Positions 1 to 64,000 of a DNA stretch of 64,000 nucleotides are shown here, one piece after another. Below the pieces are notes generated by a model. It was not told where the DNA came from and ran no database searches. It saw only the letters and a list, made by a program, of their open reading frames with translations. The stretch lies in the IMG/VR virus record IMGVR_UViG_3300020434_000055. One strand, given 5' to 3'. The DNA comes from a virus (Duplodnaviria; Caudoviricetes). The position numbers were made by a program, and so were the translations under genes. Within the stretch, counting starts at the first letter, position 1. Every line of letters begins with the position of its first letter.

Positions 1-303
1 ATGATTTTACACTCTGACGAATGGAAATGTAATAATACACTTAATTTAGGTAATGGTTTTAGTTTAACTAGTGATGCTAATATGTTAAAAAAAATTCATG
101 AACAAGACAAACCAAAACAATGGAGAGTGTATAGTGGATTATCTTTATGGAATCCCGGCCAATTAGAGGGAGAAATAAATTCTAAATGCTGGTTAGTTAT
201 TCAAAAACCTACCCAAGACTTAATTTTAGAAACAAATCCTTTATTGCAATGGCAGAAAGCTATTGACCTTTGCAGTAAAGAAACAATGGATCAATATATC
301 TAG
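1..303 (+). CDS. YqgE/AlgH (DUF179)-like protein, C-terminal part (5' truncated by window)
   Basis: YSGLSLWNPGQLEGEI..W matches the family GYAGW.PGQLE.E...W motif. Confidence 0.65.
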   Translation: MILHSDEWKCNNTLNLGNGFSLTSDANMLKKIHEQDKPKQWRVYSGLSLWNPGQLEGEINSKCWLVIQKPTQDLILETNPLLQWQKAIDLCSKETMDQYI

Positions 304-329
304 TCTAATAACCAACCGTTAACATAGCA

Positions 330-337
330 TATAAATA
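330..337 (+). promoter_or_regulatory. T4-late-like promoter TATAAATA before hemA
   Basis: Exact TATAAATA ending 5 nt before the ATG at 343; the TAAATA core recurs before many genes. Confidence 0.6.
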
Positions 338-342
338 TCTTT

Positions 343-1545
343 ATGGTACCAATAGATCCCTTCAAAAAAGTTATCGACACATTAAAAGCGAACGGCAATT
401 ACAGAGTTTTTAACGATGTATTGCGAGAAGCCGGACATTTTCCTAATACAATTTGGTATGGAAAACATAATATTAAAAAAGTAATTAATTGGTGTTCTAA
501 TGATTATTTAGGCATGGGTCAGCATAAAGTTGTTATGGACGCAATGAGAACAGCATTAGAAACTACAGGTGCGGGTAGTGGTGGAACAAGAAACATATCA
601 GGGACATCACATTACCATGTAGCTTTAGAAATGGAGTTAGCAAAACTTCATAAAAAGCCAGCATCACTTTTATATACATCAGCCTTTGTTGCAAATGAAT
701 GGACATTAATTTCTCTTAAAAAAATTATTCCAGATATAGAATTTGTTAGTGATAGTGAAAACCATGCTTCTATAATAGTAGGTATTAAAAATAGTAGAGC
801 ACTTAAACATATATTTGAACATAATAATTTAGAAGACTTAGAAAAAAAATTAAAACAAGTAAAAGGTACACCTTGCGTAATATTTGAATCTGTATATAGT
901 ATGGACGGTGACATAGGACATATTAAAGAAATTTGTGATATTGCAGACAAATATAATGCAATAACATTTATTGATGAAGTTCATGCAGTTGGATTATACG
1001 GTCATGAAGGTGCAGGATTTTTAGAAAAATTAGGACTACAAGATAGAGTAGATATTGTTTCTGGTGGCTGTGGTAAAGCATTTGGAGTAGTAGGTGGTTA
1101 CGTTGCCGGAGATGCCACAGTAATAGATGCAATCAGATCTGTGTCTTCAGGATTTATTTTTACTACTAGTAATAGTCCAGTAATATGTGCAGGTGCATTA
1201 GCTTCTGTAAAATTTCTTAGAGATGACGGCGGAAGAGAATTAAGACAACAACACCAACAAGCGGCAAGTCAATTAAGAAAGTTATTATTAGATGCTAATA
1301 TTGATATGGGCACCTCTACATCACATTTAATTCCAGTAATGGTTAGAGATCCAATTAAATGTAAAAAAATGAGTGACGCTTTATTATTAGAACATGACAT
1401 TTATGTTCAGCCTATAAATTCTCCTACGGTTAAACCTGGGACAGAACGATTAAGATTTGCTCCAACACCTTTACATTCTGAATCTATAATACATGATTTA
1501 GTAGACAAACTAAAGAAAGTTATGTTACAATTAGAAAATGAATGA
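343..1545 (+). CDS. hemA: 5-aminolevulinate synthase (Shemin pathway, PLP-dependent)
   Basis: WCSNDYLGMGQH, GAGSGGTRNISGT, DEVHAVGLYG, GKAFG (PLP Lys), VQPINSPTV.PGTERLR. Confidence 0.95.
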   Translation: MVPIDPFKKVIDTLKANGNYRVFNDVLREAGHFPNTIWYGKHNIKKVINWCSNDYLGMGQHKVVMDAMRTALETTGAGSGGTRNISGTSHYHVALEMELAKLHKKPASLLYTSAFVANEWTLISLKKIIPDIEFVSDSENHASIIVGIKNSRALKHIFEHNNLEDLEKKLKQVKGTPCVIFESVYSMDGDIGHIKEICDIADKYNAITFIDEVHAVGLYGHEGAGFLEKLGLQDRVDIVSGGCGKAFGVVGGYVAGDATVIDAIRSVSSGFIFTTSNSPVICAGALASVKFLRDDGGRELRQQHQQAASQLRKLLLDANIDMGTSTSHLIPVMVRDPIKCKKMSDALLLEHDIYVQPINSPTVKPGTERLRFAPTPLHSESIIHDLVDKLKKVMLQLENE

Positions 1546-2197
1546 ATCCGATTATAAAATAACCCCATTATGGGCAACGCCTTTATTTCAATCGACTCTT
1601 AAAAATATACCACAAGAGTGTAAAGACTATATTATGAAAAACGTTGAGTATAAAAGATATCCTGCTAATAATGGATTTGGATCAAAAAGTAAATTCTTAT
1701 TAGATATTCAAGCTCTTGCTCCACTTAAAAAAGTATTAACAGATGTTACACATGAATACCTTTATAAAATATTAGACATAGACGAATCCGCAGATTTTCA
1801 AATGACTAACAGTTGGTCCGTAAAACATATAAAAGGAGATGAGGCTGGACAACATCATCATGCTAATTCTATGTTAAGTGGAATTTTATATCTTCAAACC
1901 GATGAAAAAACCGGTGATGTTTTATTTGTTAAAGAAAGAAATCATTTTCCGTTATTCAATGATACAATACAAATTCCTTTTAAAGGCAACAACTATAACT
2001 TATATAATGTAGAAGGATGGGCAATAAAACCCAGAAACAATCAATTATTGTTATTTCCTTCACAACTTAGACACGAAGTATATCCAAACGAAAGCGATAC
2101 TGAAAGATATTGTATTGCTTTTAACTTCTTTGCATTTGGCAAATTTGGCTATGACGACCAAGTTCAATTAGGTATTAAAGATGTCACCCGTGACTGA
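1538..2197 (+). CDS. 2OG-Fe(II) oxygenase, TIGR02466-like
   Basis: HHHANSMLSGILYL, LLLFPSQLRHEV, RYCIAFN. Confidence 0.85.
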   Translation: MNESDYKITPLWATPLFQSTLKNIPQECKDYIMKNVEYKRYPANNGFGSKSKFLLDIQALAPLKKVLTDVTHEYLYKILDIDESADFQMTNSWSVKHIKGDEAGQHHHANSMLSGILYLQTDEKTGDVLFVKERNHFPLFNDTIQIPFKGNNYNLYNVEGWAIKPRNNQLLLFPSQLRHEVYPNESDTERYCIAFNFFAFGKFGYDDQVQLGIKDVTRD

Positions 2198-3044
2198 TAA
2201 AATTATTATAGGAACCCGTGGCAGTAATTTAGCTTTATCCCAAGCTCGAAGTATTCAAAAATTATTAGAAATTGATTCCGAAATAAAAATTATAAAAACA
2301 TCTGGGGACATCCATGAAAATAAAGCTATTGCTGATATAGGAGGCAAAGGTGTATTTTCAACACAAATTGAACAAGAATTATTAGATTCAAAAATAGATT
2401 TAGCTGTTCACAGTTTAAAAGACCTACCAGGCATAATGACAAAAGGTTTATGTATTAAAGGTGTTGCAAAAAGAAATGATCCCAGAGATGCATTGTTAGG
2501 AAAAATTAAAAAAGGATCTAAAATTGGTACTAGTTCTCCTAGAAGAACTGCCCAATTAAATTATATAAAAAAAGATATAGAAATACTTCCTATTAGAGGT
2601 AATATAGATACTAGAATTAAAAAACTTAAAGATGGACAATATGACGCAATAATATTAGCAATGGCTGGTTTACAAATGCTTGGTTTAGAAAACGAAGTTG
2701 ATAAAATATATGATCTTGATGAAATAAAACCTTGTGCAGGACAAGGCATCATCGCAATACAAACTAGAGACAACAATGATCCTTTAAATGATTTAATTAC
2801 CAAAATAAATGACATACCAACATTTTATCAAGCCCAAGCAGAACGTTCCTTGCTAGAAGCAATTGGAGGGGATTGTCATACTGCATTAGGATGTTATACT
2901 ATGGTATCGGCCTACCATCTTTATCTAACAAGTGAACTATATGTAAATGATAAAAAATATACTGCATCTGGTTCTGGTAATGTTATTGATGCCAAAGACC
3001 TTGGAATCAGAGTTGGTAAAGAATTGTTAGCTCAAACAGACTAA
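2181..3044 (+). CDS. hemC: Porphobilinogen deaminase (hydroxymethylbilane synthase)
   Basis: IGTRGSNLAL, GKGVFS..IE, DLAVHSLKD, GTSSPRR, IRGNIDTR, GGDC (cofactor Cys). Confidence 0.95.
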   Translation: MSPVTDKIIIGTRGSNLALSQARSIQKLLEIDSEIKIIKTSGDIHENKAIADIGGKGVFSTQIEQELLDSKIDLAVHSLKDLPGIMTKGLCIKGVAKRNDPRDALLGKIKKGSKIGTSSPRRTAQLNYIKKDIEILPIRGNIDTRIKKLKDGQYDAIILAMAGLQMLGLENEVDKIYDLDEIKPCAGQGIIAIQTRDNNDPLNDLITKINDIPTFYQAQAERSLLEAIGGDCHTALGCYTMVSAYHLYLTSELYVNDKKYTASGSGNVIDAKDLGIRVGKELLAQTD

Positions 3045-3052
3045 ATATTTTT

Positions 3053-3280
3053 ATGCATCAGAAATACAAAGAAGAATTTATTTCAGTTACAGAATTATGG
3101 CAAGATGAAATCAATGAACTTGTAAATTCTATTTCAATATTAAAAACTTCAAACAATCCATTAGATCAAAGATTACGTTGGAAATACGAAATAGTAATTG
3201 ATTATTTAAAAGGAAGAATAGAAGAAGAAACTAGAGGCAACCATGAACATCGTTTGCCTGAGAAACGTACATTACACTAA
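3053..3280 (+). CDS. Hypothetical protein
   Basis: 75-aa ORF filling the gap, converging on the minus-strand gene. Confidence 0.55.
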   Translation: MHQKYKEEFISVTELWQDEINELVNSISILKTSNNPLDQRLRWKYEIVIDYLKGRIEEETRGNHEHRLPEKRTLH

Positions 3281-3687
3281 TACGGTCCACAAGTACTAAT
3301 TACCATATACCAAAGCTCATCATATTCCCAAATGTAATCAAGTTCTTCTTTTAGATACTTTTGTTGTAAAGGCCAAGCATCTTTCTCCATTTCTTGAACA
3401 CATTTAAACTTAACATTATTCATATCTTGAATATAGTGTATAAGTTCATGAAGTAATAACCCTTTAGCCCAAGGGTCAGACATATCGGTTTCGCCTCTCA
3501 TATAAATGATCTTTTTCTTTAAATCATAAAAGCCGTGAACATCAGTATTTTCAGGTACATCACCCTTGTAATAATGGTATTCTAATGGTGCTTTGTCCAT
3601 ACGAATAACCTGCGGTACGGGCCAGTCCACATTATAATTTGTATTTGCCCCTATCCAGAGCATTAAAGCTACAATAAGTTCTTTCAT
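3277..3687 (-). CDS. Secreted HExxH protein (DUF6647-like zincin)
   Basis: Hydrophobic N-terminus, LLLHELIHYIQ motif, Cys pair. Confidence 0.6.
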   Translation of the reverse strand: MKELIVALMLWIGANTNYNVDWPVPQVIRMDKAPLEYHYYKGDVPENTDVHGFYDLKKKIIYMRGETDMSDPWAKGLLLHELIHYIQDMNNVKFKCVQEMEKDAWPLQQKYLKEELDYIWEYDELWYMVISTCGPY

Positions 3688-3813
3688 AATTTCTAATATT
3701 TATTTTTTTATTTTTTAGACTATTAACGAATAACACATAACAGCATTGTTATATGCGTACATTATACTACAGTTATGATTTAAGTTAAATACACTTACAA
3801 GAGGGAAGGGAGT

Positions 3814-6800
3814 ATGTCAGACCATTCAATTGGAAAAATTACAATTGCTGATGGTATCGTTGTAATTCAGCGAGATAATCAGTCTATAGAACTACAAGAA
3901 GGTGATTCTATCTATCTTAATGATATTGTAGAAGCTAAAAGCGGATCTGTTGGTATTACATTTACAGATGAAACTACATTTTCTATAGATGCAGGTTCTC
4001 AAGTAGTTGTAGATGAATTTGTTTACGATCCTGGTAACACAGGATCAATGAATATAAATGTCTTGGCAGGAAACTTCTCTTACATATCTGGGGAAATTTC
4101 TAAAATGGATGGTGACGTAGAAATTGTAACCCCAACTGCTACACTTACAGTTCAAGGTACCAATGTAGCAGGTAAAGTATCATTAGAAGGTGGTGGAGAC
4201 CAAATCGTATTACTTCCTAACGCAGATGGAACAGTAGGACAAGTTTTAATTACCAACCAATCAGGTAGTATATTATTAACTGAAGCATTTCAATCTACAA
4301 CAATTGCATCTGCTTTTATGCCACCAACTGTTCCTGTAATAATTCCTGAAGAAATTGTATTAAAAGAATTTGGTACTACAATTAATACTATGCAAAAAAT
4401 AAAAAAATTAGCAAAACAAGAAGCAGAAGAGGAAGTTGAAGAGGAAGTTGAAGAAGAAATTGAAGAGGAAGTTGAAGAGGAAGTTGAAGATCCATTTGAG
4501 GAAGAAATTAACGAAGAAGAATTAGAAGAATTAGAAGAAGAATTAGAAGAAGAAACACAACCAGTTGTTGACGAAGAAGTGGTTATTGAAGATGATATAT
4601 TTGAAGAAGAGCCAATTGTTGAAGAACAAGAGGATCAACCTGTCGTAGAAGATACAGTTATAGAAGATGAAATTATAAACGATGAACCTGAAGAGGAAGA
4701 TACTACAACAGAAGAGGATACTACAACAGAAGAAGAGGATACTACAACAGAAGAAGAGGATACTTATATACCACCTGTTATTCCTGACCCTGATCCTCCT
4801 GTTATTGAAGAGGACGAAGAAGAAGACATTTATGTACCACCTGTTACTGAAGAGGAAGATAACGACACTTATGTACCACCTGTTACTGAAGAAGATGAGG
4901 AAGAACCGGAAGTTAATGAAGCACCAACATTTGAAACAACAAGTGCTGTATCAGTTGCAGAAAGTCTTTCTAATGGATCAACTCTTGTTACTATGTCAGC
5001 AACAGATCCTAATACAGATACATCATTAAACACATTAACATATTCAATTACAGCAGGAAATGATGAAGGTAAATTTGCAATTAATTCATCAACTGGTGTA
5101 ATAACATATGCGACACAGGCGTCTACATTAACAACTCAAACATTTGAAAGTTTTTCTAATGGAGCAACAGCAACAGGATGGTCTGGTGATAATGCAGTTT
5201 TAGATACTAATAAATGGACAACTGTACTAGGAAAAATTAATGGTAGCATAAGTTCAACTCAAGACGTTTATAAAACATTTGACTATTCATCTGATTACGC
5301 AGGAAAAAGAGTTGCAATAGACTTTTTGTTTTGGGAGTGGGGTACTTGGGACGCACACAATTACAATCCAGATGGTGGAACAGAACAATTCCGTGTATAT
5401 GTTAATGATACAAATGTTGTTGCTGATGACAGACGTAAAGATGGATTTGGTGCAGGTGATAAAAAATATGGAGTAGAAACACAAAGCACTGGTTGGGATC
5501 CAGTACAAGATTCAAGCTTCTACGGTGACCAAGAAGGAGAACTTTATACAGTATATGGCACACTGGACGCAAGTGGAGATTTAAAATTAGGGTTTGGTAT
5601 GCGAGTTGGTGAAAGTGAATCCAATGAATCAGGAGCAATAGATAATTTAAAAATTTACTTAACAGATTTAAACTACGAAGATAATCAACAATATGTATTA
5701 ACCGTTCAAGCAAGTGATGGCAGTTTATCTGCAACCACAACACAAACAATTAATATAACAGATGTAAATGAAGCACCAAGAATGGAAGAAGCCAGAGATC
5801 CTGTATCAGTTGCTGAAGATACTGCTGACAATACAAACATAGCATCAATTTTTGCAGAAGATCCAGACGGTGACGATATTACATATTCAATTACAGCAGG
5901 TAATACAAATAGCAAATTTTCTATTACGTATTACAATTCTACAAATTCAGGTTTAATTGAAACAAACGGATCAATAGATTATGAAACAACACCACAATAT
6001 ACTTTAACTATAACAGCAACTGATGAAGGCGGTTTAACTACAACTACAACACAGGTTATTAATGTAACCAATGTTAACGAAGCACCAACTCTTGCTAGTA
6101 TGAATAATGTATCATTAGCGGAGAGTGTAAGCTCAGGTACATCAGTTGCAACTGCTTCGGGTTCTGATGTTGATGCAAGTACAACTTTAACATATTCAAT
6201 TTCATCTGGAAATAGTGCAGGCAAATTTGCAATTAATTCCAGCACAGGTGCTATTACTACTGCGGCATCACTAGATTATGAAACTACAACATCTTATACG
6301 TTAGTGGTTCAAGTAAGTGATGGATCTTTAACAGCAACTACAAATCAAGTTGTTAATATAACCAATGTTACAGAGCAATTCCAAGGAACAGCTAATTCTG
6401 GTACAGCGGCTACCTGGGGAGCAAATTTTAGTAATGATATGGTATTTGACAACGCATGGGCCAATGCCAAAATAGGATTTTTTGGTGACTTCCATAACTT
6501 TTCTACTTCTGAAAAAAATGTCATAACAAATATAGCAGAGGACTCTGCTGTAGGATTTGATGATGCCTTACACTTCGCTGACGGCTCAATAGACAATTAC
6601 ACATTTAAAGAGTTGTCAAACTATTCTATGGTTGTTGACTCTACGATAAGTGCATCAAATACATTTGACGATGAAGCATTAGTTCTAAACTTGTTAAGAG
6701 CAGGAACCACAGTAATGGTTGTAGGAGAGAACGCATATTGGGACATCGGCAATCACGCCAGTAATATGAAAATAGAATACATGGCAGATTTAATTGACAG

Positions 6801-7794
6801 TGACATAGATACTAACAATCGTCTTAGCATATTGAGTGGTTCAGATTCTGGAGGTTCTCCTACAGAGGGTCAAGAAATACAATCGGCCTACAACGTATCC
6901 TCTTATGGTGCAGATGATTCTGGCAGTTACGATACATCAAGAGGAGATGGACACGCCTTACCAGGTCGATTCCACGAAGAACATTTAGGATCAGGAGATC
7001 TTATAGCAATTGAAGACGATGGAGCATCCGTCGGAGAAAGACACGGTCACATCGCAGAATGGGACAAAGATGATTCAGACGCAGAATTCTTTGGTGCATA
7101 TATTGGACACGCAGACGGAAACGCATTTGAAAACTCTTGGGACGGCGACGGTAGAGTACAAGCAGACATATTTAAATGGGGATTAGAACAAAATCAAAAT
7201 GTAGATATTATAACAACCGACACAGAATATCTACCAATTGGTGGTTTAAAAACAACATATGGTTGGACCAATACTGCCAATAATACTAAAAGTTCTGTTG
7301 AAGCATTTCATATGGGTAACAATGTTTATATTGGAGGAGGTTTTGATCACTTAGATTGGGTGTGGGATGATTCAGCAAATGCGGCATTCATTGCTGTAAA
7401 CACGGACATGGATGGTGCAGATGAAAACGACGCTCCAACAAGACAAGATGACCATTACCTTGTTATTGGTGCTGATATAGATGGTGATGCAAATCTTTGG
7501 GAAACTACTGACGTATTTGATTTAGATAAAATCGGACTTTGGTCTGATTCGGACGACTTTTTAACACAAGACTCTGATGCTTCAGGCGATTACTACTTTA
7601 AAATTACACCGGTTACTTACGCAAACAGTTCATGGACAGTAGAAACTGATAATACAGTCACAATAGCTGATACATCAAATTATTACAATACAGGATACAT
7701 AGATTTAATGTCTAACTCAGATTTCCAAGACATTAACTACGCAATAATTGAAACGGAATCTGCTTTGATTTCAGATGTACTCGTAACTTATTAA
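3814..7794 (+). CDS. Large FecR-domain / acidic linker / cadherin-repeat protein (candidate T1SS substrate or adhesin)
   Basis: N-terminal FecR-like domain (GITFTDETTFSID..VVDEFVYDP..TPTATLTVQGT), Glu-rich linker, cadherin repeats (VNEAPTF, DVNEAP, NVNEAP; LDYETT..YTL.V..SDG), no signal peptide; TAAATA at 3786-3791. Confidence 0.8.
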   Translation: MSDHSIGKITIADGIVVIQRDNQSIELQEGDSIYLNDIVEAKSGSVGITFTDETTFSIDAGSQVVVDEFVYDPGNTGSMNINVLAGNFSYISGEISKMDGDVEIVTPTATLTVQGTNVAGKVSLEGGGDQIVLLPNADGTVGQVLITNQSGSILLTEAFQSTTIASAFMPPTVPVIIPEEIVLKEFGTTINTMQKIKKLAKQEAEEEVEEEVEEEIEEEVEEEVEDPFEEEINEEELEELEEELEEETQPVVDEEVVIEDDIFEEEPIVEEQEDQPVVEDTVIEDEIINDEPEEEDTTTEEDTTTEEEDTTTEEEDTYIPPVIPDPDPPVIEEDEEEDIYVPPVTEEEDNDTYVPPVTEEDEEEPEVNEAPTFETTSAVSVAESLSNGSTLVTMSATDPNTDTSLNTLTYSITAGNDEGKFAINSSTGVITYATQASTLTTQTFESFSNGATATGWSGDNAVLDTNKWTTVLGKINGSISSTQDVYKTFDYSSDYAGKRVAIDFLFWEWGTWDAHNYNPDGGTEQFRVYVNDTNVVADDRRKDGFGAGDKKYGVETQSTGWDPVQDSSFYGDQEGELYTVYGTLDASGDLKLGFGMRVGESESNESGAIDNLKIYLTDLNYEDNQQYVLTVQASDGSLSATTTQTINITDVNEAPRMEEARDPVSVAEDTADNTNIASIFAEDPDGDDITYSITAGNTNSKFSITYYNSTNSGLIETNGSIDYETTPQYTLTITATDEGGLTTTTTQVINVTNVNEAPTLASMNNVSLAESVSSGTSVATASGSDVDASTTLTYSISSGNSAGKFAINSSTGAITTAASLDYETTTSYTLVVQVSDGSLTATTNQVVNITNVTEQFQGTANSGTAATWGANFSNDMVFDNAWANAKIGFFGDFHNFSTSEKNVITNIAEDSAVGFDDALHFADGSIDNYTFKELSNYSMVVDSTISASNTFDDEALVLNLLRAGTTVMVVGENAYWDIGNHASNMKIEYMADLIDSDIDTNNRLSILSGSDSGGSPTEGQEIQSAYNVSSYGADDSGSYDTSRGDGHALPGRFHEEHLGSGDLIAIEDDGASVGERHGHIAEWDKDDSDAEFFGAYIGHADGNAFENSWDGDGRVQADIFKWGLEQNQNVDIITTDTEYLPIGGLKTTYGWTNTANNTKSSVEAFHMGNNVYIGGGFDHLDWVWDDSANAAFIAVNTDMDGADENDAPTRQDDHYLVIGADIDGDANLWETTDVFDLDKIGLWSDSDDFLTQDSDASGDYYFKITPVTYANSSWTVETDNTVTIADTSNYYNTGYIDLMSNSDFQDINYAIIETESALISDVLVTY
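4426..4915 (+). repeat. Low-complexity acidic tandem repeats (EEEVEEEV, EEDTTT x3, YVPPVTEE x2) in the linker
   Basis: gaagaggaagtt units near 4426-4490; gaagaggatactacaaca units near 4696-4760. Confidence 0.8.
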
Positions 7795-7798
7795 AATT

Positions 7799-9487
7799 AT
7801 GAACAAACTTATTATAACATTATTATTTTTCCTTTTATCCTTTAGCTGGAGTCATGCAGAAATTGAAGGCTCAGATGGATGTACATGGAAAGTAACTGAA
7901 GAAACAGATGAATATATAATGGAGAGCTGTGGTACTAATAATGCTAGGATCAGGCAAAAACATTCTATTGAAATGACTTATGTACCAAGCAAAGAAAAAC
8001 TAGTAAATCCTATAGACAAATTTAAAAAAATTGTTATAACACCAGAGGGAAAAGAAACTGAAAAAGAAATTAAAAAAATAGAAGAGGATATTACAATTAC
8101 AGAAAAAAAAGTTAAAGAGATAATTACAGATAAAGCATTAGAAGAAAAACAAATTATAGAAAGTGGAAAAAATGAAAAGATTATCAACGAAACAAAAGAT
8201 TCGTCAACTACGGATATTAAAGAAGAGATTAAAAAGAAAGAAACATTAACTTGGCAACGTCTCTATCAACTACTTCCAAGTCTTATTGTAAAAAACGAAA
8301 AAGTAAAAGCCGCAGAATTAGATTACGAAGCGGCGGTAGAAACATTAAAGAAAACGTATTCAGCATACTATCCACAAGTAACAATTACATATGGACATAA
8401 TTGGGAAGACGATAGAACACCATCAAAAAGTTCTACGGCTGGAGTTGATTCAATAAAAAATGATGGAAAACATGGCTACCAATCATCTATAACAATCACA
8501 CAAATGATTTGGGACTTTGGACGAACTAATTCTTTAATTGATATGGAACGAACAAAGGCTCAACAAACTTACTTTCATTTAGAACTTGCAAAAGAAGATC
8601 TTGTAATGGAGGCTATTAGTGCTTGGTTAAATTTAATGAAAACCTATAATGTACATGAAGCAAATAAAAAAATAGAAGCCAATGCATTGAAAACACTATC
8701 CATGACGATAGAAAAAGTTAAAAAAGGTGAAGCATCTAAATTAGAACAACTACAAATTGAACAGCAATATAGAACTTTCCAAACATTAACAATGACAAGC
8801 CAGTTAGCAGTTGATTCAGCAAAACAACGATTCCAAAATGTTTGGAGATTTAAACCTCTTGATGTTGCTAATATGCCTATGCCAATTACAGACTTGTTAG
8901 GATTAATACCTGATTCAGGAGCATCTGTAAGAAGTAACACTACATTAAAAATTGCAGATGCAGATATTGAAATTGCACTAGGGCAACTTAGATATGATAA
9001 CGCAGAGTTTAAACCAAGAATAGATGGTAAATTATCTTACACAGAAAAAGAAGGTGAACTAGGCGGAGCATACAATGAACAAAAAGAAGAGTGGAGAGCA
9101 GATATTACATTAAGTTGGAAAATATTTGGTGGATTTTCTAACGTACATCAAAAAAGAAGTGATATGGCAAAACTAGGTTCTGCAGAACTTAGATATGAAG
9201 ACGTTGTAAGAATTGTAAATGAACAATTTAACAATGCTTGGAACAATTACGTATTAGTTGAAAAGAACTTAGAAACACTAAAAAGAACTGTTGAAATTAA
9301 CAAAGAAATGTATGCCTTAACACTTGAAGATTTTAAAGCAGGTAACTCTCCTATCATAGCTGTATTTGGAATGAAGACAGCATATATCATGAGCGAAGTT
9401 GCTTACCAAAATGCACAAATTGACCTTTTAATAGCAAGATATCAATTACATAAAGTTCTTGGACTCGTAGATCCCATCTTCAACTAA
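7799..9487 (+). CDS. TolC-family outer-membrane channel with charged N-terminal extension
   Basis: Signal peptide; two-repeat OEP pattern (YYPQVTIT, QMIWDFGRT, FKPRIDG, LSWKIFGGF, ARYQLHKVLG). Confidence 0.85.
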   Translation: MNKLIITLLFFLLSFSWSHAEIEGSDGCTWKVTEETDEYIMESCGTNNARIRQKHSIEMTYVPSKEKLVNPIDKFKKIVITPEGKETEKEIKKIEEDITITEKKVKEIITDKALEEKQIIESGKNEKIINETKDSSTTDIKEEIKKKETLTWQRLYQLLPSLIVKNEKVKAAELDYEAAVETLKKTYSAYYPQVTITYGHNWEDDRTPSKSSTAGVDSIKNDGKHGYQSSITITQMIWDFGRTNSLIDMERTKAQQTYFHLELAKEDLVMEAISAWLNLMKTYNVHEANKKIEANALKTLSMTIEKVKKGEASKLEQLQIEQQYRTFQTLTMTSQLAVDSAKQRFQNVWRFKPLDVANMPMPITDLLGLIPDSGASVRSNTTLKIADADIEIALGQLRYDNAEFKPRIDGKLSYTEKEGELGGAYNEQKEEWRADITLSWKIFGGFSNVHQKRSDMAKLGSAELRYEDVVRIVNEQFNNAWNNYVLVEKNLETLKRTVEINKEMYALTLEDFKAGNSPIIAVFGMKTAYIMSEVAYQNAQIDLLIARYQLHKVLGLVDPIFN

Positions 9488-9510
9488 TAAAATCATTAAA
9501 TACAACTATA

Positions 9511-10263
9511 ATGAAAAGTCTAATTCAACATCTATCCCGCGATAAAAAAACTGCTTTGATGTTATTAATCAGTAGTTTAATTATTGGTATATGTGCATTG
9601 ACTCCTGCCTTATTTGTAATCATTGTATTAAACAAGTATCTTGCATCAGGGATTACAGCAACTTTAATATCGTTAACAGCAGGGGCCGTATTAGCTTTAG
9701 GTTTTGAATTCACATTTAGACAAAATAGATCAATAATGATGCAGGAATTTAATCGAAAAATTTATGATCCATTACTAAAAGCATTTGTAGAAAAATTAAA
9801 AACAGTTCAAAATTTACCTACTAACGAATTTAAAAAATTAGATGGTGCTGGTACTATGATTAAAAATATGCGTACCTCATCAGTTACTAGTTGGATATTG
9901 GATTGGCCATTTGTATTATCATTTTTAATAGTTTTAGTTTTTATAAACTGGACCGCGGCTGTTATAACTGCAATTTTTATGATTATATTAAACAGAGTTA
10001 TTACATGGAGAACAAATTTAAATCTTACACAAGATTCTATGTCTAGTGTTGAAATCCTTATAACTGGATTATTAACATTGTCAATTATTGCCATTGGAGC
10101 ATTAATGATTATGCAAGGACGTTTAGATGTTGGAACTTTAATTGGATCTAACATATTAGCCGCGAGAGCATTACAAGGAACAAACAAATATACAAAAGCA
10201 AAGGAGTTTATACAACAACGTGATAGAGCAGTCTCAGAAATCGTCAGTTTCGTCAAGCAGTAA
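9511..10263 (+). CDS. T1SS ABC-transporter transmembrane domain only (no NBD)
   Basis: ALTPALFVIIVLNKYL..TLISLT, LDWPF, G.LDVGTLIGSNILAARAL resemble PrtD/HlyB TMD; no Walker A/B. Confidence 0.75.
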   Translation: MKSLIQHLSRDKKTALMLLISSLIIGICALTPALFVIIVLNKYLASGITATLISLTAGAVLALGFEFTFRQNRSIMMQEFNRKIYDPLLKAFVEKLKTVQNLPTNEFKKLDGAGTMIKNMRTSSVTSWILDWPFVLSFLIVLVFINWTAAVITAIFMIILNRVITWRTNLNLTQDSMSSVEILITGLLTLSIIAIGALMIMQGRLDVGTLIGSNILAARALQGTNKYTKAKEFIQQRDRAVSEIVSFVKQ

Positions 10264-10945
10264 ATTCTTTTTAGGAATTACAGCTTTATTTGTAGCATTC
10301 ATAGTATGGATGTGGTTTGCTAAAGTAGATATTACTACTCAAGCAGTAGGATATGTTGTACCTGAAAGTAATTTTACTTCCATAGACACAATGGTTAATG
10401 GACAAGTTATTGAAGTAAAAGTTAAACAAGGTGATTCAGTTAAAAAAGGAGATGTAATTCTTATTATTAATCCAGGTGTAGGTTATGAACCTTATAATGT
10501 AATTGCTAATATAGATGGACGAATACAAACTTTAAATTATAAAAATCCTGGAGCAGTTGTTAATAAAGGTGAAACCATAGTGTTACTAGTCCCTGTAAAT
10601 CAAAAGTTAATTGTAACAGGTAAACTATTTGTTAAAGATAGAGGCTATGTTGAAGTAGGACAATCAGCAAAAATTAAACTTGCTAATCAAGATCAATTAA
10701 AATTTGGACCTATTGATGCAACAATAATATCTATATCGCCAGATGCAGTACAATCACAACAAGGAACTTGGTATGAAATAGAATTAGAACTTGAGCAACA
10801 AAAATTTACTTCAGGTAGTATTGATTATACATTAGTGCCGGGTATACAAGTACAAATCTTTATATTAACTGGTGAAAGAACAATATTAAGTTATGTTACT
10901 ACACCATTCCATAATAGTATAGGACAAGCCTTACAAGAAAGATAA
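10220..10945 (+). CDS. HlyD-family membrane-fusion protein lacking the alpha-helical hairpin
   Basis: TM anchor, GQVIEVKVKQGDSVKKGDVI, IDGRI..PGAVVNKGE, VEVGQ, ISISPDA, LVPG, TGERTILSY; GTG start with AAGGAG at 10201. Confidence 0.85.
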   Translation: MIEQSQKSSVSSSSKFFLGITALFVAFIVWMWFAKVDITTQAVGYVVPESNFTSIDTMVNGQVIEVKVKQGDSVKKGDVILIINPGVGYEPYNVIANIDGRIQTLNYKNPGAVVNKGETIVLLVPVNQKLIVTGKLFVKDRGYVEVGQSAKIKLANQDQLKFGPIDATIISISPDAVQSQQGTWYEIELELEQQKFTSGSIDYTLVPGIQVQIFILTGERTILSYVTTPFHNSIGQALQER

Positions 10946-10946
10946 T

Positions 10947-13142
10947 TTAATCTGTTTGAATAATAGTTATTTCTGGTTTAGTAGTATCTGTACCAATTGT
11001 TATATTTTGAGTTTCTGAATCTTGAACTATTTGAATATCTGCAGATTTATCCGTTTCAGTTTTTATATATGCAGTATGACCACCATGCGTTCTGTTTACA
11101 ACTGAATAATTTCCACTTGTAGTAGCAGTAGCATCATCTTCATTGCCACCTGTTGTAAATCTTCCTGTTGCTGTTGTACTTTCACCATCTGTTGTTGTAG
11201 TTTGAGTAAGTTCACCTGTTGTATAATTAATAATTTCACCACTAGTTGTTACTGTTGTTTCTGATCCACTATTGTCAACCCATTCTGTACCACAAGACTG
11301 AGCCGCATTATTCCAATAGTAACCCCAGTTAACACAATCTTCTTCATTATCAATTTCTGCTAACCATAATTCTAATTCTAAATCTTGATCATAATCATCT
11401 TCGTAACCATACTCTTCTTCTAATGATACTGAATCATCATCTTCTTCATACTCGCCATAGTAATACCAGGCATAAGTCCAATCATAAAATGTTTGCCAAT
11501 CGTTCCAAGTCCAATCAGCAATATACTTGTCTTTTAAACTTGGCATATCCCACGGAGCAGGTTGACCTTCACACATTTCCCATTTATAACTGCTTACCCA
11601 ACACCATCCATACCATTTGTTGAAAAGTTGTTTAGATTCTGATGTCCATGAAGTATAATTTTTAAACAACTTCCAGTCATCTGTATACCAGTCATTTAAG
11701 TAATCTATATATTCTTGATTACACCAATCACTACCATAGCCATTGTAATTACAATAATTTTCTATTGTTAAAGTTGGCGGACCTCCATTTGCTATGTAAT
11801 CTGCGTTAGCATAATATTCATCATTTAAAGCAAAATCTTCCCAAGTGTATCCTTCAACTGTAGACGTTGCTTCTTCTTCAACTTCTTCAGATTTATCTTC
11901 TACTTGATTATCATAAGCCGTTAAACCATAATCTTCTAATAGGTCGTTATATTCTTCCATATATTCGTCCCAATTAACTTCATCCCAATTAATAGAATCC
12001 CAATTAATTGTGTCCCACGTACAATCTGAACAACCTATTGCGTCAAAGTATGCTTGGTCCATTTCTGCATACATCTGTTTAGCATCATCCCAATCCATTG
12101 TTTGTTCGCCTTCAGCGTCCCATACTGATATTTGATTGTCATCATCTATATAACCCCAATCTTTTAAATCGTCTTCCCATTCATCATAGTAAGATGTGTC
12201 TATGTCTGATTCTACTACTTCGTCTACTACTATATCTTGAGTAGAACTTGTATCTATTTCACTTGATTGTGTTGTAAAATCTTCAACTACCGCCGTAGTG
12301 TCTGATGTTAGTGTATCTGATTCAATTGTTAATTCCTCTGATACAATTTGTTCTTCTATTTCATTAGCTTCTTTGGCATCCATTTCTATTTCTAAAGTTT
12401 CTTGTTCTAACAACTCATTAGATTCAAACATTTCTTTTTCATTTTCTAAAAATTCGTTATTATCTTTTCTATCAAATTGAAGGTCGTTTTTATCTTCAAT
12501 GTCGTCTTCTACACTATCTAAATCAAATAAATTCTTTTTCTGAAGATTATCTAATGGGGATGGTGCCCTAGGTACTAGGTTATCACTAAGAACTGTTACT
12601 GATGTATATACTTGAGTTATTGTTTGAGAGCCTGCATCATTAGAAACTGTAACTGCTCCTACTTGTCCAGAAGAATCAGGAAGTAATGTAATTGTAGTAA
12701 CACCGCTTGTTGATACTGATCCTGAAAATGCTGTACCTTGTACTGTAATTGATGCTGTTGGCGTTACAATTTCAACGTCTCCTCCTAACTTAGAAACTTC
12801 GCCAGACTCATAGGTAAACGTTCCTACGTTAACCGATACGTTCATTGAAATTTCTATTGGTACAACTGTTGTATCAAAAGCAAATTCATCAATTAAAAAT
12901 TCTGTATTGGGTGCAAGAGTAACTTTTGTATTATCTACGAACACAATGTTCATAGCACCATCTTCTCCAGTTTGGAGAAAGTCATGCATTTCTAAAAGAT
13001 ATCCTGAAACAACCTTATAAGTTTTTCCTGAACGTTCATTAAACGTAGAACCCATTTTATCTTTAACTTCACCTACAGTTATAGCTAAAGCATTTGTAAC
13101 AAATAGTATTAAAAATGATACCACAAAGAAGAACTTCTTCAT
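10947..13142 (-). CDS. Secreted FecR-domain protein with acidic Trp/Tyr/Cys-rich C-terminal region
   Basis: Signal peptide MKKFFFVV..NALA (ATG 13142; ORF track starts at 13151); FecR domain paralogous to 3814 gene. Confidence 0.8.
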   Translation of the reverse strand: MKKFFFVVSFLILFVTNALAITVGEVKDKMGSTFNERSGKTYKVVSGYLLEMHDFLQTGEDGAMNIVFVDNTKVTLAPNTEFLIDEFAFDTTVVPIEISMNVSVNVGTFTYESGEVSKLGGDVEIVTPTASITVQGTAFSGSVSTSGVTTITLLPDSSGQVGAVTVSNDAGSQTITQVYTSVTVLSDNLVPRAPSPLDNLQKKNLFDLDSVEDDIEDKNDLQFDRKDNNEFLENEKEMFESNELLEQETLEIEMDAKEANEIEEQIVSEELTIESDTLTSDTTAVVEDFTTQSSEIDTSSTQDIVVDEVVESDIDTSYYDEWEDDLKDWGYIDDDNQISVWDAEGEQTMDWDDAKQMYAEMDQAYFDAIGCSDCTWDTINWDSINWDEVNWDEYMEEYNDLLEDYGLTAYDNQVEDKSEEVEEEATSTVEGYTWEDFALNDEYYANADYIANGGPPTLTIENYCNYNGYGSDWCNQEYIDYLNDWYTDDWKLFKNYTSWTSESKQLFNKWYGWCWVSSYKWEMCEGQPAPWDMPSLKDKYIADWTWNDWQTFYDWTYAWYYYGEYEEDDDSVSLEEEYGYEDDYDQDLELELWLAEIDNEEDCVNWGYYWNNAAQSCGTEWVDNSGSETTVTTSGEIINYTTGELTQTTTTDGESTTATGRFTTGGNEDDATATTSGNYSVVNRTHGGHTAYIKTETDKSADIQIVQDSETQNITIGTDTTKPEITIIQTD

Positions 13143-13144
13143 GA

Positions 13145-14236
13145 TTAACACCCGTTGGATACGTTTTGAGTAAGATTGCCGGATTGATTATTTCTATTGT
13201 ACGAATATGTACAAGTATCTGAACCGTCTTGTGTAAAGTTTAATGTATAATCGTAAATTGAATCACCTGATACAGTAACGTGAGCTGTATTACTTCCACC
13301 TGTTTGAGCAAAGTTTATATTTGAATCATCTGTATAGATATAAATTCTAGCAGTATTATTTCCACCTGCCATATGTAGTCCTAATGTATTATCATCTCCA
13401 GATATGTACGTTCTCAAATAATTGCCGTCACCCAATATCGTCATAGTATCTCCATAAGGATCAGTATCAACACTAGTGTAACTAGAGTGAATATCTAAAA
13501 TATTTGAACTACCTATAATATCGTGAAGTTGATAATTGCCCGTACCATACGATGAAGTGTGTAATCTATTTGAATTACCAACTATATAAACATCAATTGA
13601 TGCACCTTCACTTCCTGATGAATCTGCAAACTGACTATGCGAAGCAGTTTGTGGACCAATTGCCTTATTAGCATTTGTATTAAATCCTTCTGAATCAGCA
13701 GTGCTATAAAACTGTACATCATTTGAATCTCCCGCCATACGAACATATAAGAAATGATCATCACCTCTACTACGAACCCAAAAAGTATTTGAATCTCCAT
13801 AGATATCTAAATCAACGTTAAGATTGTCCATATCATCGGCGCCCCAGGCGTCAAAATCTACAATGTTTAAATCACCTGTAATATCTATGTCATAATAATG
13901 ACCAGAAGAATTCGTATCATCTATATCAGGTCTCAATTTATTACCATCACCAGTTGCTGTATAATCAAAGGTCATATTAGTACCTTTAAAAGATAAGTGA
14001 TACGAATTATCAGTTACATTTGAATCACCTATTTGTTTAATAATAACAGTTAAATTGTTTCCATCAATTTTAAAAGGAGCACTAGCACTCATTCCAAACG
14101 TGTTGTTTGAACCGTCTTGTTTTATGTAAATGTCTTGACCTGTTTGGCCAATTTGTGTTATATAGACTTGATTACTTGCATAACAATTAATCGTCGTTGC
14201 TAGTAACAATATCAGACTCAATAATAATGCTTTCAT
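13145..14236 (-). CDS. Curlin-like repeat (beta-solenoid) protein
   Basis: Signal peptide MKALLL (ATG 14236, GGAGG SD at 14243-14247); many hxhxhxGxxN / QxGxxN repeats; directly after csgG. Confidence 0.7.
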   Translation of the reverse strand: MKALLLSLILLLATTINCYASNQVYITQIGQTGQDIYIKQDGSNNTFGMSASAPFKIDGNNLTVIIKQIGDSNVTDNSYHLSFKGTNMTFDYTATGDGNKLRPDIDDTNSSGHYYDIDITGDLNIVDFDAWGADDMDNLNVDLDIYGDSNTFWVRSRGDDHFLYVRMAGDSNDVQFYSTADSEGFNTNANKAIGPQTASHSQFADSSGSEGASIDVYIVGNSNRLHTSSYGTGNYQLHDIIGSSNILDIHSSYTSVDTDPYGDTMTILGDGNYLRTYISGDDNTLGLHMAGGNNTARIYIYTDDSNINFAQTGGSNTAHVTVSGDSIYDYTLNFTQDGSDTCTYSYNRNNQSGNLTQNVSNGC

Positions 14237-15467
14237 CTGCAACCTCCAATGCGGCTTTAGTGTCATTCATTTCTGCTTGTAATTTTACTTTACGATCTTC
14301 TTTCATCTCGAGCTTTAATTGTTTCGCAACTAATATTTTTAAGTGTTCTTGATATTCTGCCCAAGTTTTAAATTCTGTACCGTTAGCTTTATTGTACCAA
14401 GCTAATTCATTTTTTTGAACTTTCTTTAAATGTTTTTTAGCCAACAATGCGGCTTTCTTAGCTTCTTTCTCTGCCAACAATGCTTCTTTTTTAGCTAACT
14501 TCTCTGCTTTAATTAATTCTTTTTTAGCTTTCTTCTCTTCTAATAATGCAAGTTTTTTAGCTTTCTTCTCTGCTAGGTATTCTTCCCTTGTTTTAACTTT
14601 TATTATTGTTTGTTCAACATCTAATGATACCTTTTCTTCAGTTACTACTTCTGCATCTGATTCTTCAATAACTTCTGGTAGTACTGGTTCAGGTGGTAGT
14701 TTAATTTTCCATAGTTCTTTTTTAGCACCTACTTGTATAATTTCTGCAACGCCGGCTTCAATTGCTTTTCTTACAGCAAAAGTTACTGGTTCGTTTCTTG
14801 CCACTCCTGCTTCTGATTCTAATAACATTGTATCAGCATCAAAGTATTTGAATATATCTGCACCTTTTCCTGTTGAGAATATTGTTTTTTCGATTGTTGT
14901 TGATATAACAACCTCACCTGTTTGCACATTTACTAATCTTAAAATAATAGTAACTACATCCTGTCTGTATTGTGTATTGGCTTGTACGCCTAAAATTCTT
15001 GCACCTATTCCACCTGATTTAGTATCTGAATCGTAACCTACTATACCACCTGTAATATAAGCACCAGCAAATAGTAATGCTGGTAATGGTTCAGCATTAT
15101 CTCCATCTGCCATTTGTCTTGTTGATCTAATAAGTTTTCTTTCTTGTAATAGACTTGGTAGACTTGCTCTTTCAACAACTCTAAACCATTTGCCGTCTCC
15201 AACATCTTGTAATGCTTTAATTAAAATTTGATATGAACCTTGAGTTACTGCTGTACTCATTGATGCAAAATTGCCACCTGGCTTCTTTTGTCCAGTCATA
15301 TCTAAGAAGTCATACACAGCAATTATAACAGGGTCTCCATCTAATTCAGGAACCTCTATATATGTTTTTGCAGTTGGTACTTGAGTTCTAAAATCAAAAT
15401 CTGGTTTTCCGGCGCAACTAGCTAAAAACAATGTTGCTAAAAATATGATTGCTAATTTTTTAAACAT
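14187..15467 (-). CDS. csgG: CsgG curli secretion channel lipoprotein with Lys/Ala-rich C-terminal extension
   Basis: Lipobox LASC; VYDFLDMTGQKK, STAVTQG, WFRVVER..L..LLQERKLIR, GGIVGYD, QYRQDVVT..LRLVNVQTGEV. Confidence 0.9.
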   Translation of the reverse strand: MFKKLAIIFLATLFLASCAGKPDFDFRTQVPTAKTYIEVPELDGDPVIIAVYDFLDMTGQKKPGGNFASMSTAVTQGSYQILIKALQDVGDGKWFRVVERASLPSLLQERKLIRSTRQMADGDNAEPLPALLFAGAYITGGIVGYDSDTKSGGIGARILGVQANTQYRQDVVTIILRLVNVQTGEVVISTTIEKTIFSTGKGADIFKYFDADTMLLESEAGVARNEPVTFAVRKAIEAGVAEIIQVGAKKELWKIKLPPEPVLPEVIEESDAEVVTEEKVSLDVEQTIIKVKTREEYLAEKKAKKLALLEEKKAKKELIKAEKLAKKEALLAEKEAKKAALLAKKHLKKVQKNELAWYNKANGTEFKTWAEYQEHLKILVAKQLKLEMKEDRKVKLQAEMNDTKAALEVADESIIIESDIVTSNDD

Positions 15468-15472
15468 TATTA

Positions 15473-15922
15473 TTAGTCTTCCTTCGGCATTGTAAATGTT
15501 GTTACAGTTCCATCAGTTTCAGTCACAGTAACAACTACGTTACCTGTGTTAGGTGTAGTCCAAGTTACAATTTCTCCACCAACTGGTGATGTAAATGTTC
15601 CTGAATCTTGTTGTAAGCCGTCAGCACCAAATACGTTTGTTGTAATTTGTTTTGCCAATGCTGTATAAAATCTTGATTCTAAATTTGCTTTGAATTTTGC
15701 AATCGCAGTATTCTTTGCATCTTGCTCTGCTTTGTCAGCCGCGGCTTTTTCAGCGGCTTTTATAGCATCTTTTCTTGTTTTTTCTATGTTTTCAATAGTC
15801 AAATAGTGTGAACTTTTGCCCTCTCCACTAAAAGATGGGCTATGAAACTTAAAACCTATTTCACTGGCGTTTACACCAGTCATTATAAAGCAAAATAGTA
15901 ATATAGCTGTTAGAATCTTCAT
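15473..15922 (-). CDS. csgF: CsgF curli assembly component
   Basis: Signal peptide then SEIGFKFHSPSFSG; adjacent to csgG; ATG 15922 with GAGGAG SD (ORF track start 15934). Confidence 0.75.
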   Translation of the reverse strand: MKILTAILLFCFIMTGVNASEIGFKFHSPSFSGEGKSSHYLTIENIEKTRKDAIKAAEKAAADKAEQDAKNTAIAKFKANLESRFYTALAKQITTNVFGADGLQQDSGTFTSPVGGEIVTWTTPNTGNVVVTVTETDGTVTTFTMPKED

Positions 15923-15959
15923 TGTACTCCTCAAATTTGTCTAATTCTATTAATGTTAA

Positions 15960-16011
15960 TATTTATGCACAACCAATCAGATAAACTAGTCGGTTAAAGT
16001 TTACTTAAATA
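15960..16011. promoter_or_regulatory. Divergent late-type promoters between csgF and the cyclase
   Basis: Minus-strand ATAAATA (tatttat 15960-15966) and plus-strand TAAATA 16006-16011. Confidence 0.55.
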
Positions 16012-16021
16012 TTATACTATT

Positions 16022-17665
16022 ATGTCAAAACTTTTAACAAGCAAATGGGCAGTTTGTATCACTTTATTGATTCTTTTACTCATTAAGTGGGCAGACCCAA
16101 CCCCTATTCAATCAGCAAAACTTACGACCTTTGATTCTTATCAAAAATTTGGACAACACCTTGACTCAAAGAGCTTAATTCTGTTAGATATATCCGATGG
16201 ATCCTTAACAAAAGGAGGTCAATGGCCTTGGAAACGAGATAACATAGGTCGAGTAATAGTTAATGCATATCGCAATGGCGCCGCCTTGGTAGTACTTCAA
16301 GTCGTATTTGCACATAAAGATAGGCTAGGTGGAGATGAAATGTTTCTTAAAATGATTTCAAGATATCCAATTATCCTTACTGAAACTAATGATGTTAAAA
16401 ACTTGCTCAGCATTGAACGAAAAGCACTTGCAATAGGTAACGTAGATGTACCTGTTGATATAGATGGCACAATAAGAAAACTTCCACTTGAAAATTCTAT
16501 TCCAGAAGTAGTACTAAAAGTAATCAAGTTTCCTACTAAAGCAAAAAATGACATATGGATAGACTTCCGTCATCATATTCCAAGAATAGATGCTACTGAT
16601 AAAGACTGGTCAGCAATGAAAGGCAAAATAGTTTTTATTGGAACTACATTTAAAGGTTCAACATTTGTTACTACTCCTAATGGCTTAAAAAATACACACG
16701 AGATAATGGCTATTAGTACTGAAACATTATTGTCAGGCAAATTTATTAGTAGACCAGATTGGCTAGAAAAAATGGAATGGGCATTTGTTATTATAGGAAG
16801 TATACTATTTCTAATTTTAATTCCAAGACTAGGTGTCCTATGGAGTTTTGTACCTATTATAGTTTATCTAAGTATTGTCCTTGGAGCAAGTGCTTACCTA
16901 TGGACAACAAATCTATATCTTACAGAATGGTTAACACCTGTTGTAATTGTTACCTTTGTTTGGGGACATTTAATATACAATAATTTTGCACGTGAGAACA
17001 GATTAAAATTACAAATCAAAAGACAGTTTGAACACTACCTTGCACCCGACATGGTTAAGAAGTTACAAAAAGATCCTTCACTATTAAAACTGGGTGGCGA
17101 AACAAAAACAATGACATTTATGTTTTCAGACATACGAGGCTTTACTCCTATATCAGAAAAATTTAAAAGCAATCCTGCAGGACTTACAAAACTTATTAAC
17201 AGATTCTTAACACGTATGACAAATGTTGTAATTGCTAATAATGGAACTATAGACAAATTCATGGGCGATTGTATTATGGCATTTTGGAATGCACCAATTG
17301 ACGTTAGAGATCATCAAGGTTGTGCTATTAGAACTGCTTTATTAATGACCGTTGAATTAACTGCATTAAACAAAGAACTAAAAGCAGAAGGACTACCTAC
17401 CATTAACATAGGCATAGGAATTAACACAGGTAAAGCACTTGTAGGAAATATGGGTTCTGATCAACGGTTTGACTACTCTGTAATAGGAGACCCTGTTAAT
17501 CTTGCATCACGTTTAGAAAGTTCTAGCAAAACTTTAGGTGAAACTATAATAATTTCAGAAAATACTATACAAGGCAGAGAGCATTTATACCCTTTTAAAT
17601 TCATAGATAGCATTACTGTTAAAGGTAAAACCGAAAAAATCAAGGTTTATACAATAACAACTTAA
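16022..17665 (+). CDS. CHASE2-domain class III adenylate/guanylate cyclase
   Basis: N-terminal TM, CHASE2 (QWPWKR, VDIDGTIRKLPL), 3 TMs, FSDIRGFT, IDKFMGDCIMAFWNAP, GIGINTG..VGNMGS..RFDYSVIGDPVNLASRLE. Confidence 0.95.
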   Translation: MSKLLTSKWAVCITLLILLLIKWADPTPIQSAKLTTFDSYQKFGQHLDSKSLILLDISDGSLTKGGQWPWKRDNIGRVIVNAYRNGAALVVLQVVFAHKDRLGGDEMFLKMISRYPIILTETNDVKNLLSIERKALAIGNVDVPVDIDGTIRKLPLENSIPEVVLKVIKFPTKAKNDIWIDFRHHIPRIDATDKDWSAMKGKIVFIGTTFKGSTFVTTPNGLKNTHEIMAISTETLLSGKFISRPDWLEKMEWAFVIIGSILFLILIPRLGVLWSFVPIIVYLSIVLGASAYLWTTNLYLTEWLTPVVIVTFVWGHLIYNNFARENRLKLQIKRQFEHYLAPDMVKKLQKDPSLLKLGGETKTMTFMFSDIRGFTPISEKFKSNPAGLTKLINRFLTRMTNVVIANNGTIDKFMGDCIMAFWNAPIDVRDHQGCAIRTALLMTVELTALNKELKAEGLPTINIGIGINTGKALVGNMGSDQRFDYSVIGDPVNLASRLESSSKTLGETIIISENTIQGREHLYPFKFIDSITVKGKTEKIKVYTITT

Positions 17666-17693
17666 CCCTGTTTTTTAGATATAAATAGTTTTA

Positions 17694-17861
17694 ATGGAAC
17701 CAACAGAAGCAATAACGATATTATCTAAGCTATGGCCTATCTTTGTGGCCTTCATAATGTTAATTGTGGTTCTCGCTCAATCGCATTATCGAATCAAGGT
17801 GCTAGAGGAGAAGGTTAAAGTTGCGTTCGAATTAATTAATAAGCTCACTAACAAGAAATAA
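17694..17861 (+). CDS. Small membrane protein (55 aa; not in ORF track)
   Basis: MEPTEAITILSKLWPIFVAFIMLIVVLAQSHYRIKVLEEKV..; TATAAATA at 17680-17687. Confidence 0.65.
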   Translation: MEPTEAITILSKLWPIFVAFIMLIVVLAQSHYRIKVLEEKVKVAFELINKLTNKK

Positions 17862-17936
17862 ACTCACTTAACTTTTATAGCCATTTAACTTTGCGGTAAA
17901 TGACCGTAAATAAATTAGTGAACGAAGGAAAATAAT

Positions 17937-18242
17937 ATGGAAAAATTCTTTATGGTAATTGTGTTTTGCATAGGTGCAGAATGCCAAGGTATTTGGCAAG
18001 AGTCTACTTATAACAGTATGGCTAATTGTATTAATGCATCACCTATGGTTAAAGAATATTTTATGGCTACATTTCCAGAATCCCGTGGAGAAATCTACTG
18101 TATGGACGGTATTCAATTTACCGAGTGGAGAAAATGGGTAGAAGATGGTAATAGCCCAGAAATTATTATACCATTGGAAGATCCTGATTCACCTAGAAGT
18201 TTTATCCCTAAGAGTAAAAACGTACCTCAAGGGTTAAACTAA
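17937..18242 (+). CDS. Hypothetical secreted Cys-containing protein
   Basis: Hydrophobic N-terminus, 4 Cys, AAGGA SD. Confidence 0.6.
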   Translation: MEKFFMVIVFCIGAECQGIWQESTYNSMANCINASPMVKEYFMATFPESRGEIYCMDGIQFTEWRKWVEDGNSPEIIIPLEDPDSPRSFIPKSKNVPQGLN

Positions 18243-18313
18243 TGGACTTTTCTAATAAAACCTGGCTACAATTATTCATAGTAGTAGTGCTAATAGCACT
18301 ACTCTTAGGGTAG
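18242..18313 (+). CDS. Possible 23-aa membrane peptide
   Basis: TAATG stop/start overlap; MDFSNKTWLQLFIVVVLIALLLG. Confidence 0.35.
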   Translation: MDFSNKTWLQLFIVVVLIALLLG

Positions 18314-18407
18314 ACCTCTCAATAATACAATTAAAGTACTCTTGATCCGGTGGCATATTTGCCATTAGAGCGGTAAATACTGCTATTAGGGTCAAACGGA
18401 CAGGAAA

Positions 18408-18668
18408 ATGAAAAAGACGACAAGGTCGATTTTAGATGATTTGCATAGTATTCATAGAGTAAAGGATACTGAAGCATTTCTAGAAACTACAGGTAGCAAC
18501 ATTATAGAAAGTGCTGTTAACCTATTAAACGTTATCAACAATAACTATCCTCCTGATCAGGCCCAAGAACTAGAACGAAGATTCATTAATTCTATTAAAA
18601 ATGGTGAATCAAAAAAATTTAAAGTGGGTATTAAAAAGATTATTGAGGGTAAGCAGGATGAATCTTAA
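18408..18668 (+). CDS. Hypothetical phage protein
   Basis: 86-aa ORF, CAGGA SD, TAAATA at 18374-18379. Confidence 0.7.
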   Translation: MKKTTRSILDDLHSIHRVKDTEAFLETTGSNIIESAVNLLNVINNNYPPDQAQELERRFINSIKNGESKKFKVGIKKIIEGKQDES

Positions 18669-19407
18669 TGAAGGTGGAAATATATTCAGAGGTCCTGACG
18701 GTAAACCTACAACTCAAAGAATTAATCAAGCAGACGTAGATCCAACAATTGCCTGGCTAGAAAAAGTTACAGGCTTATCTTTACAATCAAACAAATTAGG
18801 AACTACAGGCATCAAGTCTACAAGTGGAGATATTGATGTTGCAGTAGATCAAAACAAAATTACAAAAGATCAACTAGTAACAAAATTGACACAATGGGCT
18901 CAAGCTAATAAGCAAGACCCGTCAAAATGGATTAAGAAAAGTGGTATAAGTGTTCATTTTAAAACACCCATCAATGGTAGTGCTAAAAATGGATACGTAC
19001 AAACTGACTTAATGTTCGGAGACCCAAATTGGATGTCCTGGAGTTTGAAAGGATCAGCTCCAGGGTCCAATTACACAGGTGCAGACAGACACGTGTTCAT
19101 AGCCAGCATTTCAAAAGCAAGAGGTTATAAATGGAGTCACAAAGCCGGACTTTTAAAAAGAACAACTAATGAACCAGTATCTAAAAATCCTGATGAAATT
19201 GCATCACTCTTACTAGGAAGAAATGCTAAAGGATCTGATCTTGATAGTGTAGAAAATATTCATAACAATATAAAAGGTGCTTCAGACTATGAAGAACTAG
19301 TTGCCGACTTTAGAGATAGTCTTGCAAAAATAGGAAAGAAATTACCTGAGCACGTTATTGAAGGAGTTCCTGTATGGTTCAGGAGTTTAATTAATCGTAT
19401 AAAATGA
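18658..19407 (+). CDS. Pol-beta-superfamily nucleotidyltransferase-like protein
   Basis: LGTTG..SGDIDVAVD plus VQTDLM; likely start MNLNEGG at 18658 (ORF track 18601). Confidence 0.65.
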   Translation: MNLNEGGNIFRGPDGKPTTQRINQADVDPTIAWLEKVTGLSLQSNKLGTTGIKSTSGDIDVAVDQNKITKDQLVTKLTQWAQANKQDPSKWIKKSGISVHFKTPINGSAKNGYVQTDLMFGDPNWMSWSLKGSAPGSNYTGADRHVFIASISKARGYKWSHKAGLLKRTTNEPVSKNPDEIASLLLGRNAKGSDLDSVENIHNNIKGASDYEELVADFRDSLAKIGKKLPEHVIEGVPVWFRSLINRIK

Positions 19408-20540
19408 AATTAGTAGAATTTAAAAAAGTAACTGGTAACTGCAAAACTCCTTTATTGGAAAAAGCGAGAATTGATCACGCAGAAGATCTTATTTTCTGGG
19501 AAGGTAGTAGAGGTGCATTAAGAGCCATAAGCCAAATAGAAAGTTTAGCAAAAAATCCTAAAAATCTTACAATTAAATGGGATGGTGCACCAGCAGTAGT
19601 ATTTGGTAGAAATCCTAATGGAGAATTTATTTTTACAGATAAACATGGCTTTCATGCAAAAACATATGATGGTAGACCTACAAATCCAGATGACCTAAAA
19701 GGAATGATTGGATCCCGAGCAGAAAAAAATCCAGCAAAAGCAGATTCATATGAAAGATATGCAAGTAAATTAGCACCTGTTTTTACTTTCGCCGAAAAAG
19801 CAATACCTAATAAGTTTCAAGGTTATTATAATGGAGATATGTTATATTTTGAATCTCCGCAAGTAAGAGAAAACAGATTTGTGTTTAAACCTAATGTCGT
19901 TGAATATAGTGTAGATACAACAAGTGATTTAGGAAAAAGAATAGCAAAAAGTAAAGCTGGAGTAGTAGTTCATAATATGATGAGTGAACAAGGAAGAATT
20001 TTGCCTATTGATGATCTTAAAACAATACAAGGTAATCAATTTTTAGTAATTCCTCCTACAACTGTAAACAAACAAGTAAACATTGATACCAATGCATTAA
20101 ATCGAATTAAAAGTGTTGTTAGTCAAAATGCTAATGCCATAGATGCTTTACTAGATAAGAACAAATTAGCAAGTATGAAACTAACTGACCTACCTAATAC
20201 ATTATACACATATACAAATAGTTGCGTAGAAAGAAATTGTTTAATTAATCTAGGTTCTGATTTTTCTAGATGGTTAATGACAAGTTCAGTAAGCGACCCT
20301 AAGAAACAAAAAATTATAGAATATGTAAAACAAAATATGAACGCTTTCGTGGCCCTTTGGAATACAGTAAGTGGTATTATGAAAGCAAAAGATAATATAA
20401 TAGGTCAATTAGATACTGCCCAAGGAGATGTACAAGCAACTGTTAACGGTAAACCTGGTGGAGAAGGTTATGTCTTAGGCGACATAAAACTTGTTAGAAG
20501 ATCCGGTTTTACTAAAGCCAATAGAGCAATAAATAGATAA
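19404..20540 (+). CDS. DUF6267-like protein, ligase/capping nucleotidyltransferase fold
   Basis: HAEDLIF, KWDGAPA (KxDG motif I), YNGDMLY, GEGYV, IKLVRR. Confidence 0.65.
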   Translation: MKLVEFKKVTGNCKTPLLEKARIDHAEDLIFWEGSRGALRAISQIESLAKNPKNLTIKWDGAPAVVFGRNPNGEFIFTDKHGFHAKTYDGRPTNPDDLKGMIGSRAEKNPAKADSYERYASKLAPVFTFAEKAIPNKFQGYYNGDMLYFESPQVRENRFVFKPNVVEYSVDTTSDLGKRIAKSKAGVVVHNMMSEQGRILPIDDLKTIQGNQFLVIPPTTVNKQVNIDTNALNRIKSVVSQNANAIDALLDKNKLASMKLTDLPNTLYTYTNSCVERNCLINLGSDFSRWLMTSSVSDPKKQKIIEYVKQNMNAFVALWNTVSGIMKAKDNIIGQLDTAQGDVQATVNGKPGGEGYVLGDIKLVRRSGFTKANRAINR

Positions 20541-20552
20541 AAGGAGAATGAT

Positions 20553-20909
20553 ATGAGATTTAATGAATTTAAAGATCCAGCTGATTTGGATCCTTCATCA
20601 ACTTACGATAAAGACTTTAAAGAAGATTCTCTCTTTAATCAGTTAGGAAAAGTTTTAGATAGTCAAGGTAATCCTAAACCCGTAGATACCGTAGTAACAG
20701 ATGATGGTCAATCACACAGAGTAACTGTAGCCCAAGCACAGATGTTAAGAGATTTATTAACGTCAGAACAAATTAAACCAGCTATAAGATTACAATTTAC
20801 TAAAGATATACAAAATTCTGCAACATTAACTAAATTTTTACAGACACCAGATATGATAACATTATTTGGACAAATGTATATGAACGTGGATGACAGAGGT
20901 GGGCAATAA
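20553..20909 (+). CDS. Hypothetical protein (MRFNEF N-terminus)
   Basis: AAGGAG SD, 118 aa. Confidence 0.7.
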   Translation: MRFNEFKDPADLDPSSTYDKDFKEDSLFNQLGKVLDSQGNPKPVDTVVTDDGQSHRVTVAQAQMLRDLLTSEQIKPAIRLQFTKDIQNSATLTKFLQTPDMITLFGQMYMNVDDRGGQ

Positions 20910-21278
20910 ATGTCTATACCAACAAAATCAGATATTCATGGTAGAATAGTACCAGACGTTGAAGCACTAAAAAGTGAAGCCTTAGCTTTAGCTAAAGAAA
21001 CTCAAGAAATAGCGGCAAAGAAAGTAGCAATGGCTAGTGACTTTGCAACACAAAAACTCAATGGTTCTATATCTGAAATAGAGTTTAATAATTTAGTTGG
21101 GGACTTAGATAACATGGAAGCCATCGCAGAGAAAATGGCCATAAGAGTTCCTAATTTACCTTCACCAGAAAAAGAATTAAAAAAAAGCATGAATGCATTA
21201 AGACGTGATTTAGCAGATAACAAAAAGAAAATAGCCGAATCTACAAAGAAATTAAATGAGTTAGGAATTTCTGTATAA
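20910..21278 (+). CDS. Hypothetical coiled-coil protein
   Basis: GAGGTG SD, helical heptad composition. Confidence 0.65.
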   Translation: MSIPTKSDIHGRIVPDVEALKSEALALAKETQEIAAKKVAMASDFATQKLNGSISEIEFNNLVGDLDNMEAIAEKMAIRVPNLPSPEKELKKSMNALRRDLADNKKKIAESTKKLNELGISV

Positions 21279-21560
21279 ATGTGTATAAAATACGACAGAT
21301 ATGTTAAATGGGTTAAAACTTTACCTAAAAAAACAAAAGGTAAAAGTACAGTCCAACATTGGATTCTTCCTGAAAGTATAGGCGGAACAGATACAAAAGA
21401 AAATAAAGTATATCTAACTCATGAGGATCATGTTGCATCTCATAAAAAACTTATTGAATGTTTTAAGTCTCCTAAAAAAGACAAAATGAAAGAAGCTTTA
21501 ATTTCAGCTCAATTTGACCAACATTTATTTAAATTTCATTCAAATAAACTGAGTAATTAA
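21279..21560 (+). CDS. Small, possibly degenerate HNH endonuclease
   Basis: QHWILPESIGGTD..ENKVYLTHEDHVASH resembles HHI.P..GG.D..NL..LT..EH..AH. Confidence 0.6.
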   Translation: MCIKYDRYVKWVKTLPKKTKGKSTVQHWILPESIGGTDTKENKVYLTHEDHVASHKKLIECFKSPKKDKMKEALISAQFDQHLFKFHSNKLSN

Positions 21561-21562
21561 TT

Positions 21563-22453
21563 ATGTTAGATGATAAAAGTATGCAATTTATAGAAGAAAT
21601 ATATGAAGCTAGAATGACTCGTAATGCTTATGGTCAAATGGAATTATCCTATACAGATTGTTGCGAAAGATTATATCTAAGTGTTTTAATTTTAGCATTA
21701 TTAAGTCAATATTCTACATACAAACATTTTGCAAAGTCTTATGCTAAAGAAACAACAGCTCATTCTTCCTACAAACGTTTTAGAATGAATAGTACTGACC
21801 TGTACAATTTTATATACTTTGTTACAGGAGATGAAAAGGCTATCAATAAATTAAAAGATCCAAAAAGTGCAATGATATTAAGAAATAGAACTTCCATACC
21901 AACAATGGCTTTAAACAGATACCTTTCTAAATTGGCAACTAGTTCTCGAGCAACAGATATGCAATTATTAGTAAATTTAGAAACGGGTTTAAAAATTAGA
22001 AATGCAGATTATAAAGCAATTAGAAGAGACATAACAAATTATGGTAGATTATCTGAAAGAGCTCGTAAAAAAGCAGTAACTAAATTACTTTTTGCCGCTA
22101 GAGCAAAATTAAGAAACAGTGATATTATTGAACACTTAGAAAGATTAGCAATAGATAAAGATTTAGAAACAGGATTAATTAGAGATAGAGAACCTAAAAT
22201 TAGCACACCAGACATAGGTGGTCTTACAGGTAGAGATCTTGCTATGTATAGATATCTTACAGGTACTAAAAATATACAAGCATTAAAACGATTTGTAGAC
22301 TTTGCACTAGCCGGAAGACCTATACCTTCTACATTTGTCCAAGCATATTTGCCAGCTATAAAAATGATTGACGATATTGTTAAAGGTGGCCCAGCATTAG
22401 TAGGCGTTTTAAAAACTTTACAAAAAAGAGCCCAAAAAGTACGTAGAACGTAA
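21563..22453 (+). CDS. Hypothetical protein in structural block
   Basis: 296-aa ORF with normal codon usage. Confidence 0.7.
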   Translation: MLDDKSMQFIEEIYEARMTRNAYGQMELSYTDCCERLYLSVLILALLSQYSTYKHFAKSYAKETTAHSSYKRFRMNSTDLYNFIYFVTGDEKAINKLKDPKSAMILRNRTSIPTMALNRYLSKLATSSRATDMQLLVNLETGLKIRNADYKAIRRDITNYGRLSERARKKAVTKLLFAARAKLRNSDIIEHLERLAIDKDLETGLIRDREPKISTPDIGGLTGRDLAMYRYLTGTKNIQALKRFVDFALAGRPIPSTFVQAYLPAIKMIDDIVKGGPALVGVLKTLQKRAQKVRRT

Positions 22454-22506
22454 AAAATTAACTCATATTAGAAGTTTTTCTTCGAAAACACTAAATATCT
22501 ATAACA

Positions 22507-22546
22507 CAATCCACAGAGTGTGGATTGCCATTAACGAGAAGAGGAG
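22507..22546 (+). promoter_or_regulatory. 5'-UTR hairpin motif, copy 1 (CAATCCAC-AGAGT-GTGGATTG..CATTAA..GAGGAG)
   Basis: 8-bp stem after TAAATA; near-identical copy at 23142. Confidence 0.65.
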
Positions 22547-22554
22547 TACAAATA

Positions 22555-22617
22555 ATGGCGAGCATGACTAAATCAATTTCACCATCATTTTCCTTTTATC
22601 GTAATTTTAATAGGTAG
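22555..22617 (+). CDS. Possible 20-aa leader or remnant peptide
   Basis: Strong GAGGAG SD; MASMTKSISPSFSFYRNFNR*. Confidence 0.35.
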   Translation: MASMTKSISPSFSFYRNFNR

Positions 22618-22680
22618 TTGACCATATTTCAACCTGTCCGTTGACATGGAAGATTATCATTAATTTAAGGGAGAATAAAA

Positions 22681-23082
22681 ATGGCAGGCGTAGTAAAAGT
22701 AAACCCGACGTTGTCTAATACAACGAACCATTTTTCTGGCAAGACTATTACAGCAGTTACAGTTGACTTTGCAGTTAACGGTACTGACTTTACAGCTACA
22801 GAAATGGGTGCCTTAGGTGCGGTTCAGGCGGCAATTAGCACGTTAACCAAAGAAGCTTTTCCAATCATCATGACCCAAATAAGATCAGATGGTTCAAATG
22901 ATGGACAAGTTTTCGACATGATTTTCGAAGGTGACTTCGGAACTCAAAAGTACGATGGTTCTAACGATGAAACTTTTGCGGCTTACCTTCAAACGGAGTT
23001 AAGACTATTAACTTCAGTTGGAGTTGGATCGGTTAACCTAAATGGCGCGACAGTTGTTGCGGCTACGGCGGCTTCATTCTAA
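22681..23082 (+). CDS. Small Ala/Gly/Thr-rich putative virion protein 1
   Basis: Strong SD, MAGVVKVN N-terminus, biased codon usage, member of tandem array. Confidence 0.65.
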   Translation: MAGVVKVNPTLSNTTNHFSGKTITAVTVDFAVNGTDFTATEMGALGAVQAAISTLTKEAFPIIMTQIRSDGSNDGQVFDMIFEGDFGTQKYDGSNDETFAAYLQTELRLLTSVGVGSVNLNGATVVAATAASF

Positions 23083-23107
23083 TTAAATTAGGATGATTAA
23101 TTAACTT

Positions 23108-23133
23108 TAGGGTGCCCATTTAAGGGCACTCTA
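23108..23133 (+). repeat. Intergenic hairpin family, copy 1 (TAGGGTGCCC/GGGCACTCTA)
   Basis: 10-bp stem; related copies at 23877 and 24325. Confidence 0.75.
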
Positions 23134-23141
23134 GAAAAACA

Positions 23142-23182
23142 AAATCCACTGAGCGTGGATTTGTCATTAAGAGAAAAAGGAG
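23142..23182 (+). promoter_or_regulatory. 5'-UTR hairpin motif, copy 2 (AAATCCAC-TGAGC-GTGGATTT..CATTAA..AGGAG)
   Basis: 8-bp stem, same downstream CATTAA/GAGAA/AGGAG as copy 1. Confidence 0.65.
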
Positions 23183-23189
23183 AAAAAAA

Positions 23190-23516
23190 ATGGCAACAGT
23201 AACAAGAACAAACGGATTAGGACACGAACACGAAGTTCTATATTCAACAGCAAATCTAAAAGCATATGTATTAGATGCACCAAATCTAGCAGGTGAAGGT
23301 GGAATCGGTGGAGCTCTAGAGCACATCGGACAAGATCTTCAACCCCTTATGATGAACTCAGAAGGAACTGGTGGTAAGGTTAATCTAATCATGGACGGCA
23401 GTCAATCAACAGCCGCTTCATTACAAACACAAGTACAAGCATGGGGTACAGTGTCTGGCATAGATTTTTCCAGTGCAACAATAACTGAAGGTGGAGAAAT
23501 ATTAGTTTCCGCGTAA
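23190..23516 (+). CDS. Small putative virion protein 2
   Basis: MATVTRTNG, AGGAG SD. Confidence 0.65.
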   Translation: MATVTRTNGLGHEHEVLYSTANLKAYVLDAPNLAGEGGIGGALEHIGQDLQPLMMNSEGTGGKVNLIMDGSQSTAASLQTQVQAWGTVSGIDFSSATITEGGEILVSA

Positions 23517-23559
23517 GGTTATAATTTTATATTAATAATATTTTAAAAGGAGAAATAAA

Positions 23560-23850
23560 ATGGCAGGCGCAACAGCATCAGCAAATGCAGGTAAATCTAC
23601 AGCAGGCGAAATGTACGGAAAAGACGTTAATTACGTTAATTTCGCTAAAAGTAACATAACTCAAGCAGAAATGAACACAGTAATCAGAGAAGTACAAAAA
23701 ACAGGTACAATTTTGGCTATTGGTACATTTGTAGCAGGTACAACTGACAGCGTAAATGTTAGTCATGAAGGACCAGCTGTAACTATGGGTAGTGACTTTG
23801 GTGGAGCTACTGGAGTAACATCTTCAGCTACTTTGCATACATCTTGGTAA
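23560..23850 (+). CDS. Small putative virion protein 3
   Basis: MAGATASANAG, AAGGAG SD. Confidence 0.65.
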   Translation: MAGATASANAGKSTAGEMYGKDVNYVNFAKSNITQAEMNTVIREVQKTGTILAIGTFVAGTTDSVNVSHEGPAVTMGSDFGGATGVTSSATLHTSW

Positions 23851-23876
23851 TTTTAATTATTAAGAAATTTTAATTT

Positions 23877-23902
23877 TAGGGTGTCCTTTTTAGGACACTC
23901 TA
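23877..23902 (+). repeat. Intergenic hairpin family, copy 2 (TAGGGTGTCC/GGACACTCTA)
   Basis: Compensatory C-G to T-A change relative to copy 1. Confidence 0.75.
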
Positions 23903-23938
23903 AAGAAGTTTAAACAAATAATATATAGGAGACAAACA

Positions 23939-24283
23939 ATGCCAGCATTATCAGGAAGTAATGGAAGCACATCAGCAAATGGTGTAGAATTTTTATCAAA
24001 AGATATTGATTTCTACAAATTTACTGGTTACACAGGTATTCATACTGCACCAGGCGACGCAGGATCAGTTTATCATAAATTGATGACAGCAGTAGCCAGT
24101 GAAGCGAATATCGTAGTAATAGGTACACCAGCGGCTAATGACATTACACTAGGTTTAGAAGGCGGTTACGAAGGAGTTTCAGGAACAGGAAACGCGGCAC
24201 AATTAAAAGTTGTTGCAGATGCGGCTACTGGAGTTTCAGGAACAGTAGCGGCTACGTCACTTTCGGGCGACGGTTTAGCGTAA
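23939..24283 (+). CDS. Small putative virion protein 4
   Basis: MPALSGSNG, AGGAG SD. Confidence 0.65.
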   Translation: MPALSGSNGSTSANGVEFLSKDIDFYKFTGYTGIHTAPGDAGSVYHKLMTAVASEANIVVIGTPAANDITLGLEGGYEGVSGTGNAAQLKVVADAATGVSGTVAATSLSGDGLA

Positions 24284-24324
24284 TTAATACTAATAAGAAT
24301 TCGAATTTTTAGATTCTTCGAATT

Positions 24325-24356
24325 AAGGGTGTTCAAGAAATTGGACACCCTTTTTT
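24325..24356 (+). terminator. Intrinsic terminator (hairpin family copy 3)
   Basis: AAGGGTGTTCAA-GAAA-TTGGACACCCTT then T-run. Confidence 0.85.
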
Positions 24357-24395
24357 CATCTATAATAAGTACTACTAACTTAGAGAAGATAGTTT

Positions 24396-24839
24396 ATGAG
24401 AATTCAAGCATTATCATTAGTAGATATAACAAAAACAGGAAAACATAAAAACAATAGTAAAGATGATAAAGCTATATTTCAAAACGCCAATTATCTTACA
24501 TTTCAAAACTGCATTATGTTAAGGTCTAACATTATATCTGACACTACTCCAAAAGTAGAAACAATGAATGTAGTCAATACAACTTTTGGAACTTCATATT
24601 CAGGAGAACACAAAGTATGGAATATGATATTTGATACAGAAAGAGATGAAGCAACAACGTTAGATCTTTTAAGGGAAGATATTGATTTAGTACCTATAAT
24701 ACCTAGTTTAGATGAAACTATCAAAATAAACAATGATGTATTTAGAACAAGCGATCCTGAATATAATAACGTTTTATTCATTAATTTAGGAGAAGACGTT
24801 AAAACAGTAGATAACCTAGATACACCTGAAAATAAATAG
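24396..24839 (+). CDS. Hypothetical protein (structural block)
   Basis: 147-aa ORF; TAAGTA late-promoter variant upstream. Confidence 0.65.
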   Translation: MRIQALSLVDITKTGKHKNNSKDDKAIFQNANYLTFQNCIMLRSNIISDTTPKVETMNVVNTTFGTSYSGEHKVWNMIFDTERDEATTLDLLREDIDLVPIIPSLDETIKINNDVFRTSDPEYNNVLFINLGEDVKTVDNLDTPENK

Positions 24840-24920
24840 TAACATTAAACATTCAAGGCATTTTTAGGCGAATCTTAGGCCCTTCCAAAAGATAATTAAA
24901 TATAAGGAAGAGAGAAAAAA

Positions 24921-25160
24921 ATGGCAGAGTCCAAAACTATAGAACAAAAAAATTTAGAAGCACACGTAGAATTGTGCCATCAAAGATATCAGGCTTTAGA
25001 AGATCGACTGGAAAAAATAGAAAGAACAGTTGAATCTATACACAAAGATATCCAACATGGTAACAAATCTATGATTAAAGTAATCATTGGTGCTACCGGT
25101 ACCATTGTGGCAGGTCTCCTTTCGACAATCGTAGTTCTTTTATTGAAGTTTCCACTATAA
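24921..25160 (+). CDS. Small coiled-coil + C-terminal TM protein
   Basis: LEAHVELCHQRY..LEDRLEKIE, then hydrophobic helix. Confidence 0.7.
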   Translation: MAESKTIEQKNLEAHVELCHQRYQALEDRLEKIERTVESIHKDIQHGNKSMIKVIIGATGTIVAGLLSTIVVLLLKFPL

Positions 25161-25209
25161 TATACTAACCCCCCTAAATCACTAAATACAATCATACACT
25201 GGGAGAAGT

Positions 25210-25587
25210 ATGAAAATAGTAGAAGTAATAAGCTCTTTAGAAGTAGGCGAGAGTTTTGTACAGGTATGGTCAAGAAAAGGCGGACAAATGGTACGTAGGT
25301 ATCGTTGTACTGCTGGACCTCGAAAAGGTAGGATTGTATCCAATCCATTAACTTGTACTGCTCCAAAAAGATTCTCAGGTATAATGTCAATCAAAAGAGC
25401 AAAAGCTCGAAAAGGTTCTGCACTTAAAGTTGCTAGAGCGAGAACTAAAAGAGCAACATTTTCAAGAAGAATATCAAGATTAAATAGAATGGCTGGTGCA
25501 ACTGTGAGAGGAAGAAGTTCTTCCCCAGCATTTGGCAGAAAAAGTTCTTTTGGTAGAAAAAGTTCTTTTGGCAGAAAAAGTTGGTAA
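25210..25587 (+). CDS. Arg/Lys-rich basic protein with C-terminal FGRKSS repeats (putative nucleic-acid binder)
   Basis: Highly basic, CTAGPRKGRIV..TC; 18-bp unit x3. Confidence 0.7.
   Translation: MKIVEVISSLEVGESFVQVWSRKGGQMVRRYRCTAGPRKGRIVSNPLTCTAPKRFSGIMSIKRAKARKGSALKVARARTKRATFSRRISRLNRMAGATVRGRSSSPAFGRKSSFGRKSSFGRKSW
25531..25584 (+). repeat. 18-bp tandem repeat x3 (tttggyagaaaaagttct)
   Basis: Directly visible; encodes FGRKSS. Confidence 0.9.
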
Positions 25588-25588
25588 T

Positions 25589-25966
25589 ATGAGATATAAA
25601 CAAATTATAGAATCAGATTATATTCAAAATTTAATAAAAAAAATGGGTGCGGGAGCAAGAACAGGAGCACCAGTTCCTCCAGGAATTTTACCTAAAGGTG
25701 CAATTAAATCACCAAGTGCTAAATCTGATATAGACCGAATTAATAAAAAAGCTGACCAACAATTACTACAACCGGGAGATAATATTCCTATCCCTACAGG
25801 TCCTAATAAGGAAAAAGATATGGAAATAGATAAGACAGACGCAACTACTGTCACTCTAAGAAACCCAGACGCTCAACCCGGTGAGCCCGTAACAACCACT
25901 CTTAATAAGAAGGATTTAAATCCTGTTATAACAAACTTATTAAGAAGACGAAGAGCACGGACATAA
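25589..25966 (+). CDS. Hypothetical protein (MRYKQIIES)
   Basis: Likely ATG 25589 just after previous stop; ORF-track extension from 25532 is a shadow of the repeat. Confidence 0.65.
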   Translation: MRYKQIIESDYIQNLIKKMGAGARTGAPVPPGILPKGAIKSPSAKSDIDRINKKADQQLLQPGDNIPIPTGPNKEKDMEIDKTDATTVTLRNPDAQPGEPVTTTLNKKDLNPVITNLLRRRRART

Positions 25967-25970
25967 ATTT

Positions 25971-26186
25971 ATGAAGATTAATGAATTAATAGCTGACTTT
26001 AAAGTCTACGTTTCAAACGAAGAAACAGATATTTTAGGTAAACTAAAAGAAACAAATCGTTTAGACAATTTTACTGAAAGAGAACAAACTATAATTCGAA
26101 ATCTTATAAACAAAAGTCTTGTACAAAAAATTGTACAAGATGGACAAGTCCGAGTGGTTGCAAATGAATACAAAAAATCTATCTAA
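25971..26186 (+). CDS. Hypothetical protein (MKINEL)
   Basis: 71-aa ORF. Confidence 0.65.
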   Translation: MKINELIADFKVYVSNEETDILGKLKETNRLDNFTEREQTIIRNLINKSLVQKIVQDGQVRVVANEYKKSI

Positions 26187-26589
26187 AAAACTTTTAAAAC
26201 TAATAGACAGAAACATTCATAAGGTATGCGTACCTATTCAAAATGGCAATAGTGTAAGATTAAAACACCTAATTATACGTGAAAATAATTACGGTCATTT
26301 AGTATATGATCTACGAGACAACAAACAAATTACAACCACGTTTACTAAAACGGCGGCTGTAGCTATAGCTAAAAATCTAGCAGAAGGACAAAACCACTCA
26401 ATTGACCGTATAATAGACCTAGATAGGGAAATTCAAGCAAAATATAATAAATGCGTCCAATATAAAAGTACAATGATCAATTCCGACAATCCTATTAGTA
26501 TAGACAATGCCAATATACGTTACGATATTACGTGGGAGGATGTACTAACTCTAAGGGATAGTCTGGATCAGTATGTATTTGATAAATAA
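26164..26589 (+). CDS. Hypothetical protein
   Basis: Likely ATG 26164 (ORF track 26119). Confidence 0.6.
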   Translation: MNTKNLSKKLLKLIDRNIHKVCVPIQNGNSVRLKHLIIRENNYGHLVYDLRDNKQITTTFTKTAAVAIAKNLAEGQNHSIDRIIDLDREIQAKYNKCVQYKSTMINSDNPISIDNANIRYDITWEDVLTLRDSLDQYVFDK

Positions 26590-26608
26590 ATCATATAGAG
26601 GATATTAG

Positions 26609-27721
26609 ATGAAGATATCGCAATTTACGACAAAAGTTACAGCAGAGCAAATGAACAAAAGGTTAGCTGAAACCTTCGGGACCAGCATTAACTTGGATAA
26701 GTTCACCTTAGAACAACTCCAAACAGCAAAAGACAAAGTAGTTGGTAAAATTTCTACCCTTCAAGCTCAAGAAAATTTCGATCAAATAAGCCATAATGAA
26801 GAGTATCAAAAACAAAGAATGTTTTTAGATGTAATAAATGCGGCAATTGAAAGCGGTATGTCAGATATCCATGTAGGTGCTCAAGAGATAGTAGGCGAAT
26901 ATACAGATGACGTGGATCATTTAGCTAAACCTAAAGCTGATGTTATAGCAGATTTAGAGCGAAGAGAAGCTGAAGCAAAAGACCCTACAGAACAATATAC
27001 ATTACGTACTGCAAAAGACATGGTAAAAGATGGCTTTGATGAACAAGGAGACGCTATTCCAGACCCTAGTGATATGGCACCCGAGAACATAAATACAGAT
27101 ACAATGAAAGCACAAGATTTAAAAACAACCGAAGCAAAAGGCAAGGACCATGACAAAGATGGCGATGTCGATTCAAAAGATTATATGAAATCAAAAGATA
27201 TAGCAATTAAAAAAGCAATGAAAAAAGAAGATATAAAAGTTAAAGAAGGCGCAGAAGAATCAGCACAATTAGTAATGGCGGCAAAAGATATGGTTGACAA
27301 AATCACAGGCTGGATGGAAGACACAGCGTCTATGCAAACAGAATCAATGCTAGAATTAAGCGATGCAATTAGAGATGAAATAGGCTCAGAACAATCAGAA
27401 ACATTTGTAAACCAAGTTAAGCCATCACTTGAATCATTATATTCAGCTTTAGAAGTTACAAGAGAATCATTAACAGGAGGCGTAGCCGTCCTGACAGGCG
27501 AACAACTTCCCGCTACAATGGGAACAGATACAGAAGAACCTGTAGTAGAGCCAACAGATGATATAGCAGATTTACCTCCAGCTGAAGATGACTTTGGAGC
27601 GAGCGAACCTGCAACTGGTGGAGATTTACCAGCAGACAGAGGCAAAAGAGAATCAATTTTAAGAATGTCAAGAAGACTAGCCGAAACACTTTCAAAGAGA
27701 CCGTCAAAAAAAAAGGCTTAA
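26609..27721 (+). CDS. Putative prohead core/scaffold-like protein; candidate -1 frameshift to 28041
   Basis: GAGGA SD, acidic/helical, DHDKDGDVDSKDY motif, ends at A9G run. Confidence 0.6.
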   Translation: MKISQFTTKVTAEQMNKRLAETFGTSINLDKFTLEQLQTAKDKVVGKISTLQAQENFDQISHNEEYQKQRMFLDVINAAIESGMSDIHVGAQEIVGEYTDDVDHLAKPKADVIADLERREAEAKDPTEQYTLRTAKDMVKDGFDEQGDAIPDPSDMAPENINTDTMKAQDLKTTEAKGKDHDKDGDVDSKDYMKSKDIAIKKAMKKEDIKVKEGAEESAQLVMAAKDMVDKITGWMEDTASMQTESMLELSDAIRDEIGSEQSETFVNQVKPSLESLYSALEVTRESLTGGVAVLTGEQLPATMGTDTEEPVVEPTDDIADLPPAEDDFGASEPATGGDLPADRGKRESILRMSRRLAETLSKRPSKKKA

Positions 27722-28041
27722 CTGAGTCCTCTGACACTCTTCTTATCCAAACATTAAGAAATTTAATTAGTAGTGCTAATTCTAAAGAGCAAACTGCTTA
27801 TCTAAATTTTGATGCCCTTAATAGAATAATGCAGAATGTTGGAGGCGGACAATATAATTTCCAAAATTTCAAACAAGCATACGATACCATTCCAGCTGTA
27901 AAAAATATAGTTAAAACTTTTAATAGAGATGGTATTGAATTAAAAACTAACGTAACCGATTCTAATCCAGATATAACAGATAAAAAGAAAAAATCCGATA
28001 TTCGCGGCATGGCTAAAAGAGCTACCTCCAAAAGAATGTAA
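27715..28041 (+). CDS. -1-frame extension of the 26609 gene (ORF track shows only 27829..28041)
   Basis: Frame open from 27592 with no ATG before 27829; joined by A_AAA_AAG at 27709-27715. Confidence 0.55.
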   Translation, partial: GLTESSDTLLIQTLRNLISSANSKEQTAYLNFDALNRIMQNVGGGQYNFQNFKQAYDTIPAVKNIVKTFNRDGIELKTNVTDSNPDITDKKKKSDIRGMAKRATSKRM

Positions 28042-28044
28042 TGA

Positions 28045-28073
28045 TTGACTTATTTTGGATTATATTATATAAT
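28045..28073 (+). promoter_or_regulatory. Sigma70-like promoter
   Basis: TTGACT-17-TATAAT. Confidence 0.8.
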
Positions 28074-28094
28074 TAGACAATGAAGGAGAATATT

Positions 28095-28202
28095 ATGGCT
28101 TGCAATAATGAAAATTGCCAATGTGAAAATTGTACTTGCGATCCTTGTTTATGTACGGAAAGCAACCAATGTTCTTGTCCTAAAGAACAAACAGATGAGT
28201 AA
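28095..28202 (+). CDS. Metallothionein-like Cys-rich peptide (35 aa, 9 Cys; not in ORF track)
   Basis: AAGGAG SD at 28083; MACNNENCQCENCTCDPCLCTESNQCSCPKEQTDE*. Confidence 0.7.
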   Translation: MACNNENCQCENCTCDPCLCTESNQCSCPKEQTDE

Positions 28203-28635
28203 TAGAACTAAAGAAGAAATTGCTAAAGACATCAAATTCGTGCTGGAAGATAAAGTAGCCCCAGCTGTTGCCCAACATAATGGATTTATAAATTATTTGG
28301 ATTTTGATATGGAATTAGGTGTGGCAAAATTAGAATTAGCAGGAAGTTGTTCAGGATGTGCTATGTCTAAACAAACACTACATCAAGGTGTGGAAGATAT
28401 GTTAAAGCATTATGTTCCAGAAGTTAACGCAATAGTAGGCGAAGATGATGAAAAAGCAGTAGAACAAGGTTATAGTCCTTTTGTACCATCAAATCAATAT
28501 CCTGAAGAAGAAACAGAAACAGAATCAGAAAGACTACAAAAACAATTAGAACCTATAGATGCTATTGACAATGTTGATGGTACTACAGAATTAGACAAAA
28601 TAGATTCTTTGACTACAGAAAATAATAAAAAATAA
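28195..28635 (+). CDS. NifU/NfuA C-terminal Fe-S scaffold domain protein
   Basis: PAVAQHNGFI..KLELAGSCSGCAMSKQTL.QGVE.ML...VPEV; likely ATG 28195 (ORF track 28108). Confidence 0.9.
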   Translation: MSNRTKEEIAKDIKFVLEDKVAPAVAQHNGFINYLDFDMELGVAKLELAGSCSGCAMSKQTLHQGVEDMLKHYVPEVNAIVGEDDEKAVEQGYSPFVPSNQYPEEETETESERLQKQLEPIDAIDNVDGTTELDKIDSLTTENNKK

Positions 28636-28640
28636 ATTTA

Positions 28641-29324
28641 ATGTCCTTAATTACCCAGAAGTTTAAGTACGAAAAAATGTCACGTACATTACTTGAAGGT
28701 AAAAGAGTATACCAAACTCCAGACGGAAACAAATTAGCAAGTGTTACAACAATCCTAGACGCAACTAAAGACAAAACTCATTTAAACAGATGGCGTAAAA
28801 AAGTAGGCTACGAAAAAGCTAAACAAATAACAAAAGAAGCCGCCAGCAGAGGTACGACAATGCACAAACATCTAGAGACTTACATAAACAAAGGTGTATG
28901 GCAAACTCCTGGATCTAATCCATATCATCAACAGGCTTTTGAAATGGCTAAAACAATATACAAAAACGCATTAGTAGATGTAAATGAAATATGGGGTTGT
29001 GAAGTTGGATTATATTTTCCTAAAATTTATGCTGGTACAACTGATTTACTAGGTTTATATAAAGGAGAGCCAACAATAGTAGACTTTAAACAATCAAACA
29101 AATATAAACGTGAAGAATGGGTAACAGATTATTATTTGCAGTTAGTGGCTTATGCAGAAGCACATAATGAAGTATATGGTACTAAAATAAACGAAGGACA
29201 CGTATTTTTATGTACTAAAGATCTAAAATACCAACAATTTGATTTAACACCCGAAAATTACAATGAATACAAAGATATGTGGTGGAAACGGGTAGAAAAA
29301 TACTATACTAATCACGCAGACTAA
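28641..29324 (+). CDS. PD-(D/E)XK exonuclease
   Basis: LASVTTIL, RGTTMH, YAGTTD, IVDFKQS, Y.LQLVAYA. Confidence 0.85.
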   Translation: MSLITQKFKYEKMSRTLLEGKRVYQTPDGNKLASVTTILDATKDKTHLNRWRKKVGYEKAKQITKEAASRGTTMHKHLETYINKGVWQTPGSNPYHQQAFEMAKTIYKNALVDVNEIWGCEVGLYFPKIYAGTTDLLGLYKGEPTIVDFKQSNKYKREEWVTDYYLQLVAYAEAHNEVYGTKINEGHVFLCTKDLKYQQFDLTPENYNEYKDMWWKRVEKYYTNHAD

Positions 29325-29372
29325 ATTTCAAAACACAATACACTCGATAAATACAGAGTAATAGGAAAAAAC

Positions 29373-30989
29373 ATGGCTATTGTATCGATATCAAGAATAC
29401 AGATTAGACGAGGAAAAAAGAACGTAGGATCAGGGTTACCCCAACTTGCTGGTGGTGAGTTCGGTTGGGCAATAGATACCCAGGAATTATTTTTAGGTAA
29501 TGCTTCTGTGGCGGAAGGTGCTCCTTCTGTAGGAAATACTAAAATCTTAACAGAGCATGATAATTTATTTGAACTCAGTAATCAATACATTTACTTAAAT
29601 GGTTCTGTTGTACAAACAGGAACAACTGCATTAGATCACATTACAAGAACTTTACAATCTAGACTAGACGATTTAGTAAGTGCTAGATCATTTGGTGCAG
29701 TAGGTGATGGTGGAGAACAAACAAGTGCATTACAAAGAGCAATTGATCAATTATTCGTTAATCCAGCAACCGTTGGAAATGAAACAAGTAGAGTTACATT
29801 AAAACTTCACGCAGGAGTATATACGATATCTCAAAGTTTAAAACTTCCTCCTTTTACTAATATAGCTGGGGATGGTAGTGATAAAACTATTATAAAACAA
29901 ACAGGAAATTTTCCTATTTTTATTACTGAAAACGGTTTACGAACACCTGACACATCTGGTAACCAAGCGTCTACTACTACACTTAATCAAGCAAGACACA
30001 TATCATTAACAGGCATGACACTTGAAACTGCAGGTAACAATGCAGGATTAGTTTTACAAAACTGTATTAATAGTAAATTTGAAGATATTAAAATAACAAG
30101 TGATTGGAGTACAGGAACATCAATTCTAGCAGATCAAATTGGAATAAAATTAATAAGTTTAAGTACAGTAGTTACTAATACTAATAATAGTTTTAATAAA
30201 ATTTATATATCTGGTTTTAGTTATGGTGCATTTTCAAATTACGATATAATGAATAATAATTTTTCAAATAGTGTATTTGAAGATTTAGGATATGGAGTAG
30301 TATTTGGTAAAGATACAATACTTGGAAATGTAGGTCAAGCTACAGGACCTATTAATAATGTTATTACTAATTCTAGATTTACTAATATAGACAAAACTGG
30401 TTTTTGGGTAGAAAATGGTTATGGAAATACTAGTTCAAATAATCATTACACATTAGTTGGAAATGACGGTGGTGTAGAAAATCTTCCAGCTTACGGAGTT
30501 ATTAAATTTAGTTCAAGAAATAATTCATCAAATGGTGATCACTTTGCCAGAACTAGTTTTTTATCAACAAATACTTCTTATCTAACTAACGTTCCTTACA
30601 TTCCAGAAATAGAAGGAATATATGCAGGTGATTTATGTCATTCGATGACAACATCTATTGGCTATATGCCATCTGCTACTAGAGTATTAAGATTACCTGC
30701 TGACTCTAATAAAAAATATAGTGTTAGTTACATTTACAAAAGTAATGTCGTTAATGCTACAAGAACAGGTACAATTAACATATTAGTTAATCTTACACAA
30801 GGTACAACTAAATTGGAAGATGAATATGATTATGACGGTGATGTTGTATATAATACTAGTATAGAGTTTTCTAGTGTACTATCTGATGAAAATGCCGATG
30901 CAACAAAAGAAACACTAGTAATTTCAGCTAAAAACACTACAGTTGGGGATAATGCTTCATTAATTTTCCACGTATCTGTTTTATCATAA
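29373..30989 (+). CDS. Virion structural protein (Mtd-like N-terminus + beta-helix)
   Basis: SRIQIRRG..LAGGEFGWAIDT, FGAVGDG..D/T.ALQRAID, Asn-rich beta-helix repeats; TAAATA upstream. Confidence 0.7.
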   Translation: MAIVSISRIQIRRGKKNVGSGLPQLAGGEFGWAIDTQELFLGNASVAEGAPSVGNTKILTEHDNLFELSNQYIYLNGSVVQTGTTALDHITRTLQSRLDDLVSARSFGAVGDGGEQTSALQRAIDQLFVNPATVGNETSRVTLKLHAGVYTISQSLKLPPFTNIAGDGSDKTIIKQTGNFPIFITENGLRTPDTSGNQASTTTLNQARHISLTGMTLETAGNNAGLVLQNCINSKFEDIKITSDWSTGTSILADQIGIKLISLSTVVTNTNNSFNKIYISGFSYGAFSNYDIMNNNFSNSVFEDLGYGVVFGKDTILGNVGQATGPINNVITNSRFTNIDKTGFWVENGYGNTSSNNHYTLVGNDGGVENLPAYGVIKFSSRNNSSNGDHFARTSFLSTNTSYLTNVPYIPEIEGIYAGDLCHSMTTSIGYMPSATRVLRLPADSNKKYSVSYIYKSNVVNATRTGTINILVNLTQGTTKLEDEYDYDGDVVYNTSIEFSSVLSDENADATKETLVISAKNTTVGDNASLIFHVSVLS

Positions 30990-31095
30990 AATAAATTTGT
31001 TTCCTACTAATAAACTAAATCATAATATTATACTTTAATAAACAACCATTAGTTTAAGCACCATAAAATGATAAGCATTATGAGTAAGAATACGT

Positions 31096-31124
31096 TTGAC
31101 AAATTATAAAATTTTGTATATAAT
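31096..31124 (+). promoter_or_regulatory. Consensus sigma70 promoter for nrdAB
   Basis: TTGACA-17-TATAAT; also TAAATA at 31146-31151. Confidence 0.85.
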
Positions 31125-31187
31125 AAGTCAAAACATCAATATAGATAAATAGTACTTTAAAAGAGATCAGCGGACAGGAAAAATAAA

Positions 31188-33605
31188 TTGAATTTTATGG
31201 AAACTACGACAACAACACAATCGTATAACTTAATCAAAGTAAAAAAACGTACAGGCAAACTTGAACAACTAGATATTAATAAAATCCATTTTGTAGTAGA
31301 AGAAGCGTGTGATGATTTACCAGGAGTGAGTTCATCACAAATCGAAATGAATGCTAACATACAATTTTATGATGGCATAACAACAAAAGGCATTCAACAA
31401 ATTTTAGTTAAGTCTGCAAACGACCTTATTACTTTAGAAACCCCTAACTATCAATATGCCGCGGCAAGATTACTTCTTTATGATGTACGTAAAGAAGCAC
31501 ACGGTCAATACGAATACCTTCCTTTAACAAAATTAATTGAAAGAAATTGTAAACTTGGTGTCTATGATAAAGATGTTATGGACAAATATTCTAAAACAGA
31601 ATCAAAAAAACTTAATTCATGGATACGAAGAGACAGAGATTTAAATTTTACATACGCAGGAATAAGACAAGTTGTTGACAAATACCTTGTGCAAGATAGA
31701 AGTTCAGGTCAATTATATGAAACACCGCAAGATATGTATATGATGATTGCGGCTTGTTTATTTGCAAATTATCCAAAAGAAAACAGAATGTCATACGTTA
31801 AAAGATATTATGACGCAATATCACAATTCAAAATTAATATCCCAACACCAGTTATGGCAGGTGTAAGAACTCCTATTAGACAATTTGCAAGTTGTGTTTT
31901 GGTAGATAGTGACGACACATTACCTTCTATTTTTTCTAGCGATATGGCAATTGGTTTATATGTTGCCAGAAGAGCAGGAATAGGAATTAATGCAGGACGT
32001 ATAAGAGGAATCAATTCTAAAATAAGAGGTGGAGAAGTTCAACACACAGGAGTTATTCCTTTTCTTAAAAAGTTTGAAGCTACAGTTAGAAGTTGTACTC
32101 AAAATGGAGTACGTGGAGGAAATGCAACTGTACACTTTCCTATATGGCACCAAGAAATTAAAGACATTATAGTTCTTAAAAATAATAAAGGAACAGAAGA
32201 CAATAGAGCTAGAAAAATGGATTACTCAATTCAAATTTCTAAATTATTTTATGAAAGATTTATTAATGCAGGAGAAATTACATTATTCTCTCCACACGAA
32301 GTACCAAGTTTAATGAAAGCCTGGGGCACACCTAAATTTGATGAACTTTATATAAAGTATGAAAAAGACAAATCAATTGATAGTAGAAAAATATCAGCAC
32401 AAAATTTATTTTTTGACATATTAAAAGAAAGAGCAGAAACAGGACGTATCTATATTATGAATATAGACCATTGCAATACTCACTCTTCCTTTAAAGATAG
32501 AATAACTATGTCAAACTTATGTCAAGAAATTACATTACCTACAAAACCTATTCAACATATTGATGATGAAAAAGGAGAAATTGCACTTTGTATTCTTTCA
32601 GCAATTAATGTTGGAACAATAAGTGATGTATCTGAACTAGAACCAATATGTGAGTTAACTGTAAGAGCATTAGATGAAATAATAGACTATCAAGACTATC
32701 CAGTTAAGGCGGCAGAAATAAGCACTAAAGCAAGACGTTCATTAGGTATTGGTTATATTGGATTAGCACACTACCTAGCAAAACAAGGTTACAAATATAG
32801 TGAACAAGGTGCGTGGGATGCCGTTGATAGACTATCAGAAGCATTTCAATATTATCTATTAAAAGCTAGTAACATATTAGCTCAAGAAAAAGGAAAATGT
32901 TCTAAGTTTGATAGAACAACATATGCAGATGGTCAATTACCAATAGACCATTATAAAAAAGATGTTGATAAAATTGTTCCACACAAACAAAGAATGGCGT
33001 GGGAGGCTTTAAGAAAAGATATTGCAAAACATGGATTGAGACATTCTACAGTAACAGCACAAATGCCAAGTGAAAGTTCTTCCGTAGTTAGTAATGAAAC
33101 TAATGGTATTGAACCACCTAGAGCTGTATTATCAATTAAAAAATCTAAAAAAGGTCCATTAAAACAAATTGTTCCTGGATATCCAAAATTAAAAAATGCA
33201 TATACTTTACTTTGGGATATGGAAAACAACGATGGATATATTAATATTGTTGCAGTAATGCAGAAATATTTTGATCAAGCTATTAGTGGCAACTGGAGTT
33301 ATAATCCATTACACTATGAAAACAATGAAGTACCTATATCTGCAATGGCTAAAGATATGCTTAATGCATACAAATTTGGTTGGAAAACATCTTACTACCA
33401 AAACACATATGACTTTAAAGGCGAAGAAGAAGATGTTCAACCATCTGGTATTGATACCAGTGAAATATATGATCATTTAAAAACCGCTCCAATAACTGGA
33501 GTAAATGGAGAGGCTAGTTTAAATGGAGAAGCGAAACCCCAAGCTGAAAAAATCTTACAATCCGAAACAAATTCTGAAGAAGACTGCGACGCTTGTACTA
33601 TATAA
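31188..33605 (+). CDS. nrdA: Ribonucleotide reductase class Ia alpha subunit with ATP cone
   Basis: VKKRTG ATP cone, PTPVMAG, SCVL, SNLCQEI, C-terminal CDACTI. Confidence 0.97.
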   Translation: MNFMETTTTTQSYNLIKVKKRTGKLEQLDINKIHFVVEEACDDLPGVSSSQIEMNANIQFYDGITTKGIQQILVKSANDLITLETPNYQYAAARLLLYDVRKEAHGQYEYLPLTKLIERNCKLGVYDKDVMDKYSKTESKKLNSWIRRDRDLNFTYAGIRQVVDKYLVQDRSSGQLYETPQDMYMMIAACLFANYPKENRMSYVKRYYDAISQFKINIPTPVMAGVRTPIRQFASCVLVDSDDTLPSIFSSDMAIGLYVARRAGIGINAGRIRGINSKIRGGEVQHTGVIPFLKKFEATVRSCTQNGVRGGNATVHFPIWHQEIKDIIVLKNNKGTEDNRARKMDYSIQISKLFYERFINAGEITLFSPHEVPSLMKAWGTPKFDELYIKYEKDKSIDSRKISAQNLFFDILKERAETGRIYIMNIDHCNTHSSFKDRITMSNLCQEITLPTKPIQHIDDEKGEIALCILSAINVGTISDVSELEPICELTVRALDEIIDYQDYPVKAAEISTKARRSLGIGYIGLAHYLAKQGYKYSEQGAWDAVDRLSEAFQYYLLKASNILAQEKGKCSKFDRTTYADGQLPIDHYKKDVDKIVPHKQRMAWEALRKDIAKHGLRHSTVTAQMPSESSSVVSNETNGIEPPRAVLSIKKSKKGPLKQIVPGYPKLKNAYTLLWDMENNDGYINIVAVMQKYFDQAISGNWSYNPLHYENNEVPISAMAKDMLNAYKFGWKTSYYQNTYDFKGEEEDVQPSGIDTSEIYDHLKTAPITGVNGEASLNGEAKPQAEKILQSETNSEEDCDACTI

Positions 33606-33614
33606 TAATACAAT

Positions 33615-34715
33615 ATGAGCAAATCAGTATTCAATAAAAACGAAGTAAACTTTACAAAAGAACCTATGTTTTTTGGTGCGGACCAAAATGTACAAAGGTA
33701 TGATGTATTTAAATATCCACAATTTGATAAACTTAATCAAACAATGCTTGGATACTTTTGGAGACCTGAAGAAGTATCTTTACAAAAAGATAGATCAGAC
33801 TACGCAAATTTTAGACCTGAACAAAAACATATATTCACAGCAAATTTAAAATACCAAACATTACTAGATAGTATACAAGGTAGAGGACCTGCTTTAATGT
33901 TCATGCCTTATGTTTCACTTCCTGAATTAGAAGGATGCATTATTACTTGGGATTTCATGGAAGCACTTCATTCAAGAGCTTATTCTCATATTATGAAGAA
34001 CGTTTATCCTAATCCATCTGTTGTATTTGACACTATTTTAACTGATAAAGAAATACTAAAACGTGCTAAAACTGTTACTGAACATTATGATAATTTTGGA
34101 CGTGCGGCACAAGATTATTTTGTAAAAGGTAAAGGTGATCTTAAAGAAGTTAAAAAACAATTATATTTGGCAATGTTTAATGTTAATTTATTAGAAGGTG
34201 TTAGATTTTATGTTTCATTTGCTTGTACATTTGCTTTTGGTGAACTTAAACTTATGGAAGGTTCTGCCAAAATATTATCTTTAATTGCTAGAGATGAAGC
34301 TACGCATTTAAGCCTAACATCACATATAATTAAAAATTGGCAAAAAGGTGATGACCCTGAAATGAAAAAAATTATTAAAAGTTGTGATAAGCAAGTTATT
34401 CAAATGTTTAAAAATTGTGTAGAAGAAGAAAAGGCTTGGGCAAAGTATTTGTTTAATGCAGGTTCTATGATAGGATTAAATGAAAAACTTTTACACAGAT
34501 ACGTAGAATGGACAGGAAATAAAAGATTAAGAGCTTTGGGTTTTGATCCAATTTATGATATTCCACCATCTCAAGATCCATTACCTTGGACTAGACATTG
34601 GTTAAGTTCAAAAGAATTACAAGTTGCACCTCAAGAAACAGAAGTAGAATCTTACTTAATTGGTGGTATTAATCAAGATATAAAAGAAGGACAATTCGCT
34701 AAATTTAAATTATAA
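33615..34715 (+). CDS. nrdB: Ribonucleotide reductase class Ia beta subunit
   Basis: FWRPEEV, QTLLDSIQ, EALHSRAY, LEGVRFYVSF, RDEATH, APQETEVESY. Confidence 0.97.
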   Translation: MSKSVFNKNEVNFTKEPMFFGADQNVQRYDVFKYPQFDKLNQTMLGYFWRPEEVSLQKDRSDYANFRPEQKHIFTANLKYQTLLDSIQGRGPALMFMPYVSLPELEGCIITWDFMEALHSRAYSHIMKNVYPNPSVVFDTILTDKEILKRAKTVTEHYDNFGRAAQDYFVKGKGDLKEVKKQLYLAMFNVNLLEGVRFYVSFACTFAFGELKLMEGSAKILSLIARDEATHLSLTSHIIKNWQKGDDPEMKKIIKSCDKQVIQMFKNCVEEEKAWAKYLFNAGSMIGLNEKLLHRYVEWTGNKRLRALGFDPIYDIPPSQDPLPWTRHWLSSKELQVAPQETEVESYLIGGINQDIKEGQFAKFKL

Positions 34716-34909
34716 TGAAAAATTTTGAAAACATGGACGGCATGGAAGTACTTTGGTATCTTTTAACTAATTGGGAAGAAGGTAGAGGACTTTGGATGAT
34801 TATTGGATTCGGCTTGACAATCTTCGCAATCAGTCTTATAATAGATTATATGGACAAAAAGAACAATACAAAAAGCGATTGGCGAATCAAGTACGATGGC
34901 GAAATATAA
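34715..34909 (+). CDS. Small membrane protein
   Basis: One TM helix; contains internal promoter. Confidence 0.55.
   Translation: MKNFENMDGMEVLWYLLTNWEEGRGLWMIIGFGLTIFAISLIIDYMDKKNNTKSDWRIKYDGEI
34814..34842 (+). promoter_or_regulatory. Consensus sigma70 promoter embedded in a CDS
   Basis: TTGACA-17-TATAAT upstream of 34896. Confidence 0.7.
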
Positions 34910-35312
34910 TTTACTATGTTCTCATGATCATCCTTTCGAAGGTTGGTTTGATTCCGAAAAAGCATATCTAGATCAAAAAAAGAGCAGATTATTAATTTGT
35001 CCAATGTGTGACGATCCTATAATACGGAGAGCAGTTATGTCTCCTAACCTAAAATCTAAAACAACTAAAAGAACAGTTAAAGAAAAAAGTAACAAAGTCT
35101 TTTTTAATAGTAGACAGGCTTTAAAAAATTTAAATAATTGGGTGTCACATAATTGTGAAAACGTAGGTACTAAATTTGCTAAAGAAGCCAGAAAAGCTCA
35201 CAAGGGAGAGAGAGACGATCACATATATGGTACAGCTACCGATAAGGAAATTGACAAACTTTATAAAGATGGCATACCTGCAATAAAAATTCCAAAGGTA
35301 AAGGATAATTAA
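34896..35312 (+). CDS. DUF1178-family Zn-ribbon protein
   Basis: YNLLC..H.FEGWF.S, CPMC, RRAVMSP, ENVG.KFA.EAR, IYG.AT. Confidence 0.85.
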   Translation: MAKYNLLCSHDHPFEGWFDSEKAYLDQKKSRLLICPMCDDPIIRRAVMSPNLKSKTTKRTVKEKSNKVFFNSRQALKNLNNWVSHNCENVGTKFAKEARKAHKGERDDHIYGTATDKEIDKLYKDGIPAIKIPKVKDN

Positions 35313-35564
35313 ATGTCAAATATAGTATGGTCTAAAATGCAATGTCATTTTTGTGATATGGCTAAAAGACTTTTAGAACAAAAAGAAATTGTATATGAAG
35401 AAAGAATGATTGGTGAAGGCTGGACTACAGAGCAATTATTAGAAGCAGTTCCTAATGTCCGAACTGTTCCTCAAATTATCTTAGACGGAAAATTAATAGG
35501 AAGTTATGACAATTTAGTAGAACATTTTAAAAAAATAGACAAAGAAAAATATGCCAGAGATTAA
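35313..35564 (+). CDS. Glutaredoxin
   Basis: CHFC active site, RTVPQI, IGSY. Confidence 0.9.
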   Translation: MSNIVWSKMQCHFCDMAKRLLEQKEIVYEERMIGEGWTTEQLLEAVPNVRTVPQIILDGKLIGSYDNLVEHFKKIDKEKYARD

Positions 35565-35832
35565 TCCAAACGATACTGTATCTATAAAACTACCATCAGG
35601 TGAAGAAGTTGTTGGAAGACTAATAGAAATTACAGATAAAGAAATAATATTAATGCGTCCTATGATGTTAATACAAATGTCAAAAGGAATAGGCTTAGGA
35701 CCTTTTATGTTTTCAGCACCACAACATCAAGAATACAGATTTAATAAAGCATCTGTTGTATCTTACACAAAAACGGAAGTGCATATGGCTAAAAAATATG
35801 CAGAAGGAAGTACCGGTCTTAAATTAACATAA
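35551..35832 (+). CDS. Sm-like-fold hypothetical protein
   Basis: VSIKLPSGEEVVGRL..I.L.RPM. Confidence 0.55.
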   Translation: MPEINPNDTVSIKLPSGEEVVGRLIEITDKEIILMRPMMLIQMSKGIGLGPFMFSAPQHQEYRFNKASVVSYTKTEVHMAKKYAEGSTGLKLT

Positions 35833-36440
35833 TGAATAAAATAATAGCAACAGACTGTGACGGAGTTTTACTTCTCTGGGAAAAAGGTTTTGATGCCTGG
35901 ATGAAAGCAAATGACTTTAAAAAATGGGATAGTGGTCACTATAATATAGATATGAATTATCATCTACCACAAGGTTCTTCTTTACCTTTAATAAAAGTAT
36001 TTAATGAAAGTGCTTGGATGAGAGATTTAGAACCTGTTGAAGGTAGTGTTGAAATAGTAAAAAAATTATCAGAACAAGGATATAAATTTGATGTAATAAC
36101 ATCTCAAACTTTAGATACAAAAGCACAACAATTAAGACGAGAAAACTTAATAAATGTTTTTGGAGATGTGTTTAATGAAATTACATTTTTGGATATGGGA
36201 GCAGGAAAACGAGAAGTCCTGGATCAAAGAATGAAGCAAAAACAGTACAAGCCAGGAACATTTTGGATAGAAGATAAACCAAATAATGCCGAAGATGGGG
36301 CATCTTTGGATTTGAAGTCACTTCTGTTTGACTTACCACACAACAGATGGTATAATAGTAAAGTAACTCCGGTCCAACGAGTTAGTGGTTGGAGCGAGAT
36401 TTATAACGTTATAATTAAGGAGAATAAAAATCATGAGTGA
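35832..36440 (+). CDS. HAD 5'(3')-deoxyribonucleotidase-like
   Basis: ATDCDGVL (DxDG), VITS, WIEDKP.N. Confidence 0.8.
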   Translation: MNKIIATDCDGVLLLWEKGFDAWMKANDFKKWDSGHYNIDMNYHLPQGSSLPLIKVFNESAWMRDLEPVEGSVEIVKKLSEQGYKFDVITSQTLDTKAQQLRRENLINVFGDVFNEITFLDMGAGKREVLDQRMKQKQYKPGTFWIEDKPNNAEDGASLDLKSLLFDLPHNRWYNSKVTPVQRVSGWSEIYNVIIKENKNHE

Positions 36441-36612
36441 AACACACCAACAAATTACTCAAGCCGTTGAAGCTTACGTTAAAGAAAACGAAGCCTTCGA
36501 AACTAAAGGAATTAAAGCCGCGGCGGCTAGAGCCAGAAAGGCCCTGGGAAATTTGGGGAAACTTTCTAAAGCTCGTAGAAAAGAAATACAAGAAAAGAAA
36601 AATTCTATGTAA
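36433..36612 (+). CDS. Hc1/histone H1-like small basic protein (59 aa; ORF track has wrong frame 36437)
   Basis: AAGGAG SD; MSETHQQITQAVEAY..KGIKAAAARARKAL..L.K..K.RRKEIQE.K. Confidence 0.75.
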   Translation: MSETHQQITQAVEAYVKENEAFETKGIKAAAARARKALGNLGKLSKARRKEIQEKKNSM

Positions 36613-36618
36613 TTCATC

Positions 36619-36660
36619 GTTGGCGCGGATCTAATCGATTATCCGTGCCAACAACACCCT
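36619..36660 (+). terminator. Stable hairpin / probable terminator
   Basis: GTTGGCGCGGAT-N10-ATCCGTGCCAAC. Confidence 0.6.
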
Positions 36661-36735
36661 TTTTCAGGAATCCACATAAATAATTCAAGTTACTAATAAT
36701 TAATATAGTAAATATAATAGAAGACAGAATAAAGT

Positions 36736-36948
36736 ATGGCAACAGGCAAAATCAAATGGTTTAATTCCGCTAAAGGTTTCGGATTCATCACACCAGATCA
36801 AGAAGGCAAAGACGTGTTTTTACACGTTTCTGCTTTAAAAGCCTCTAATTTAAGTGACGTTCATGACGGCGACTTAATGGAGTATGAGCTGGTAGAATTC
36901 CGAGGACGACAAGTAGCTGGAAATCTTAAACGCATTGTAGTAGAATAA
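36736..36948 (+). CDS. cspA: Cold-shock protein
   Basis: GKIKWFNSAKGFGFI (RNP1), DVFLHVSAL (RNP2). Confidence 0.95.
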   Translation: MATGKIKWFNSAKGFGFITPDQEGKDVFLHVSALKASNLSDVHDGDLMEYELVEFRGRQVAGNLKRIVVE

Positions 36949-36993
36949 TCATCCCAACATAAAACAGCATATCAAACTGTACCATCGATGTCT

Positions 36994-37024
36994 TTGACAT
37001 ATCAATAAAAAGATGTTATAAATA
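36994..37024 (+). promoter_or_regulatory. tmRNA promoter (sigma70 extended -10 overlapping TATAAATA)
   Basis: TTGACA-17-TATAAA with upstream TG. Confidence 0.75.
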
Positions 37025-37029
37025 TTACT

Positions 37030-37330
37030 GTAGACGTTGAAGTTTGGGTAATAAATTTCAGGGACGTCGGGGCAGTACCGACCACCTCCACCAAATTCTT
37101 CCGCGTGAAACATTTTAAGGTTTAAGTGTTTAACGGGGGTGAACTAGGATCGACCGGAATGTAAAGACAAATGGAGTCTATCTAGTAGGCACGAAGTAAC
37201 GTCCAATTTATAAATGCATTAGCATTTAAACCTGAAGTGACAGTTCCAGTTAGCATTTTTGCTGACAGAGAACTGGTTGCAGTTTAATACTGCCATTTCG
37301 GAGAAAGGTTAATCTCGGCAACAGAACATA
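37030..37330 (+). ncRNA. ssrA: Two-piece (circularly permuted) tmRNA, alphaproteobacterial type; outer ends approximate
   Basis: T-arm GTCGG-GGCAGTA-CCGAC (37066-82), CACCTCC-ACCA (37083-93), spacer, GGGGGTG (37135-41) giving G3:U70; ATAAAT-GCA resume at 37216; tag stop 37287. Confidence 0.92.
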
Positions 37331-37336
37331 GACCAG

Positions 37337-37362
37337 CATAGGGGCTTCGGCCCCTATGTTTA
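37337..37362 (+). terminator. Intrinsic terminator with cUUCGg loop
   Basis: CATAGGGGC-TTCG-GCCCCTATG-TTT. Confidence 0.85.
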
Positions 37363-37427
37363 TTAAACATTCTTATAACTTCTCTTAACATTTAATTTCC
37401 GCTTTAACTTCTCTAAATAATATTCTT

Positions 37428-37688
37428 ATGTTGTATAGTAGAAGAAGAAAAAAGTTAATGAGCAAATTAAAAAAAAATGCTCCAAAAGTTCCAGATCTTA
37501 CTTGCCCAAGTATAGATAGTGCTATCGAACGACTTAAGAAAATATATGAAAAAAATAAACCAATTTCTGATTACCAATGGAAACTTATAGATAAAAGATT
37601 AGAAGTTCTTAGAGAACAAAATGAACTTCTTCGTGAAAGTGGCAAATATTGGTACGAATCCTGCAAAGAACACCTCAAAAAGTCATAA
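37428..37688 (+). CDS. Hypothetical protein
   Basis: 86-aa ORF (alternative ATG 37458); TAAATA at 37414. Confidence 0.6.
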   Translation: MLYSRRRKKLMSKLKKNAPKVPDLTCPSIDSAIERLKKIYEKNKPISDYQWKLIDKRLEVLREQNELLRESGKYWYESCKEHLKKS

Positions 37689-37708
37689 AAATCAACACTT
37701 TTTAACTA

Positions 37709-37737
37709 TTGATTTATGTTTCAAAATCTGCTATTAT
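37709..37737 (+). promoter_or_regulatory. Sigma70-like promoter with upstream ATCAACACTT box
   Basis: TTGATT-17-TATTAT; box at 37691-37700. Confidence 0.65.
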
Positions 37738-37763
37738 AGTAGTATATAAATATAGTTAATATA

Positions 37764-38516
37764 ATGAAGAAACAAACCCGAGAACAACGGAAGACATCTG
37801 CATCTAAAAGAATAGTTCTTAAAAACCTAAAAAGATGGGCCAATTATTCCATCGCAGTAATAATATTAATAGCAATTTCTTTTTCATATGGAACATTCTT
37901 TCCTAACAAAGTTGTTTCAAACAAACTTTCGTCAACAATGTTTGAAAGCATAAAAAAACATTTTGCTAAAATCAATATTAAACTAGACAAAATAACTATG
38001 CAAAATAAAAAAGATATGGAAGTATCTTTATATTTGGATATTCACCAACCAGAATTTATATATAATGATGCTGATAGCTTCGTTGATGCAGTACGTCAAT
38101 GTGTAGATTATCTTAATTATACAACAGAACTTGAAAAAAGAATTCCTTCATCTATTATAATAGCAATGGCTGGAGTTGAATCAGGTTGGGGAACTTCTAG
38201 ATTTGCAATAGAAGGTAATGCATTATTTGGAGTACGAACTTGGGATCCAAACACACCACAAATGAAACCAAAAAATTTAGACAATATAGATTGGGGTGTT
38301 AAAAAATACAAGCATCAATGCGAAAGTATTCGTGATATGATAGAAATTATTAATAGACATCCTGCTTATAAAGCCTTTAGAGATGAAAGGGCAAAACAAT
38401 TAAAAAATGGTAAATGGGATTACAAAAAATTAATAGCAGGATTAAATGCATGGAGTGAAAATAAAGATTACGACCATCTAATATATAGTACTATATTAGA
38501 TAGAAACCTTCCATAG
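37764..38516 (+). CDS. Membrane-anchored glucosaminidase (Bax/FlgJ-like GH73)
   Basis: N-terminal TM; IP..IIIAMAGVESGWGTSRFA.EGNALFG. Confidence 0.85.
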   Translation: MKKQTREQRKTSASKRIVLKNLKRWANYSIAVIILIAISFSYGTFFPNKVVSNKLSSTMFESIKKHFAKINIKLDKITMQNKKDMEVSLYLDIHQPEFIYNDADSFVDAVRQCVDYLNYTTELEKRIPSSIIIAMAGVESGWGTSRFAIEGNALFGVRTWDPNTPQMKPKNLDNIDWGVKKYKHQCESIRDMIEIINRHPAYKAFRDERAKQLKNGKWDYKKLIAGLNAWSENKDYDHLIYSTILDRNLP

Positions 38517-38521
38517 TTATT

Positions 38522-38881
38522 ATGAACTTTATAGAAATAATATTTCCTAAAAGGAAAAAACGTAAATTACCTAATACAGCAAAATTAAGAAAAATCCGTG
38601 CTGAACATCAAGCCTGGCTTAAAAACCTTGGACTAGATGCCAAAAGTTTAAAAAAGCGATGGAAAAATATAGCTAACGAGAGTTGGTTCCCTAATTATAC
38701 AACCGATAATAACTATCCACCAACATCAGACAAAATCCCAGTAGGTACTTCACTTAAAAAAGAACGCATGGAATATTCAGGCGAAAGAAAACTACTTGGT
38801 ATAGCAACAATGCACAAATCTAATATGGTACCAGTCTTTGATAAAGAAGACGCCAAAGATATTGCAAAGATGCGAAGATGA
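38522..38881 (+). CDS. Conserved phage hypothetical protein
   Basis: C-terminal GIATMHKSNMVPVF motif. Confidence 0.65.
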   Translation: MNFIEIIFPKRKKRKLPNTAKLRKIRAEHQAWLKNLGLDAKSLKKRWKNIANESWFPNYTTDNNYPPTSDKIPVGTSLKKERMEYSGERKLLGIATMHKSNMVPVFDKEDAKDIAKMRR

Positions 38882-39162
38882 CATTAGAAAAAAGAAACAT
38901 TAAGCAATTAGCAAAAGAAATGAAAAAACAATTCGATGCTCATGAGGATTGTGTTCTAGATTACGACTTACCAAATAAAGAAGGTTATGAACTTGTAATT
39001 TCAAGAAGTAGTGAGGGAGAAGATGGCTCATACATTACTACAGTAGATCTCCATAAGTATGAAAGCGATGATTATGAAATGCAGTCGACTTACGGGTCGT
39101 CAGATTTAAATGACTTCGAATGGATTGTACAAGAAGTTATAGATAATGGAGGAAATATATAA
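38878..39162 (+). CDS. Acidic hypothetical protein
   Basis: ATGA overlap, 94 aa. Confidence 0.6.
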   Translation: MTLEKRNIKQLAKEMKKQFDAHEDCVLDYDLPNKEGYELVISRSSEGEDGSYITTVDLHKYESDDYEMQSTYGSSDLNDFEWIVQEVIDNGGNI

Positions 39163-39287
39163 TGACATTAGGCGACGGTATATTATTAGGACTTATAGGC
39201 TGTACATTAACAGTCGTTGGTTTAGGTTACGCATATTATAAAGGTTCTCAAAAGAAAGAAGACGACGAAGAAAACGACCTTTTCTAG
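39162..39287 (+). CDS. Small membrane protein (41 aa; not in ORF track)
   Basis: GGAGG SD; MTLGDGILLGLIGCTLTVVGLGYAYYKG.. Confidence 0.6.
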   Translation: MTLGDGILLGLIGCTLTVVGLGYAYYKGSQKKEDDEENDLF

Positions 39288-39362
39288 GTTGTATTTTAAC
39301 ATTTTGGTAAACTACTACCAAAAAAGCCTTCAAAACCAAGACTTCTTAATCGAACAAATACC

Positions 39363-39391
39363 TTGACTTTTTGGTAGCAATTCTATATAAT
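39363..39391 (+). promoter_or_regulatory. Sigma70-like promoter
   Basis: TTGACT-17-TATAAT. Confidence 0.8.
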
Positions 39392-39425
39392 ATAGATAAT
39401 GAATACTTTTAATCAAGGAGGCAAA

Positions 39426-40013
39426 ATGAAAGGCTCATTTAAATTAGTAACTGTTTTATTTGCAATGGTATTCCTTTTGAATGCTTGTGCAAACAGAATG
39501 GTAAAACTGCCTACAGAAAATCCAAAACACAAGACTGTTCCTGCATGGTACTTAAATCATGAAGATAGCGGTAAAGAAGGCATAATTTTCAGAGATGGAT
39601 ATTTTTATGCTGTTGCTGTTGCGGTTTCTCCAGATATGGAGATGTCTATTAAAAAGGCAGTACTTAAAGCAAAATCTAAAATTGCTGATAGAATCAACGG
39701 GGAGATGAATAATAAGACAACTATCATCTATAACGAAAGTGGTTCTGCTGAAGCAGTTGTAGGTATTGAACAATCAGAGGATGTAATAGTTAATTTCATT
39801 TCTAAGACAGTTCTTAGAACATATAAAGTAGAGAAGAAATTGACATTATTTAACACTGATAAAAATAACTATAGATCATTTGTTTTGATGAAGATATCTA
39901 AGAAAGAAGTAGACGAAATTATTGCATTAATTGAAAGCAAAAAGATGGTTAAATTAAGCAATAAAATTGATAATATTTCTGACAAGATATTAGACCAAGC
40001 GAATAAACAATAA
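39426..40013 (+). CDS. LPP20-like lipoprotein
   Basis: AAGGAGG SD, lipobox LNAC, VPAWY, A.KA..KAK..IAD.ING. Confidence 0.7.
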   Translation: MKGSFKLVTVLFAMVFLLNACANRMVKLPTENPKHKTVPAWYLNHEDSGKEGIIFRDGYFYAVAVAVSPDMEMSIKKAVLKAKSKIADRINGEMNNKTTIIYNESGSAEAVVGIEQSEDVIVNFISKTVLRTYKVEKKLTLFNTDKNNYRSFVLMKISKKEVDEIIALIESKKMVKLSNKIDNISDKILDQANKQ

Positions 40014-40019
40014 GGACTT

Positions 40020-40349
40020 ATGAAAAAGTTATTTTTTCTATTGTGTGCCACGACTCTATTATTGGTTGCTAGAGCAGAAGCAGGCGGAGTTTGGAGTGAT
40101 CAGTATTGTAATATTGAAACACAAACTATAATAACCAAAGACACTAATGGTAAAATTATTAGTGAAGAATCAATAGAAAAATTAGTATGTAATGACGGAG
40201 CAAAAGATTTCCTTGCTTATAGCGGTATAGCAAAAGAATGCAGGGAATTTTGGTTCGAAATTTTATTAAGCAACAGATTTGTAAAAAGGAAAGGTTATGT
40301 TTGCCAAAAATTTGACGGTAGTTGGGAAATTGTGTATAATCCTAAGTAG
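40020..40349 (+). CDS. Secreted hypothetical protein
   Basis: Signal peptide, Cys pairs. Confidence 0.6.
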   Translation: MKKLFFLLCATTLLLVARAEAGGVWSDQYCNIETQTIITKDTNGKIISEESIEKLVCNDGAKDFLAYSGIAKECREFWFEILLSNRFVKRKGYVCQKFDGSWEIVYNPK

Positions 40350-40752
40350 CTTATTGTTGTTCGCTTGTAGTTCAACAAAACAAAGTTCACTTAATAGCGA
40401 AAGCACTTTTAAGAGTGTAGAAAGTGACTTTGAACAAACTGGACACGCAGTTAACTTAATATATAATTCAATAAAATCTAAACACTTTAGTTTAACCAAA
40501 CAGGATCAAATCAAACAAATGCAGGCGGTATTCTTCGCATTAGATAATGCAGAAGAAGGTCAAGTTGTTAGTTGGGTTAATGGTAAGAACGATACATTTG
40601 GTTTGGTTAAAGTAGTTTCAAGTTATCCACACGGTAGTGGGTATTGCCGTGTAATATTCACACAAATCTCTAAAAAAGGTAAGGTTAGAGACTTCTCAGA
40701 AACAGCCTGTAAAGACGTTGCTTATGAAGGCTGGCAATTCATTAGAAATTAA
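40297..40752 (+). CDS. RT0821/Lpp0805 (17-kDa surface antigen-like) lipoprotein
   Basis: Lipobox LFAC; ALDN...G..VSW.N, GYCR.....I, TAC; start uncertain. Confidence 0.7.
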   Translation: MFAKNLTVVGKLCIILSSLLLFACSSTKQSSLNSESTFKSVESDFEQTGHAVNLIYNSIKSKHFSLTKQDQIKQMQAVFFALDNAEEGQVVSWVNGKNDTFGLVKVVSSYPHGSGYCRVIFTQISKKGKVRDFSETACKDVAYEGWQFIRN

Positions 40753-40809
40753 CATTCGGGTTAATCAGATAGTTTTATTAACGATAAGTATTAGTTTAAA
40801 TAATACTAT

Positions 40810-42735
40810 ATGTTTATCGCACTTCTTACATTAATATCGGCCCTGTCAATTTCAGGTGTAGCAATATTCTATTCAGTAATAGGATTGGCTACTATATTCC
40901 CAGGAGCATTTGTTCCTGTGGTTATAATGGGCTCTGTGTTAGAAGTAGGTAAGTTAATAGCCGCCAGTTGGTTGTATCGGAACTGGAAACAAACTCGGTT
41001 TCTCTTAAAATTTTATCTCGCCACAGCCGTGGTTGTATTAAGTTTAATAACGTCTATGGGTATATTTGGGTTCTTATCCAAAGCCCACCTAGAGCAGAAC
41101 CTAGCAGAAAATACAGTTGTACAACGAATTGACATTATAAACAACAAAATCACTAGTGAAAAGACATATATCAAAAGACAAACCCTTATTATAGAAAGAG
41201 CTGAAAAAAGTCTTACAAGAACAGCTGGTACTAACGACGAAGCAATTGCAATTGAAAAAGAGAATTTAAAAGCAGTAGAAGATAAATTCAAAACTTTACT
41301 TGTAGTTGAGACCAAAAACATTGAAAATTTAACTGATAGAATGAAAGTATTGGATAAAGACGTTAGTGACGTACTAACTGCAAACAAATCATTTTTTAAT
41401 GAAGAAAAAGCGGCTAAACAATTAAAAGAATCACAAAAAGAAGAACGAGCTGGTATTAATATAAAAATAAGCGAATCCCAAAGCAGAATAGCTCAACTTA
41501 AAGAAGACTACGCAAATGATACTGCCGTTATACAAAAAAGAATAGAGAAGTTAAGAGAAGGTGGAGTTGACGACAAATCAGGTGTTTATGCACAAATAGA
41601 AGTAGCAGAAGAAAACATATTAAAATCACAAAACAATATAGATGATTTAATTATTGACCGAGAGCCTTTAGAGGCAAGAATGATTAAGTTAGAAGCAGAG
41701 ATAGGCCCAGTAAAATATATTGCCGCACTTGTAGTTGATTGGGGAGTAACAGATAAAGTTGATACAGACGAAGCAGTAAGATGGGTTATCCTTATTATAA
41801 TTTGCGTATTTGATCCACTTGCAGTTGCATTATTATTAGCGGCTAATCAAAGTATGCTAAGAAGATTTCCTAATACTTGGGAACCGCCAGAAGACCCTAC
41901 ACCACCAAGTAAACCTAAAACTCCTGAATTACCACCTAAAGAACCAAGTACGGGTAAAGGTTTAAGAGCATCTGATTTAATTAAATCAGGAGAAACAGAA
42001 TTAGGTAAAGAACATGAAACTTTATTACAAAACATAGACAAGCATTCTCCATCTGCAGAAGCAGAGGAATTAAAGGAAATGGATGATACAGTATCTGAGC
42101 CTTCTGTTTCAGAACTCTTAGCAGAAGGATTTGCTGAAGAACAAAAAGCAAGAGCTATAGAAGAAGCGGAAGAAGAAGCTAAAGAAGAAAGACAAGACGA
42201 ACTACTTGATGAATTTATTGACGATAATGCAGACGGCTTTGATGAAGACCAAGTAAAATACGATATGGAAACTGACCCAACACCAATACCTATTCCAATG
42301 GAGCCTATCCCAACAACGGCAGATGTTGCAATGATTTTACCTGAACGTAATGTAGCAACAAAAAAAATGGTCCAAGAGTATGATGTAGAAAAAGAACTAA
42401 AAGAAGAATTATTAAAAGTGGGTCATGATAAAGAAGACGAATTTTTTAGAACTCTTGATCCTGAAGAACAAGGACGTTTAGAAGCATATGATGAAAAAGA
42501 TAAACGTTGGCAAAATGAAAAAGCAGAATGGAAAAGCAAAAACCCTGAAGATACAATAAAAAGACATAAAGAATTGTATATAAAAGGCTTTATAGAAAAG
42601 TTACCTTGGGAAGACATAAGCCTAGAAAAACCAGAAGATTTAGAAAGCTGGAATAAATGGGTAGATGCGGCAAATAAAGAAGCAGAAAAAGAAGACGAAG
42701 GCGTAGAAAAAAAAAGACTGACGAACCTACAGTAG
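40810..42735 (+). CDS. Membrane coiled-coil protein (DUF4407-like) with acidic tail; candidate -1 extension to 42842
   Basis: 3 N-terminal TMs (LEVGKLIAASWL), coiled coil, GPVKYIA, IICVFDPLAVALLLAAN. Confidence 0.75.
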   Translation: MFIALLTLISALSISGVAIFYSVIGLATIFPGAFVPVVIMGSVLEVGKLIAASWLYRNWKQTRFLLKFYLATAVVVLSLITSMGIFGFLSKAHLEQNLAENTVVQRIDIINNKITSEKTYIKRQTLIIERAEKSLTRTAGTNDEAIAIEKENLKAVEDKFKTLLVVETKNIENLTDRMKVLDKDVSDVLTANKSFFNEEKAAKQLKESQKEERAGINIKISESQSRIAQLKEDYANDTAVIQKRIEKLREGGVDDKSGVYAQIEVAEENILKSQNNIDDLIIDREPLEARMIKLEAEIGPVKYIAALVVDWGVTDKVDTDEAVRWVILIIICVFDPLAVALLLAANQSMLRRFPNTWEPPEDPTPPSKPKTPELPPKEPSTGKGLRASDLIKSGETELGKEHETLLQNIDKHSPSAEAEELKEMDDTVSEPSVSELLAEGFAEEQKARAIEEAEEEAKEERQDELLDEFIDDNADGFDEDQVKYDMETDPTPIPIPMEPIPTTADVAMILPERNVATKKMVQEYDVEKELKEELLKVGHDKEDEFFRTLDPEEQGRLEAYDEKDKRWQNEKAEWKSKNPEDTIKRHKELYIKGFIEKLPWEDISLEKPEDLESWNKWVDAANKEAEKEDEGVEKKRLTNLQ

Positions 42736-42844
42736 ATCCAAAACAACCAAATAAAGAAGTATTCCCAATAAATTACATAGTTAGAGATAAGAATATTCAA
42801 GTTCGTAAAAAAACTATGCCAAAAGAAGACGACGAATCATAATA

Positions 42845-42873
42845 TTGACATTTACCATCCAATATGCTAAAAT
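42845..42873 (+). promoter_or_regulatory. Sigma70 promoter, leaderless start
   Basis: TTGACA-17-TAAAAT with TG; ATG 7 nt downstream. Confidence 0.75.
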
Positions 42874-42879
42874 AACTTA

Positions 42880-43299
42880 ATGTCAGAAATTAAGTTAATA
42901 ACACCTCCCGATAAACTATTAAACAATAATAAAAGTTTCCTTTTGGTTAATCTAAAGGATACTTTTAAAGATGAATTTAATAACATTATGAAAAACATAA
43001 ATGTTAATATTAACCTTTATATGTATGATGAAGCAGGTTACAAAGATAGTGCTAATTGGTTAATTGAAATATCTAATTTAGCTGACTATATTATTTTGGA
43101 TATAGACCAAACTGGTTTGGATAATTGGTTAATTGGATATCTATTAGCTAAAAATCATACCTTTTATACTTGTATAGATATACCTAAACCTAGACCTTAT
43201 AACTTAATAAACAGTAATAGAATTTATAATTTAGATCCAATAAAAACAATCCTAAAAGACTTAAATGACACACCAACTAACACGAAAACAACTAATTGA
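42880..43299 (+). CDS. Hypothetical protein
   Basis: 139-aa ORF. Confidence 0.7.
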   Translation: MSEIKLITPPDKLLNNNKSFLLVNLKDTFKDEFNNIMKNINVNINLYMYDEAGYKDSANWLIEISNLADYIILDIDQTGLDNWLIGYLLAKNHTFYTCIDIPKPRPYNLINSNRIYNLDPIKTILKDLNDTPTNTKTTN

Positions 43300-43954
43300 T
43301 AGTATAATCAATATACCCAAATATTATATTATTAGATTTACTGGTTTAGGATATGAATCAGTAATGGGTATAATAACAAAAAAACAACATGACTATTGGA
43401 AAAGAAAAGGACAACGTAAACTAGGAGAGTATCTAGCAGAGTTGCGTGATATGAATGACTTAGATTATGTTCCTTATGAATCCCAATTAAAATCATCTGA
43501 TTGGTATGATTATGATAGTGTAGCCCACGCCGCCGGTGCCGAACTTAATCCTAAAAATTATTTGACTATAGAAGAAATTGATGGTCCAGACGTTCATACA
43601 GTATTAACTGAAAAATTATCTATTAAAAAATTAGCTAAACGTGGTATTGGTACATTTTGTACAGGAATATTTAATTGTAATATGAGTACATTAAAAGACA
43701 AACATTATTTCCATGGTCAAAGTCACGAACTAGGTACTTGGACTAATGAAGAAAAAATAGTTACTAACGCATTAGGTTTACAATTAGACAAGTTAAAAAT
43801 ACTATATGCAGATGTAGAAGGTAAACAAATAATTCATGGTGTTAGATATATTAAACAACCATACCATATGGAGACAAATAAAGTTACCGGAAAAAGTCTT
43901 AAACTTGGCGTAAAAAGAGGCTGGTATGATATTTTGGCGAATTTAGGCTCTTGA
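43265..43954 (+). CDS. Hypothetical protein
   Basis: 229-aa ORF. Confidence 0.65.
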   Translation: MTHQLTRKQLIDSIINIPKYYIIRFTGLGYESVMGIITKKQHDYWKRKGQRKLGEYLAELRDMNDLDYVPYESQLKSSDWYDYDSVAHAAGAELNPKNYLTIEEIDGPDVHTVLTEKLSIKKLAKRGIGTFCTGIFNCNMSTLKDKHYFHGQSHELGTWTNEEKIVTNALGLQLDKLKILYADVEGKQIIHGVRYIKQPYHMETNKVTGKSLKLGVKRGWYDILANLGS

Positions 43955-44001
43955 TTTTTCGCTGAATAATGTTTATATTATAATAGTATGATAAATAACA
44001 T

Positions 44002-44053
44002 TGTACGTGATGCTATGATAGGTCTCGTACACATAACTTGCTTAACAAAGGAG
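44002..44053 (+). promoter_or_regulatory. ROSE-like RNA thermometer in hsp20 leader
   Basis: CTTGCTT-AACA-AAGGAG hairpin with bulged G opposite SD; upstream TGTACG/CGTACA hairpin. Confidence 0.6.
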
Positions 44054-44060
44054 GACGATT

Positions 44061-44507
44061 ATGACAAATAAAGCCCTATCAATTTTTAATCAACTAAGAC
44101 CCGTTACAATTGGATTTGATAACGTATTCGATCATTTTGAAAGAATGATGGAAGGCGATAACTTTTTCAATGGTGCTGGTGTTAATTACCCACCTTACAA
44201 TATTGTGAAAACAGGTGAAAACACTCACGATATTGAAGTTGCTCTTGCTGGATTCAGTAAGAAAGATATTGATGTAGAGTATAAAGACAATATGCTTACA
44301 ATCAAATCTATCAAAGAATCCAATACTGGCAATCAAAAGGATGGAGTTGTGCATAGAGGAATATCACAAAGATATTTTTCTAAATCTTTTACAATTGCGG
44401 ATGACGTAGAAATAAAAGGTGCAGAACTTAAAGATGGTCTTTTGACAGTTTCTTTGGAAAGAATAATTCCGGAAAGTAAAAAGGCTAAAAAAATAGACAT
44501 TAAGTAA
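44061..44507 (+). CDS. Small heat-shock protein Hsp20/IbpA family
   Basis: IGFD, NYPPYNI, IEVALAGF, HRGI..R.F...F..A, A.L.DGLL.V.L. Confidence 0.95.
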   Translation: MTNKALSIFNQLRPVTIGFDNVFDHFERMMEGDNFFNGAGVNYPPYNIVKTGENTHDIEVALAGFSKKDIDVEYKDNMLTIKSIKESNTGNQKDGVVHRGISQRYFSKSFTIADDVEIKGAELKDGLLTVSLERIIPESKKAKKIDIK

Positions 44508-44519
44508 TATTAATGGAGA

Positions 44520-44553
44520 TAGGTGGGGGCGTTTTTTAATACGCCCTAACCTA
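44520..44553 (+). terminator. Hairpin after hsp20 abutting TATAAATA of clpS
   Basis: GGGCGT/ACGCCC plus TAGGT/ACCTA; TATAAATA at 44552-44559. Confidence 0.55.
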
Positions 44554-44565
44554 TAAATACTTAAA

Positions 44566-44871
44566 ATGAGCACAGAAATAGAAGTTAAAATAGACGAAAA
44601 AATAAAACAAGTAATTAAAGAACCTGAAAATTACAAGGTTATCTTTTTGAACGATAACGTTACCCCAATGGAATTTGTAATAGATATTTTAATCAAAATA
44701 TTTAAACACACCGCAGAAACGGCTCGTGATCTTACTCTGAAAATCCATAAAGAAGGCTCTATAATTGTTGGACTTTATACATACGAAATAGCAGAACAAA
44801 AAGGTATGGAGGCAACTAACGAAAGTAGGAGTTTAGGATATCCACTTCAGGTTAAGATTGAAAAAGAGTGA
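44566..44871 (+). CDS. clpS: ClpS N-degron adaptor
   Basis: YKVIFLNDNVTPMEFV, IH.EG, Y.YEIAE.K. Confidence 0.92.
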   Translation: MSTEIEVKIDEKIKQVIKEPENYKVIFLNDNVTPMEFVIDILIKIFKHTAETARDLTLKIHKEGSIIVGLYTYEIAEQKGMEATNESRSLGYPLQVKIEKE

Positions 44872-45491
44872 GCAAATTAAAAGAATTAACGTGGGAACAC
44901 CATAAAAACGCAGAGCGACATGAATTCGCCAAACTTCTAATGAGTGGCAAAATGCCAGAGAAGTTATATGCTACATATCTTTATAATCAACACCCTTGCT
45001 ATGTTATAGTTGAAGCAGTTGGAATGGCATATGGTTTAATGGATGGGGGCTTAAGACGAGCACCTGCAATATGGGACGACTTTAAAGAATTATGGCCAAA
45101 CGTTCCAGATGACGATACTAAAGATTATGAAAAACCATTTATAGCACCTTGCGTAAAAGAATTCCTTGATCATATTCAAAAAATAAAAAGTGATAGAAAA
45201 AAAGTAATGGCCCACATTTATGTTCGTCATATGGCAGATTTAAGTGGAGGTCAAATGATTAGAAAACGTATACCTGGTAAAGGACGTTTATATGATTTTC
45301 CTAAACCAATTGACGAAATGAAAGCTGATGTAAGAAAAAATTTAAGTGATGATATGGCAGATGAGGCAATAATAGCTTTTGGCTTTGCCACTAAATTATT
45401 CAAAGAATTAAGTACACAAATTTATAATGAAGATAATAGAAATACTACAAATGATCCTTTTAAAGGAACAGTTATAGAAGGAAAAGATTAA
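44868..45491 (+). CDS. hemO: Heme oxygenase (HemO/Ho1-like)
   Basis: LKELTWEHH..AE, AHIYVRHMADLSGGQMI, EA..AF.F; GTG start. Confidence 0.9.
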   Translation: MSKLKELTWEHHKNAERHEFAKLLMSGKMPEKLYATYLYNQHPCYVIVEAVGMAYGLMDGGLRRAPAIWDDFKELWPNVPDDDTKDYEKPFIAPCVKEFLDHIQKIKSDRKKVMAHIYVRHMADLSGGQMIRKRIPGKGRLYDFPKPIDEMKADVRKNLSDDMADEAIIAFGFATKLFKELSTQIYNEDNRNTTNDPFKGTVIEGKD

Positions 45492-45697
45492 TGACATCTT
45501 TATCTAAAATAAGACATAGACAAAAGTTTGAAGAAGCACCCAAAAATGATTTTACTGGAAATATGATAAGGGTTAATATTCTTAAAGAAGAAATAGCACA
45601 TCTTAAAACATTACTTCAACCAACGGACACTGGACATATTCATACTGCAATATCTGTCTTGGAAGACCGAATAAAAGAATTAGAAAATGAAAAATGA
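45491..45697 (+). CDS. Hypothetical protein
   Basis: 68 aa; GHIHTAISVLE.R. Confidence 0.6.
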   Translation: MTSLSKIRHRQKFEEAPKNDFTGNMIRVNILKEEIAHLKTLLQPTDTGHIHTAISVLEDRIKELENEK

Positions 45698-46394
45698 GTC
45701 TTTTATTTGGAATAAACTTATAGAGTGTCAAAATCAAATACTAAAAGAGTTTAATACTAGAGGTACAGAAATAACTGAACCTGGTATGGATCATTTTAAC
45801 CAACCTGAAAATGGTTGGATGAATAGAGTATGGCAAACTGAAAATTGTAGACGTTGTCATATAGATGTAGTAGATGCTAGAGATACAAAAGCTCTTTGGA
45901 TGATGCACGTATGTGTTTTTCCTAATCTTGATAATGATGGTCCTATATATGGCTTTGATGTTATTGCAGGTAAAAATAAAATGACTGGAGCCTTCCATGA
46001 TTTTTCAGCATCTTCTGGAGGAGAAAAACATCCTTTAGTAGACTGGTATAAAGATGCAGTAGCAGATTATATACCTAGCAAAAAAAGAGTATTACCTGAA
46101 TGGGCAAAAAATATATTTTCAAGTAGTATGATTGCCGCGGGTAATGTTAGAACAGATGAAGAAGCAACTGCAATAGTTGATTTAGCAATTAGCAATCTTA
46201 AAACTTATTTTGACAGTATAGGACAATACTCAGGTAAAGCACTTAAAGAAAATACAATAAAAGCACAAAATTACTATTGTAATAATCAAACACAAAATCC
46301 ACATACACCCAGAGTAATGTTGTCTTTAGGACTAAACGAAAAAGACGTTAAAAAGTTTTGTACAGACATATTATTTCCTAAAATAAGCCAATAA
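45687..46394 (+). CDS. pcyX: Ferredoxin-dependent bilin reductase, PcyX/PcyA-like
   Basis: RRCHIDVVD, MMHVCVFP, PIYGFDVIAG..K.TGAFHDFS, QN.YC.NQ..NPHT; next to heme oxygenase. Confidence 0.8.
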   Translation: MKNESFIWNKLIECQNQILKEFNTRGTEITEPGMDHFNQPENGWMNRVWQTENCRRCHIDVVDARDTKALWMMHVCVFPNLDNDGPIYGFDVIAGKNKMTGAFHDFSASSGGEKHPLVDWYKDAVADYIPSKKRVLPEWAKNIFSSSMIAAGNVRTDEEATAIVDLAISNLKTYFDSIGQYSGKALKENTIKAQNYYCNNQTQNPHTPRVMLSLGLNEKDVKKFCTDILFPKISQ

Positions 46395-46413
46395 TATCAA
46401 CACTTCTTTGGCA

Positions 46414-46442
46414 TTGACTTTAATACCAAAAATTGCTATAAT
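46414..46442 (+). promoter_or_regulatory. Sigma70 promoter with ATCAACACTT box, leaderless start
   Basis: TTGACT-17-TATAAT; box at 46396-46405. Confidence 0.8.
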
Positions 46443-46448
46443 ATTAAT

Positions 46449-46631
46449 ATGATTCATACATTAGAACAACTCGTACATAAAGTAGATGTTATACATAAAA
46501 AATCAAAAGATCTTGCATTATTAAAAGATACTGCTCATCCAGAAGAAGTAAAATATATGATAGAGGATATCCAAGCCTTAGCAAGAGATATTGCAAACGA
46601 TAAACAGATTACTGAAAAAATAAACGAATGA
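46449..46631 (+). CDS. Hypothetical protein
   Basis: 60-aa ORF at promoter +1. Confidence 0.6.
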   Translation: MIHTLEQLVHKVDVIHKKSKDLALLKDTAHPEEVKYMIEDIQALARDIANDKQITEKINE

Positions 46632-47107
46632 ACATTACTATAAGTGGTGGAAGTAAAAAATTATACGATTTAGCATATAGCATAGTTGACTATTGTGGTA
46701 AAACAGTTTTATCTAAACAACTATACAATACAATTTCAATTGACGTAGAATTTGATAAAAAATTATATAGAGAATCTGGTGTATTAGCAGAAGTAGATTT
46801 TGATGACAGAAATCACAAGCCAAGAGAATTCACAATAACTATAGATTGTACAGTATCTAAAAGAAGAATTATGGAGTCTATTGCTCATGAAATGGTCCAC
46901 GTAAAACAGTACGCCAAAGGAGAAATGGTAGACTTGGAAAGATGTGGGTCTACTAAATGGCAAAATAAAGTCATAGACAAAGAAACCAATTATTGGGACC
47001 GTCCTTGGGAAATCGAAGCTCATGGAAAAGAGCTTGGATTATTTGTCCGTTGGGCTGAACATAATTTACTAGGATCTCAATCCTGGACTCAAGAGAAATA
47101 TAGCTAA
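46628..47107 (+). CDS. Zincin metallopeptidase-like (HEMVH)
   Basis: IAHEMVHVKQY, YW..PWEIEA. Confidence 0.8.
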   Translation: MNITISGGSKKLYDLAYSIVDYCGKTVLSKQLYNTISIDVEFDKKLYRESGVLAEVDFDDRNHKPREFTITIDCTVSKRRIMESIAHEMVHVKQYAKGEMVDLERCGSTKWQNKVIDKETNYWDRPWEIEAHGKELGLFVRWAEHNLLGSQSWTQEKYS

Positions 47108-47162
47108 AATTAACTGCGTATATAATTACTGATTTTTACTATCAGATAATAACTGCATATTT

Positions 47163-47630
47163 TTGATAATTAATTATATGCAGAAGCGAATTCAACATAA
47201 ACTACGAGTCAAAAAAGCACTTAAAAAAAGAGAAGGTGTGAAAAATTTCAAGCCGTCAGTTAGCCAAGCCCAAAGCTGGTTTTCTACTTTGAATAGAGCT
47301 TTATTCAGAGGTAGATTATGGATGCCTGATATTCTTGTTAAAAGAATACACAATGCTCGTGGGCAAATTGTTTATGATTGGGATGGCAGAAAATCGCCAG
47401 TAGGCACATACGATTCTAGAAAAATTCCTTATCATAATGATACCTTATGGATGTCTATGGAATTAGCTTCAAAATTTTCAACGTGGAAAGATTTTATTGA
47501 AACTCTTGCACACGAAATGGTACATCTTTATCAAATACAAATCCAAAAAGATCCTTACGCCAACCATAATAAGAATTTTTATGCTTGGAAAAACACATTT
47601 TCTACTGTAGGATTAAACTTAGAAAGATAA
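47163..47630 (+). CDS. SprT-like metallopeptidase
   Basis: LN..LF, TLAHEMVHLYQ, H...F..W. Confidence 0.8.
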   Translation: MIINYMQKRIQHKLRVKKALKKREGVKNFKPSVSQAQSWFSTLNRALFRGRLWMPDILVKRIHNARGQIVYDWDGRKSPVGTYDSRKIPYHNDTLWMSMELASKFSTWKDFIETLAHEMVHLYQIQIQKDPYANHNKNFYAWKNTFSTVGLNLER

Positions 47631-47644
47631 TTTCTTTAGATCCC

Positions 47645-47815
47645 TTATTTATCAAGATTAGGGTTAGTTAGAAGATCTAGGGTGATTATTTGGTTAATTG
47701 GTACGGCCTTTGGATCCCGAGCCACAACTTTTGGCTTAATTCGGTTACTATACTTAAGACTCTTTTCAGCTTTACGGAGTTCTCTTCGGCGTGCTCTATC
47801 TGATTTCTTTGCCAT
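47645..47815 (-). CDS. Small basic protein (56 aa; not in ORF track)
   Basis: AGGAG SD; MAKKSDRARRRELRKAEK..LTNPNLDK*. Confidence 0.65.
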   Translation of the reverse strand: MAKKSDRARRRELRKAEKSLKYSNRIKPKVVARDPKAVPINQIITLDLLTNPNLDK

Positions 47816-47866
47816 TTGTTATCTCCTAAACTGAATGCTTTAACCATCAATCTACTTATCTATCAT

Positions 47867-47895
47867 TTGACTTTTGGTGTAGAAAATGTTATATT
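47867..47895 (+). promoter_or_regulatory. Sigma70-like promoter for the bS21 operon
   Basis: TTGACT-17-TATATT with TG. Confidence 0.65.
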
Positions 47896-47914
47896 ATAAG
47901 GTAATTATACATAT

Positions 47915-48112
47915 ATGGAAGTAGAAGTTCGAAATAATAACGTAGACAAGGCAATGCGTATCCTTAAGAAGAAAATGAAAAAGGAAGGTCTTTTTGATTT
48001 AATGAAGGATAAACAGTATTACCAAAAGCCTAGTTTTAAAAGACGAGAAAAGAAAAAAAGAAGACTCGTGAATATCAAGAAAGCGGAAAAATTAAGAAGT
48101 AATTTCATTTAG
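47915..48112 (+). CDS. rpsU: Ribosomal protein bS21
   Basis: [15 protein letters not shown]...EG......K.YY.KPS.KRR. Confidence 0.9.
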
Positions 48113-48119
48113 GAGGTAA

Positions 48120-48389
48120 ATGAAAGCAAAAGAATTACAATGGAGTACATTTTCAGTACCCTATGGATTTTTTAAGAATTATTTTCTATTAATGATATTT
48201 GCTTTATGGTTTTTACCCGGCGTCATGGGTATAAGATTTACAGTTTTAGGATATATTCTAAATTATCTTTGGGCAGACTTTATGTTTTATATGTGGTATA
48301 AAACCAAAATGTCAGCTAAAGAATATTGGGAAGAACAAAAAAGAAAAAGAGATTGGCAAGACAGGGACGACGATGACAACACATTTTGA
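48120..48389 (+). CDS. Small membrane protein
   Basis: AGGAGG SD, two hydrophobic segments. Confidence 0.65.
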   Translation: MKAKELQWSTFSVPYGFFKNYFLLMIFALWFLPGVMGIRFTVLGYILNYLWADFMFYMWYKTKMSAKEYWEEQKRKRDWQDRDDDDNTF

Positions 48390-48597
48390 TGACACCGTAT
48401 TAATTGAATGTACCGATAATGGTAAAAAAATGGAAGCCGAAGTTCTTACTTTTAAAGAAGAACAATTTTTAAGTGTATCGATCCAAAGAGCAGTGAAATT
48501 AAATATGGCATGGAATTCTAAAAAAAATGTTTATATTGGTAAAGGTTCCGGTCTCGAATTTATAACAACAGGTCCTAAAAAATTTATAACTAATTAA
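48373..48597 (+). CDS. Hypothetical protein
   Basis: 74 aa. Confidence 0.6.
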   Translation: MTTHFDDTVLIECTDNGKKMEAEVLTFKEEQFLSVSIQRAVKLNMAWNSKKNVYIGKGSGLEFITTGPKKFITN

Positions 48598-48601
48598 TAT
48601 A

Positions 48602-49651
48602 ATGAAAAACGTTGGAATAATTGGCGTTGGTAAAATTGGTAGAACGATTGCCGCCTTTTTAAATAAAAAACCCGAAATATTTAAAGTTCATTTAGCAGAT
48701 ATAAATCCATGGGATAAAGATGAATCTATTATAAAAATAGATGCGTCTGATATAAACGAGTGTAAAAGATTTATAGGTGGCAAAGATATAATAATTACAT
48801 CTACTACTCATGACGTTAATATTAATATTGCAAAATCGTGTGCTGAATTAGGAGTAGCATATTTTGATTTAACAGAAGATACAGAAGTTTCAGAGTATAT
48901 TAAAAATTTAGATACAAAAACATTTATGATGCCACAATGTGGATTGGCGCCTGGGGCAGTTAATATTATTGCCGCAAATTTAATCAGTCAATTTGAAGAA
49001 CCACATAAAGTTAAAATGAGAGTTGGAGCATTACCTAAATATCCTACCAATGCAATGTCTTATTATCTTACTTGGTCAACTGATGGTTTACTTAATGAAT
49101 ATGTAAATTATTGTGATGTCATTTCCCATTACGATCATATTAAAGCACATCCACTAGATGGTATAGAATCAATTTATATAGATGGAAATAGATATGAAGC
49201 ATTTAACACATCAGGAGGTAGTGCTTCTATGTGTGAAACATATAAAGACAAAGTTAGAACATTATCATATAAAACTATTAGGTATCCAGGACATTGTGAT
49301 AAAATGAAATTTTTATTAGAAGATTTAAATTTAAAACATAACAAACAAAAATTTATAGAATTATTTGATCAAGAAGTTCCTTATACAACTGCAGATGTTG
49401 TAGTAATGCTTGTATCTGTAATTGGTAAAAAAGATGGCAAATTACAAGAAGTTACATATTCAAATAAAATATATGGCGACACAGATTTTAGTGCCATCCA
49501 AAGAGCAACTGCTTCTGGTGTATGTGCTGTCGTTTTAGCATATGCTACAGGAAAACTTACAGGTACAGGATATATCAAACAGGAGAACATACCACATAAA
49601 GATTTTATAACTAATTTATACGGAGAAATATACAATGGCAGAGCTACTTAA
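48602..49651 (+). CDS. Saccharopine dehydrogenase / lysine 6-dehydrogenase family
   Basis: GVGKIG Rossmann, YFDLTED, CGLAPG, VGALP, LTWSTDGLLNEY, EAFNTSGG, KTIRYPGH. Confidence 0.85.
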   Translation: MKNVGIIGVGKIGRTIAAFLNKKPEIFKVHLADINPWDKDESIIKIDASDINECKRFIGGKDIIITSTTHDVNINIAKSCAELGVAYFDLTEDTEVSEYIKNLDTKTFMMPQCGLAPGAVNIIAANLISQFEEPHKVKMRVGALPKYPTNAMSYYLTWSTDGLLNEYVNYCDVISHYDHIKAHPLDGIESIYIDGNRYEAFNTSGGSASMCETYKDKVRTLSYKTIRYPGHCDKMKFLLEDLNLKHNKQKFIELFDQEVPYTTADVVVMLVSVIGKKDGKLQEVTYSNKIYGDTDFSAIQRATASGVCAVVLAYATGKLTGTGYIKQENIPHKDFITNLYGEIYNGRAT

Positions 49652-51071
49652 AGAAGGTTATAATTTATTAGTTGAAAAATCTACTGACGCCCAAAAAGGT
49701 TGGCTAAAAGTTCCAGCACCTAAACGTGGAGAATTAATTAGAATATTTGGTAACAAATTAAGAGAACACTTACAAGAACTAGGTAAAGGTGTTACTATGG
49801 AAAGTAAAAAAATTTTAGTTGAAGGAGTTGGAGAAGTCCAAGAAGTAATTGATATGTGTGATTTTGCAGTAGGGTTATCAAGACAACTATATGGATTAAC
49901 AATGCCTTCTGAAAGGCCTGATCACAGATTACAAGAAATGTGGCATCCATTAGGTGTAGTAGGTGTTATTACGGCTTTTAATTTTCCAGTAGCGCCATGG
50001 GGTTGGAATTTTTGTTTAGCAATAGTGTGTGGCGATAGTGTTGTATGGAAACCATCTCCTAAAACAATGAAAATATCATACAGATGTAAAGAATTATTTG
50101 ATGATGCAGTTAAAGATTTTAAAAGCAAATATGTTGAAAGTTTAGGAATAGATGTAAAAAATTTATTATTAATATTAGAAGGAGATAAAGAACAAGCAGA
50201 ATGGATGGCTGATGATCCTAATATAAAATTATTAAGTGCAACAGGATCATGTGAAATGGGTAAATCATTAGCACCTAAGGTTTCTGCAAGAATGGGTAAA
50301 GGTTTATATGAACTAGGTGGCAATAATGCAATGATAGTAACTAATAATGCAAATTTTGAATTAGCCGTAAGAGCAATTATTTTTAGTGCTATTGGTACAA
50401 CCGGTCAAAGATGTACTTCTTTAAGAAGACTTTTTGTACAAAAAAATAGTTACGATTCTATGAAAGGTATGCTACATAGAGCATATTCAGGAATTGACCC
50501 TGGTCATCCATTGGACAACGGTGTTTTATTAGGCCCATTAATTGATGAAAAAGCATTTAAAAAAATGCAATCTGTTTTACATAAATGTCGACAAAAAGGA
50601 TACATGGTTTATGGTGGAGATCCACATGAAGAATGTAATAAATTAAATCCGGATCATCCGTATTACGTTTACCCAGCTATTGTTCATGCTGATTTTCATT
50701 CTGAAATGGTTAAAGAAGAAACATTTGCTCCTATCCTTTATATGTTAAAATATGATAAACTAGAAAATGCAATTAAAATGCAAAATGATGTACCTCAAGG
50801 ATTAAGTTCTTGCATTTTTACAGAAAATTTAAGAGAAGCTGAAACATTTATATCTTCAGTTGGTTCTGATTGCGGAATTGTAAATGTTAATATAGGACCA
50901 TCAGGTGCAGAAATAGGTGGAGCATTTGGTGGAGAAAAAGATACAGGTGGTGGCAGAGAATCTGGATCTGATGCTTGGAAATCTTATATGAGAAGAACTA
51001 CAGTTACAATTAATTATGGTAGAAAATTACCTTTAGCACAAGGTATAACTTTTGCATCTGATAAAAAATAA
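49635..51071 (+). CDS. ALDH7-type aldehyde dehydrogenase (aminoadipate-semialdehyde / P6C dehydrogenase)
   Basis: PAPKRGE, ITAFNFPVA, ELGGNNA, GTTGQRCTS, EETFAPILY, IGGAFGGEKDTGGGRESGSDAWK.YMRR. Confidence 0.9.
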   Translation: MAELLKEGYNLLVEKSTDAQKGWLKVPAPKRGELIRIFGNKLREHLQELGKGVTMESKKILVEGVGEVQEVIDMCDFAVGLSRQLYGLTMPSERPDHRLQEMWHPLGVVGVITAFNFPVAPWGWNFCLAIVCGDSVVWKPSPKTMKISYRCKELFDDAVKDFKSKYVESLGIDVKNLLLILEGDKEQAEWMADDPNIKLLSATGSCEMGKSLAPKVSARMGKGLYELGGNNAMIVTNNANFELAVRAIIFSAIGTTGQRCTSLRRLFVQKNSYDSMKGMLHRAYSGIDPGHPLDNGVLLGPLIDEKAFKKMQSVLHKCRQKGYMVYGGDPHEECNKLNPDHPYYVYPAIVHADFHSEMVKEETFAPILYMLKYDKLENAIKMQNDVPQGLSSCIFTENLREAETFISSVGSDCGIVNVNIGPSGAEIGGAFGGEKDTGGGRESGSDAWKSYMRRTTVTINYGRKLPLAQGITFASDKK

Positions 51072-51697
51072 TGCCTAAAGGATTTTATAGAGATCAAGAC
51101 ATTTGTTTTGATATTAAAAAACTGCAAAATGCAATTAAAGAAGTAGATTCAAGAGTAGCAAGACAATCCCCATTAGGAAAAAATGACCTTACTGCAATTT
51201 GTTTAACACAAATACCTGAAGATCCAAATTCAATTACAGGCGGTAATGTTAGAGGTCTATATTGGACAAAACCAGATAGCACATATAAAGAAGTAGAAAG
51301 AGAAGCACCTATTAATGAATCACAATATTCAGAATTTGTTAAACTGTTTGAAGATACATATTTTAAAGAAGTATACGATAAATTAACAACCAAATATGAA
51401 TTAGGTAGAGTTAGATTACTTTGGAAAATGCCACGTACAACATTAAGTTGGCATAGAGACCCTGAACCCAGAATACATATTCCTATCATAACAAATTTTG
51501 GTGCTCGTATGTGTATAGGTGAAGTAGTTCATCATATGCCTGCAGATGGATCTGTATGGGTTACTAATAATACAAAATATCATAACGCATTTAACGGTGG
51601 AGAAGAAGATAGAATACATTTAGTTGCTACTGTTTTAAATTGCGATATGAAAATTTTTGATAGTTATCCAAATTCTTCTCTTAATCAAATTTGGTAA
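51071..51697 (+). CDS. AspH-like 2OG-Fe(II) oxygenase
   Basis: LSWHRD..RIHIPI.TN, H.A.NGG..RIHLV. Confidence 0.75.
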   Translation: MPKGFYRDQDICFDIKKLQNAIKEVDSRVARQSPLGKNDLTAICLTQIPEDPNSITGGNVRGLYWTKPDSTYKEVEREAPINESQYSEFVKLFEDTYFKEVYDKLTTKYELGRVRLLWKMPRTTLSWHRDPEPRIHIPIITNFGARMCIGEVVHHMPADGSVWVTNNTKYHNAFNGGEEDRIHLVATVLNCDMKIFDSYPNSSLNQIW

Positions 51698-51707
51698 TCT
51701 ACTCTAC

Positions 51708-51736
51708 TTGACAATACAACCAATTTCCTTTATTAT
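51708..51736 (+). promoter_or_regulatory. Sigma70 promoter
   Basis: TTGACA-17-TATTAT. Confidence 0.75.
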
Positions 51737-51781
51737 AGTACTAACATTGATAACAATTAATTATTTAAGGAGATATCTTCA

Positions 51782-52030
51782 ATGACAATTACTATACAAG
51801 AAAAAGTCCTTAATGCTTTAAACAACGGACAGGCTCTTTCTTCAGCAACGATCAAAAATAGATTTGGTGCTGGAAATCCAGGCTCTGTAATCCAATCTTT
51901 AAGATTTAAAGGATATCCAGTGTTTTTAAACACAAACAGTAAAACTGGTTGTAAAGTTTATAGAACTGGTAAAGCACCACGAAAAGTAGTAGGTGCAGGA
52001 TATAAAGCATTAGCAAAAGGCTTAATATAA
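51782..52030 (+). CDS. Small HTH-like phage protein
   Basis: AAGGAG SD; KVL.AL.NG..LS...I..RFG.GNP...I..LR..GY. Confidence 0.65.
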   Translation: MTITIQEKVLNALNNGQALSSATIKNRFGAGNPGSVIQSLRFKGYPVFLNTNSKTGCKVYRTGKAPRKVVGAGYKALAKGLI

Positions 52031-52060
52031 TATTAAGAACTCTGTTAGTTCTAATATACT

Positions 52061-52103
52061 AAAGGTCGTCTGTAACCTACGTAATAGGGGGCGACCTTTT
52101 TTT
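52061..52103 (+). terminator. Intrinsic terminator
   Basis: AAAGGTCGTC..GGCGACCTTT followed by T-run. Confidence 0.8.
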
Positions 52104-52142
52104 ATGGCTAATGACCCGCTATTTTACTCGTTTCTTAGGCTA

Positions 52143-52171
52143 TTGACTTTTTGGCTTAAAGGCTTTATTAT
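52143..52171 (+). promoter_or_regulatory. Sigma70-like promoter
   Basis: TTGACT-17-TATTAT. Confidence 0.7.
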
Positions 52172-52201
52172 TATAATAAAGGCAACAGAAGGGCAAAATA
52201 A

Positions 52202-53206
52202 ATGAATAAACAAATCTACGTTTTAGAAGGAAGTTACCGAAATAGAAAAGTCGAAAATACTACTTTTAAATTAGTTAAACCATACCAACCATATCCACAT
52301 AAAGAAGGTGGATTCATCACAGTAAAAATAAACGATCTCACACAATATCCGGGTGCTACAAAAGATCATATAAGAATTAGTTTAAACAACGAAAATCAAT
52401 TAAGAGATAAACCACCAGAATCTCGTAAAGAAGAAACTGACGCAGAAGTTGTTGAAAGAATGCGTAAACGTTTTGAAATTTTAGATTCAATGACTAAAGC
52501 AACCAAAAAAGGAGACATCAGAGCAATGATAGTATCTGGCCCTCCAGGTGTTGGTAAGTCATATGGTGTTGAAAAAGTTTTAGAAAGATATGGAGTTATA
52601 TCTACATTAGGAGATTCTAAAAAGAAATATGAAGTTGTCAAAGGTGCCATGAGTGCTATTGGACTATATGTCAAATTATACAATTTTCAAGAAAAAGATT
52701 GTGTTGTAGTATTTGATGATTGCGATAGTGTTTTATTAGATGACCTATCTTTAAACTTATTAAAAGCGGCTTTAGATTCTAAACGAACTAGAAGAATATG
52801 TTGGAATACAGATTCACATATGCTACGTAGGGAGAATGTACCAGATCATTTTGAATTTAGAGGTTCTGCTATATTCATTACTAACATTAAATTTGATAAT
52901 GTAAAATCTAAAAAATTAAGAGACCATTTAGATGCATTAGAATCTAGATGTCACTACATAGATTTAACAATTGATACTATGAGAGAAAAAATCTTAAGAA
53001 TTAAACAAATCGTAGGAGACGGTATGTTAAATGAATATGCTTTACCAGAAGATGTTAAACAAGAAATAATTCAATGGATAGAAGGTCATAAAAGAAGACT
53101 TAGAGAAGTAAGTCTTAGAACTGTACTTAAAGTAGCAGACTTGGCTAAAAGTTTTCCAGATAATTGGAAAGCAATGGCTGAAAATACAATTTTAAAACCG
53201 AGGTAA
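52202..53206 (+). CDS. AAA+ P-loop ATPase
   Basis: Walker A SGPPGVGKS, Walker B VVFDDCD, ALESR. Confidence 0.85.
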   Translation: MNKQIYVLEGSYRNRKVENTTFKLVKPYQPYPHKEGGFITVKINDLTQYPGATKDHIRISLNNENQLRDKPPESRKEETDAEVVERMRKRFEILDSMTKATKKGDIRAMIVSGPPGVGKSYGVEKVLERYGVISTLGDSKKKYEVVKGAMSAIGLYVKLYNFQEKDCVVVFDDCDSVLLDDLSLNLLKAALDSKRTRRICWNTDSHMLRRENVPDHFEFRGSAIFITNIKFDNVKSKKLRDHLDALESRCHYIDLTIDTMREKILRIKQIVGDGMLNEYALPEDVKQEIIQWIEGHKRRLREVSLRTVLKVADLAKSFPDNWKAMAENTILKPR

Positions 53207-53207
53207 T

Positions 53208-54542
53208 ATGAGAACACAACCACAAGAAGTAATAGCAAAACTAGAAGCAGATAATTCTAGACTTAAAAAAGAAGCAATAGTTTTAGATGCAATGAAAGAA
53301 GGATTGGACGAATTCTTTGAAGGTCTAAAAATGTGTTTAGACAAACTATACACATTTGGAGTTAAACAAGTACCTACTAAAGATGACGTTATATCAGCTC
53401 AAGGCTGTGAATGGAAAGTGTTTAAAAAATTAGCTGAACAACTTTATAATAGAGAACTTACAGGACACGCGGCTCGTGATGCAATTAAACTTGTAATGAG
53501 TTCTGCAACGCCAGAACAATGGAATGGCTTTTATAGAAGAATCTTAATTAAAGATTTAAGATGTGGTGTTACAGAAAAAACTGTAAACAATGTTGCAAAG
53601 AAAAACAAATTTAAACAATATACAATTCCAGTATTCACTTGTCAATTAGCACAAGACTCTGCAAAACACGATAAGAAACTTACTGGTAAGAAAATGTTAG
53701 AAGTTAAATTAGATGGTGCTAGAGTTGTATCAATTGTTTATCCAGATGGCAAAGTTGATATGTTTAGCAGAAATGGAAAAGAGCTAAACAACTTTGGACA
53801 TATTGCAGATGAAATAAGTGAAGTAGTTAAAAATTCTCCACCACCTTATCCTTTAATTTTAGACGGTGAAGTAATGAGTGATAACTTTCAAGACTTAATG
53901 AAACAAATTCATAGAAAAAGTTCTGCAACAGCCAAAGATGCTAAACTGCATTTATTTGATTTTATTCCATTAGCAGATTTCAAAAAAGGCATTTGGAATA
54001 AAAGCCAAAAGGATAGAACAGAAATGGTTAAGGCTTGGTACGAACAACATAAGGCAAGTCTAACAACTGTAGAAGTGTTAGATCATGAAATAGTTGACTT
54101 GGACACAGAAGAAGGGCAAAAGACGTACACAGCGATTAATAAGAGGGCAGTAGACGGGGGATATGAAGGTATCATGATAAAAGACCTAGACGCTCCATAT
54201 GAGTGTAAAAGAACTACGTCTTGGTTAAAATTAAAACCATTTATTGAAGTATCATTGAAAGTAATTGACACAGAAGAAGGTACAGGTAAAAATGTAGGTA
54301 AATTAGGAGCACTTATTGTTGAAGGTACAGATGATGGCAAGTTTATTAAAACGAATGTAGGATCTGGTTTAACTGATGAAAATAGAGAAGAATTTTGGAA
54401 AGCAAAAGGAAAACTTACAGGACAAATAGTAGAAGTTAGAGCAGATGCAATTACACAGAATCAAGATACAAAAAATGAATGGAGTCTTAGATTTCCAAGG
54501 TTCTTAAGATTTAGAGGATTTGATGTCGGAGAAAAAATTTAA
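53208..54542 (+). CDS. lig: ATP-dependent DNA ligase
   Basis: EVKLDGAR, FSRNGK, LDGE, EGIMIKD, WLKLKP, VGSG, SLRFPRF. Confidence 0.95.
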   Translation: MRTQPQEVIAKLEADNSRLKKEAIVLDAMKEGLDEFFEGLKMCLDKLYTFGVKQVPTKDDVISAQGCEWKVFKKLAEQLYNRELTGHAARDAIKLVMSSATPEQWNGFYRRILIKDLRCGVTEKTVNNVAKKNKFKQYTIPVFTCQLAQDSAKHDKKLTGKKMLEVKLDGARVVSIVYPDGKVDMFSRNGKELNNFGHIADEISEVVKNSPPPYPLILDGEVMSDNFQDLMKQIHRKSSATAKDAKLHLFDFIPLADFKKGIWNKSQKDRTEMVKAWYEQHKASLTTVEVLDHEIVDLDTEEGQKTYTAINKRAVDGGYEGIMIKDLDAPYECKRTTSWLKLKPFIEVSLKVIDTEEGTGKNVGKLGALIVEGTDDGKFIKTNVGSGLTDENREEFWKAKGKLTGQIVEVRADAITQNQDTKNEWSLRFPRFLRFRGFDVGEKI

Positions 54543-55197
54543 AGATACTTTAGCTATGGACTTGTGGTTTCCTACAATTGTATGGAACGACAACTTAAAA
54601 CACATCGATAATAAGATGTTAAATAATTATGTCTTAAATCTTAAAGAAAAAGATAAAGGACGAATTGTAACTAATTATGGTGGTTGGCAAAGTAACATGA
54701 TTAAAAGCAAAATTCACGAAGATTTATCACCAAGTGAAAATACTGATATAATAGAAAAATTTATTGAATCATTACAAAATGCAATTAACCAATGTGTTAA
54801 AATGGCAGGGTTAATGGATTTACAAATATGTGACTATTGGTGGAACATAAATTATAAAGGTGATTATAATAAACCACACCATCACAGTGATAGTATTTTA
54901 AGTGGTGTTTATTATATTGATATACCAGAAGACAATATGGGAGATATTCACTTTGAAAGAGAAGACCCAGCACAATATTTTCTTCCTAGATATATGCCTA
55001 CGCGAAATAAATTAACTTCTACTAGAGCTACGTATAAACCTAAAACAGGTGGTTTATTAATTTTTCCTAGTTGGGTTACGCATAGTGTAGATGGTAATAA
55101 AACAGATAAACCTAGAATATCAATGAGTTTTAATACAACTATTGCCCGAACACCTGCTAATGACGAACTAGCAAGAATGAATGGATTTAAAATATGA
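54520..55197 (+). CDS. 2OG-Fe(II) oxygenase, TIGR02466-like
   Basis: NKPHHHSDSILSGVYY, LLIFPSWVTHSV, RISMSFN. Confidence 0.85.
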   Translation: MMSEKKFKDTLAMDLWFPTIVWNDNLKHIDNKMLNNYVLNLKEKDKGRIVTNYGGWQSNMIKSKIHEDLSPSENTDIIEKFIESLQNAINQCVKMAGLMDLQICDYWWNINYKGDYNKPHHHSDSILSGVYYIDIPEDNMGDIHFEREDPAQYFLPRYMPTRNKLTSTRATYKPKTGGLLIFPSWVTHSVDGNKTDKPRISMSFNTTIARTPANDELARMNGFKI

Positions 55198-55448
55198 GAA
55201 ATCAATGGTACATTAAAATATATGCAATAACAATTATTGTTTTAGCATTGTTATTTTTTGCTTATAACTCAAATGCTGAAGATAAAAAACCTGGATTACA
55301 AGGGTGGGGTAATAAGTTATTTGAAGTATTAGACCAAGAAGTTCAAGACACTAAATCTTACCAAAAGAAACAATGGGAAAAGATGAAAAGACAGTTTAAA
55401 AATTTATTTAATAGAAGCGAAAAAGAGTGGAATGAATTAGATGAGTGA
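55194..55448 (+). CDS. Small secreted/membrane protein
   Basis: N-terminal hydrophobic helix. Confidence 0.6.
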   Translation: MRNQWYIKIYAITIIVLALLFFAYNSNAEDKKPGLQGWGNKLFEVLDQEVQDTKSYQKKQWEKMKRQFKNLFNRSEKEWNELDE

Positions 55449-55737
55449 AGACATTAAAACAAAATATGACAGACTAGAGCACCCAGCTTTTGGACGTAAA
55501 GAACCTAAGCCAATGACTTTAGAACAAGAAAAAGAAGAATGGGATTTTTGTATGGACCAAGCAGATCACGATACAATGTTAAGAAGAGAAATGGCAAGAA
55601 TTAGAAGAGAATGGGCACCTTGGAAAGAAAAAGATGTAACAGATACACATAAAGTTATCTATGAGGCAGAAAGAAGAGTTAAATTATTGCCTAAGAAAGA
55701 TATTAATAAACATAAGCCTGGTGCACATGAAATATAG
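55441..55737 (+). CDS. Hypothetical protein
   Basis: 98 aa, coupled to neighbours. Confidence 0.6.
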   Translation: MSEDIKTKYDRLEHPAFGRKEPKPMTLEQEKEEWDFCMDQADHDTMLRREMARIRREWAPWKEKDVTDTHKVIYEAERRVKLLPKKDINKHKPGAHEI

Positions 55738-55942
55738 GGCCAGTACACTTAAAAAATATCAACTATTATCAGATAAAATTAATGATGAGCAATGGAGTAC
55801 TCCTCGACTTAAAGAATTTTGGAAAAAAAATCGAAAATTTGAAAAATGGTTTAAGGAAAATGTTTTAGATGATTATTCAAAAGAGTCTGGTCATAGATTT
55901 TTTCCTTCAAAGTTTAGGGGAGAATATGGTGAAGGAAAATGA
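55727..55942 (+). CDS. Hypothetical protein
   Basis: Likely ATG 55727 (ORF track 55661). Confidence 0.5.
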   Translation: MKYRASTLKKYQLLSDKINDEQWSTPRLKEFWKKNRKFEKWFKENVLDDYSKESGHRFFPSKFRGEYGEGK

Positions 55943-56172
55943 ATGAATTAATATTTGGTATATTATTAATATTTGGATTAGGTATAATAGTTGGCTGGTA
56001 TATGTCTAATACAATAAACAAAACTAGATACGAAAGTATATTAAAAAATAGTGCAATGATGATGGGTATGACTAGAGAAGTTTGGGAAAGAATTATTAAA
56101 GCAAAAAGGATGGAACATGGCGTTCAAAAAAAGAATGTTCAACAAGACTCCGAGAAGAATACATCGGAATAA
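55939..56172 (+). CDS. Small membrane protein
   Basis: N-terminal TM, ATGA overlap. Confidence 0.6.
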   Translation: MNELIFGILLIFGLGIIVGWYMSNTINKTRYESILKNSAMMMGMTREVWERIIKAKRMEHGVQKKNVQQDSEKNTSE

Positions 56173-56251
56173 AGGTGGACGTAAAAAAGGAACAGTTTCC
56201 ATCAAACCTATCAAAATAAAAAAACCAAAACAATCGGTCTGGTTTCCTTAA
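56117..56251 (+). CDS. Possible 44-aa highly basic peptide (not in ORF track)
   Basis: MAFKKRMFNKTPRRIHRNKGGRKKG..VWFP*, fills otherwise empty gap. Confidence 0.45.
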   Translation: MAFKKRMFNKTPRRIHRNKGGRKKGTVSIKPIKIKKPKQSVWFP

Positions 56252-56293
56252 ATCACTATTTTTCTTTACTCAAGACTATATAAGAAATATAGC

Positions 56294-57115
56294 ATGACTG
56301 AAAAAACGGAAATTCAAAAACCCTCAATACAGGAACGAGTTGCAAAAAGAGTACAACAAATTGCTCAACCAATTGAACTATGGTTAGACAGATTAGTTGC
56401 AAAACCTGAAAAATTTAATCCTGAAAATTACAAATTACTAGATCATCTTAAAAAAGAAAAAACAAAAGGTCAACACGCAAGAAAACTTAAAGAATTATAT
56501 CAAGGACAATATGATGAAATCTTTTTTTATTATAAAGCAAAAAAGAAACCATTTGAAGAACTTAATGATGATGATCAACAGTTGGTAGAGTCATATAACG
56601 AATTTAGTAAAGAAGAACTTCAATTACACATTAAAACATACGAACATATATTCAAGGCTTGTGATTATATGATAGGTATAGCTAATGCTAATAGAAAATC
56701 AAGGAAAAGAAAACCTATTAGTAAAACAAAAGCAATTTCAAAATTAAAATATAAACGTGAAGATGACAGGCTAAAATTGATTAGTATAAATCCAGAAGAT
56801 ATAATAGGTTGTGAAGAACTATGGGTTTATAACACTAAAACTAGAAAACTAGGATACTATGTAACATCTACATTTGATCCAAGAGGTATGGAGCGAGAGG
56901 GCACTGGATTAGGTGTTAAAGGTACTTCGATATTTAGGTTTAATGAAGAAATTAGTGTACAAAAAACACTAAGAAAACCCCCAGAACAGCTTCCACACTT
57001 TATAAACGGTCCTAAGACTAAATTAAAAGAAGACCTTGATAATATTAAAGCAATGGGCTTAAAATTAAATGGACGTATTAATCCAGACGTTATATTACTT
57101 CGGGCTATTAGATAA
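56294..57115 (+). CDS. Conserved T4-like phage hypothetical protein
   Basis: LWVYNTKTRKLG.Y, GVKGTSI, QKTLRKP.EQL, LNGRIN. Confidence 0.7.
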   Translation: MTEKTEIQKPSIQERVAKRVQQIAQPIELWLDRLVAKPEKFNPENYKLLDHLKKEKTKGQHARKLKELYQGQYDEIFFYYKAKKKPFEELNDDDQQLVESYNEFSKEELQLHIKTYEHIFKACDYMIGIANANRKSRKRKPISKTKAISKLKYKREDDRLKLISINPEDIIGCEELWVYNTKTRKLGYYVTSTFDPRGMEREGTGLGVKGTSIFRFNEEISVQKTLRKPPEQLPHFINGPKTKLKEDLDNIKAMGLKLNGRINPDVILLRAIR

Positions 57116-57123
57116 ATAATTGC

Positions 57124-58002
57124 ATGAGTACAAAAGACGACATAATTCACATTAAAGCAGGACTAGTAACATTGGGTGATGCTATAGAAAAATTGACTGT
57201 TTCTGTAGATGATTCAGATGAAGTAGCTAATGTTAGCAAATCTATTAATTTTAAAGGTACTGCAGATAACTCTATATATGGCAAGGGCTTATCTTGGAGT
57301 GGCTATGGTAATAAAAAACAACTAAACTACCAAACCAATCCTGATAGACTATGGAGTAGCGACATTATAGACATTAATAAAGGCTCCCATTTTTCTGTAG
57401 ATAATACATTTGTATTAAGTGAAGTAGAATTAGGGCCAACAGTTAAAACTTCTAATCTTAAAAAAGTTGGTATATTAGAAGGATTAGCAGTTAACGGAAA
57501 TGTTAATTTTGACTCTTTTGTATTTTATGACTCAGGATTCAGTCGACTAGGAATAGGAACCGAACTTCCAAATGGACAATTATCGGTATCTTCTAACGAC
57601 GTAGAATTTAGAGTACAACCAAATGAAGACAACGCAGAAATAGGAACCTACACAACTGCATCATTGAGGATCCAAACAGATAACACAGATAGAATTACTA
57701 TAGGTGCTCATGGAGACGTTAAAATTGGAACACAAGGTGGTCAAACAACGTTAAATGTTTACGGCAAAGTTGGAATAGGCGTTACTAATCTTGATAACAA
57801 CATATCTTTAGACGTTGACGGTCCAATTAGATTTCAAAGTAAAAAATTCCAAACAGGTACTGAAGCACCAACAGAAGGTTCTCATTCCCAAGGAGATGTT
57901 ACTTGGAATAGCAATCCTACTCCAGGAAACGTTATGGGTTGGGTATGCGTTCAAACAGGAACACCTGGCTTATGGAAATCTTTCGGAAATATCGGAAATT
58001 AG
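57124..58002 (+). CDS. Putative virion/tail fibre protein
   Basis: LGIGT, VGIGV repeats, C-terminal G.V.WN..P..G..GWVC...GTPG.W..FG; TAAATA upstream. Confidence 0.65.
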   Translation: MSTKDDIIHIKAGLVTLGDAIEKLTVSVDDSDEVANVSKSINFKGTADNSIYGKGLSWSGYGNKKQLNYQTNPDRLWSSDIIDINKGSHFSVDNTFVLSEVELGPTVKTSNLKKVGILEGLAVNGNVNFDSFVFYDSGFSRLGIGTELPNGQLSVSSNDVEFRVQPNEDNAEIGTYTTASLRIQTDNTDRITIGAHGDVKIGTQGGQTTLNVYGKVGIGVTNLDNNISLDVDGPIRFQSKKFQTGTEAPTEGSHSQGDVTWNSNPTPGNVMGWVCVQTGTPGLWKSFGNIGN

Positions 58003-58316
58003 AAAATCAACTTAACTTTTGGAATTGGGTGGGCAGAATTGCTCCTCTAGTTGCTCTTGTTATTGTTATTTTTCTAATTACATTTCAATTTAACACATTA
58101 CTAGACTATACCATTGGTTTTATAAGCATTGCTTTCGCCTGTATTGCTTTTATATGGTGGTGGTGGGTAATTCAAACAATACATGATTTTTTAAAATTAA
58201 AAAATTATGCAAGTGGTAAATTTAAAGAAATTAAAAAAGAATTAGAAAGTATTAAAATAGATTTGCATAAATCAAAATCTATTAGAAAAAAAGAACACAA
58301 CAAACTTAAAAAATAA
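57939..58316 (+). CDS. Two-TM membrane protein with coiled tail
   Basis: Hydrophobic segments, WWWWV; start uncertain. Confidence 0.55.
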   Translation: MGMRSNRNTWLMEIFRKYRKLENQLNFWNWVGRIAPLVALVIVIFLITFQFNTLLDYTIGFISIAFACIAFIWWWWVIQTIHDFLKLKNYASGKFKEIKKELESIKIDLHKSKSIRKKEHNKLKK

Positions 58317-58318
58317 GT

Positions 58319-58837
58319 TTATGTGTTTAAAATTTCCTTAAGATATTCTTTATTCCAATAAGAATAGTAATCTGTTTTGCGTAAATTATCTCTTGCTTCT
58401 TCTAATTCTTTTCTTTTTTGACCTAATACAAAATTATATTTTCCATTATTTGTTTTTACTTTGTCTATATACGTTTTTCTTTCTCGATGATCGGGCAAAA
58501 ACACATAAGATGGATGTTCTTTATTAAGCAATTCACATAATTGATTTAATTGTGATATTGAAAAATCATTATTAAACATAAAAATTGTAACATCTTTTTT
58601 AATATGTTTTTCTTCAACAAAACGAAAACAGTTTTCTAAAATACTTTCATCACAAATAACCAAATTCCATACTGCTTTTTTGGCATAAGGGCAGACAGAA
58701 TGACCATTTAAACTTTCATTTACAACACCTAAATGTTGTATCCAATCCTCTATATGGCTGTAAATACGTTGAGTCATTATAATAACGATATTTAATATGG
58801 TAGTAATAGGAAACGGCGAAAGTAGAAAACTAATCAA
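58319..58837 (-). CDS. Hypothetical protein (DUF1415-like CPYAK motif)
   Basis: WI..L......VCPYAKKA; true start probably downstream of track start. Confidence 0.55.
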   Translation of the reverse strand: MISFLLSPFPITTILNIVIIMTQRIYSHIEDWIQHLGVVNESLNGHSVCPYAKKAVWNLVICDESILENCFRFVEEKHIKKDVTIFMFNNDFSISQLNQLCELLNKEHPSYVFLPDHRERKTYIDKVKTNNGKYNFVLGQKRKELEEARDNLRKTDYYSYWNKEYLKEILNT

Positions 58838-59381
58838 TCTAAGTGAAATTAAATCTGAAACGATTGGCTGTAATGCTATCTTTAGAGATTGTATAGTTGA
58901 TCATTTGGTTTGTGTTGATCGAAGAACACTTAAAGAAGCAATTAATCACGAAAATACTAAACATACAATGATATACACTAGGCCCGATTGGCTTAATATG
59001 TATACAAGTGTTTTTGAAGTACCAGAACTATTTTATGAAGGAAAAGAAAGACCCGATCAACCTATGCATTGGGGCAGTGGACAATTTGCTCTTTTAGTTG
59101 CAATTGACAATTGTAATAGTGAAAATATAGATATTATAGGATTTGACCTTTATGGAAATGACAATAAAATTAATAACATTTATAAAGGAACCAAAAGCTA
59201 TGAAAATGATAATTCACACGCCGTAGATCCTCGTTATTGGATATATCAAAATAAAAAAATATTTGAGTATTTTTCTAAATTTACCTTCAATTACTACGTA
59301 AATAATAGTTTTAAAGTACCTGATAGTTGGACAGGTCTTAAAAATCTTAAAATTAAGGACATTAAAAAATATGAGTACTAG
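58797..59381 (+). CDS. DUF115/MptE-like or glycosyltransferase-associated protein
   Basis: VIGNGESR, GCNAI, LVCVD, SG, IIGFDLYG. Confidence 0.65.
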   Translation: MVVIGNGESRKLINLSEIKSETIGCNAIFRDCIVDHLVCVDRRTLKEAINHENTKHTMIYTRPDWLNMYTSVFEVPELFYEGKERPDQPMHWGSGQFALLVAIDNCNSENIDIIGFDLYGNDNKINNIYKGTKSYENDNSHAVDPRYWIYQNKKIFEYFSKFTFNYYVNNSFKVPDSWTGLKNLKIKDIKKYEY

Positions 59382-60087
59382 ATACGTTGTTTGTCTTAAA
59401 CATGGATTTAAGTATGGCCCTGAATATGTAAACATTTTAGCTAAAATGGTTAAAAGAAACTGTACTCTTCCTTATGAATTTGTTTGTTATACTGAAAACA
59501 CACATGGTATAGACAAAAATGGTATAACAATTTTACCATTACCTACTGCGTATCCAATGATTTCTGGATGGTGGTATAAACCTTTGTTATTCAATCCTTG
59601 GCAAAAACAATTAAATGGCACAATTCTTTATATTGATTTAGATGTAATTATATTTAGAAATATAGATAAACTTTTTACATATAAAGAAGGATCTTTTTGT
59701 GTAATAAAAGATTTTAATAGATCCACCAATCCTGATTGGACTAGAATGAATTCTAGTGTAGTTAGATGGCAACCAGGACAACAGTCTCAAGTATATACAG
59801 AATTTATAAAAGACCCAGGTCATACAGCACGAAGATTTCACGGAGATCAAGATTGGTTGTATGCTAATGTAAAAAAAGATTTTGAATTTTGGCCTGATGA
59901 ATGGATCCAAAGTTATAAATGGGAAATGAGAAATAGACCGCCTATGGTTAGACAGCCAAATGGTATTAGGAATTTTAAATCACCCGGAGTTCCTATAATA
60001 AAAGAAAATACAAGTATTGCTGTTTTTCACGGTGACCCTAATCCTAAAGTATGTTGTGACCCATGGTGTAAAGAAAATTGGAAGTAA
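59371..60087 (+). CDS. GT-A glycosyltransferase-like protein
   Basis: C.K.G.KYG.EYVN, LYIDLDV (DxD), NSSV, GDQDWL, FHG.P.P. Confidence 0.8.
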   Translation: MSTRYVVCLKHGFKYGPEYVNILAKMVKRNCTLPYEFVCYTENTHGIDKNGITILPLPTAYPMISGWWYKPLLFNPWQKQLNGTILYIDLDVIIFRNIDKLFTYKEGSFCVIKDFNRSTNPDWTRMNSSVVRWQPGQQSQVYTEFIKDPGHTARRFHGDQDWLYANVKKDFEFWPDEWIQSYKWEMRNRPPMVRQPNGIRNFKSPGVPIIKENTSIAVFHGDPNPKVCCDPWCKENWK

Positions 60088-60272
60088 TTAGTTTAAAAGA
60101 ATTGTTTGAAGTAATACATTGGTGTAATACCATTTCAGAAACTACAGTATTACCAATGAATGTAGTAGAATATTGTTCTGCTGTTCACACATATACTCTT
60201 GGTGAACATTTTGACAATAATTTTGAAAATTTTAAAACCATGTATCAAACATATATAGGAAACCTACAATGA
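60078..60272 (+). CDS. Hypothetical protein
   Basis: 64-aa ORF. Confidence 0.4.
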   Translation: MEVISLKELFEVIHWCNTISETTVLPMNVVEYCSAVHTYTLGEHFDNNFENFKTMYQTYIGNLQ

Positions 60273-60478
60273 TAATACGAAAATTGATACTCGTCATTTG
60301 TTTTTTTGTTCTTATAAGCAGTTGTGTTAGAGGAAATCATACGTTAACCTCAGTATGTTATAAAGAAAAATATCATACGTTACTATTAGATGGAGCAAGA
60401 ACTGTTAAAAGAATAGTTGATGATGAATGCTATAAAAAGGAAGAAGTCCTACGTTGGAAGTGGCATAAACAATTTTAA
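60269..60478 (+). CDS. Small lipoprotein-like hypothetical
   Basis: Hydrophobic N-terminus with ISSC lipobox-like motif. Confidence 0.5.
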   Translation: MIIRKLILVICFFVLISSCVRGNHTLTSVCYKEKYHTLLLDGARTVKRIVDDECYKKEEVLRWKWHKQF

Positions 60479-60495
60479 TAATACCAAAATAGTTC

Positions 60496-60732
60496 TTGAT
60501 TATTAATTTAAAATATTATATAATCATTGAAATGATAGACACATATATTACCAAAATTAAAAATTGGATAGGCCATAGGCTAAAAGAAAGAACTACTGCT
60601 GATGGTATAGTTCTTATCGTAGCAGGTATTGTTTACTTAATTTTTAAACCTATAGCAAGTTTAGTGGCTTATGCCGCTATTTTCTATGGTGGTTGGACAA
60701 TTTATAAAAAAGAAAATAAATCCGACAATTAA
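60496..60732 (+). CDS. Small two-TM protein
   Basis: ERTTADGIVLIV..; start possibly further downstream. Confidence 0.6.
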   Translation: MIINLKYYIIIEMIDTYITKIKNWIGHRLKERTTADGIVLIVAGIVYLIFKPIASLVAYAAIFYGGWTIYKKENKSDN

Positions 60733-61016
60733 AAATCACTTACTCGCTTTGTACTAGATACAGGCATATCTAAGAGTTTTCTTTGTTTAACACCTTGTTG
60801 TTGAGCAAACTTTTTAGGATCACATTTAGCACATACGTGCTTATAAAAATCTGTTAATCTCTTTACTTCAATACTACCTCTAGGTCTGATAAATTTTTCA
60901 GAGCAAGAATCACATTTAAAAATGTAAAGGGTTTGTACCCTTTTACATTTGTGTTTTTTACCTAATTTGCTGGTCCTTTCAGACCAAGTAGTTTTTTTCT
61001 CTTCACCAATAAACAT
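60729..61016 (-). CDS. Zn-ribbon hypothetical protein
   Basis: CDSC..F.R and HVCAKC. Confidence 0.7.
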   Translation of the reverse strand: MFIGEEKKTTWSERTSKLGKKHKCKRVQTLYIFKCDSCSEKFIRPRGSIEVKRLTDFYKHVCAKCDPKKFAQQQGVKQRKLLDMPVSSTKRVSDF

Positions 61017-61080
61017 ATAATTTTATTTACATTAGGATTAATGGATTTACCATAAATAGTGTTAACAGGAAACATTAAAG

Positions 61081-61437
61081 ATGGCGATATTAACACTTAC
61101 AGACTCGGCAAAGCAAAAAATTAAAGAACTTTGTACAGAAAATAGCAAATATGCTGTGAGATTAGGAATTAAAGGCGGCGGATGTGCTGGTTTTTCCTAT
61201 GATTGGGGATTTGCAAATCAAGACCAAATAGAAACAAATGATGAATTAATTCAAGTAGATGGTGGAAATCTATTAATAGATTCTGGTAGTATAATGTTTC
61301 TACTTGGTTCAGAATTAAGCTACGTAAAAGAAGTATTTGGTTCACAATTTAATATTACAAGTCCTAAAGTAAAATCGTCATGTGGTTGTGGAGAAAGTGT
61401 AACTTTTGATATGGATAAGGTAACTGTAGATGTCTAA
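61081..61437 (+). CDS. iscA: HesB/IscA Fe-S cluster assembly protein
   Basis: LTLTDSA, GIKGGGCAGFSY, F...P...SCGCGES. Confidence 0.92.
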   Translation: MAILTLTDSAKQKIKELCTENSKYAVRLGIKGGGCAGFSYDWGFANQDQIETNDELIQVDGGNLLIDSGSIMFLLGSELSYVKEVFGSQFNITSPKVKSSCGCGESVTFDMDKVTVDV

Positions 61438-64000
61438 ACAGATTATTAATATAGGTATAGAAGGTAATGACGGTACGGGTGATGCGATAAGAGACGCATT
61501 TCGTAAAGCCAATGAAAACTTCACAGAATTATATGCAGTATTTGGTCAAGGTGGTCAAATTACTTTTTCTGCATTAAGTGATACACCTGCCTCACTAGGT
61601 TCTAAAAAAATCCCAATATCTAACGATGCCGGTAACGCCATCGAAATGAGAACAATAACAGGTGGCACAGGAATAGCTGTTGACTTAACAACAAATTCCG
61701 ATGCTATTATTTTAAACAGTACAGGAACCACAGTTGATTCTGACGCTACACCAGGATTAGGCGGTCCACTTAATGGTAATACTTTTCCTATAGGAAATAT
61801 ATCCATTACTGATCAAGCAGTAATAGATTACAATACAGCCCACGGGGCAAATATATCTATAGATGATCTTGTAATTAATAAAAAATATGCAGATCAAAGA
61901 TATTTAAAAGTTTCAGGAGGTCCTAGTGGAGCATCAGGACAACTTAGAGTTAGAAATGAACCTACAGACGGTTCAGAATATACATTAACAATAACTGCTT
62001 TTAATAATGGTGACCCTACAATAACTAATCACGGATTTGACGCAGGTTCAAATGGTTTAGCTTTCATTTATAATTCTACGGCAACTGATGCAGTAAATTT
62101 AGTATCAGAGTCTATTTACTACATTAGATACATTGATGTTAATACTTTATCTCTTCACGCCAGTGTAGCAGAAGCTACAAATGATGATGACAGTACAAGA
62201 GTTAAAATTTCTGCTAGTGGTGGTTCAGGAACTCAAACACTTGCTGATAATGAATACGATAGTACGTTAACAGGTAATTGGTTAAGTTCAGAAGCTCTTC
62301 CTAGAAAAGCTATAGTTCGAAGACAAGGCGATACTATGGAAGGAATACTTAATTTATTTGACCATCCAGGAGCAATGGCTGGATTAGGAAGAACATATCC
62401 AGATGCTTACGCAAATATAGTTGCAAATAGAGAATTTTTAGCAGACGAAGTAATGGCTTGGTTTGATACTGCTTATCCAAATGCTCACAATCAACTTTTT
62501 AGTGTATCAGCCGCAACATACTCTCCTGCATCAGGAGTAATGGAATTAACTGTTGGGTCACACACTTTACAAGCTGGTACTACTATTAAGATTGACGCAA
62601 ATAGTTTAACATTTACTTGTGCTTTAGATAGTCATGCAACAAATCATACCTATCCAAGAGCAACTGGATCATCTGCACCAGGCGGATATGATCCTGTTTA
62701 CAATACAGCAATTGCAATTACTGGAGTAACAGCAACAACAATTACTGTAAATGTTGGTATATCAAGTGATACGTCAGCACATACATTTGTAAGTGCTACT
62801 TCTAATTGTATATCTACTGAACGTCATGAAAAATGTGAACGTGATACAAAATTTAATATTGATGCAATTGCACATGACGTAAAACATGGAGGTAATGCAG
62901 AAATAATTAGAGTATCAAAATATTATTGGGAAGGTGCATCATCACAACTTGCCGCTGGCGAAATAAATTATGCTATTCTAATTAATAATAAATTAAGAGA
63001 TTTTATTAATACTAATATTATACCTAATGTTGCACTTTCTACAAATCAAAATCCAGTAGTTACTACACAAACTACTACAACTAAAAATGGAGAAGCAGGA
63101 GCTGATACAAAAGTAACTTCGTTAGTTGCAACTATTAATAATATTACTGAAAACGGTTTAGATGTCATACCAACACCAACACCTGCAGTAGATGTCGGTG
63201 ATTTACAGGCGGCAACAAAAAAATATGTTGATTCAGCAGTTACACATTCAGCAACTAATTTATTTGTAAACACCAAAGGTGACGATTCAATGGAAGGGAT
63301 ACCTCAAGACAAATGGGGTAGAACTTTAGGTACTGCTTATGCTACAATAGGTGCCGCGGCGGCTAGAGCAGAAGAAATAATGAATACTACTCCTTTTGAA
63401 CCAGGTCCTTGGAGACAAGTTATTACATATAATAATGGTGCTAATGATTCTACAATAACATCTTCCGGTGTTGACAATAGTAGCGGTTATGGTGATGTAA
63501 AATTATTAATTGATGCTAATAGACAATTTATAATTGAAGAAGCAGTTGCAAGTACAGAGGCATCATATCCTACTCACGTAAATTTTGGAACTTTATGTAG
63601 AAGAGATTTAGGTTATGCTCTTGATGGATTAATTATAGATATAATAAATGGATTAAATGCTAATTACCAAGCAATTTTAGTAGGGCAAAGATTTTATAAC
63701 AGTAATAGTGGATTGTATGCAATTACTACACAAAAAGATCAAACATTACACGCAATAGGTTATGCTAAACAACTTGTAAATTATATTTTAACTAATACAT
63801 CACCAGGTAGTTTATTCCAAACAGATTATACTCAAACAATTAATAATTCTTGGACTGTAGATGCTAATGGATTAGCTTCTGCTCAAGCAAAATTTACAAT
63901 TATAGAAAATATTGTTACTAATGGTTTAAGTGTTTCTCCTGCTCTTGTTGATGGTAGTACTTGGGAAATTAAACTTGACAATGGTGGCACAGGTAACGTA
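61430..64000 (+). CDS. Large virion structural protein (baseplate/tail fibre-like), 3' truncated; not in ORF track
   Basis: MSKQIINIGIEGNDGTGDAIRDAFRKANENFTELYA (gp9/10-like N-terminus); reads through to window end. Confidence 0.8.
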   Translation, partial: MSKQIINIGIEGNDGTGDAIRDAFRKANENFTELYAVFGQGGQITFSALSDTPASLGSKKIPISNDAGNAIEMRTITGGTGIAVDLTTNSDAIILNSTGTTVDSDATPGLGGPLNGNTFPIGNISITDQAVIDYNTAHGANISIDDLVINKKYADQRYLKVSGGPSGASGQLRVRNEPTDGSEYTLTITAFNNGDPTITNHGFDAGSNGLAFIYNSTATDAVNLVSESIYYIRYIDVNTLSLHASVAEATNDDDSTRVKISASGGSGTQTLADNEYDSTLTGNWLSSEALPRKAIVRRQGDTMEGILNLFDHPGAMAGLGRTYPDAYANIVANREFLADEVMAWFDTAYPNAHNQLFSVSAATYSPASGVMELTVGSHTLQAGTTIKIDANSLTFTCALDSHATNHTYPRATGSSAPGGYDPVYNTAIAITGVTATTITVNVGISSDTSAHTFVSATSNCISTERHEKCERDTKFNIDAIAHDVKHGGNAEIIRVSKYYWEGASSQLAAGEINYAILINNKLRDFINTNIIPNVALSTNQNPVVTTQTTTTKNGEAGADTKVTSLVATINNITENGLDVIPTPTPAVDVGDLQAATKKYVDSAVTHSATNLFVNTKGDDSMEGIPQDKWGRTLGTAYATIGAAAARAEEIMNTTPFEPGPWRQVITYNNGANDSTITSSGVDNSSGYGDVKLLIDANRQFIIEEAVASTEASYPTHVNFGTLCRRDLGYALDGLIIDIINGLNANYQAILVGQRFYNSNSGLYAITTQKDQTLHAIGYAKQLVNYILTNTSPGSLFQTDYTQTINNSWTVDANGLASAQAKFTIIENIVTNGLSVSPALVDGSTWEIKLDNGGTGNV

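Follow-up and report, generated by a model that had tools for sequence, protein, structure and literature searches.

What kind of protein is encoded by the curlin-like gene found at the 3′ end of csgG in a phage genome, and would that protein form fibres on the infected cell as bacterial curlins do, are the questions raised by a short region of a 64,000-nucleotide viral sequence (hereafter the window; IMG/VR record IMGVR_UViG_3300020434_000055). Ocean viromes commonly contain curli modules encoded by phages, and to our knowledge the SAR11 and OM43 hosts carry no curli genes of their own. The phage origin proposed for this gene by the first-pass annotation is supported: the window carries a T4 gp9/10-like baseplate gene, ribonucleotide reductase (RNR) and DNA ligase, nearly all of its genes lie on one strand, and it is a T4-like marine myophage whose closest cultured relatives are Pelagibacter phage HTVC008M and Methylophilales phage Melnitz. 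Megablast found no phage record matching a 10-kb part of the window.

The curlin interpretation of such genes is not new, since a curlin gene that overlaps csgG was already named in the 2013 record of HTVC008M, where AGE60350 is entered as “curlin minor subunit CsgB”, and CsgA/B-like fibre genes accompanied by FecR and adenylate cyclase genes have been described in pelagiphages (Wittmers et al. 2022, PMC9599517); the gene considered here is a further, somewhat unusual member. The Melnitz record likewise annotates gp101 and gp103 as “curlin associated repeat protein”, and metatranscriptome matches for pelagiphage curli genes have been reported (Wittmers et al. 2022, PMC9599517). This account conflicts with that of Buchholz 2022, in which the phages were said to lack csgA/B. 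Our evidence sides with the former, as the GenBank annotation that belongs to Buchholz 2022, like the matches found here, contradicts the premise of that paper.

The gene occupies positions 13145-14236 of the minus strand, with its ATG at 14236 and its stop codon at 13147-13145, and its open reading frame translates into 363 amino acids plus stop (protein P0001). The observation of a curlin-like gene at the csgG 3′ end thus stands, although the span first given for it, 13145-14247, must be trimmed at its upper end, where it takes in the GGAGG Shine-Dalgarno sequence (14243-14247, minus strand). That sequence lies within csgG codons, 6 nt ahead of the curlin ATG, and since csgG ends at 14187, the two genes share 50 nt in two reading frames (14187-14236, minus strand), just as had been noted. 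To call the gene “translationally nested”, however, is an overstatement for an overlap of 16 codons. The 50-nt overlap is identical in all four relatives compared (L003, L006, L008 and L010, at 88, 72, 59 and 48% identity, respectively), and its length is fixed despite CsgG lengths of 354, 370 and 425 aa in the complete relatives; the M-K start and the purine-rich Shine-Dalgarno sequence are kept as well. A longer frame beginning at an ATG at 14266 was rejected because that codon is absent from the relatives. The RNA around the Shine-Dalgarno sequence and ATG (86 nt) folds at -10 kcal/mol (z +0.98), which gives no sign of a hidden start, and we therefore propose no structural switch. The protein has 338 homologues at E≤1e-3, and dN/dS values of 0.20-0.43 show purifying selection on the gene.

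The signal peptide recognized in the first-pass annotation is borne out by the sequence (14177-14236, minus strand; residues 1-20), with a lysine at position 2, a hydrophobic run and a predicted cut after C-Y-A, ahead of serine; the AlphaFold2 (AF2) model places a helix at residues 2-18, and the putative Sec-type signal is conserved among orthologues. Reading Cys18 as a lipoprotein site was rejected: the Asn at -1 is unfit for a lipobox, and the Cys is no lipobox residue because it is not kept in L008. The mature protein opens directly with a repeat strand, with no N22-type Gly-rich targeting segment. The net charge is about -30 and Asp is abundant (42 residues). His accounts for only 9 of the 342 mature residues, and the suggestion that His/Asp-rich faces could bind metal is unsupported, the more so as the Asp of the arcs is freely exchanged for Asn between orthologues, a pattern that speaks against metal sites at fixed positions, and as a Pfam search at E≤0.1 found neither a HemolysinCabind match (PF00353) nor the GGxGxD signature of an RTX beta-roll.

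Every motif quoted in that annotation (QDGSNN, QIGDSN, TGDGN, YGDSN, AGDSN, VGNSN, LGDGN, AGGNN and QTGGSN) is present, and the repeats they belong to are far from accidental. There are 13 G-x-x-N arcs where 3.8 are expected from composition, a number that none of 20,000 shuffles reached, and the BLOSUM autocorrelation has its maxima at offsets of 11 and 22 residues (z 4.4-4.5), so that the protein displays the roughly 22-residue repeats, built from two 11-residue half-motifs with X-G-X-X arcs, by which curlins are recognized. Across 39 orthologues the Gly and Asn are invariant at every arc, the arcs follow the pattern G-[DNS]-x-N, in which D and N replace one another, and positions G-2, G-4 and G-6 are taken by Gln or hydrophobic residues. 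At G-2, the position of the curlin Gln, the residues are Q (three), I (six), M (two), A (one) and S (one). The claim that Gln is often replaced therefore holds for Met and Ile, but not for His and Tyr, which are found at G-1 or G-4 and never at G-2. The core Asn is present in all arcs whereas the core Gln is retained in only three of the 13, and the seven Q-x-G motifs lie solely within residues 28-68 and 311-351, giving canonical Q-x-G-x-x-N rungs at both termini (residues 28-73 and 311-356) and, between them, interior rungs in which I, M, A or S builds a hydrophobic core with no Gln ladder. An N-$-Psi-$-Psi-$-Q kernel and a “degenerate” class of CsgA have been described (Sleutel et al. 2023, PMC10192328), and, judged by its sequence, the partial Gln ladder of the phage protein fits that class.

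The repeats are arranged in two blocks. The N-terminal solenoid block (13721-14173, minus strand; residues 22-172) comprises six rungs of 22-28 residues, with Q-x-G-x-x-N in rungs 1-2 and arc insertions in the first three. It is followed by a conserved 40-aa non-repeat insert (13601-13720, minus strand; residues 173-212), modelled at pLDDT below 50, whose invariant residues include N190, I193, G194, P195, H200, A204, D205, G208, E210, G211 and A212. The C-terminal solenoid block (13202-13600, minus strand; residues 213-345) has regular 11-residue half-repeats, predicted by AF2 as strands, and contains the best Pfam Curlin_rpt stretch (residues 303-326); an 18-residue tail closes the protein (13148-13201, minus strand; residues 346-363). 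C363 in this tail and C342 in the preceding block, 21 residues or about one rung upstream, are invariant in the 39 orthologues and may form a disulfide.

We place the phage protein in the curlin (CsgA/B) family as a degenerate member, and the proposal of a curlin-like secreted repeat protein is supported by the Pfam matches of its orthologues, by CsgA as its sole sequence match in the PDB, by the solenoid model and by its position in a csgF-csgG operon. On its own the protein scores 17.0 bits (E 0.006) against Pfam PF07012, Curlin_rpt, under the gathering cut-off of 20.7; 14 of the 39 orthologues match at E≤0.01 (best 6.6e-8), and the Melnitz and HTVC008M homologues exceed the cut-off. A profile of the family recovers the curlin genes of Melnitz and HTVC008M at 1e-12 to 4e-18, and when run against all PDB sequences it matches CsgA alone (8enq, E 0.0097, aligned over profile positions 274-331).

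Structure prediction leads to the same family. The first-pass annotation had staked its reading on a stacked beta-solenoid, and AF2 predicts one: the full-length model is all-beta (pLDDT 72.5), and the N-terminal block alone is modelled at pLDDT 90.3 and pTM 0.86 with two strands per rung. An exhaustive structural search with the full model has Pontibacter CsgA at the top (Z 21.4, 22% identity over 256 aa), ahead of generic beta-helices by about 4 Z, and the two best matches of the N-terminal block are the E. coli CsgA fibril (Z 12.2) and Pontibacter CsgA (Z 11.6). The two-sheet strand-arc-strand solenoid typical of curlins is thus seen in the model, with the caveat that it superposes on CsgA structures at an rmsd of about 9 Å. 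Because right-handed helices (SufD, CAP) fit the model at 2-3 Å and left-handed ones (CsgA, NeuO, OatWY) at 9-10 Å, we read the AF2 model as carrying the hand opposite to that of CsgA; such ambiguity of hand in AF2 models with shallow alignments has been reported (Sleutel 2023, PMC10192328). Neighbours in the ESM Atlas form all-viral clusters with Curlin_rpt. Foldseek against the PDB gave no match at E≤0.001 for either the full model or the N-terminal block, just weak beta-helix rows, and a homodimer prediction for residues 22-363 scored 0.00, a value obtained without controls that is evidence for neither side.

Type VIII secretion is defined by a CsgG pore and a CsgF encoded with the subunit, and here both lie directly upstream of the curlin gene on the same strand. 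CsgG (14187-15467, minus strand; 426 aa) matches PF03783 at 5.6e-50 and E. coli CsgG at 5e-45, and consists of a lipoprotein pore core (residues ~8-257), with a constriction loop unlike that of E. coli, and a C-terminal extension of about 170 aa rich in Lys, Glu and Ala. CsgF (15473-15934, minus strand) matches PF10614 at 3.1e-12, with no relative at a useful E-value among PDB sequences. The last gene of the operon, which begins 2 nt past the curlin stop and holds the same position in relatives, encodes a secreted FecR-domain protein (10947-13142, minus strand; ~731 aa from the ATG at 13142; PF04773, 1.7e-07); no curlin tail fused to this protein was found by family-profile search. Divergent from csgF runs a gene for a CHASE2/class III nucleotide cyclase (16022-17665, plus strand; PF05226, 6e-27; PF00211, 9.8e-22), which is also found alongside the module in Melnitz, HTVC008M and metagenomic relatives. 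The module contains neither csgE nor csgC, for which there is no room because these five genes fill 10947-17665, and a second curlin or CsgB-type nucleator copy is absent from the window, where one open reading frame alone matches the family profile. In E. coli, CsgE, CsgC, a separate CsgB and the N22 segment are accessory. Sigma-70-like promoters and terminators occur at chance level between 10800 and 16100, and T4-type TATAAATA boxes fall below expectation in number, with none inside the operon. RNA-library contigs from four studies span the curlin gene only piecewise, and as DNA carry-over is possible they are weak evidence of transcription.

The cultured pelagiphages carry the same set of genes (csgF, csgG, curlin-like, FecR-domain and cyclase; HTVC008M AGE60350 and AGE60352, Melnitz gp101/gp103), and csgE is missing from all pelagiphage modules (Wittmers et al. 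2022, PMC9599517). The window nevertheless departs from them in several respects. The CsgG of HTVC008M shares 51% identity with the window's, and in that phage, too, a curlin gene overlaps csgG, but by 17 nt rather than the fixed 50 nt of the window lineage. Both Melnitz and HTVC008M have two curlin copies where the window has one, a long form that is colinear with Melnitz gp103 and follows csgG directly, not the FecR gene; its identity to the Melnitz protein is only 26%. The FecR protein is about twice as long, CsgG has its 170-aa tail, and the window, L003 and L006, unlike L008, have the cyclase gene inverted.

With bacterial CsgA of the degenerate class (Sleutel et al. 2023, PMC10192328) and the solved fibrils of Pontibacter korlensis (8c50) and E. 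coli (8enq), its best structural matches, the phage protein shares the signal peptide, the link to csgG and csgF, the strand-arc-strand rungs of about 22 residues, some of them with the N...Q-x-G-x-x-N kernel, and the two-sheet beta-solenoid. It differs in its interior rungs, which have Ile/Met for Gln, in its arc insertions, 40-aa insert and very acidic composition, in the C342/C363 pair, for which neither bacterial protein has a counterpart, in the lack of an N22-like segment, CsgE, CsgC and a separate nucleator, in a model that seemingly has the opposite hand, and in being viral, with presumed hosts that have no curli. Ca2+-dependent beta-helices offer another comparison: region IV of MpAFP (3p4g) and the RTX proteins also combine acidic Gly/Asp/Asn-rich turns with a flattened solenoid, and 3p4g fits the model at Z 17.2 and 2.7 Å over 235 residues, but its identity is 9%, the RTX nonapeptide is absent from the phage protein, arc Asp is not conserved against Asn, and those proteins belong to a T1SS rather than a T8SS context.

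Taken together, we consider it likely that the gene encodes a Sec-exported, strongly acidic curlin-family beta-solenoid that is the cargo of the phage's own CsgG/CsgF type VIII pore. During infection, the csgF-csgG-curlin-FecR operon would be transcribed, and, because the curlin start sits 50 nt inside csgG, ribosomes completing csgG may keep that start open so that both products are made together. The unfolded subunit would then cross the periplasm, leave through CsgG/CsgF and fold outside the cell into stacked strand-arc-strand rungs, and subunits would probably join end to end through their terminal Q-x-G-x-x-N rungs and so cover the infected cell with fibres or a coat. Their role may be one of those suggested in the literature, aggregation (“sibling capture”) or keeping other phages out. 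The term “functional amyloid” is in this sense one that we infer for the phage protein; a literature search found no report of fibre formation by any phage curlin. Several observations run counter to this explanation, among them the sub-threshold Pfam score, the scarcity of core Gln, an insert that breaks the solenoid, the altered CsgG loop, the lack of N22, csgE and a nucleator copy, and the absence of clumping in Melnitz infections (Buchholz 2022). In addition, a Cys pair already oxidized in the periplasm might hinder transit of the narrow CsgG channel, and the insert and Cys pair could cap the solenoid or block polymerisation.

These same features can be read differently. An unlikely alternative, in our judgement, is that the protein is exported through CsgG/CsgF but acts, monomeric or capped, as a curlin-derived solenoid that does not polymerise, for example as an adhesin, a coat or a cation-binding scaffold. 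Its hydrophobic interior rungs, the possible cap formed by the insert and Cys pair, its net charge and the unclumped Melnitz cultures would all suit such a role, and solenoids that do not polymerise, in which terminal imperfections block polymerisation (Sleutel 2023, PMC10192328), superpose well on the model (the 3p4g antifreeze domain as above; SufD at 2.2 Å). Against it, the canonical rungs lie exactly at the would-be docking ends, fixed metal sites are argued against by the Asp/Asn alternation, and CsgF has been retained. The known role of CsgF is the nucleation and anchoring of fibres.

Very unlikely is a second alternative in which the CsgG/CsgF pore itself is the functional unit, as a lysis-timing pore or uptake channel, and the curlin-like protein a mere plug, gate or regulator. 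A gated secretin or pinholin role was proposed for Melnitz (Buchholz 2022), and the missing csgE, the altered constriction loop and the presence of a cyclase and a FecR protein, which suggest regulation, point the same way; yet a 342-residue multi-rung solenoid under purifying selection far exceeds what a plug requires, and the premise that csgA/B are lacking is, as noted, contradicted. We give least credence of all to a virion component resembling a tail-fibre or tailspike beta-helix: tailspikes are among the weaker structural matches, but at 5-10% identity as against 20-22% for CsgA, the putative signal peptide is of the cleavable Sec type, and the gene lies inside the csgF-csgG operon in a replication/AMG (auxiliary metabolic gene) region, outside the structural module.

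In a speculative and rather doubtful reading, the protein would be a pre-stabilised “brick” that assembles in a way of its own. The interior rungs may have an ordinary hydrophobic core, with the amyloid Q/N kernel confined to the terminal docking rungs; the insert and Cys pair may control or limit polymerisation, so that no separate CsgB nucleator would be needed; and the strictly conserved 50-nt overlap with csgG may fix the ratio in which pore and cargo are produced.

If fibres really form, planktonic cells would acquire a sticky surface that is new to them on infection, with a bearing on aggregation, superinfection and carbon export. The window adds no new concept to this picture; what it provides is a well-documented lineage variant, marked by a single long copy, Q-x-G rungs at both ends only, the 40-aa insert and the C-terminal Cys pair, one block of which is modelled with high confidence, and its protein would be well suited to a first biochemical test of a curlin from a virus.

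The curlin-like coding sequence runs on the minus strand from an ATG at 14236 to a stop codon at 13147-13145, encoding a 363-residue protein (P0001), and a GGAGG motif (14247-14243, minus strand) lies 6 nt ahead of the ATG. The csgG gene (14187-15467, minus strand) ends 50 nt past this ATG, and the first 16 curlin codons share their DNA, in a different frame, with the last 16 codons of csgG; the coordinates therefore agree with the first-pass annotation, which had placed both the motif and the start within csgG codons. The 50-nt overlap is identical in metagenomic relatives at 88, 72, 59 and 48% protein identity, constant despite differences in CsgG length (354, 370 and 425 aa where complete), and the Met-Lys start and a purine-rich Shine-Dalgarno sequence are likewise kept. 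A longer reading frame from the upstream ATG at 14266 was ruled out because that codon is not kept in relatives. In pairwise comparison with four relatives the gene has a dN/dS of 0.20-0.43, and it is a real gene. Because of the overlap, the curlin ribosome-binding site lies inside translated csgG sequence, making translational coupling of the two genes plausible; RNA folding around the start site found no structure that would hide it. RNA-library contigs from four studies span parts of the curlin-like gene, which is only a weak sign of expression.

The mature protein contains 13 G-x-x-N arcs, where 3.8 are predicted from composition and none of 20,000 shuffles reached 13, and self-similarity is greatest when the sequence is offset by 11 or 22 residues (z 4.4-4.5), so the repeats are far beyond chance. 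All of the motifs quoted in the first-pass annotation are present. Across 39 orthologues the Gly and Asn of every arc are invariant and positions G-2, G-4 and G-6 hold hydrophobic residues or Gln, an alternation of the kind expected if these residues face inward from the strands. The repeat Gln had been described as often replaced by His, Tyr, Met or Ile; at G-2 we find Met (2) and Ile (6), together with Gln (3), Ala (1) and Ser (1), whereas neither His nor Tyr occurs there. Classical curlins thus differ from P0001, which keeps the G-2 Gln in only 3 of its 13 arcs and lacks an N22-like segment; csgE and csgC are absent from the window as well. The interior of P0001 has an ordinary hydrophobic core, and the seven Q-x-G motifs all lie at the two protein ends (residues 28-68 and 311-351). 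A non-repeat insert of 40 residues (173-212) is modelled with poor confidence, yet has many invariant residues, and Cys 342 and Cys 363, one rung apart, are invariant.

With respect to family membership, P0001 itself scores 17.0 bits against Pfam Curlin_rpt, slightly under the 20.7 cut-off, but 14 of 39 orthologues match at E<=0.01 (best 6.6e-8), and the curlin-annotated genes of the phages Melnitz and HTVC008M, which the P0001 family profile finds at 1e-12 to 4e-18, are above the cut-off. Searched against all PDB sequences, the profile has a single match, CsgA (8enq, E 0.0097). The family is a small one, with 62 clusters (50% identity) in a set of 1.8 billion proteins, and ESM Atlas neighbours sharing Curlin_rpt are all viral where taxa are recorded.

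AlphaFold2 predicts an all-beta protein at full length (pLDDT 72.5, pTM 0.76), with weak confidence in two stretches (190-210 and 250-262) and in the tail, and residues 22-175, modelled with a more diverse alignment, reach pLDDT 90.3 and pTM 0.86. Each rung of this N-terminal block has two strands, one of 7 and one of 5 residues, joined by the G-x-x-N arc, and a short arc containing G follows the second; the predicted fold is thus a stacked beta-solenoid, the first-pass annotation having named any other fold as a refutation. In an exhaustive structural comparison the top match of the whole model is the Pontibacter korlensis CsgA fibril (Z 21.4, 22% identity over 256 residues), followed by generic beta-helices (Z ~17, 5-11% identity), and for the N-terminal block two CsgA fibrils lead, that of E. 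coli at Z 12.2 ahead of that of Pontibacter at Z 11.6 (20% identity). The models superpose on the CsgA fibrils at an rmsd of ~9 Å and on right-handed helices (SufD, CAP, FHA) at 2-3 Å, while the other matches at 9-10 Å are left-handed helices (NeuO, OatWY, ryegrass IBP), from which we infer that both models have a right-handed topology mirroring that of CsgA, which is left-handed. The distance-based Z scores concealed this apparent difference of hand, and rmsd alone exposed it. Since AlphaFold2 is known to be ambiguous as to hand for genuine CsgA with shallow alignments (Sleutel et al. 2023, PMC10192328), the models do not fix the hand of the P0001 solenoid; the predicted rung architecture is curlin-like, its hand ambiguous. 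Curlin_rpt matches in orthologues, the sole PDB match and the CsgA-like predicted fold together uphold the curlin-like identity.

Most likely, P0001 would be exported by the Sec route, then pass through the phage CsgG/CsgF pore and fold outside the cell, where subunits would add end to end via the canonical terminal rungs. The main rival, a secreted, capped solenoid that does not polymerise, shares the predicted fold and parts from the fibre reading at this last step; no experimental test of phage curlin fibre formation was found in the literature, and P0001 is an unproven candidate amyloid. The further proposal that His/Asp-rich faces could bind metal is without support, because the mature protein (44 acidic, 14 basic residues) has only 9 His, the arc Asp interchanges with Asn among orthologues and a Pfam search of P0001 gave no RTX match.

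Phage curlin genes are a known kind, since several descriptions precede ours. Already in 2013 the HTVC008M record listed csgF and csgG with a 'curlin minor subunit CsgB' that overlaps, and a 2020 study by Zaragoza-Solas gave an account of the cluster and put forward 'sibling capture'. Wittmers 2022 (PMC9599517) expressly identified fibre genes of the CsgA/B type, along with FecR and adenylate cyclase, in podo- and myo-pelagiphages, encountered them at every one of the 65 GOV2.0 stations and reported metatranscriptome matches. The Melnitz paper (Buchholz 2022) stated that csgA/csgB were missing and proposed a lysis pore, which conflicts with its own GenBank record (MZ577097, 6172-8966), where two 'curlin associated repeat proteins', both passing Curlin_rpt, lie on either side of a FecR protein. 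P0001 adds a member with lineage-specific traits: Melnitz and HTVC008M carry a second curlin copy, whereas a family profile search of the window finds one only, colinear with the long second Melnitz copy, gp103.

The window is from a T4-like marine myophage, with nearly all ORFs on one strand, strong PHROG matches for RNR subunits and DNA ligase, a baseplate gene that resembles T4 gp9/10 and is related to structural genes of cyanomyophages, and a CsgG closest to those of Pelagibacter phage HTVC008M (51% identity) and Melnitz, all of which supports the reading of the curlin-like gene as phage-encoded. Upstream of the curlin-like gene on the minus strand lie csgF (PF10614, 3e-12) and csgG (PF03783, 6e-50); a secreted FecR-domain protein of ~731 aa starts 2 nt past the curlin stop. 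This csgF-csgG-curlin-FecR order is common to metagenomic relatives on contigs of up to 168 kb. In the window and in two relatives (L003, L006) a CHASE2/class III cyclase gene lies upstream of csgF and diverges from it; in a third relative (L008), Melnitz and HTVC008M it instead comes after FecR in the same orientation, so the cyclase was inverted or relocated within the lineage. Glutamine synthetase and OpuAC/ABC-permease genes adjoin the module in relatives (L003 3745-6729; L008 11238-12935).

Aligned with E. coli CsgG, the core of the phage pore protein ends near residue 257 and is followed by a Lys/Glu/Ala-rich extension of ~170 aa (14187-14700, minus strand), whose length differs among relatives, yet its final 16 codons keep their place in the overlap. 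The constriction loop (residues ~60-73; ~15270-15310, minus strand) reads Gly-Gly-Asn-Phe-Ala-Ser-Met, one residue longer than the Tyr-Pro-Ala-Ser-Asn-Phe of E. coli, and the constriction of the channel may be changed.

Beside the curli operon, and converging with it (3814-10945, plus), is a gene for a 1326-aa cadherin-repeat protein (PF00028, 2.6e-42); behind it come genes for a TolC-like OEP protein, a membrane protein of 250 aa that has no Pfam match and a short HlyD-like protein. Together they look like a pared-down type I secretion system carried by a phage, and they are present too in the 88% relative (L006). Three consecutive metabolic genes (343-3044, plus) encode a class I/II aminotransferase, a 2OG-Fe(II) oxygenase and a hemC-like porphobilinogen deaminase (PF01379, 5.8e-67).

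Follow-up and report, generated by a model that had tools for sequence, protein, structure and literature searches.

A gene of 35 codons, which encodes a peptide with nine cysteine residues, is present directly in front of an Nfu-type Fe-S carrier gene (nifU) in a 64,000-nucleotide stretch of viral DNA (IMG/VR virus record IMGVR_UViG_3300020434_000055; this whole stretch is called the window). The peptide belongs to a large family of peptides from marine phages, its sequence is under purifying selection, and relatives in one bacterial lineage are encoded together with an ArsR/SmtB-family repressor. We predict with moderate confidence that the peptide is a metallothionein-like metal-thiolate binder. 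The G+C content of the window is 32.6%, and cysteine accounts for 0.9% of the residues in its long ORFs. Because the window encodes ribonucleotide reductase, DNA ligase, exonuclease, a gp9/10-like baseplate protein and an IscA-type protein, we consider its source to be an uncultured marine myovirus-like phage.

The elements of the locus are closely packed on the + strand. A sigma-70-like promoter (28,045-28,073) matches the consensus at 11 of 12 positions and consists of a -35 box, TTGACT (28,045-28,050), a 17-nt spacer and a -10 box, TATAAT (28,068-28,073). The Shine-Dalgarno sequence AAGGAG (28,083-28,088) lies 6 nt ahead of the ATG at 28,095, and the peptide gene (28,095-28,202) comprises 35 codons and a TAA stop codon. 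Its product, P0001, is MACNNENCQCENCTCDPCLCTESNQCSCPKEQTDE, in which 9 of the 35 residues are Cys. A second in-frame ATG at 28,080 would yield a 40-aa form of the peptide. The stop codon (28,200-28,202) overlaps the nifU ATG at 28,195 by 8 nt (ATGAGTAA). The nifU gene (28,195-28,635) encodes a 146-aa protein with an acidic tail. This product has the two features of Nfu-type carriers, a NifU C-terminal domain (PF01106, E 3.9e-19; score 69 bits, cut-off 27) and a CxxC cluster-binding motif (CSGC, within GSCSGCAMS). Thus, the promoter, the AAGGAG, the 35-aa ORF with nine Cys and the overlap with the nifU start, all of which had been described in an earlier note on this DNA, are present.

The mechanical ORF list misses the peptide gene and starts nifU at the ATG at 28,108 (175 aa), as the earlier note had pointed out. 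The same false N-terminal extension of nifU is found in the public gene calls P0008 and P0009. However, P0001 has been called once in public data, so the gene is not missed everywhere. Skipped micro-genes of this type make gene callers mis-extend the neighboring gene, in this case nifU.

It should be mentioned that promoter-like sites are not in excess overall (68 found against 73 expected from shuffles); the promoter at 28,045 is one of four sites with at least 11 matches out of 12 in 16 kb. Two + strand promoters agree with the sigma-70 consensus at all 12 positions: one at 31,096-31,124, ahead of the ribonucleotide reductase gene (31,188), and one at 34,814-34,842, ahead of an ORF at 34,896. 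The promoters at 28,045, 31,096 and 34,814 suggest a set of host-polymerase promoters in the window phage. Expression of the peptide may be early, as the earlier note proposed. Just upstream of the promoter at 28,045, a 70-aa ORF (within 27,700-28,041) is conserved in relatives (cluster 44).

The 35-codon ORF is a real gene. In shuffled sequences, nine Cys within 30 stop-free codons occurred once in 40 trials, but this count is secondary: the ORF is not a chance product because it is conserved in more than 120 other IMG/VR contigs. A second Cys-rich stretch of the window, at about 11,117-11,210 on the + strand (10-11 Cys in 30 stop-free codons), was rejected as an artefact, since it lies antisense to a Thr-rich segment within a 734-aa minus-strand gene (10,947-13,151).

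The family skeleton is C-x4-CxC-x2-CxC-x2-CxC-x5-CxC and is invariant in the alignments. A word-seeded search with the 40-aa form as the query gave five homologues, all of which keep the nine Cys. A degenerate DNA pattern for CENCTCDPC matched 64 IMG/VR contigs. A pattern for the N-terminus only (MCNNExCxC), in which the center was left free, matched 104 stretches. Although this pattern excluded the central motif, nearly all of the 103 peptides in the set possess nine Cys, and their centers include ENCTCDPC, EGCTCDPC, ENCNCESC, VNCTCEPC, ENCTCGSSC and KNCTCENC. By a profile search (E 0.01 or better), the family extends to 255 protein clusters; some of them are on contigs of up to 195 kb, and one cluster is represented by 351 contigs.

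The dN/dS value is about 0.14 at a dS of about 1.2 (57 unique DNA sequences). Therefore, the peptide is under purifying selection. Each Cys position contains TGT in some sequences and TGC in others, and all four codons occur for the conserved Pro and Gly residues. Amino-acid identity within these sets is partly imposed by the search patterns, but positions outside each pattern are conserved too. Among the non-Cys residues, N, E-N, T and D-P are strongly conserved. The Cys pattern noticed in the window is conserved in the family.

Despite its occurrence in hundreds of ocean viral contigs, the family has no match in Pfam, NCBIfam or PHROGs. All 255 clusters are unnamed or called "hypothetical protein", and they carry no Pfam domain. 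The word "unannotated", which had been applied to the peptide earlier, is therefore correct in that no named family exists, but relatives have been called as hypothetical proteins in public data. In a direct scan of the isolated phages C48C1, HTVC008M, P-SSM2 and HTVC023P, the motif CxCxxCxCxxCxC was not found. Isolated phages also gave no useful match by tblastn with P0001 and P0020 as queries, but the low-complexity filter probably masks these sequences, and this result does not speak for absence. Neither a metallothionein from a phage or another virus nor the family motif came up in our literature search, and Fe-S genes and cysteine are not mentioned in two pelagiphage genome papers.

The peptide has the sequence-level features of metallothioneins. 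It is far smaller than about 10 kDa (35 aa for P0001, with a range of 20-58 aa among family members), and its Cys content (9/35, 26%; 9/28, 32%, in core members) is within the range of about 15-35% and is arranged in CxC/CxxC arrays. The peptides are very acidic, with a core that lacks bulky hydrophobic and, except for one Phe in the core of 57 unique sequences, aromatic residues; P0001 has no aromatic residue. Searches with six phage and five bacterial members gave no match to the named metallothionein profiles (Metallothio_*, PF02069 and NCBIfam) at E values up to 10, a negative result in which the composition filters of HMMER may hide weak matches. The earlier comparison with metallothioneins therefore holds for size, Cys content, CxC arrays and lack of aromatics, and it is supported by the ArsR/SmtB operons of the bacterial homologues described below, but the peptide does not fall into a named family, SmtA and MymT included. 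The only PDB sequence match of the family profile was a fish metallothionein (1M0J), which is weak and below significance (E 0.27). Likewise, the nearest named ESM Atlas cluster was Metallothio_5 at 0.83, below the level counted as reliable. An AlphaFold2 model from a 38-sequence alignment (pLDDT 73) contained no secondary structure and had no match by Foldseek (PDB) or in the wide VIA-align search. The coil-only model and the empty fold searches are compatible with a coil fold that depends on metal, but they are no proof of it.

The beta domain of vertebrate and fish metallothioneins contains nine Cys, which form an M(II)3Cys9 cluster. The phage peptide resembles this domain (1M0J) in that four CxC pairs and one single Cys are placed within about 27 residues, aromatics are absent and no regular secondary structure is predicted. 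In contrast, there is no significant sequence similarity, and the spacers of the peptide are in roughly reverse order. Furthermore, the phage peptide has no alpha domain attached to it, its acidity is far higher, and conservation of its non-Cys residues is much stronger. We therefore regard the likeness as analogy, not homology. The copper metallothionein of Neurospora crassa, one of the smallest in fungi with about 25 aa and 7 Cys, is also a stand-alone peptide of similar size with CxC repeats, but its Cys count and spacing are different and homology is not detectable. Another class of short Cys-rich peptides, the RiPP precursors of the SCIFF/ranthipeptide type, does not accommodate the family: among the annotated neighbor clusters, in which small neighbors are annotated in part, there was no maturase (for example, a radical SAM enzyme), export or peptidase partner.

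The bacterial relatives provide the best functional clue. A pattern scan with one genome per species gave 19 matches. The full nine-Cys skeleton was found in marine Verrucomicrobiota (MSEEPTKCxNPxCECENCTCDPCECTKENPCxC) and in termite-gut Oscillospiraceae (MNERTCTNPLCxCENCTCDPCLCxGETHCxC...); in candidate-phyla bacteria and Bacteroides, the sequences around the motif are Cys-rich but match more loosely and lack the complete skeleton. Alignment of the phage and bacterial sets by hhalign gave a probability of 99.1% (E 1.9e-18), although the search pattern itself accounts for part of the shared core. At all three Oscillospiraceae loci, the ATG of the peptide gene overlaps the TGA of a gene for a 108-aa ArsR/SmtB-family repressor (PF01022), which possesses the thiolate metal site ELCACD as well as a tail rich in Cys. 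This pair of genes has its own promoter (TTGACA, 17 nt, TATAAT) and terminator. In addition, P0154 is an in-frame fusion of ArsR and the peptide. The link to ArsR is thus based on a single bacterial lineage plus this one fusion. In the Verrucomicrobiota, a spermidine-synthase-like methyltransferase gene follows the peptide gene on the same strand (L123:2874-3736 and L127:4417-5278).

The smtB-smtA operon of Synechococcus is the classical metallothionein operon controlled by an ArsR/SmtB repressor. Another bacterial metallothionein operon under such a repressor is AzuR-NmtA of Anabaena (PMC8790569). By analogy, the Oscillospiraceae layout is that of the classical bacterial metallothionein operons: the peptide gene is directly behind, and overlaps, the gene for an ArsR/SmtB repressor with a thiolate site. 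In contrast to these operons, the phage copies have no regulator, and the copy in the window has only a constitutive-looking sigma-70 promoter. The peptide also differs from SmtA/BmtA (PF02069): it is not matched by that profile and possesses neither His ligands nor zinc-finger-like fold elements.

Most of the phage carriers are T4-like marine phages, which encode RegA, gp59, gp32, gp43 DNA polymerase, gp13/14 neck proteins, gp15 and terminase. To describe the contexts, neighboring ORFs were clustered and then annotated; PEP indicates the peptide gene. The order RegA-dUTPase-Hsp20-PEP-M15 peptidase-DNA polymerase was observed at about 22 loci. In other phages, an SNase-like gene directly follows PEP and IscU is encoded 0.5-1 kb downstream. 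The orders IscA-IscU-PEP, PEP-glutaredoxin-...-IscA and, as in the window, PEP-Nfu were also found. In structural modules, PEP comes after a gp9/10-like baseplate gene or before a neck gene, and it may also precede the gene for a 1781-aa protein, which is a homologue of the gp9/10-like protein of the window.

Several details of these contexts are worth recording. In L091 (270-360; also in L062, L064, L074, L081 and L095), a variant without ATG has a GTG start preceded by GGAG; the GTG overlaps the TGA of the upstream gene, and the stop codon overlaps the ATG of a T4-like neck-protein gene (TAATG). In the window itself, an IscA/HesB-type Fe-S carrier gene (61,081-61,437, + strand; PF01521, E 4.7e-17, also matched by tblastn) is not adjacent to the peptide gene and is given as context only. 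It lies directly before the gene for the gp9/10-like baseplate protein (61,430-64,000). In L059, L093 and L105, a close nine-Cys homologue sits before the gene for the homologous 1781-aa protein. L246, an IscU-bearing contig of 4.7 kb, contains a different, shorter Cys-rich ORF (MCKCDPCTCNPCDCKGTK).

The commonest direct partner of the peptide is an SNase-like gene (PF00565), which starts within about 20 nt of the peptide stop codon at about 32 of the 122 non-redundant loci. In these pairs (e.g. L058:3398-3560 and L060:720-886), the peptide stop codon is TAG in 30 of 32 cases, and the nuclease is in the same frame as the peptide at nine loci. P0128 and P0133 are single proteins in which the peptide is joined to the nuclease; because they have Gln where the others have TAG, they are true fusions. 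Read-through of TAG as a general mechanism to join the peptide and the nuclease was rejected. Relative to the peptide, the nuclease occurs in each of the three frames, and it starts at a GTG or ATG of its own with a Shine-Dalgarno sequence; therefore, the two are normally separate genes. The pairing looks like repeated gene fission and fusion. The peptide module is also found as the C-terminal tail of a SAM methyltransferase (P0169) and fused to a single-cluster ferredoxin (L115 and L126).

These fusions bring up the main rival to metal sequestration. The nine Cys may form a Zn3Cys9-type knot, which folds a tiny partner-binding domain without buffering metal; such a structural zinc-cluster module might, for example, regulate or escort the SNase-like nuclease, Nfu or a host target. 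Fusion to the nuclease, ArsR, the methyltransferase and ferredoxin, together with the frequent placement of the nuclease gene right behind the peptide gene, speaks for this possibility, and N, E-N, T and D-P are conserved beyond what most metallothioneins need. Moreover, the contexts in structural modules (neck and baseplate) and beside Hsp20, M15 peptidase and DNA polymerase, together with the nuclease fusions, are as compatible with a general structural Zn-cluster module as with a buffer of metals. However, the partner genes vary widely among the loci, and an extremely acidic peptide of only 27-35 aa leaves little surface outside the cluster. In addition, the operon layout with ArsR/SmtB that is seen in bacteria is characteristic of proteins that sequester metal in response to it. 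We therefore regard the structural module as possible but doubtful.

The earlier note had linked the peptide to Fe-S biogenesis, and genes of this type are indeed frequent neighbors. By tblastn, IscU, IscA, glutaredoxin or Nfu was found within 3 kb on the same strand at 41 of the 122 loci, and the order of the genes took at least five forms. This frequency is well above chance for one or two such genes per 150-kb genome, although auxiliary genes cluster in islands and many of the loci are related by descent. In the reverse direction, the peptide is present within 5 kb at only 7 of the 80 best IscU loci, and an obligate partnership with IscU is thereby ruled out. A general linkage to Fe-S genes does not hold for the family: most members are not beside such genes, and the SNase-like nuclease is the more usual partner.

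Does the peptide assist Fe-S assembly nevertheless? It might carry Fe or an Fe-S cluster, or shield Nfu, IscU and IscA from Cu and Zn. The overlap of its stop codon with the nifU start in the window is in line with this idea, as are the neighborhoods just described (PEP-SNase-IscU, IscA-IscU-PEP, PEP-Grx-IscA and PEP-Nfu) and the fusion to ferredoxin. Furthermore, IscU and IscA are poisoned by Zn and Cu (PMC6495748). Against it, two thirds of the peptide loci have no Fe-S gene nearby, the proportion of IscU loci with the peptide is small, and the auxiliary genes of T4-like phages form islands anyway; the nifU loci considered below are also unfavorable. As a primary role, assistance of Fe-S assembly is thus quite unlikely in our judgment. 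If the peptide is a metal-thiolate binder, protection of Fe-S assembly is plausible as a downstream benefit because Zn blocks IscU and IscA (PMC6495748), but the protective role that the earlier note assigned to the peptide is speculative.

The coupling to nifU was compared among relatives of the window. The PEP-Nfu arrangement is shared by the window and four IMG/VR contigs (L001-L003 and L044), in which NifU is 94-100% identical and the Shine-Dalgarno sequence of the peptide gene is the same. The TTGACT box and its spacing are conserved in these contigs and also in L004 and L005. In L004 and L005, NifU is 82% identical and the upstream gene and promoter are the same as in the window, but the -10 box is followed by 8 nt and then by the nifU start (ATGAGTAATAGA). 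Thus, a block of 115 nt (28,080-28,194, + strand), which is bordered by ATGA at 28,080 and ATGA at 28,195 in the window, is missing from these nearest relatives. The block supplies its own Shine-Dalgarno sequence, whereas nifU has none of its own, either with the block (window) or without it (L004 and L005). Because the nearest relatives keep the promoter before nifU without the cassette, the link between the peptide and nifU is peculiar to the lineage of the window. Judged from this sequence comparison, the coupling is a single lineage-specific cassette insertion. The overlap and the shared promoter on which the earlier note based a coupling to NifU are therefore real in the window, but they do not extend to its nearest relatives. 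Similarly, the expectation that the peptide would precede other phage nifU genes was not borne out: it was found at none of 40 other Nfu loci. Both results weigh against a dedicated helper of Fe-S assembly.

In L004 and L005 (about 2960-3003), the nifU ATG is located 8 nt past the -10 box, and the ATG at 28,080 of the window has the same position relative to the promoter. In L004 and L005, nifU is thus probably translated from an mRNA with little or no leader. In the window, translation of nifU is probably carried out by ribosomes that terminate on the peptide ORF.

This layout also recalls a regulatory leader. In mycobacteria, polycysteine leader ORFs attenuate cysteine-related operons (bioRxiv 10.1101/834739). 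The window ORF resembles them in that a short Cys-dense ORF heads the transcript of a sulfur-related gene, and here it even overlaps the start of the sulfur-cluster gene. If it acted as a cysteine-sensing leader, a shortage of Cys-tRNA would halt ribosomes on the nine Cys codons and thereby tune nifU expression, and the peptide itself would be irrelevant. In contrast to the mycobacterial leaders, however, the sequence of the phage peptide is under purifying selection (dN/dS 0.14), with the exact Cys spacing and non-Cys residues conserved, and it occurs in many unrelated contexts: before unrelated genes, at operon ends and fused to proteins. In addition, RNA folding around the ORF is not above that of shuffles (z +0.30), and the relatives express nifU without the peptide. 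A Cys-responsive leader or attenuator is thus highly improbable.

We return to the metallothionein-like reading. In the mechanism that we propose, the nine invariant Cys (four CxC pairs and one single Cys) would wrap soft metal ions in a metal-thiolate cluster, similar to the domain of animal metallothioneins in which nine Cys hold three metals. The metal may be Zn(II), Cu(I) or Cd(II), or possibly As(III). The gene behaves as a portable micro-gene, with gains and losses among marine phages. In the window phage, the 115-nt cassette would have landed between a host-type promoter and an Nfu-type gene. Because the cassette lies between the promoter and nifU, the peptide and Nfu would be made from one transcript, and translation of Nfu would probably depend on ribosomes that finish the peptide.

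A wider proposal can be put forward, which we hold only tentatively and consider rather unlikely in its full extent: marine phages and scattered bacteria may share an undescribed Zn3Cys9-like metallothionein family. In the infected cell, phages would use it to keep thiophilic metals (Zn, Cu, Cd or arsenite) in check, and would thereby safeguard metal-sensitive phage enzymes such as Nfu, IscU, IscA and a nuclease.

The link to bacterial ArsR/SmtB operons, the domain fusions and the SNase pairing are new, as are the quantified two-way association with Fe-S genes and the gain and loss of the 115-nt cassette. The ArsR-linked bacterial homologues offer an easy experimental entry. If the peptide binds metals, a buffer for trace metals is encoded by abundant marine phages themselves. 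This would be relevant to the cycling of Zn, Cu, Cd and As in seawater, where metals are scarce, and to the way in which phages maintain the activity of Fe-S and Zn enzymes while the cell is dying. Under the wider proposal above, control of trace-metal speciation by viruses would add a new class to the auxiliary metabolic functions known from the ocean.
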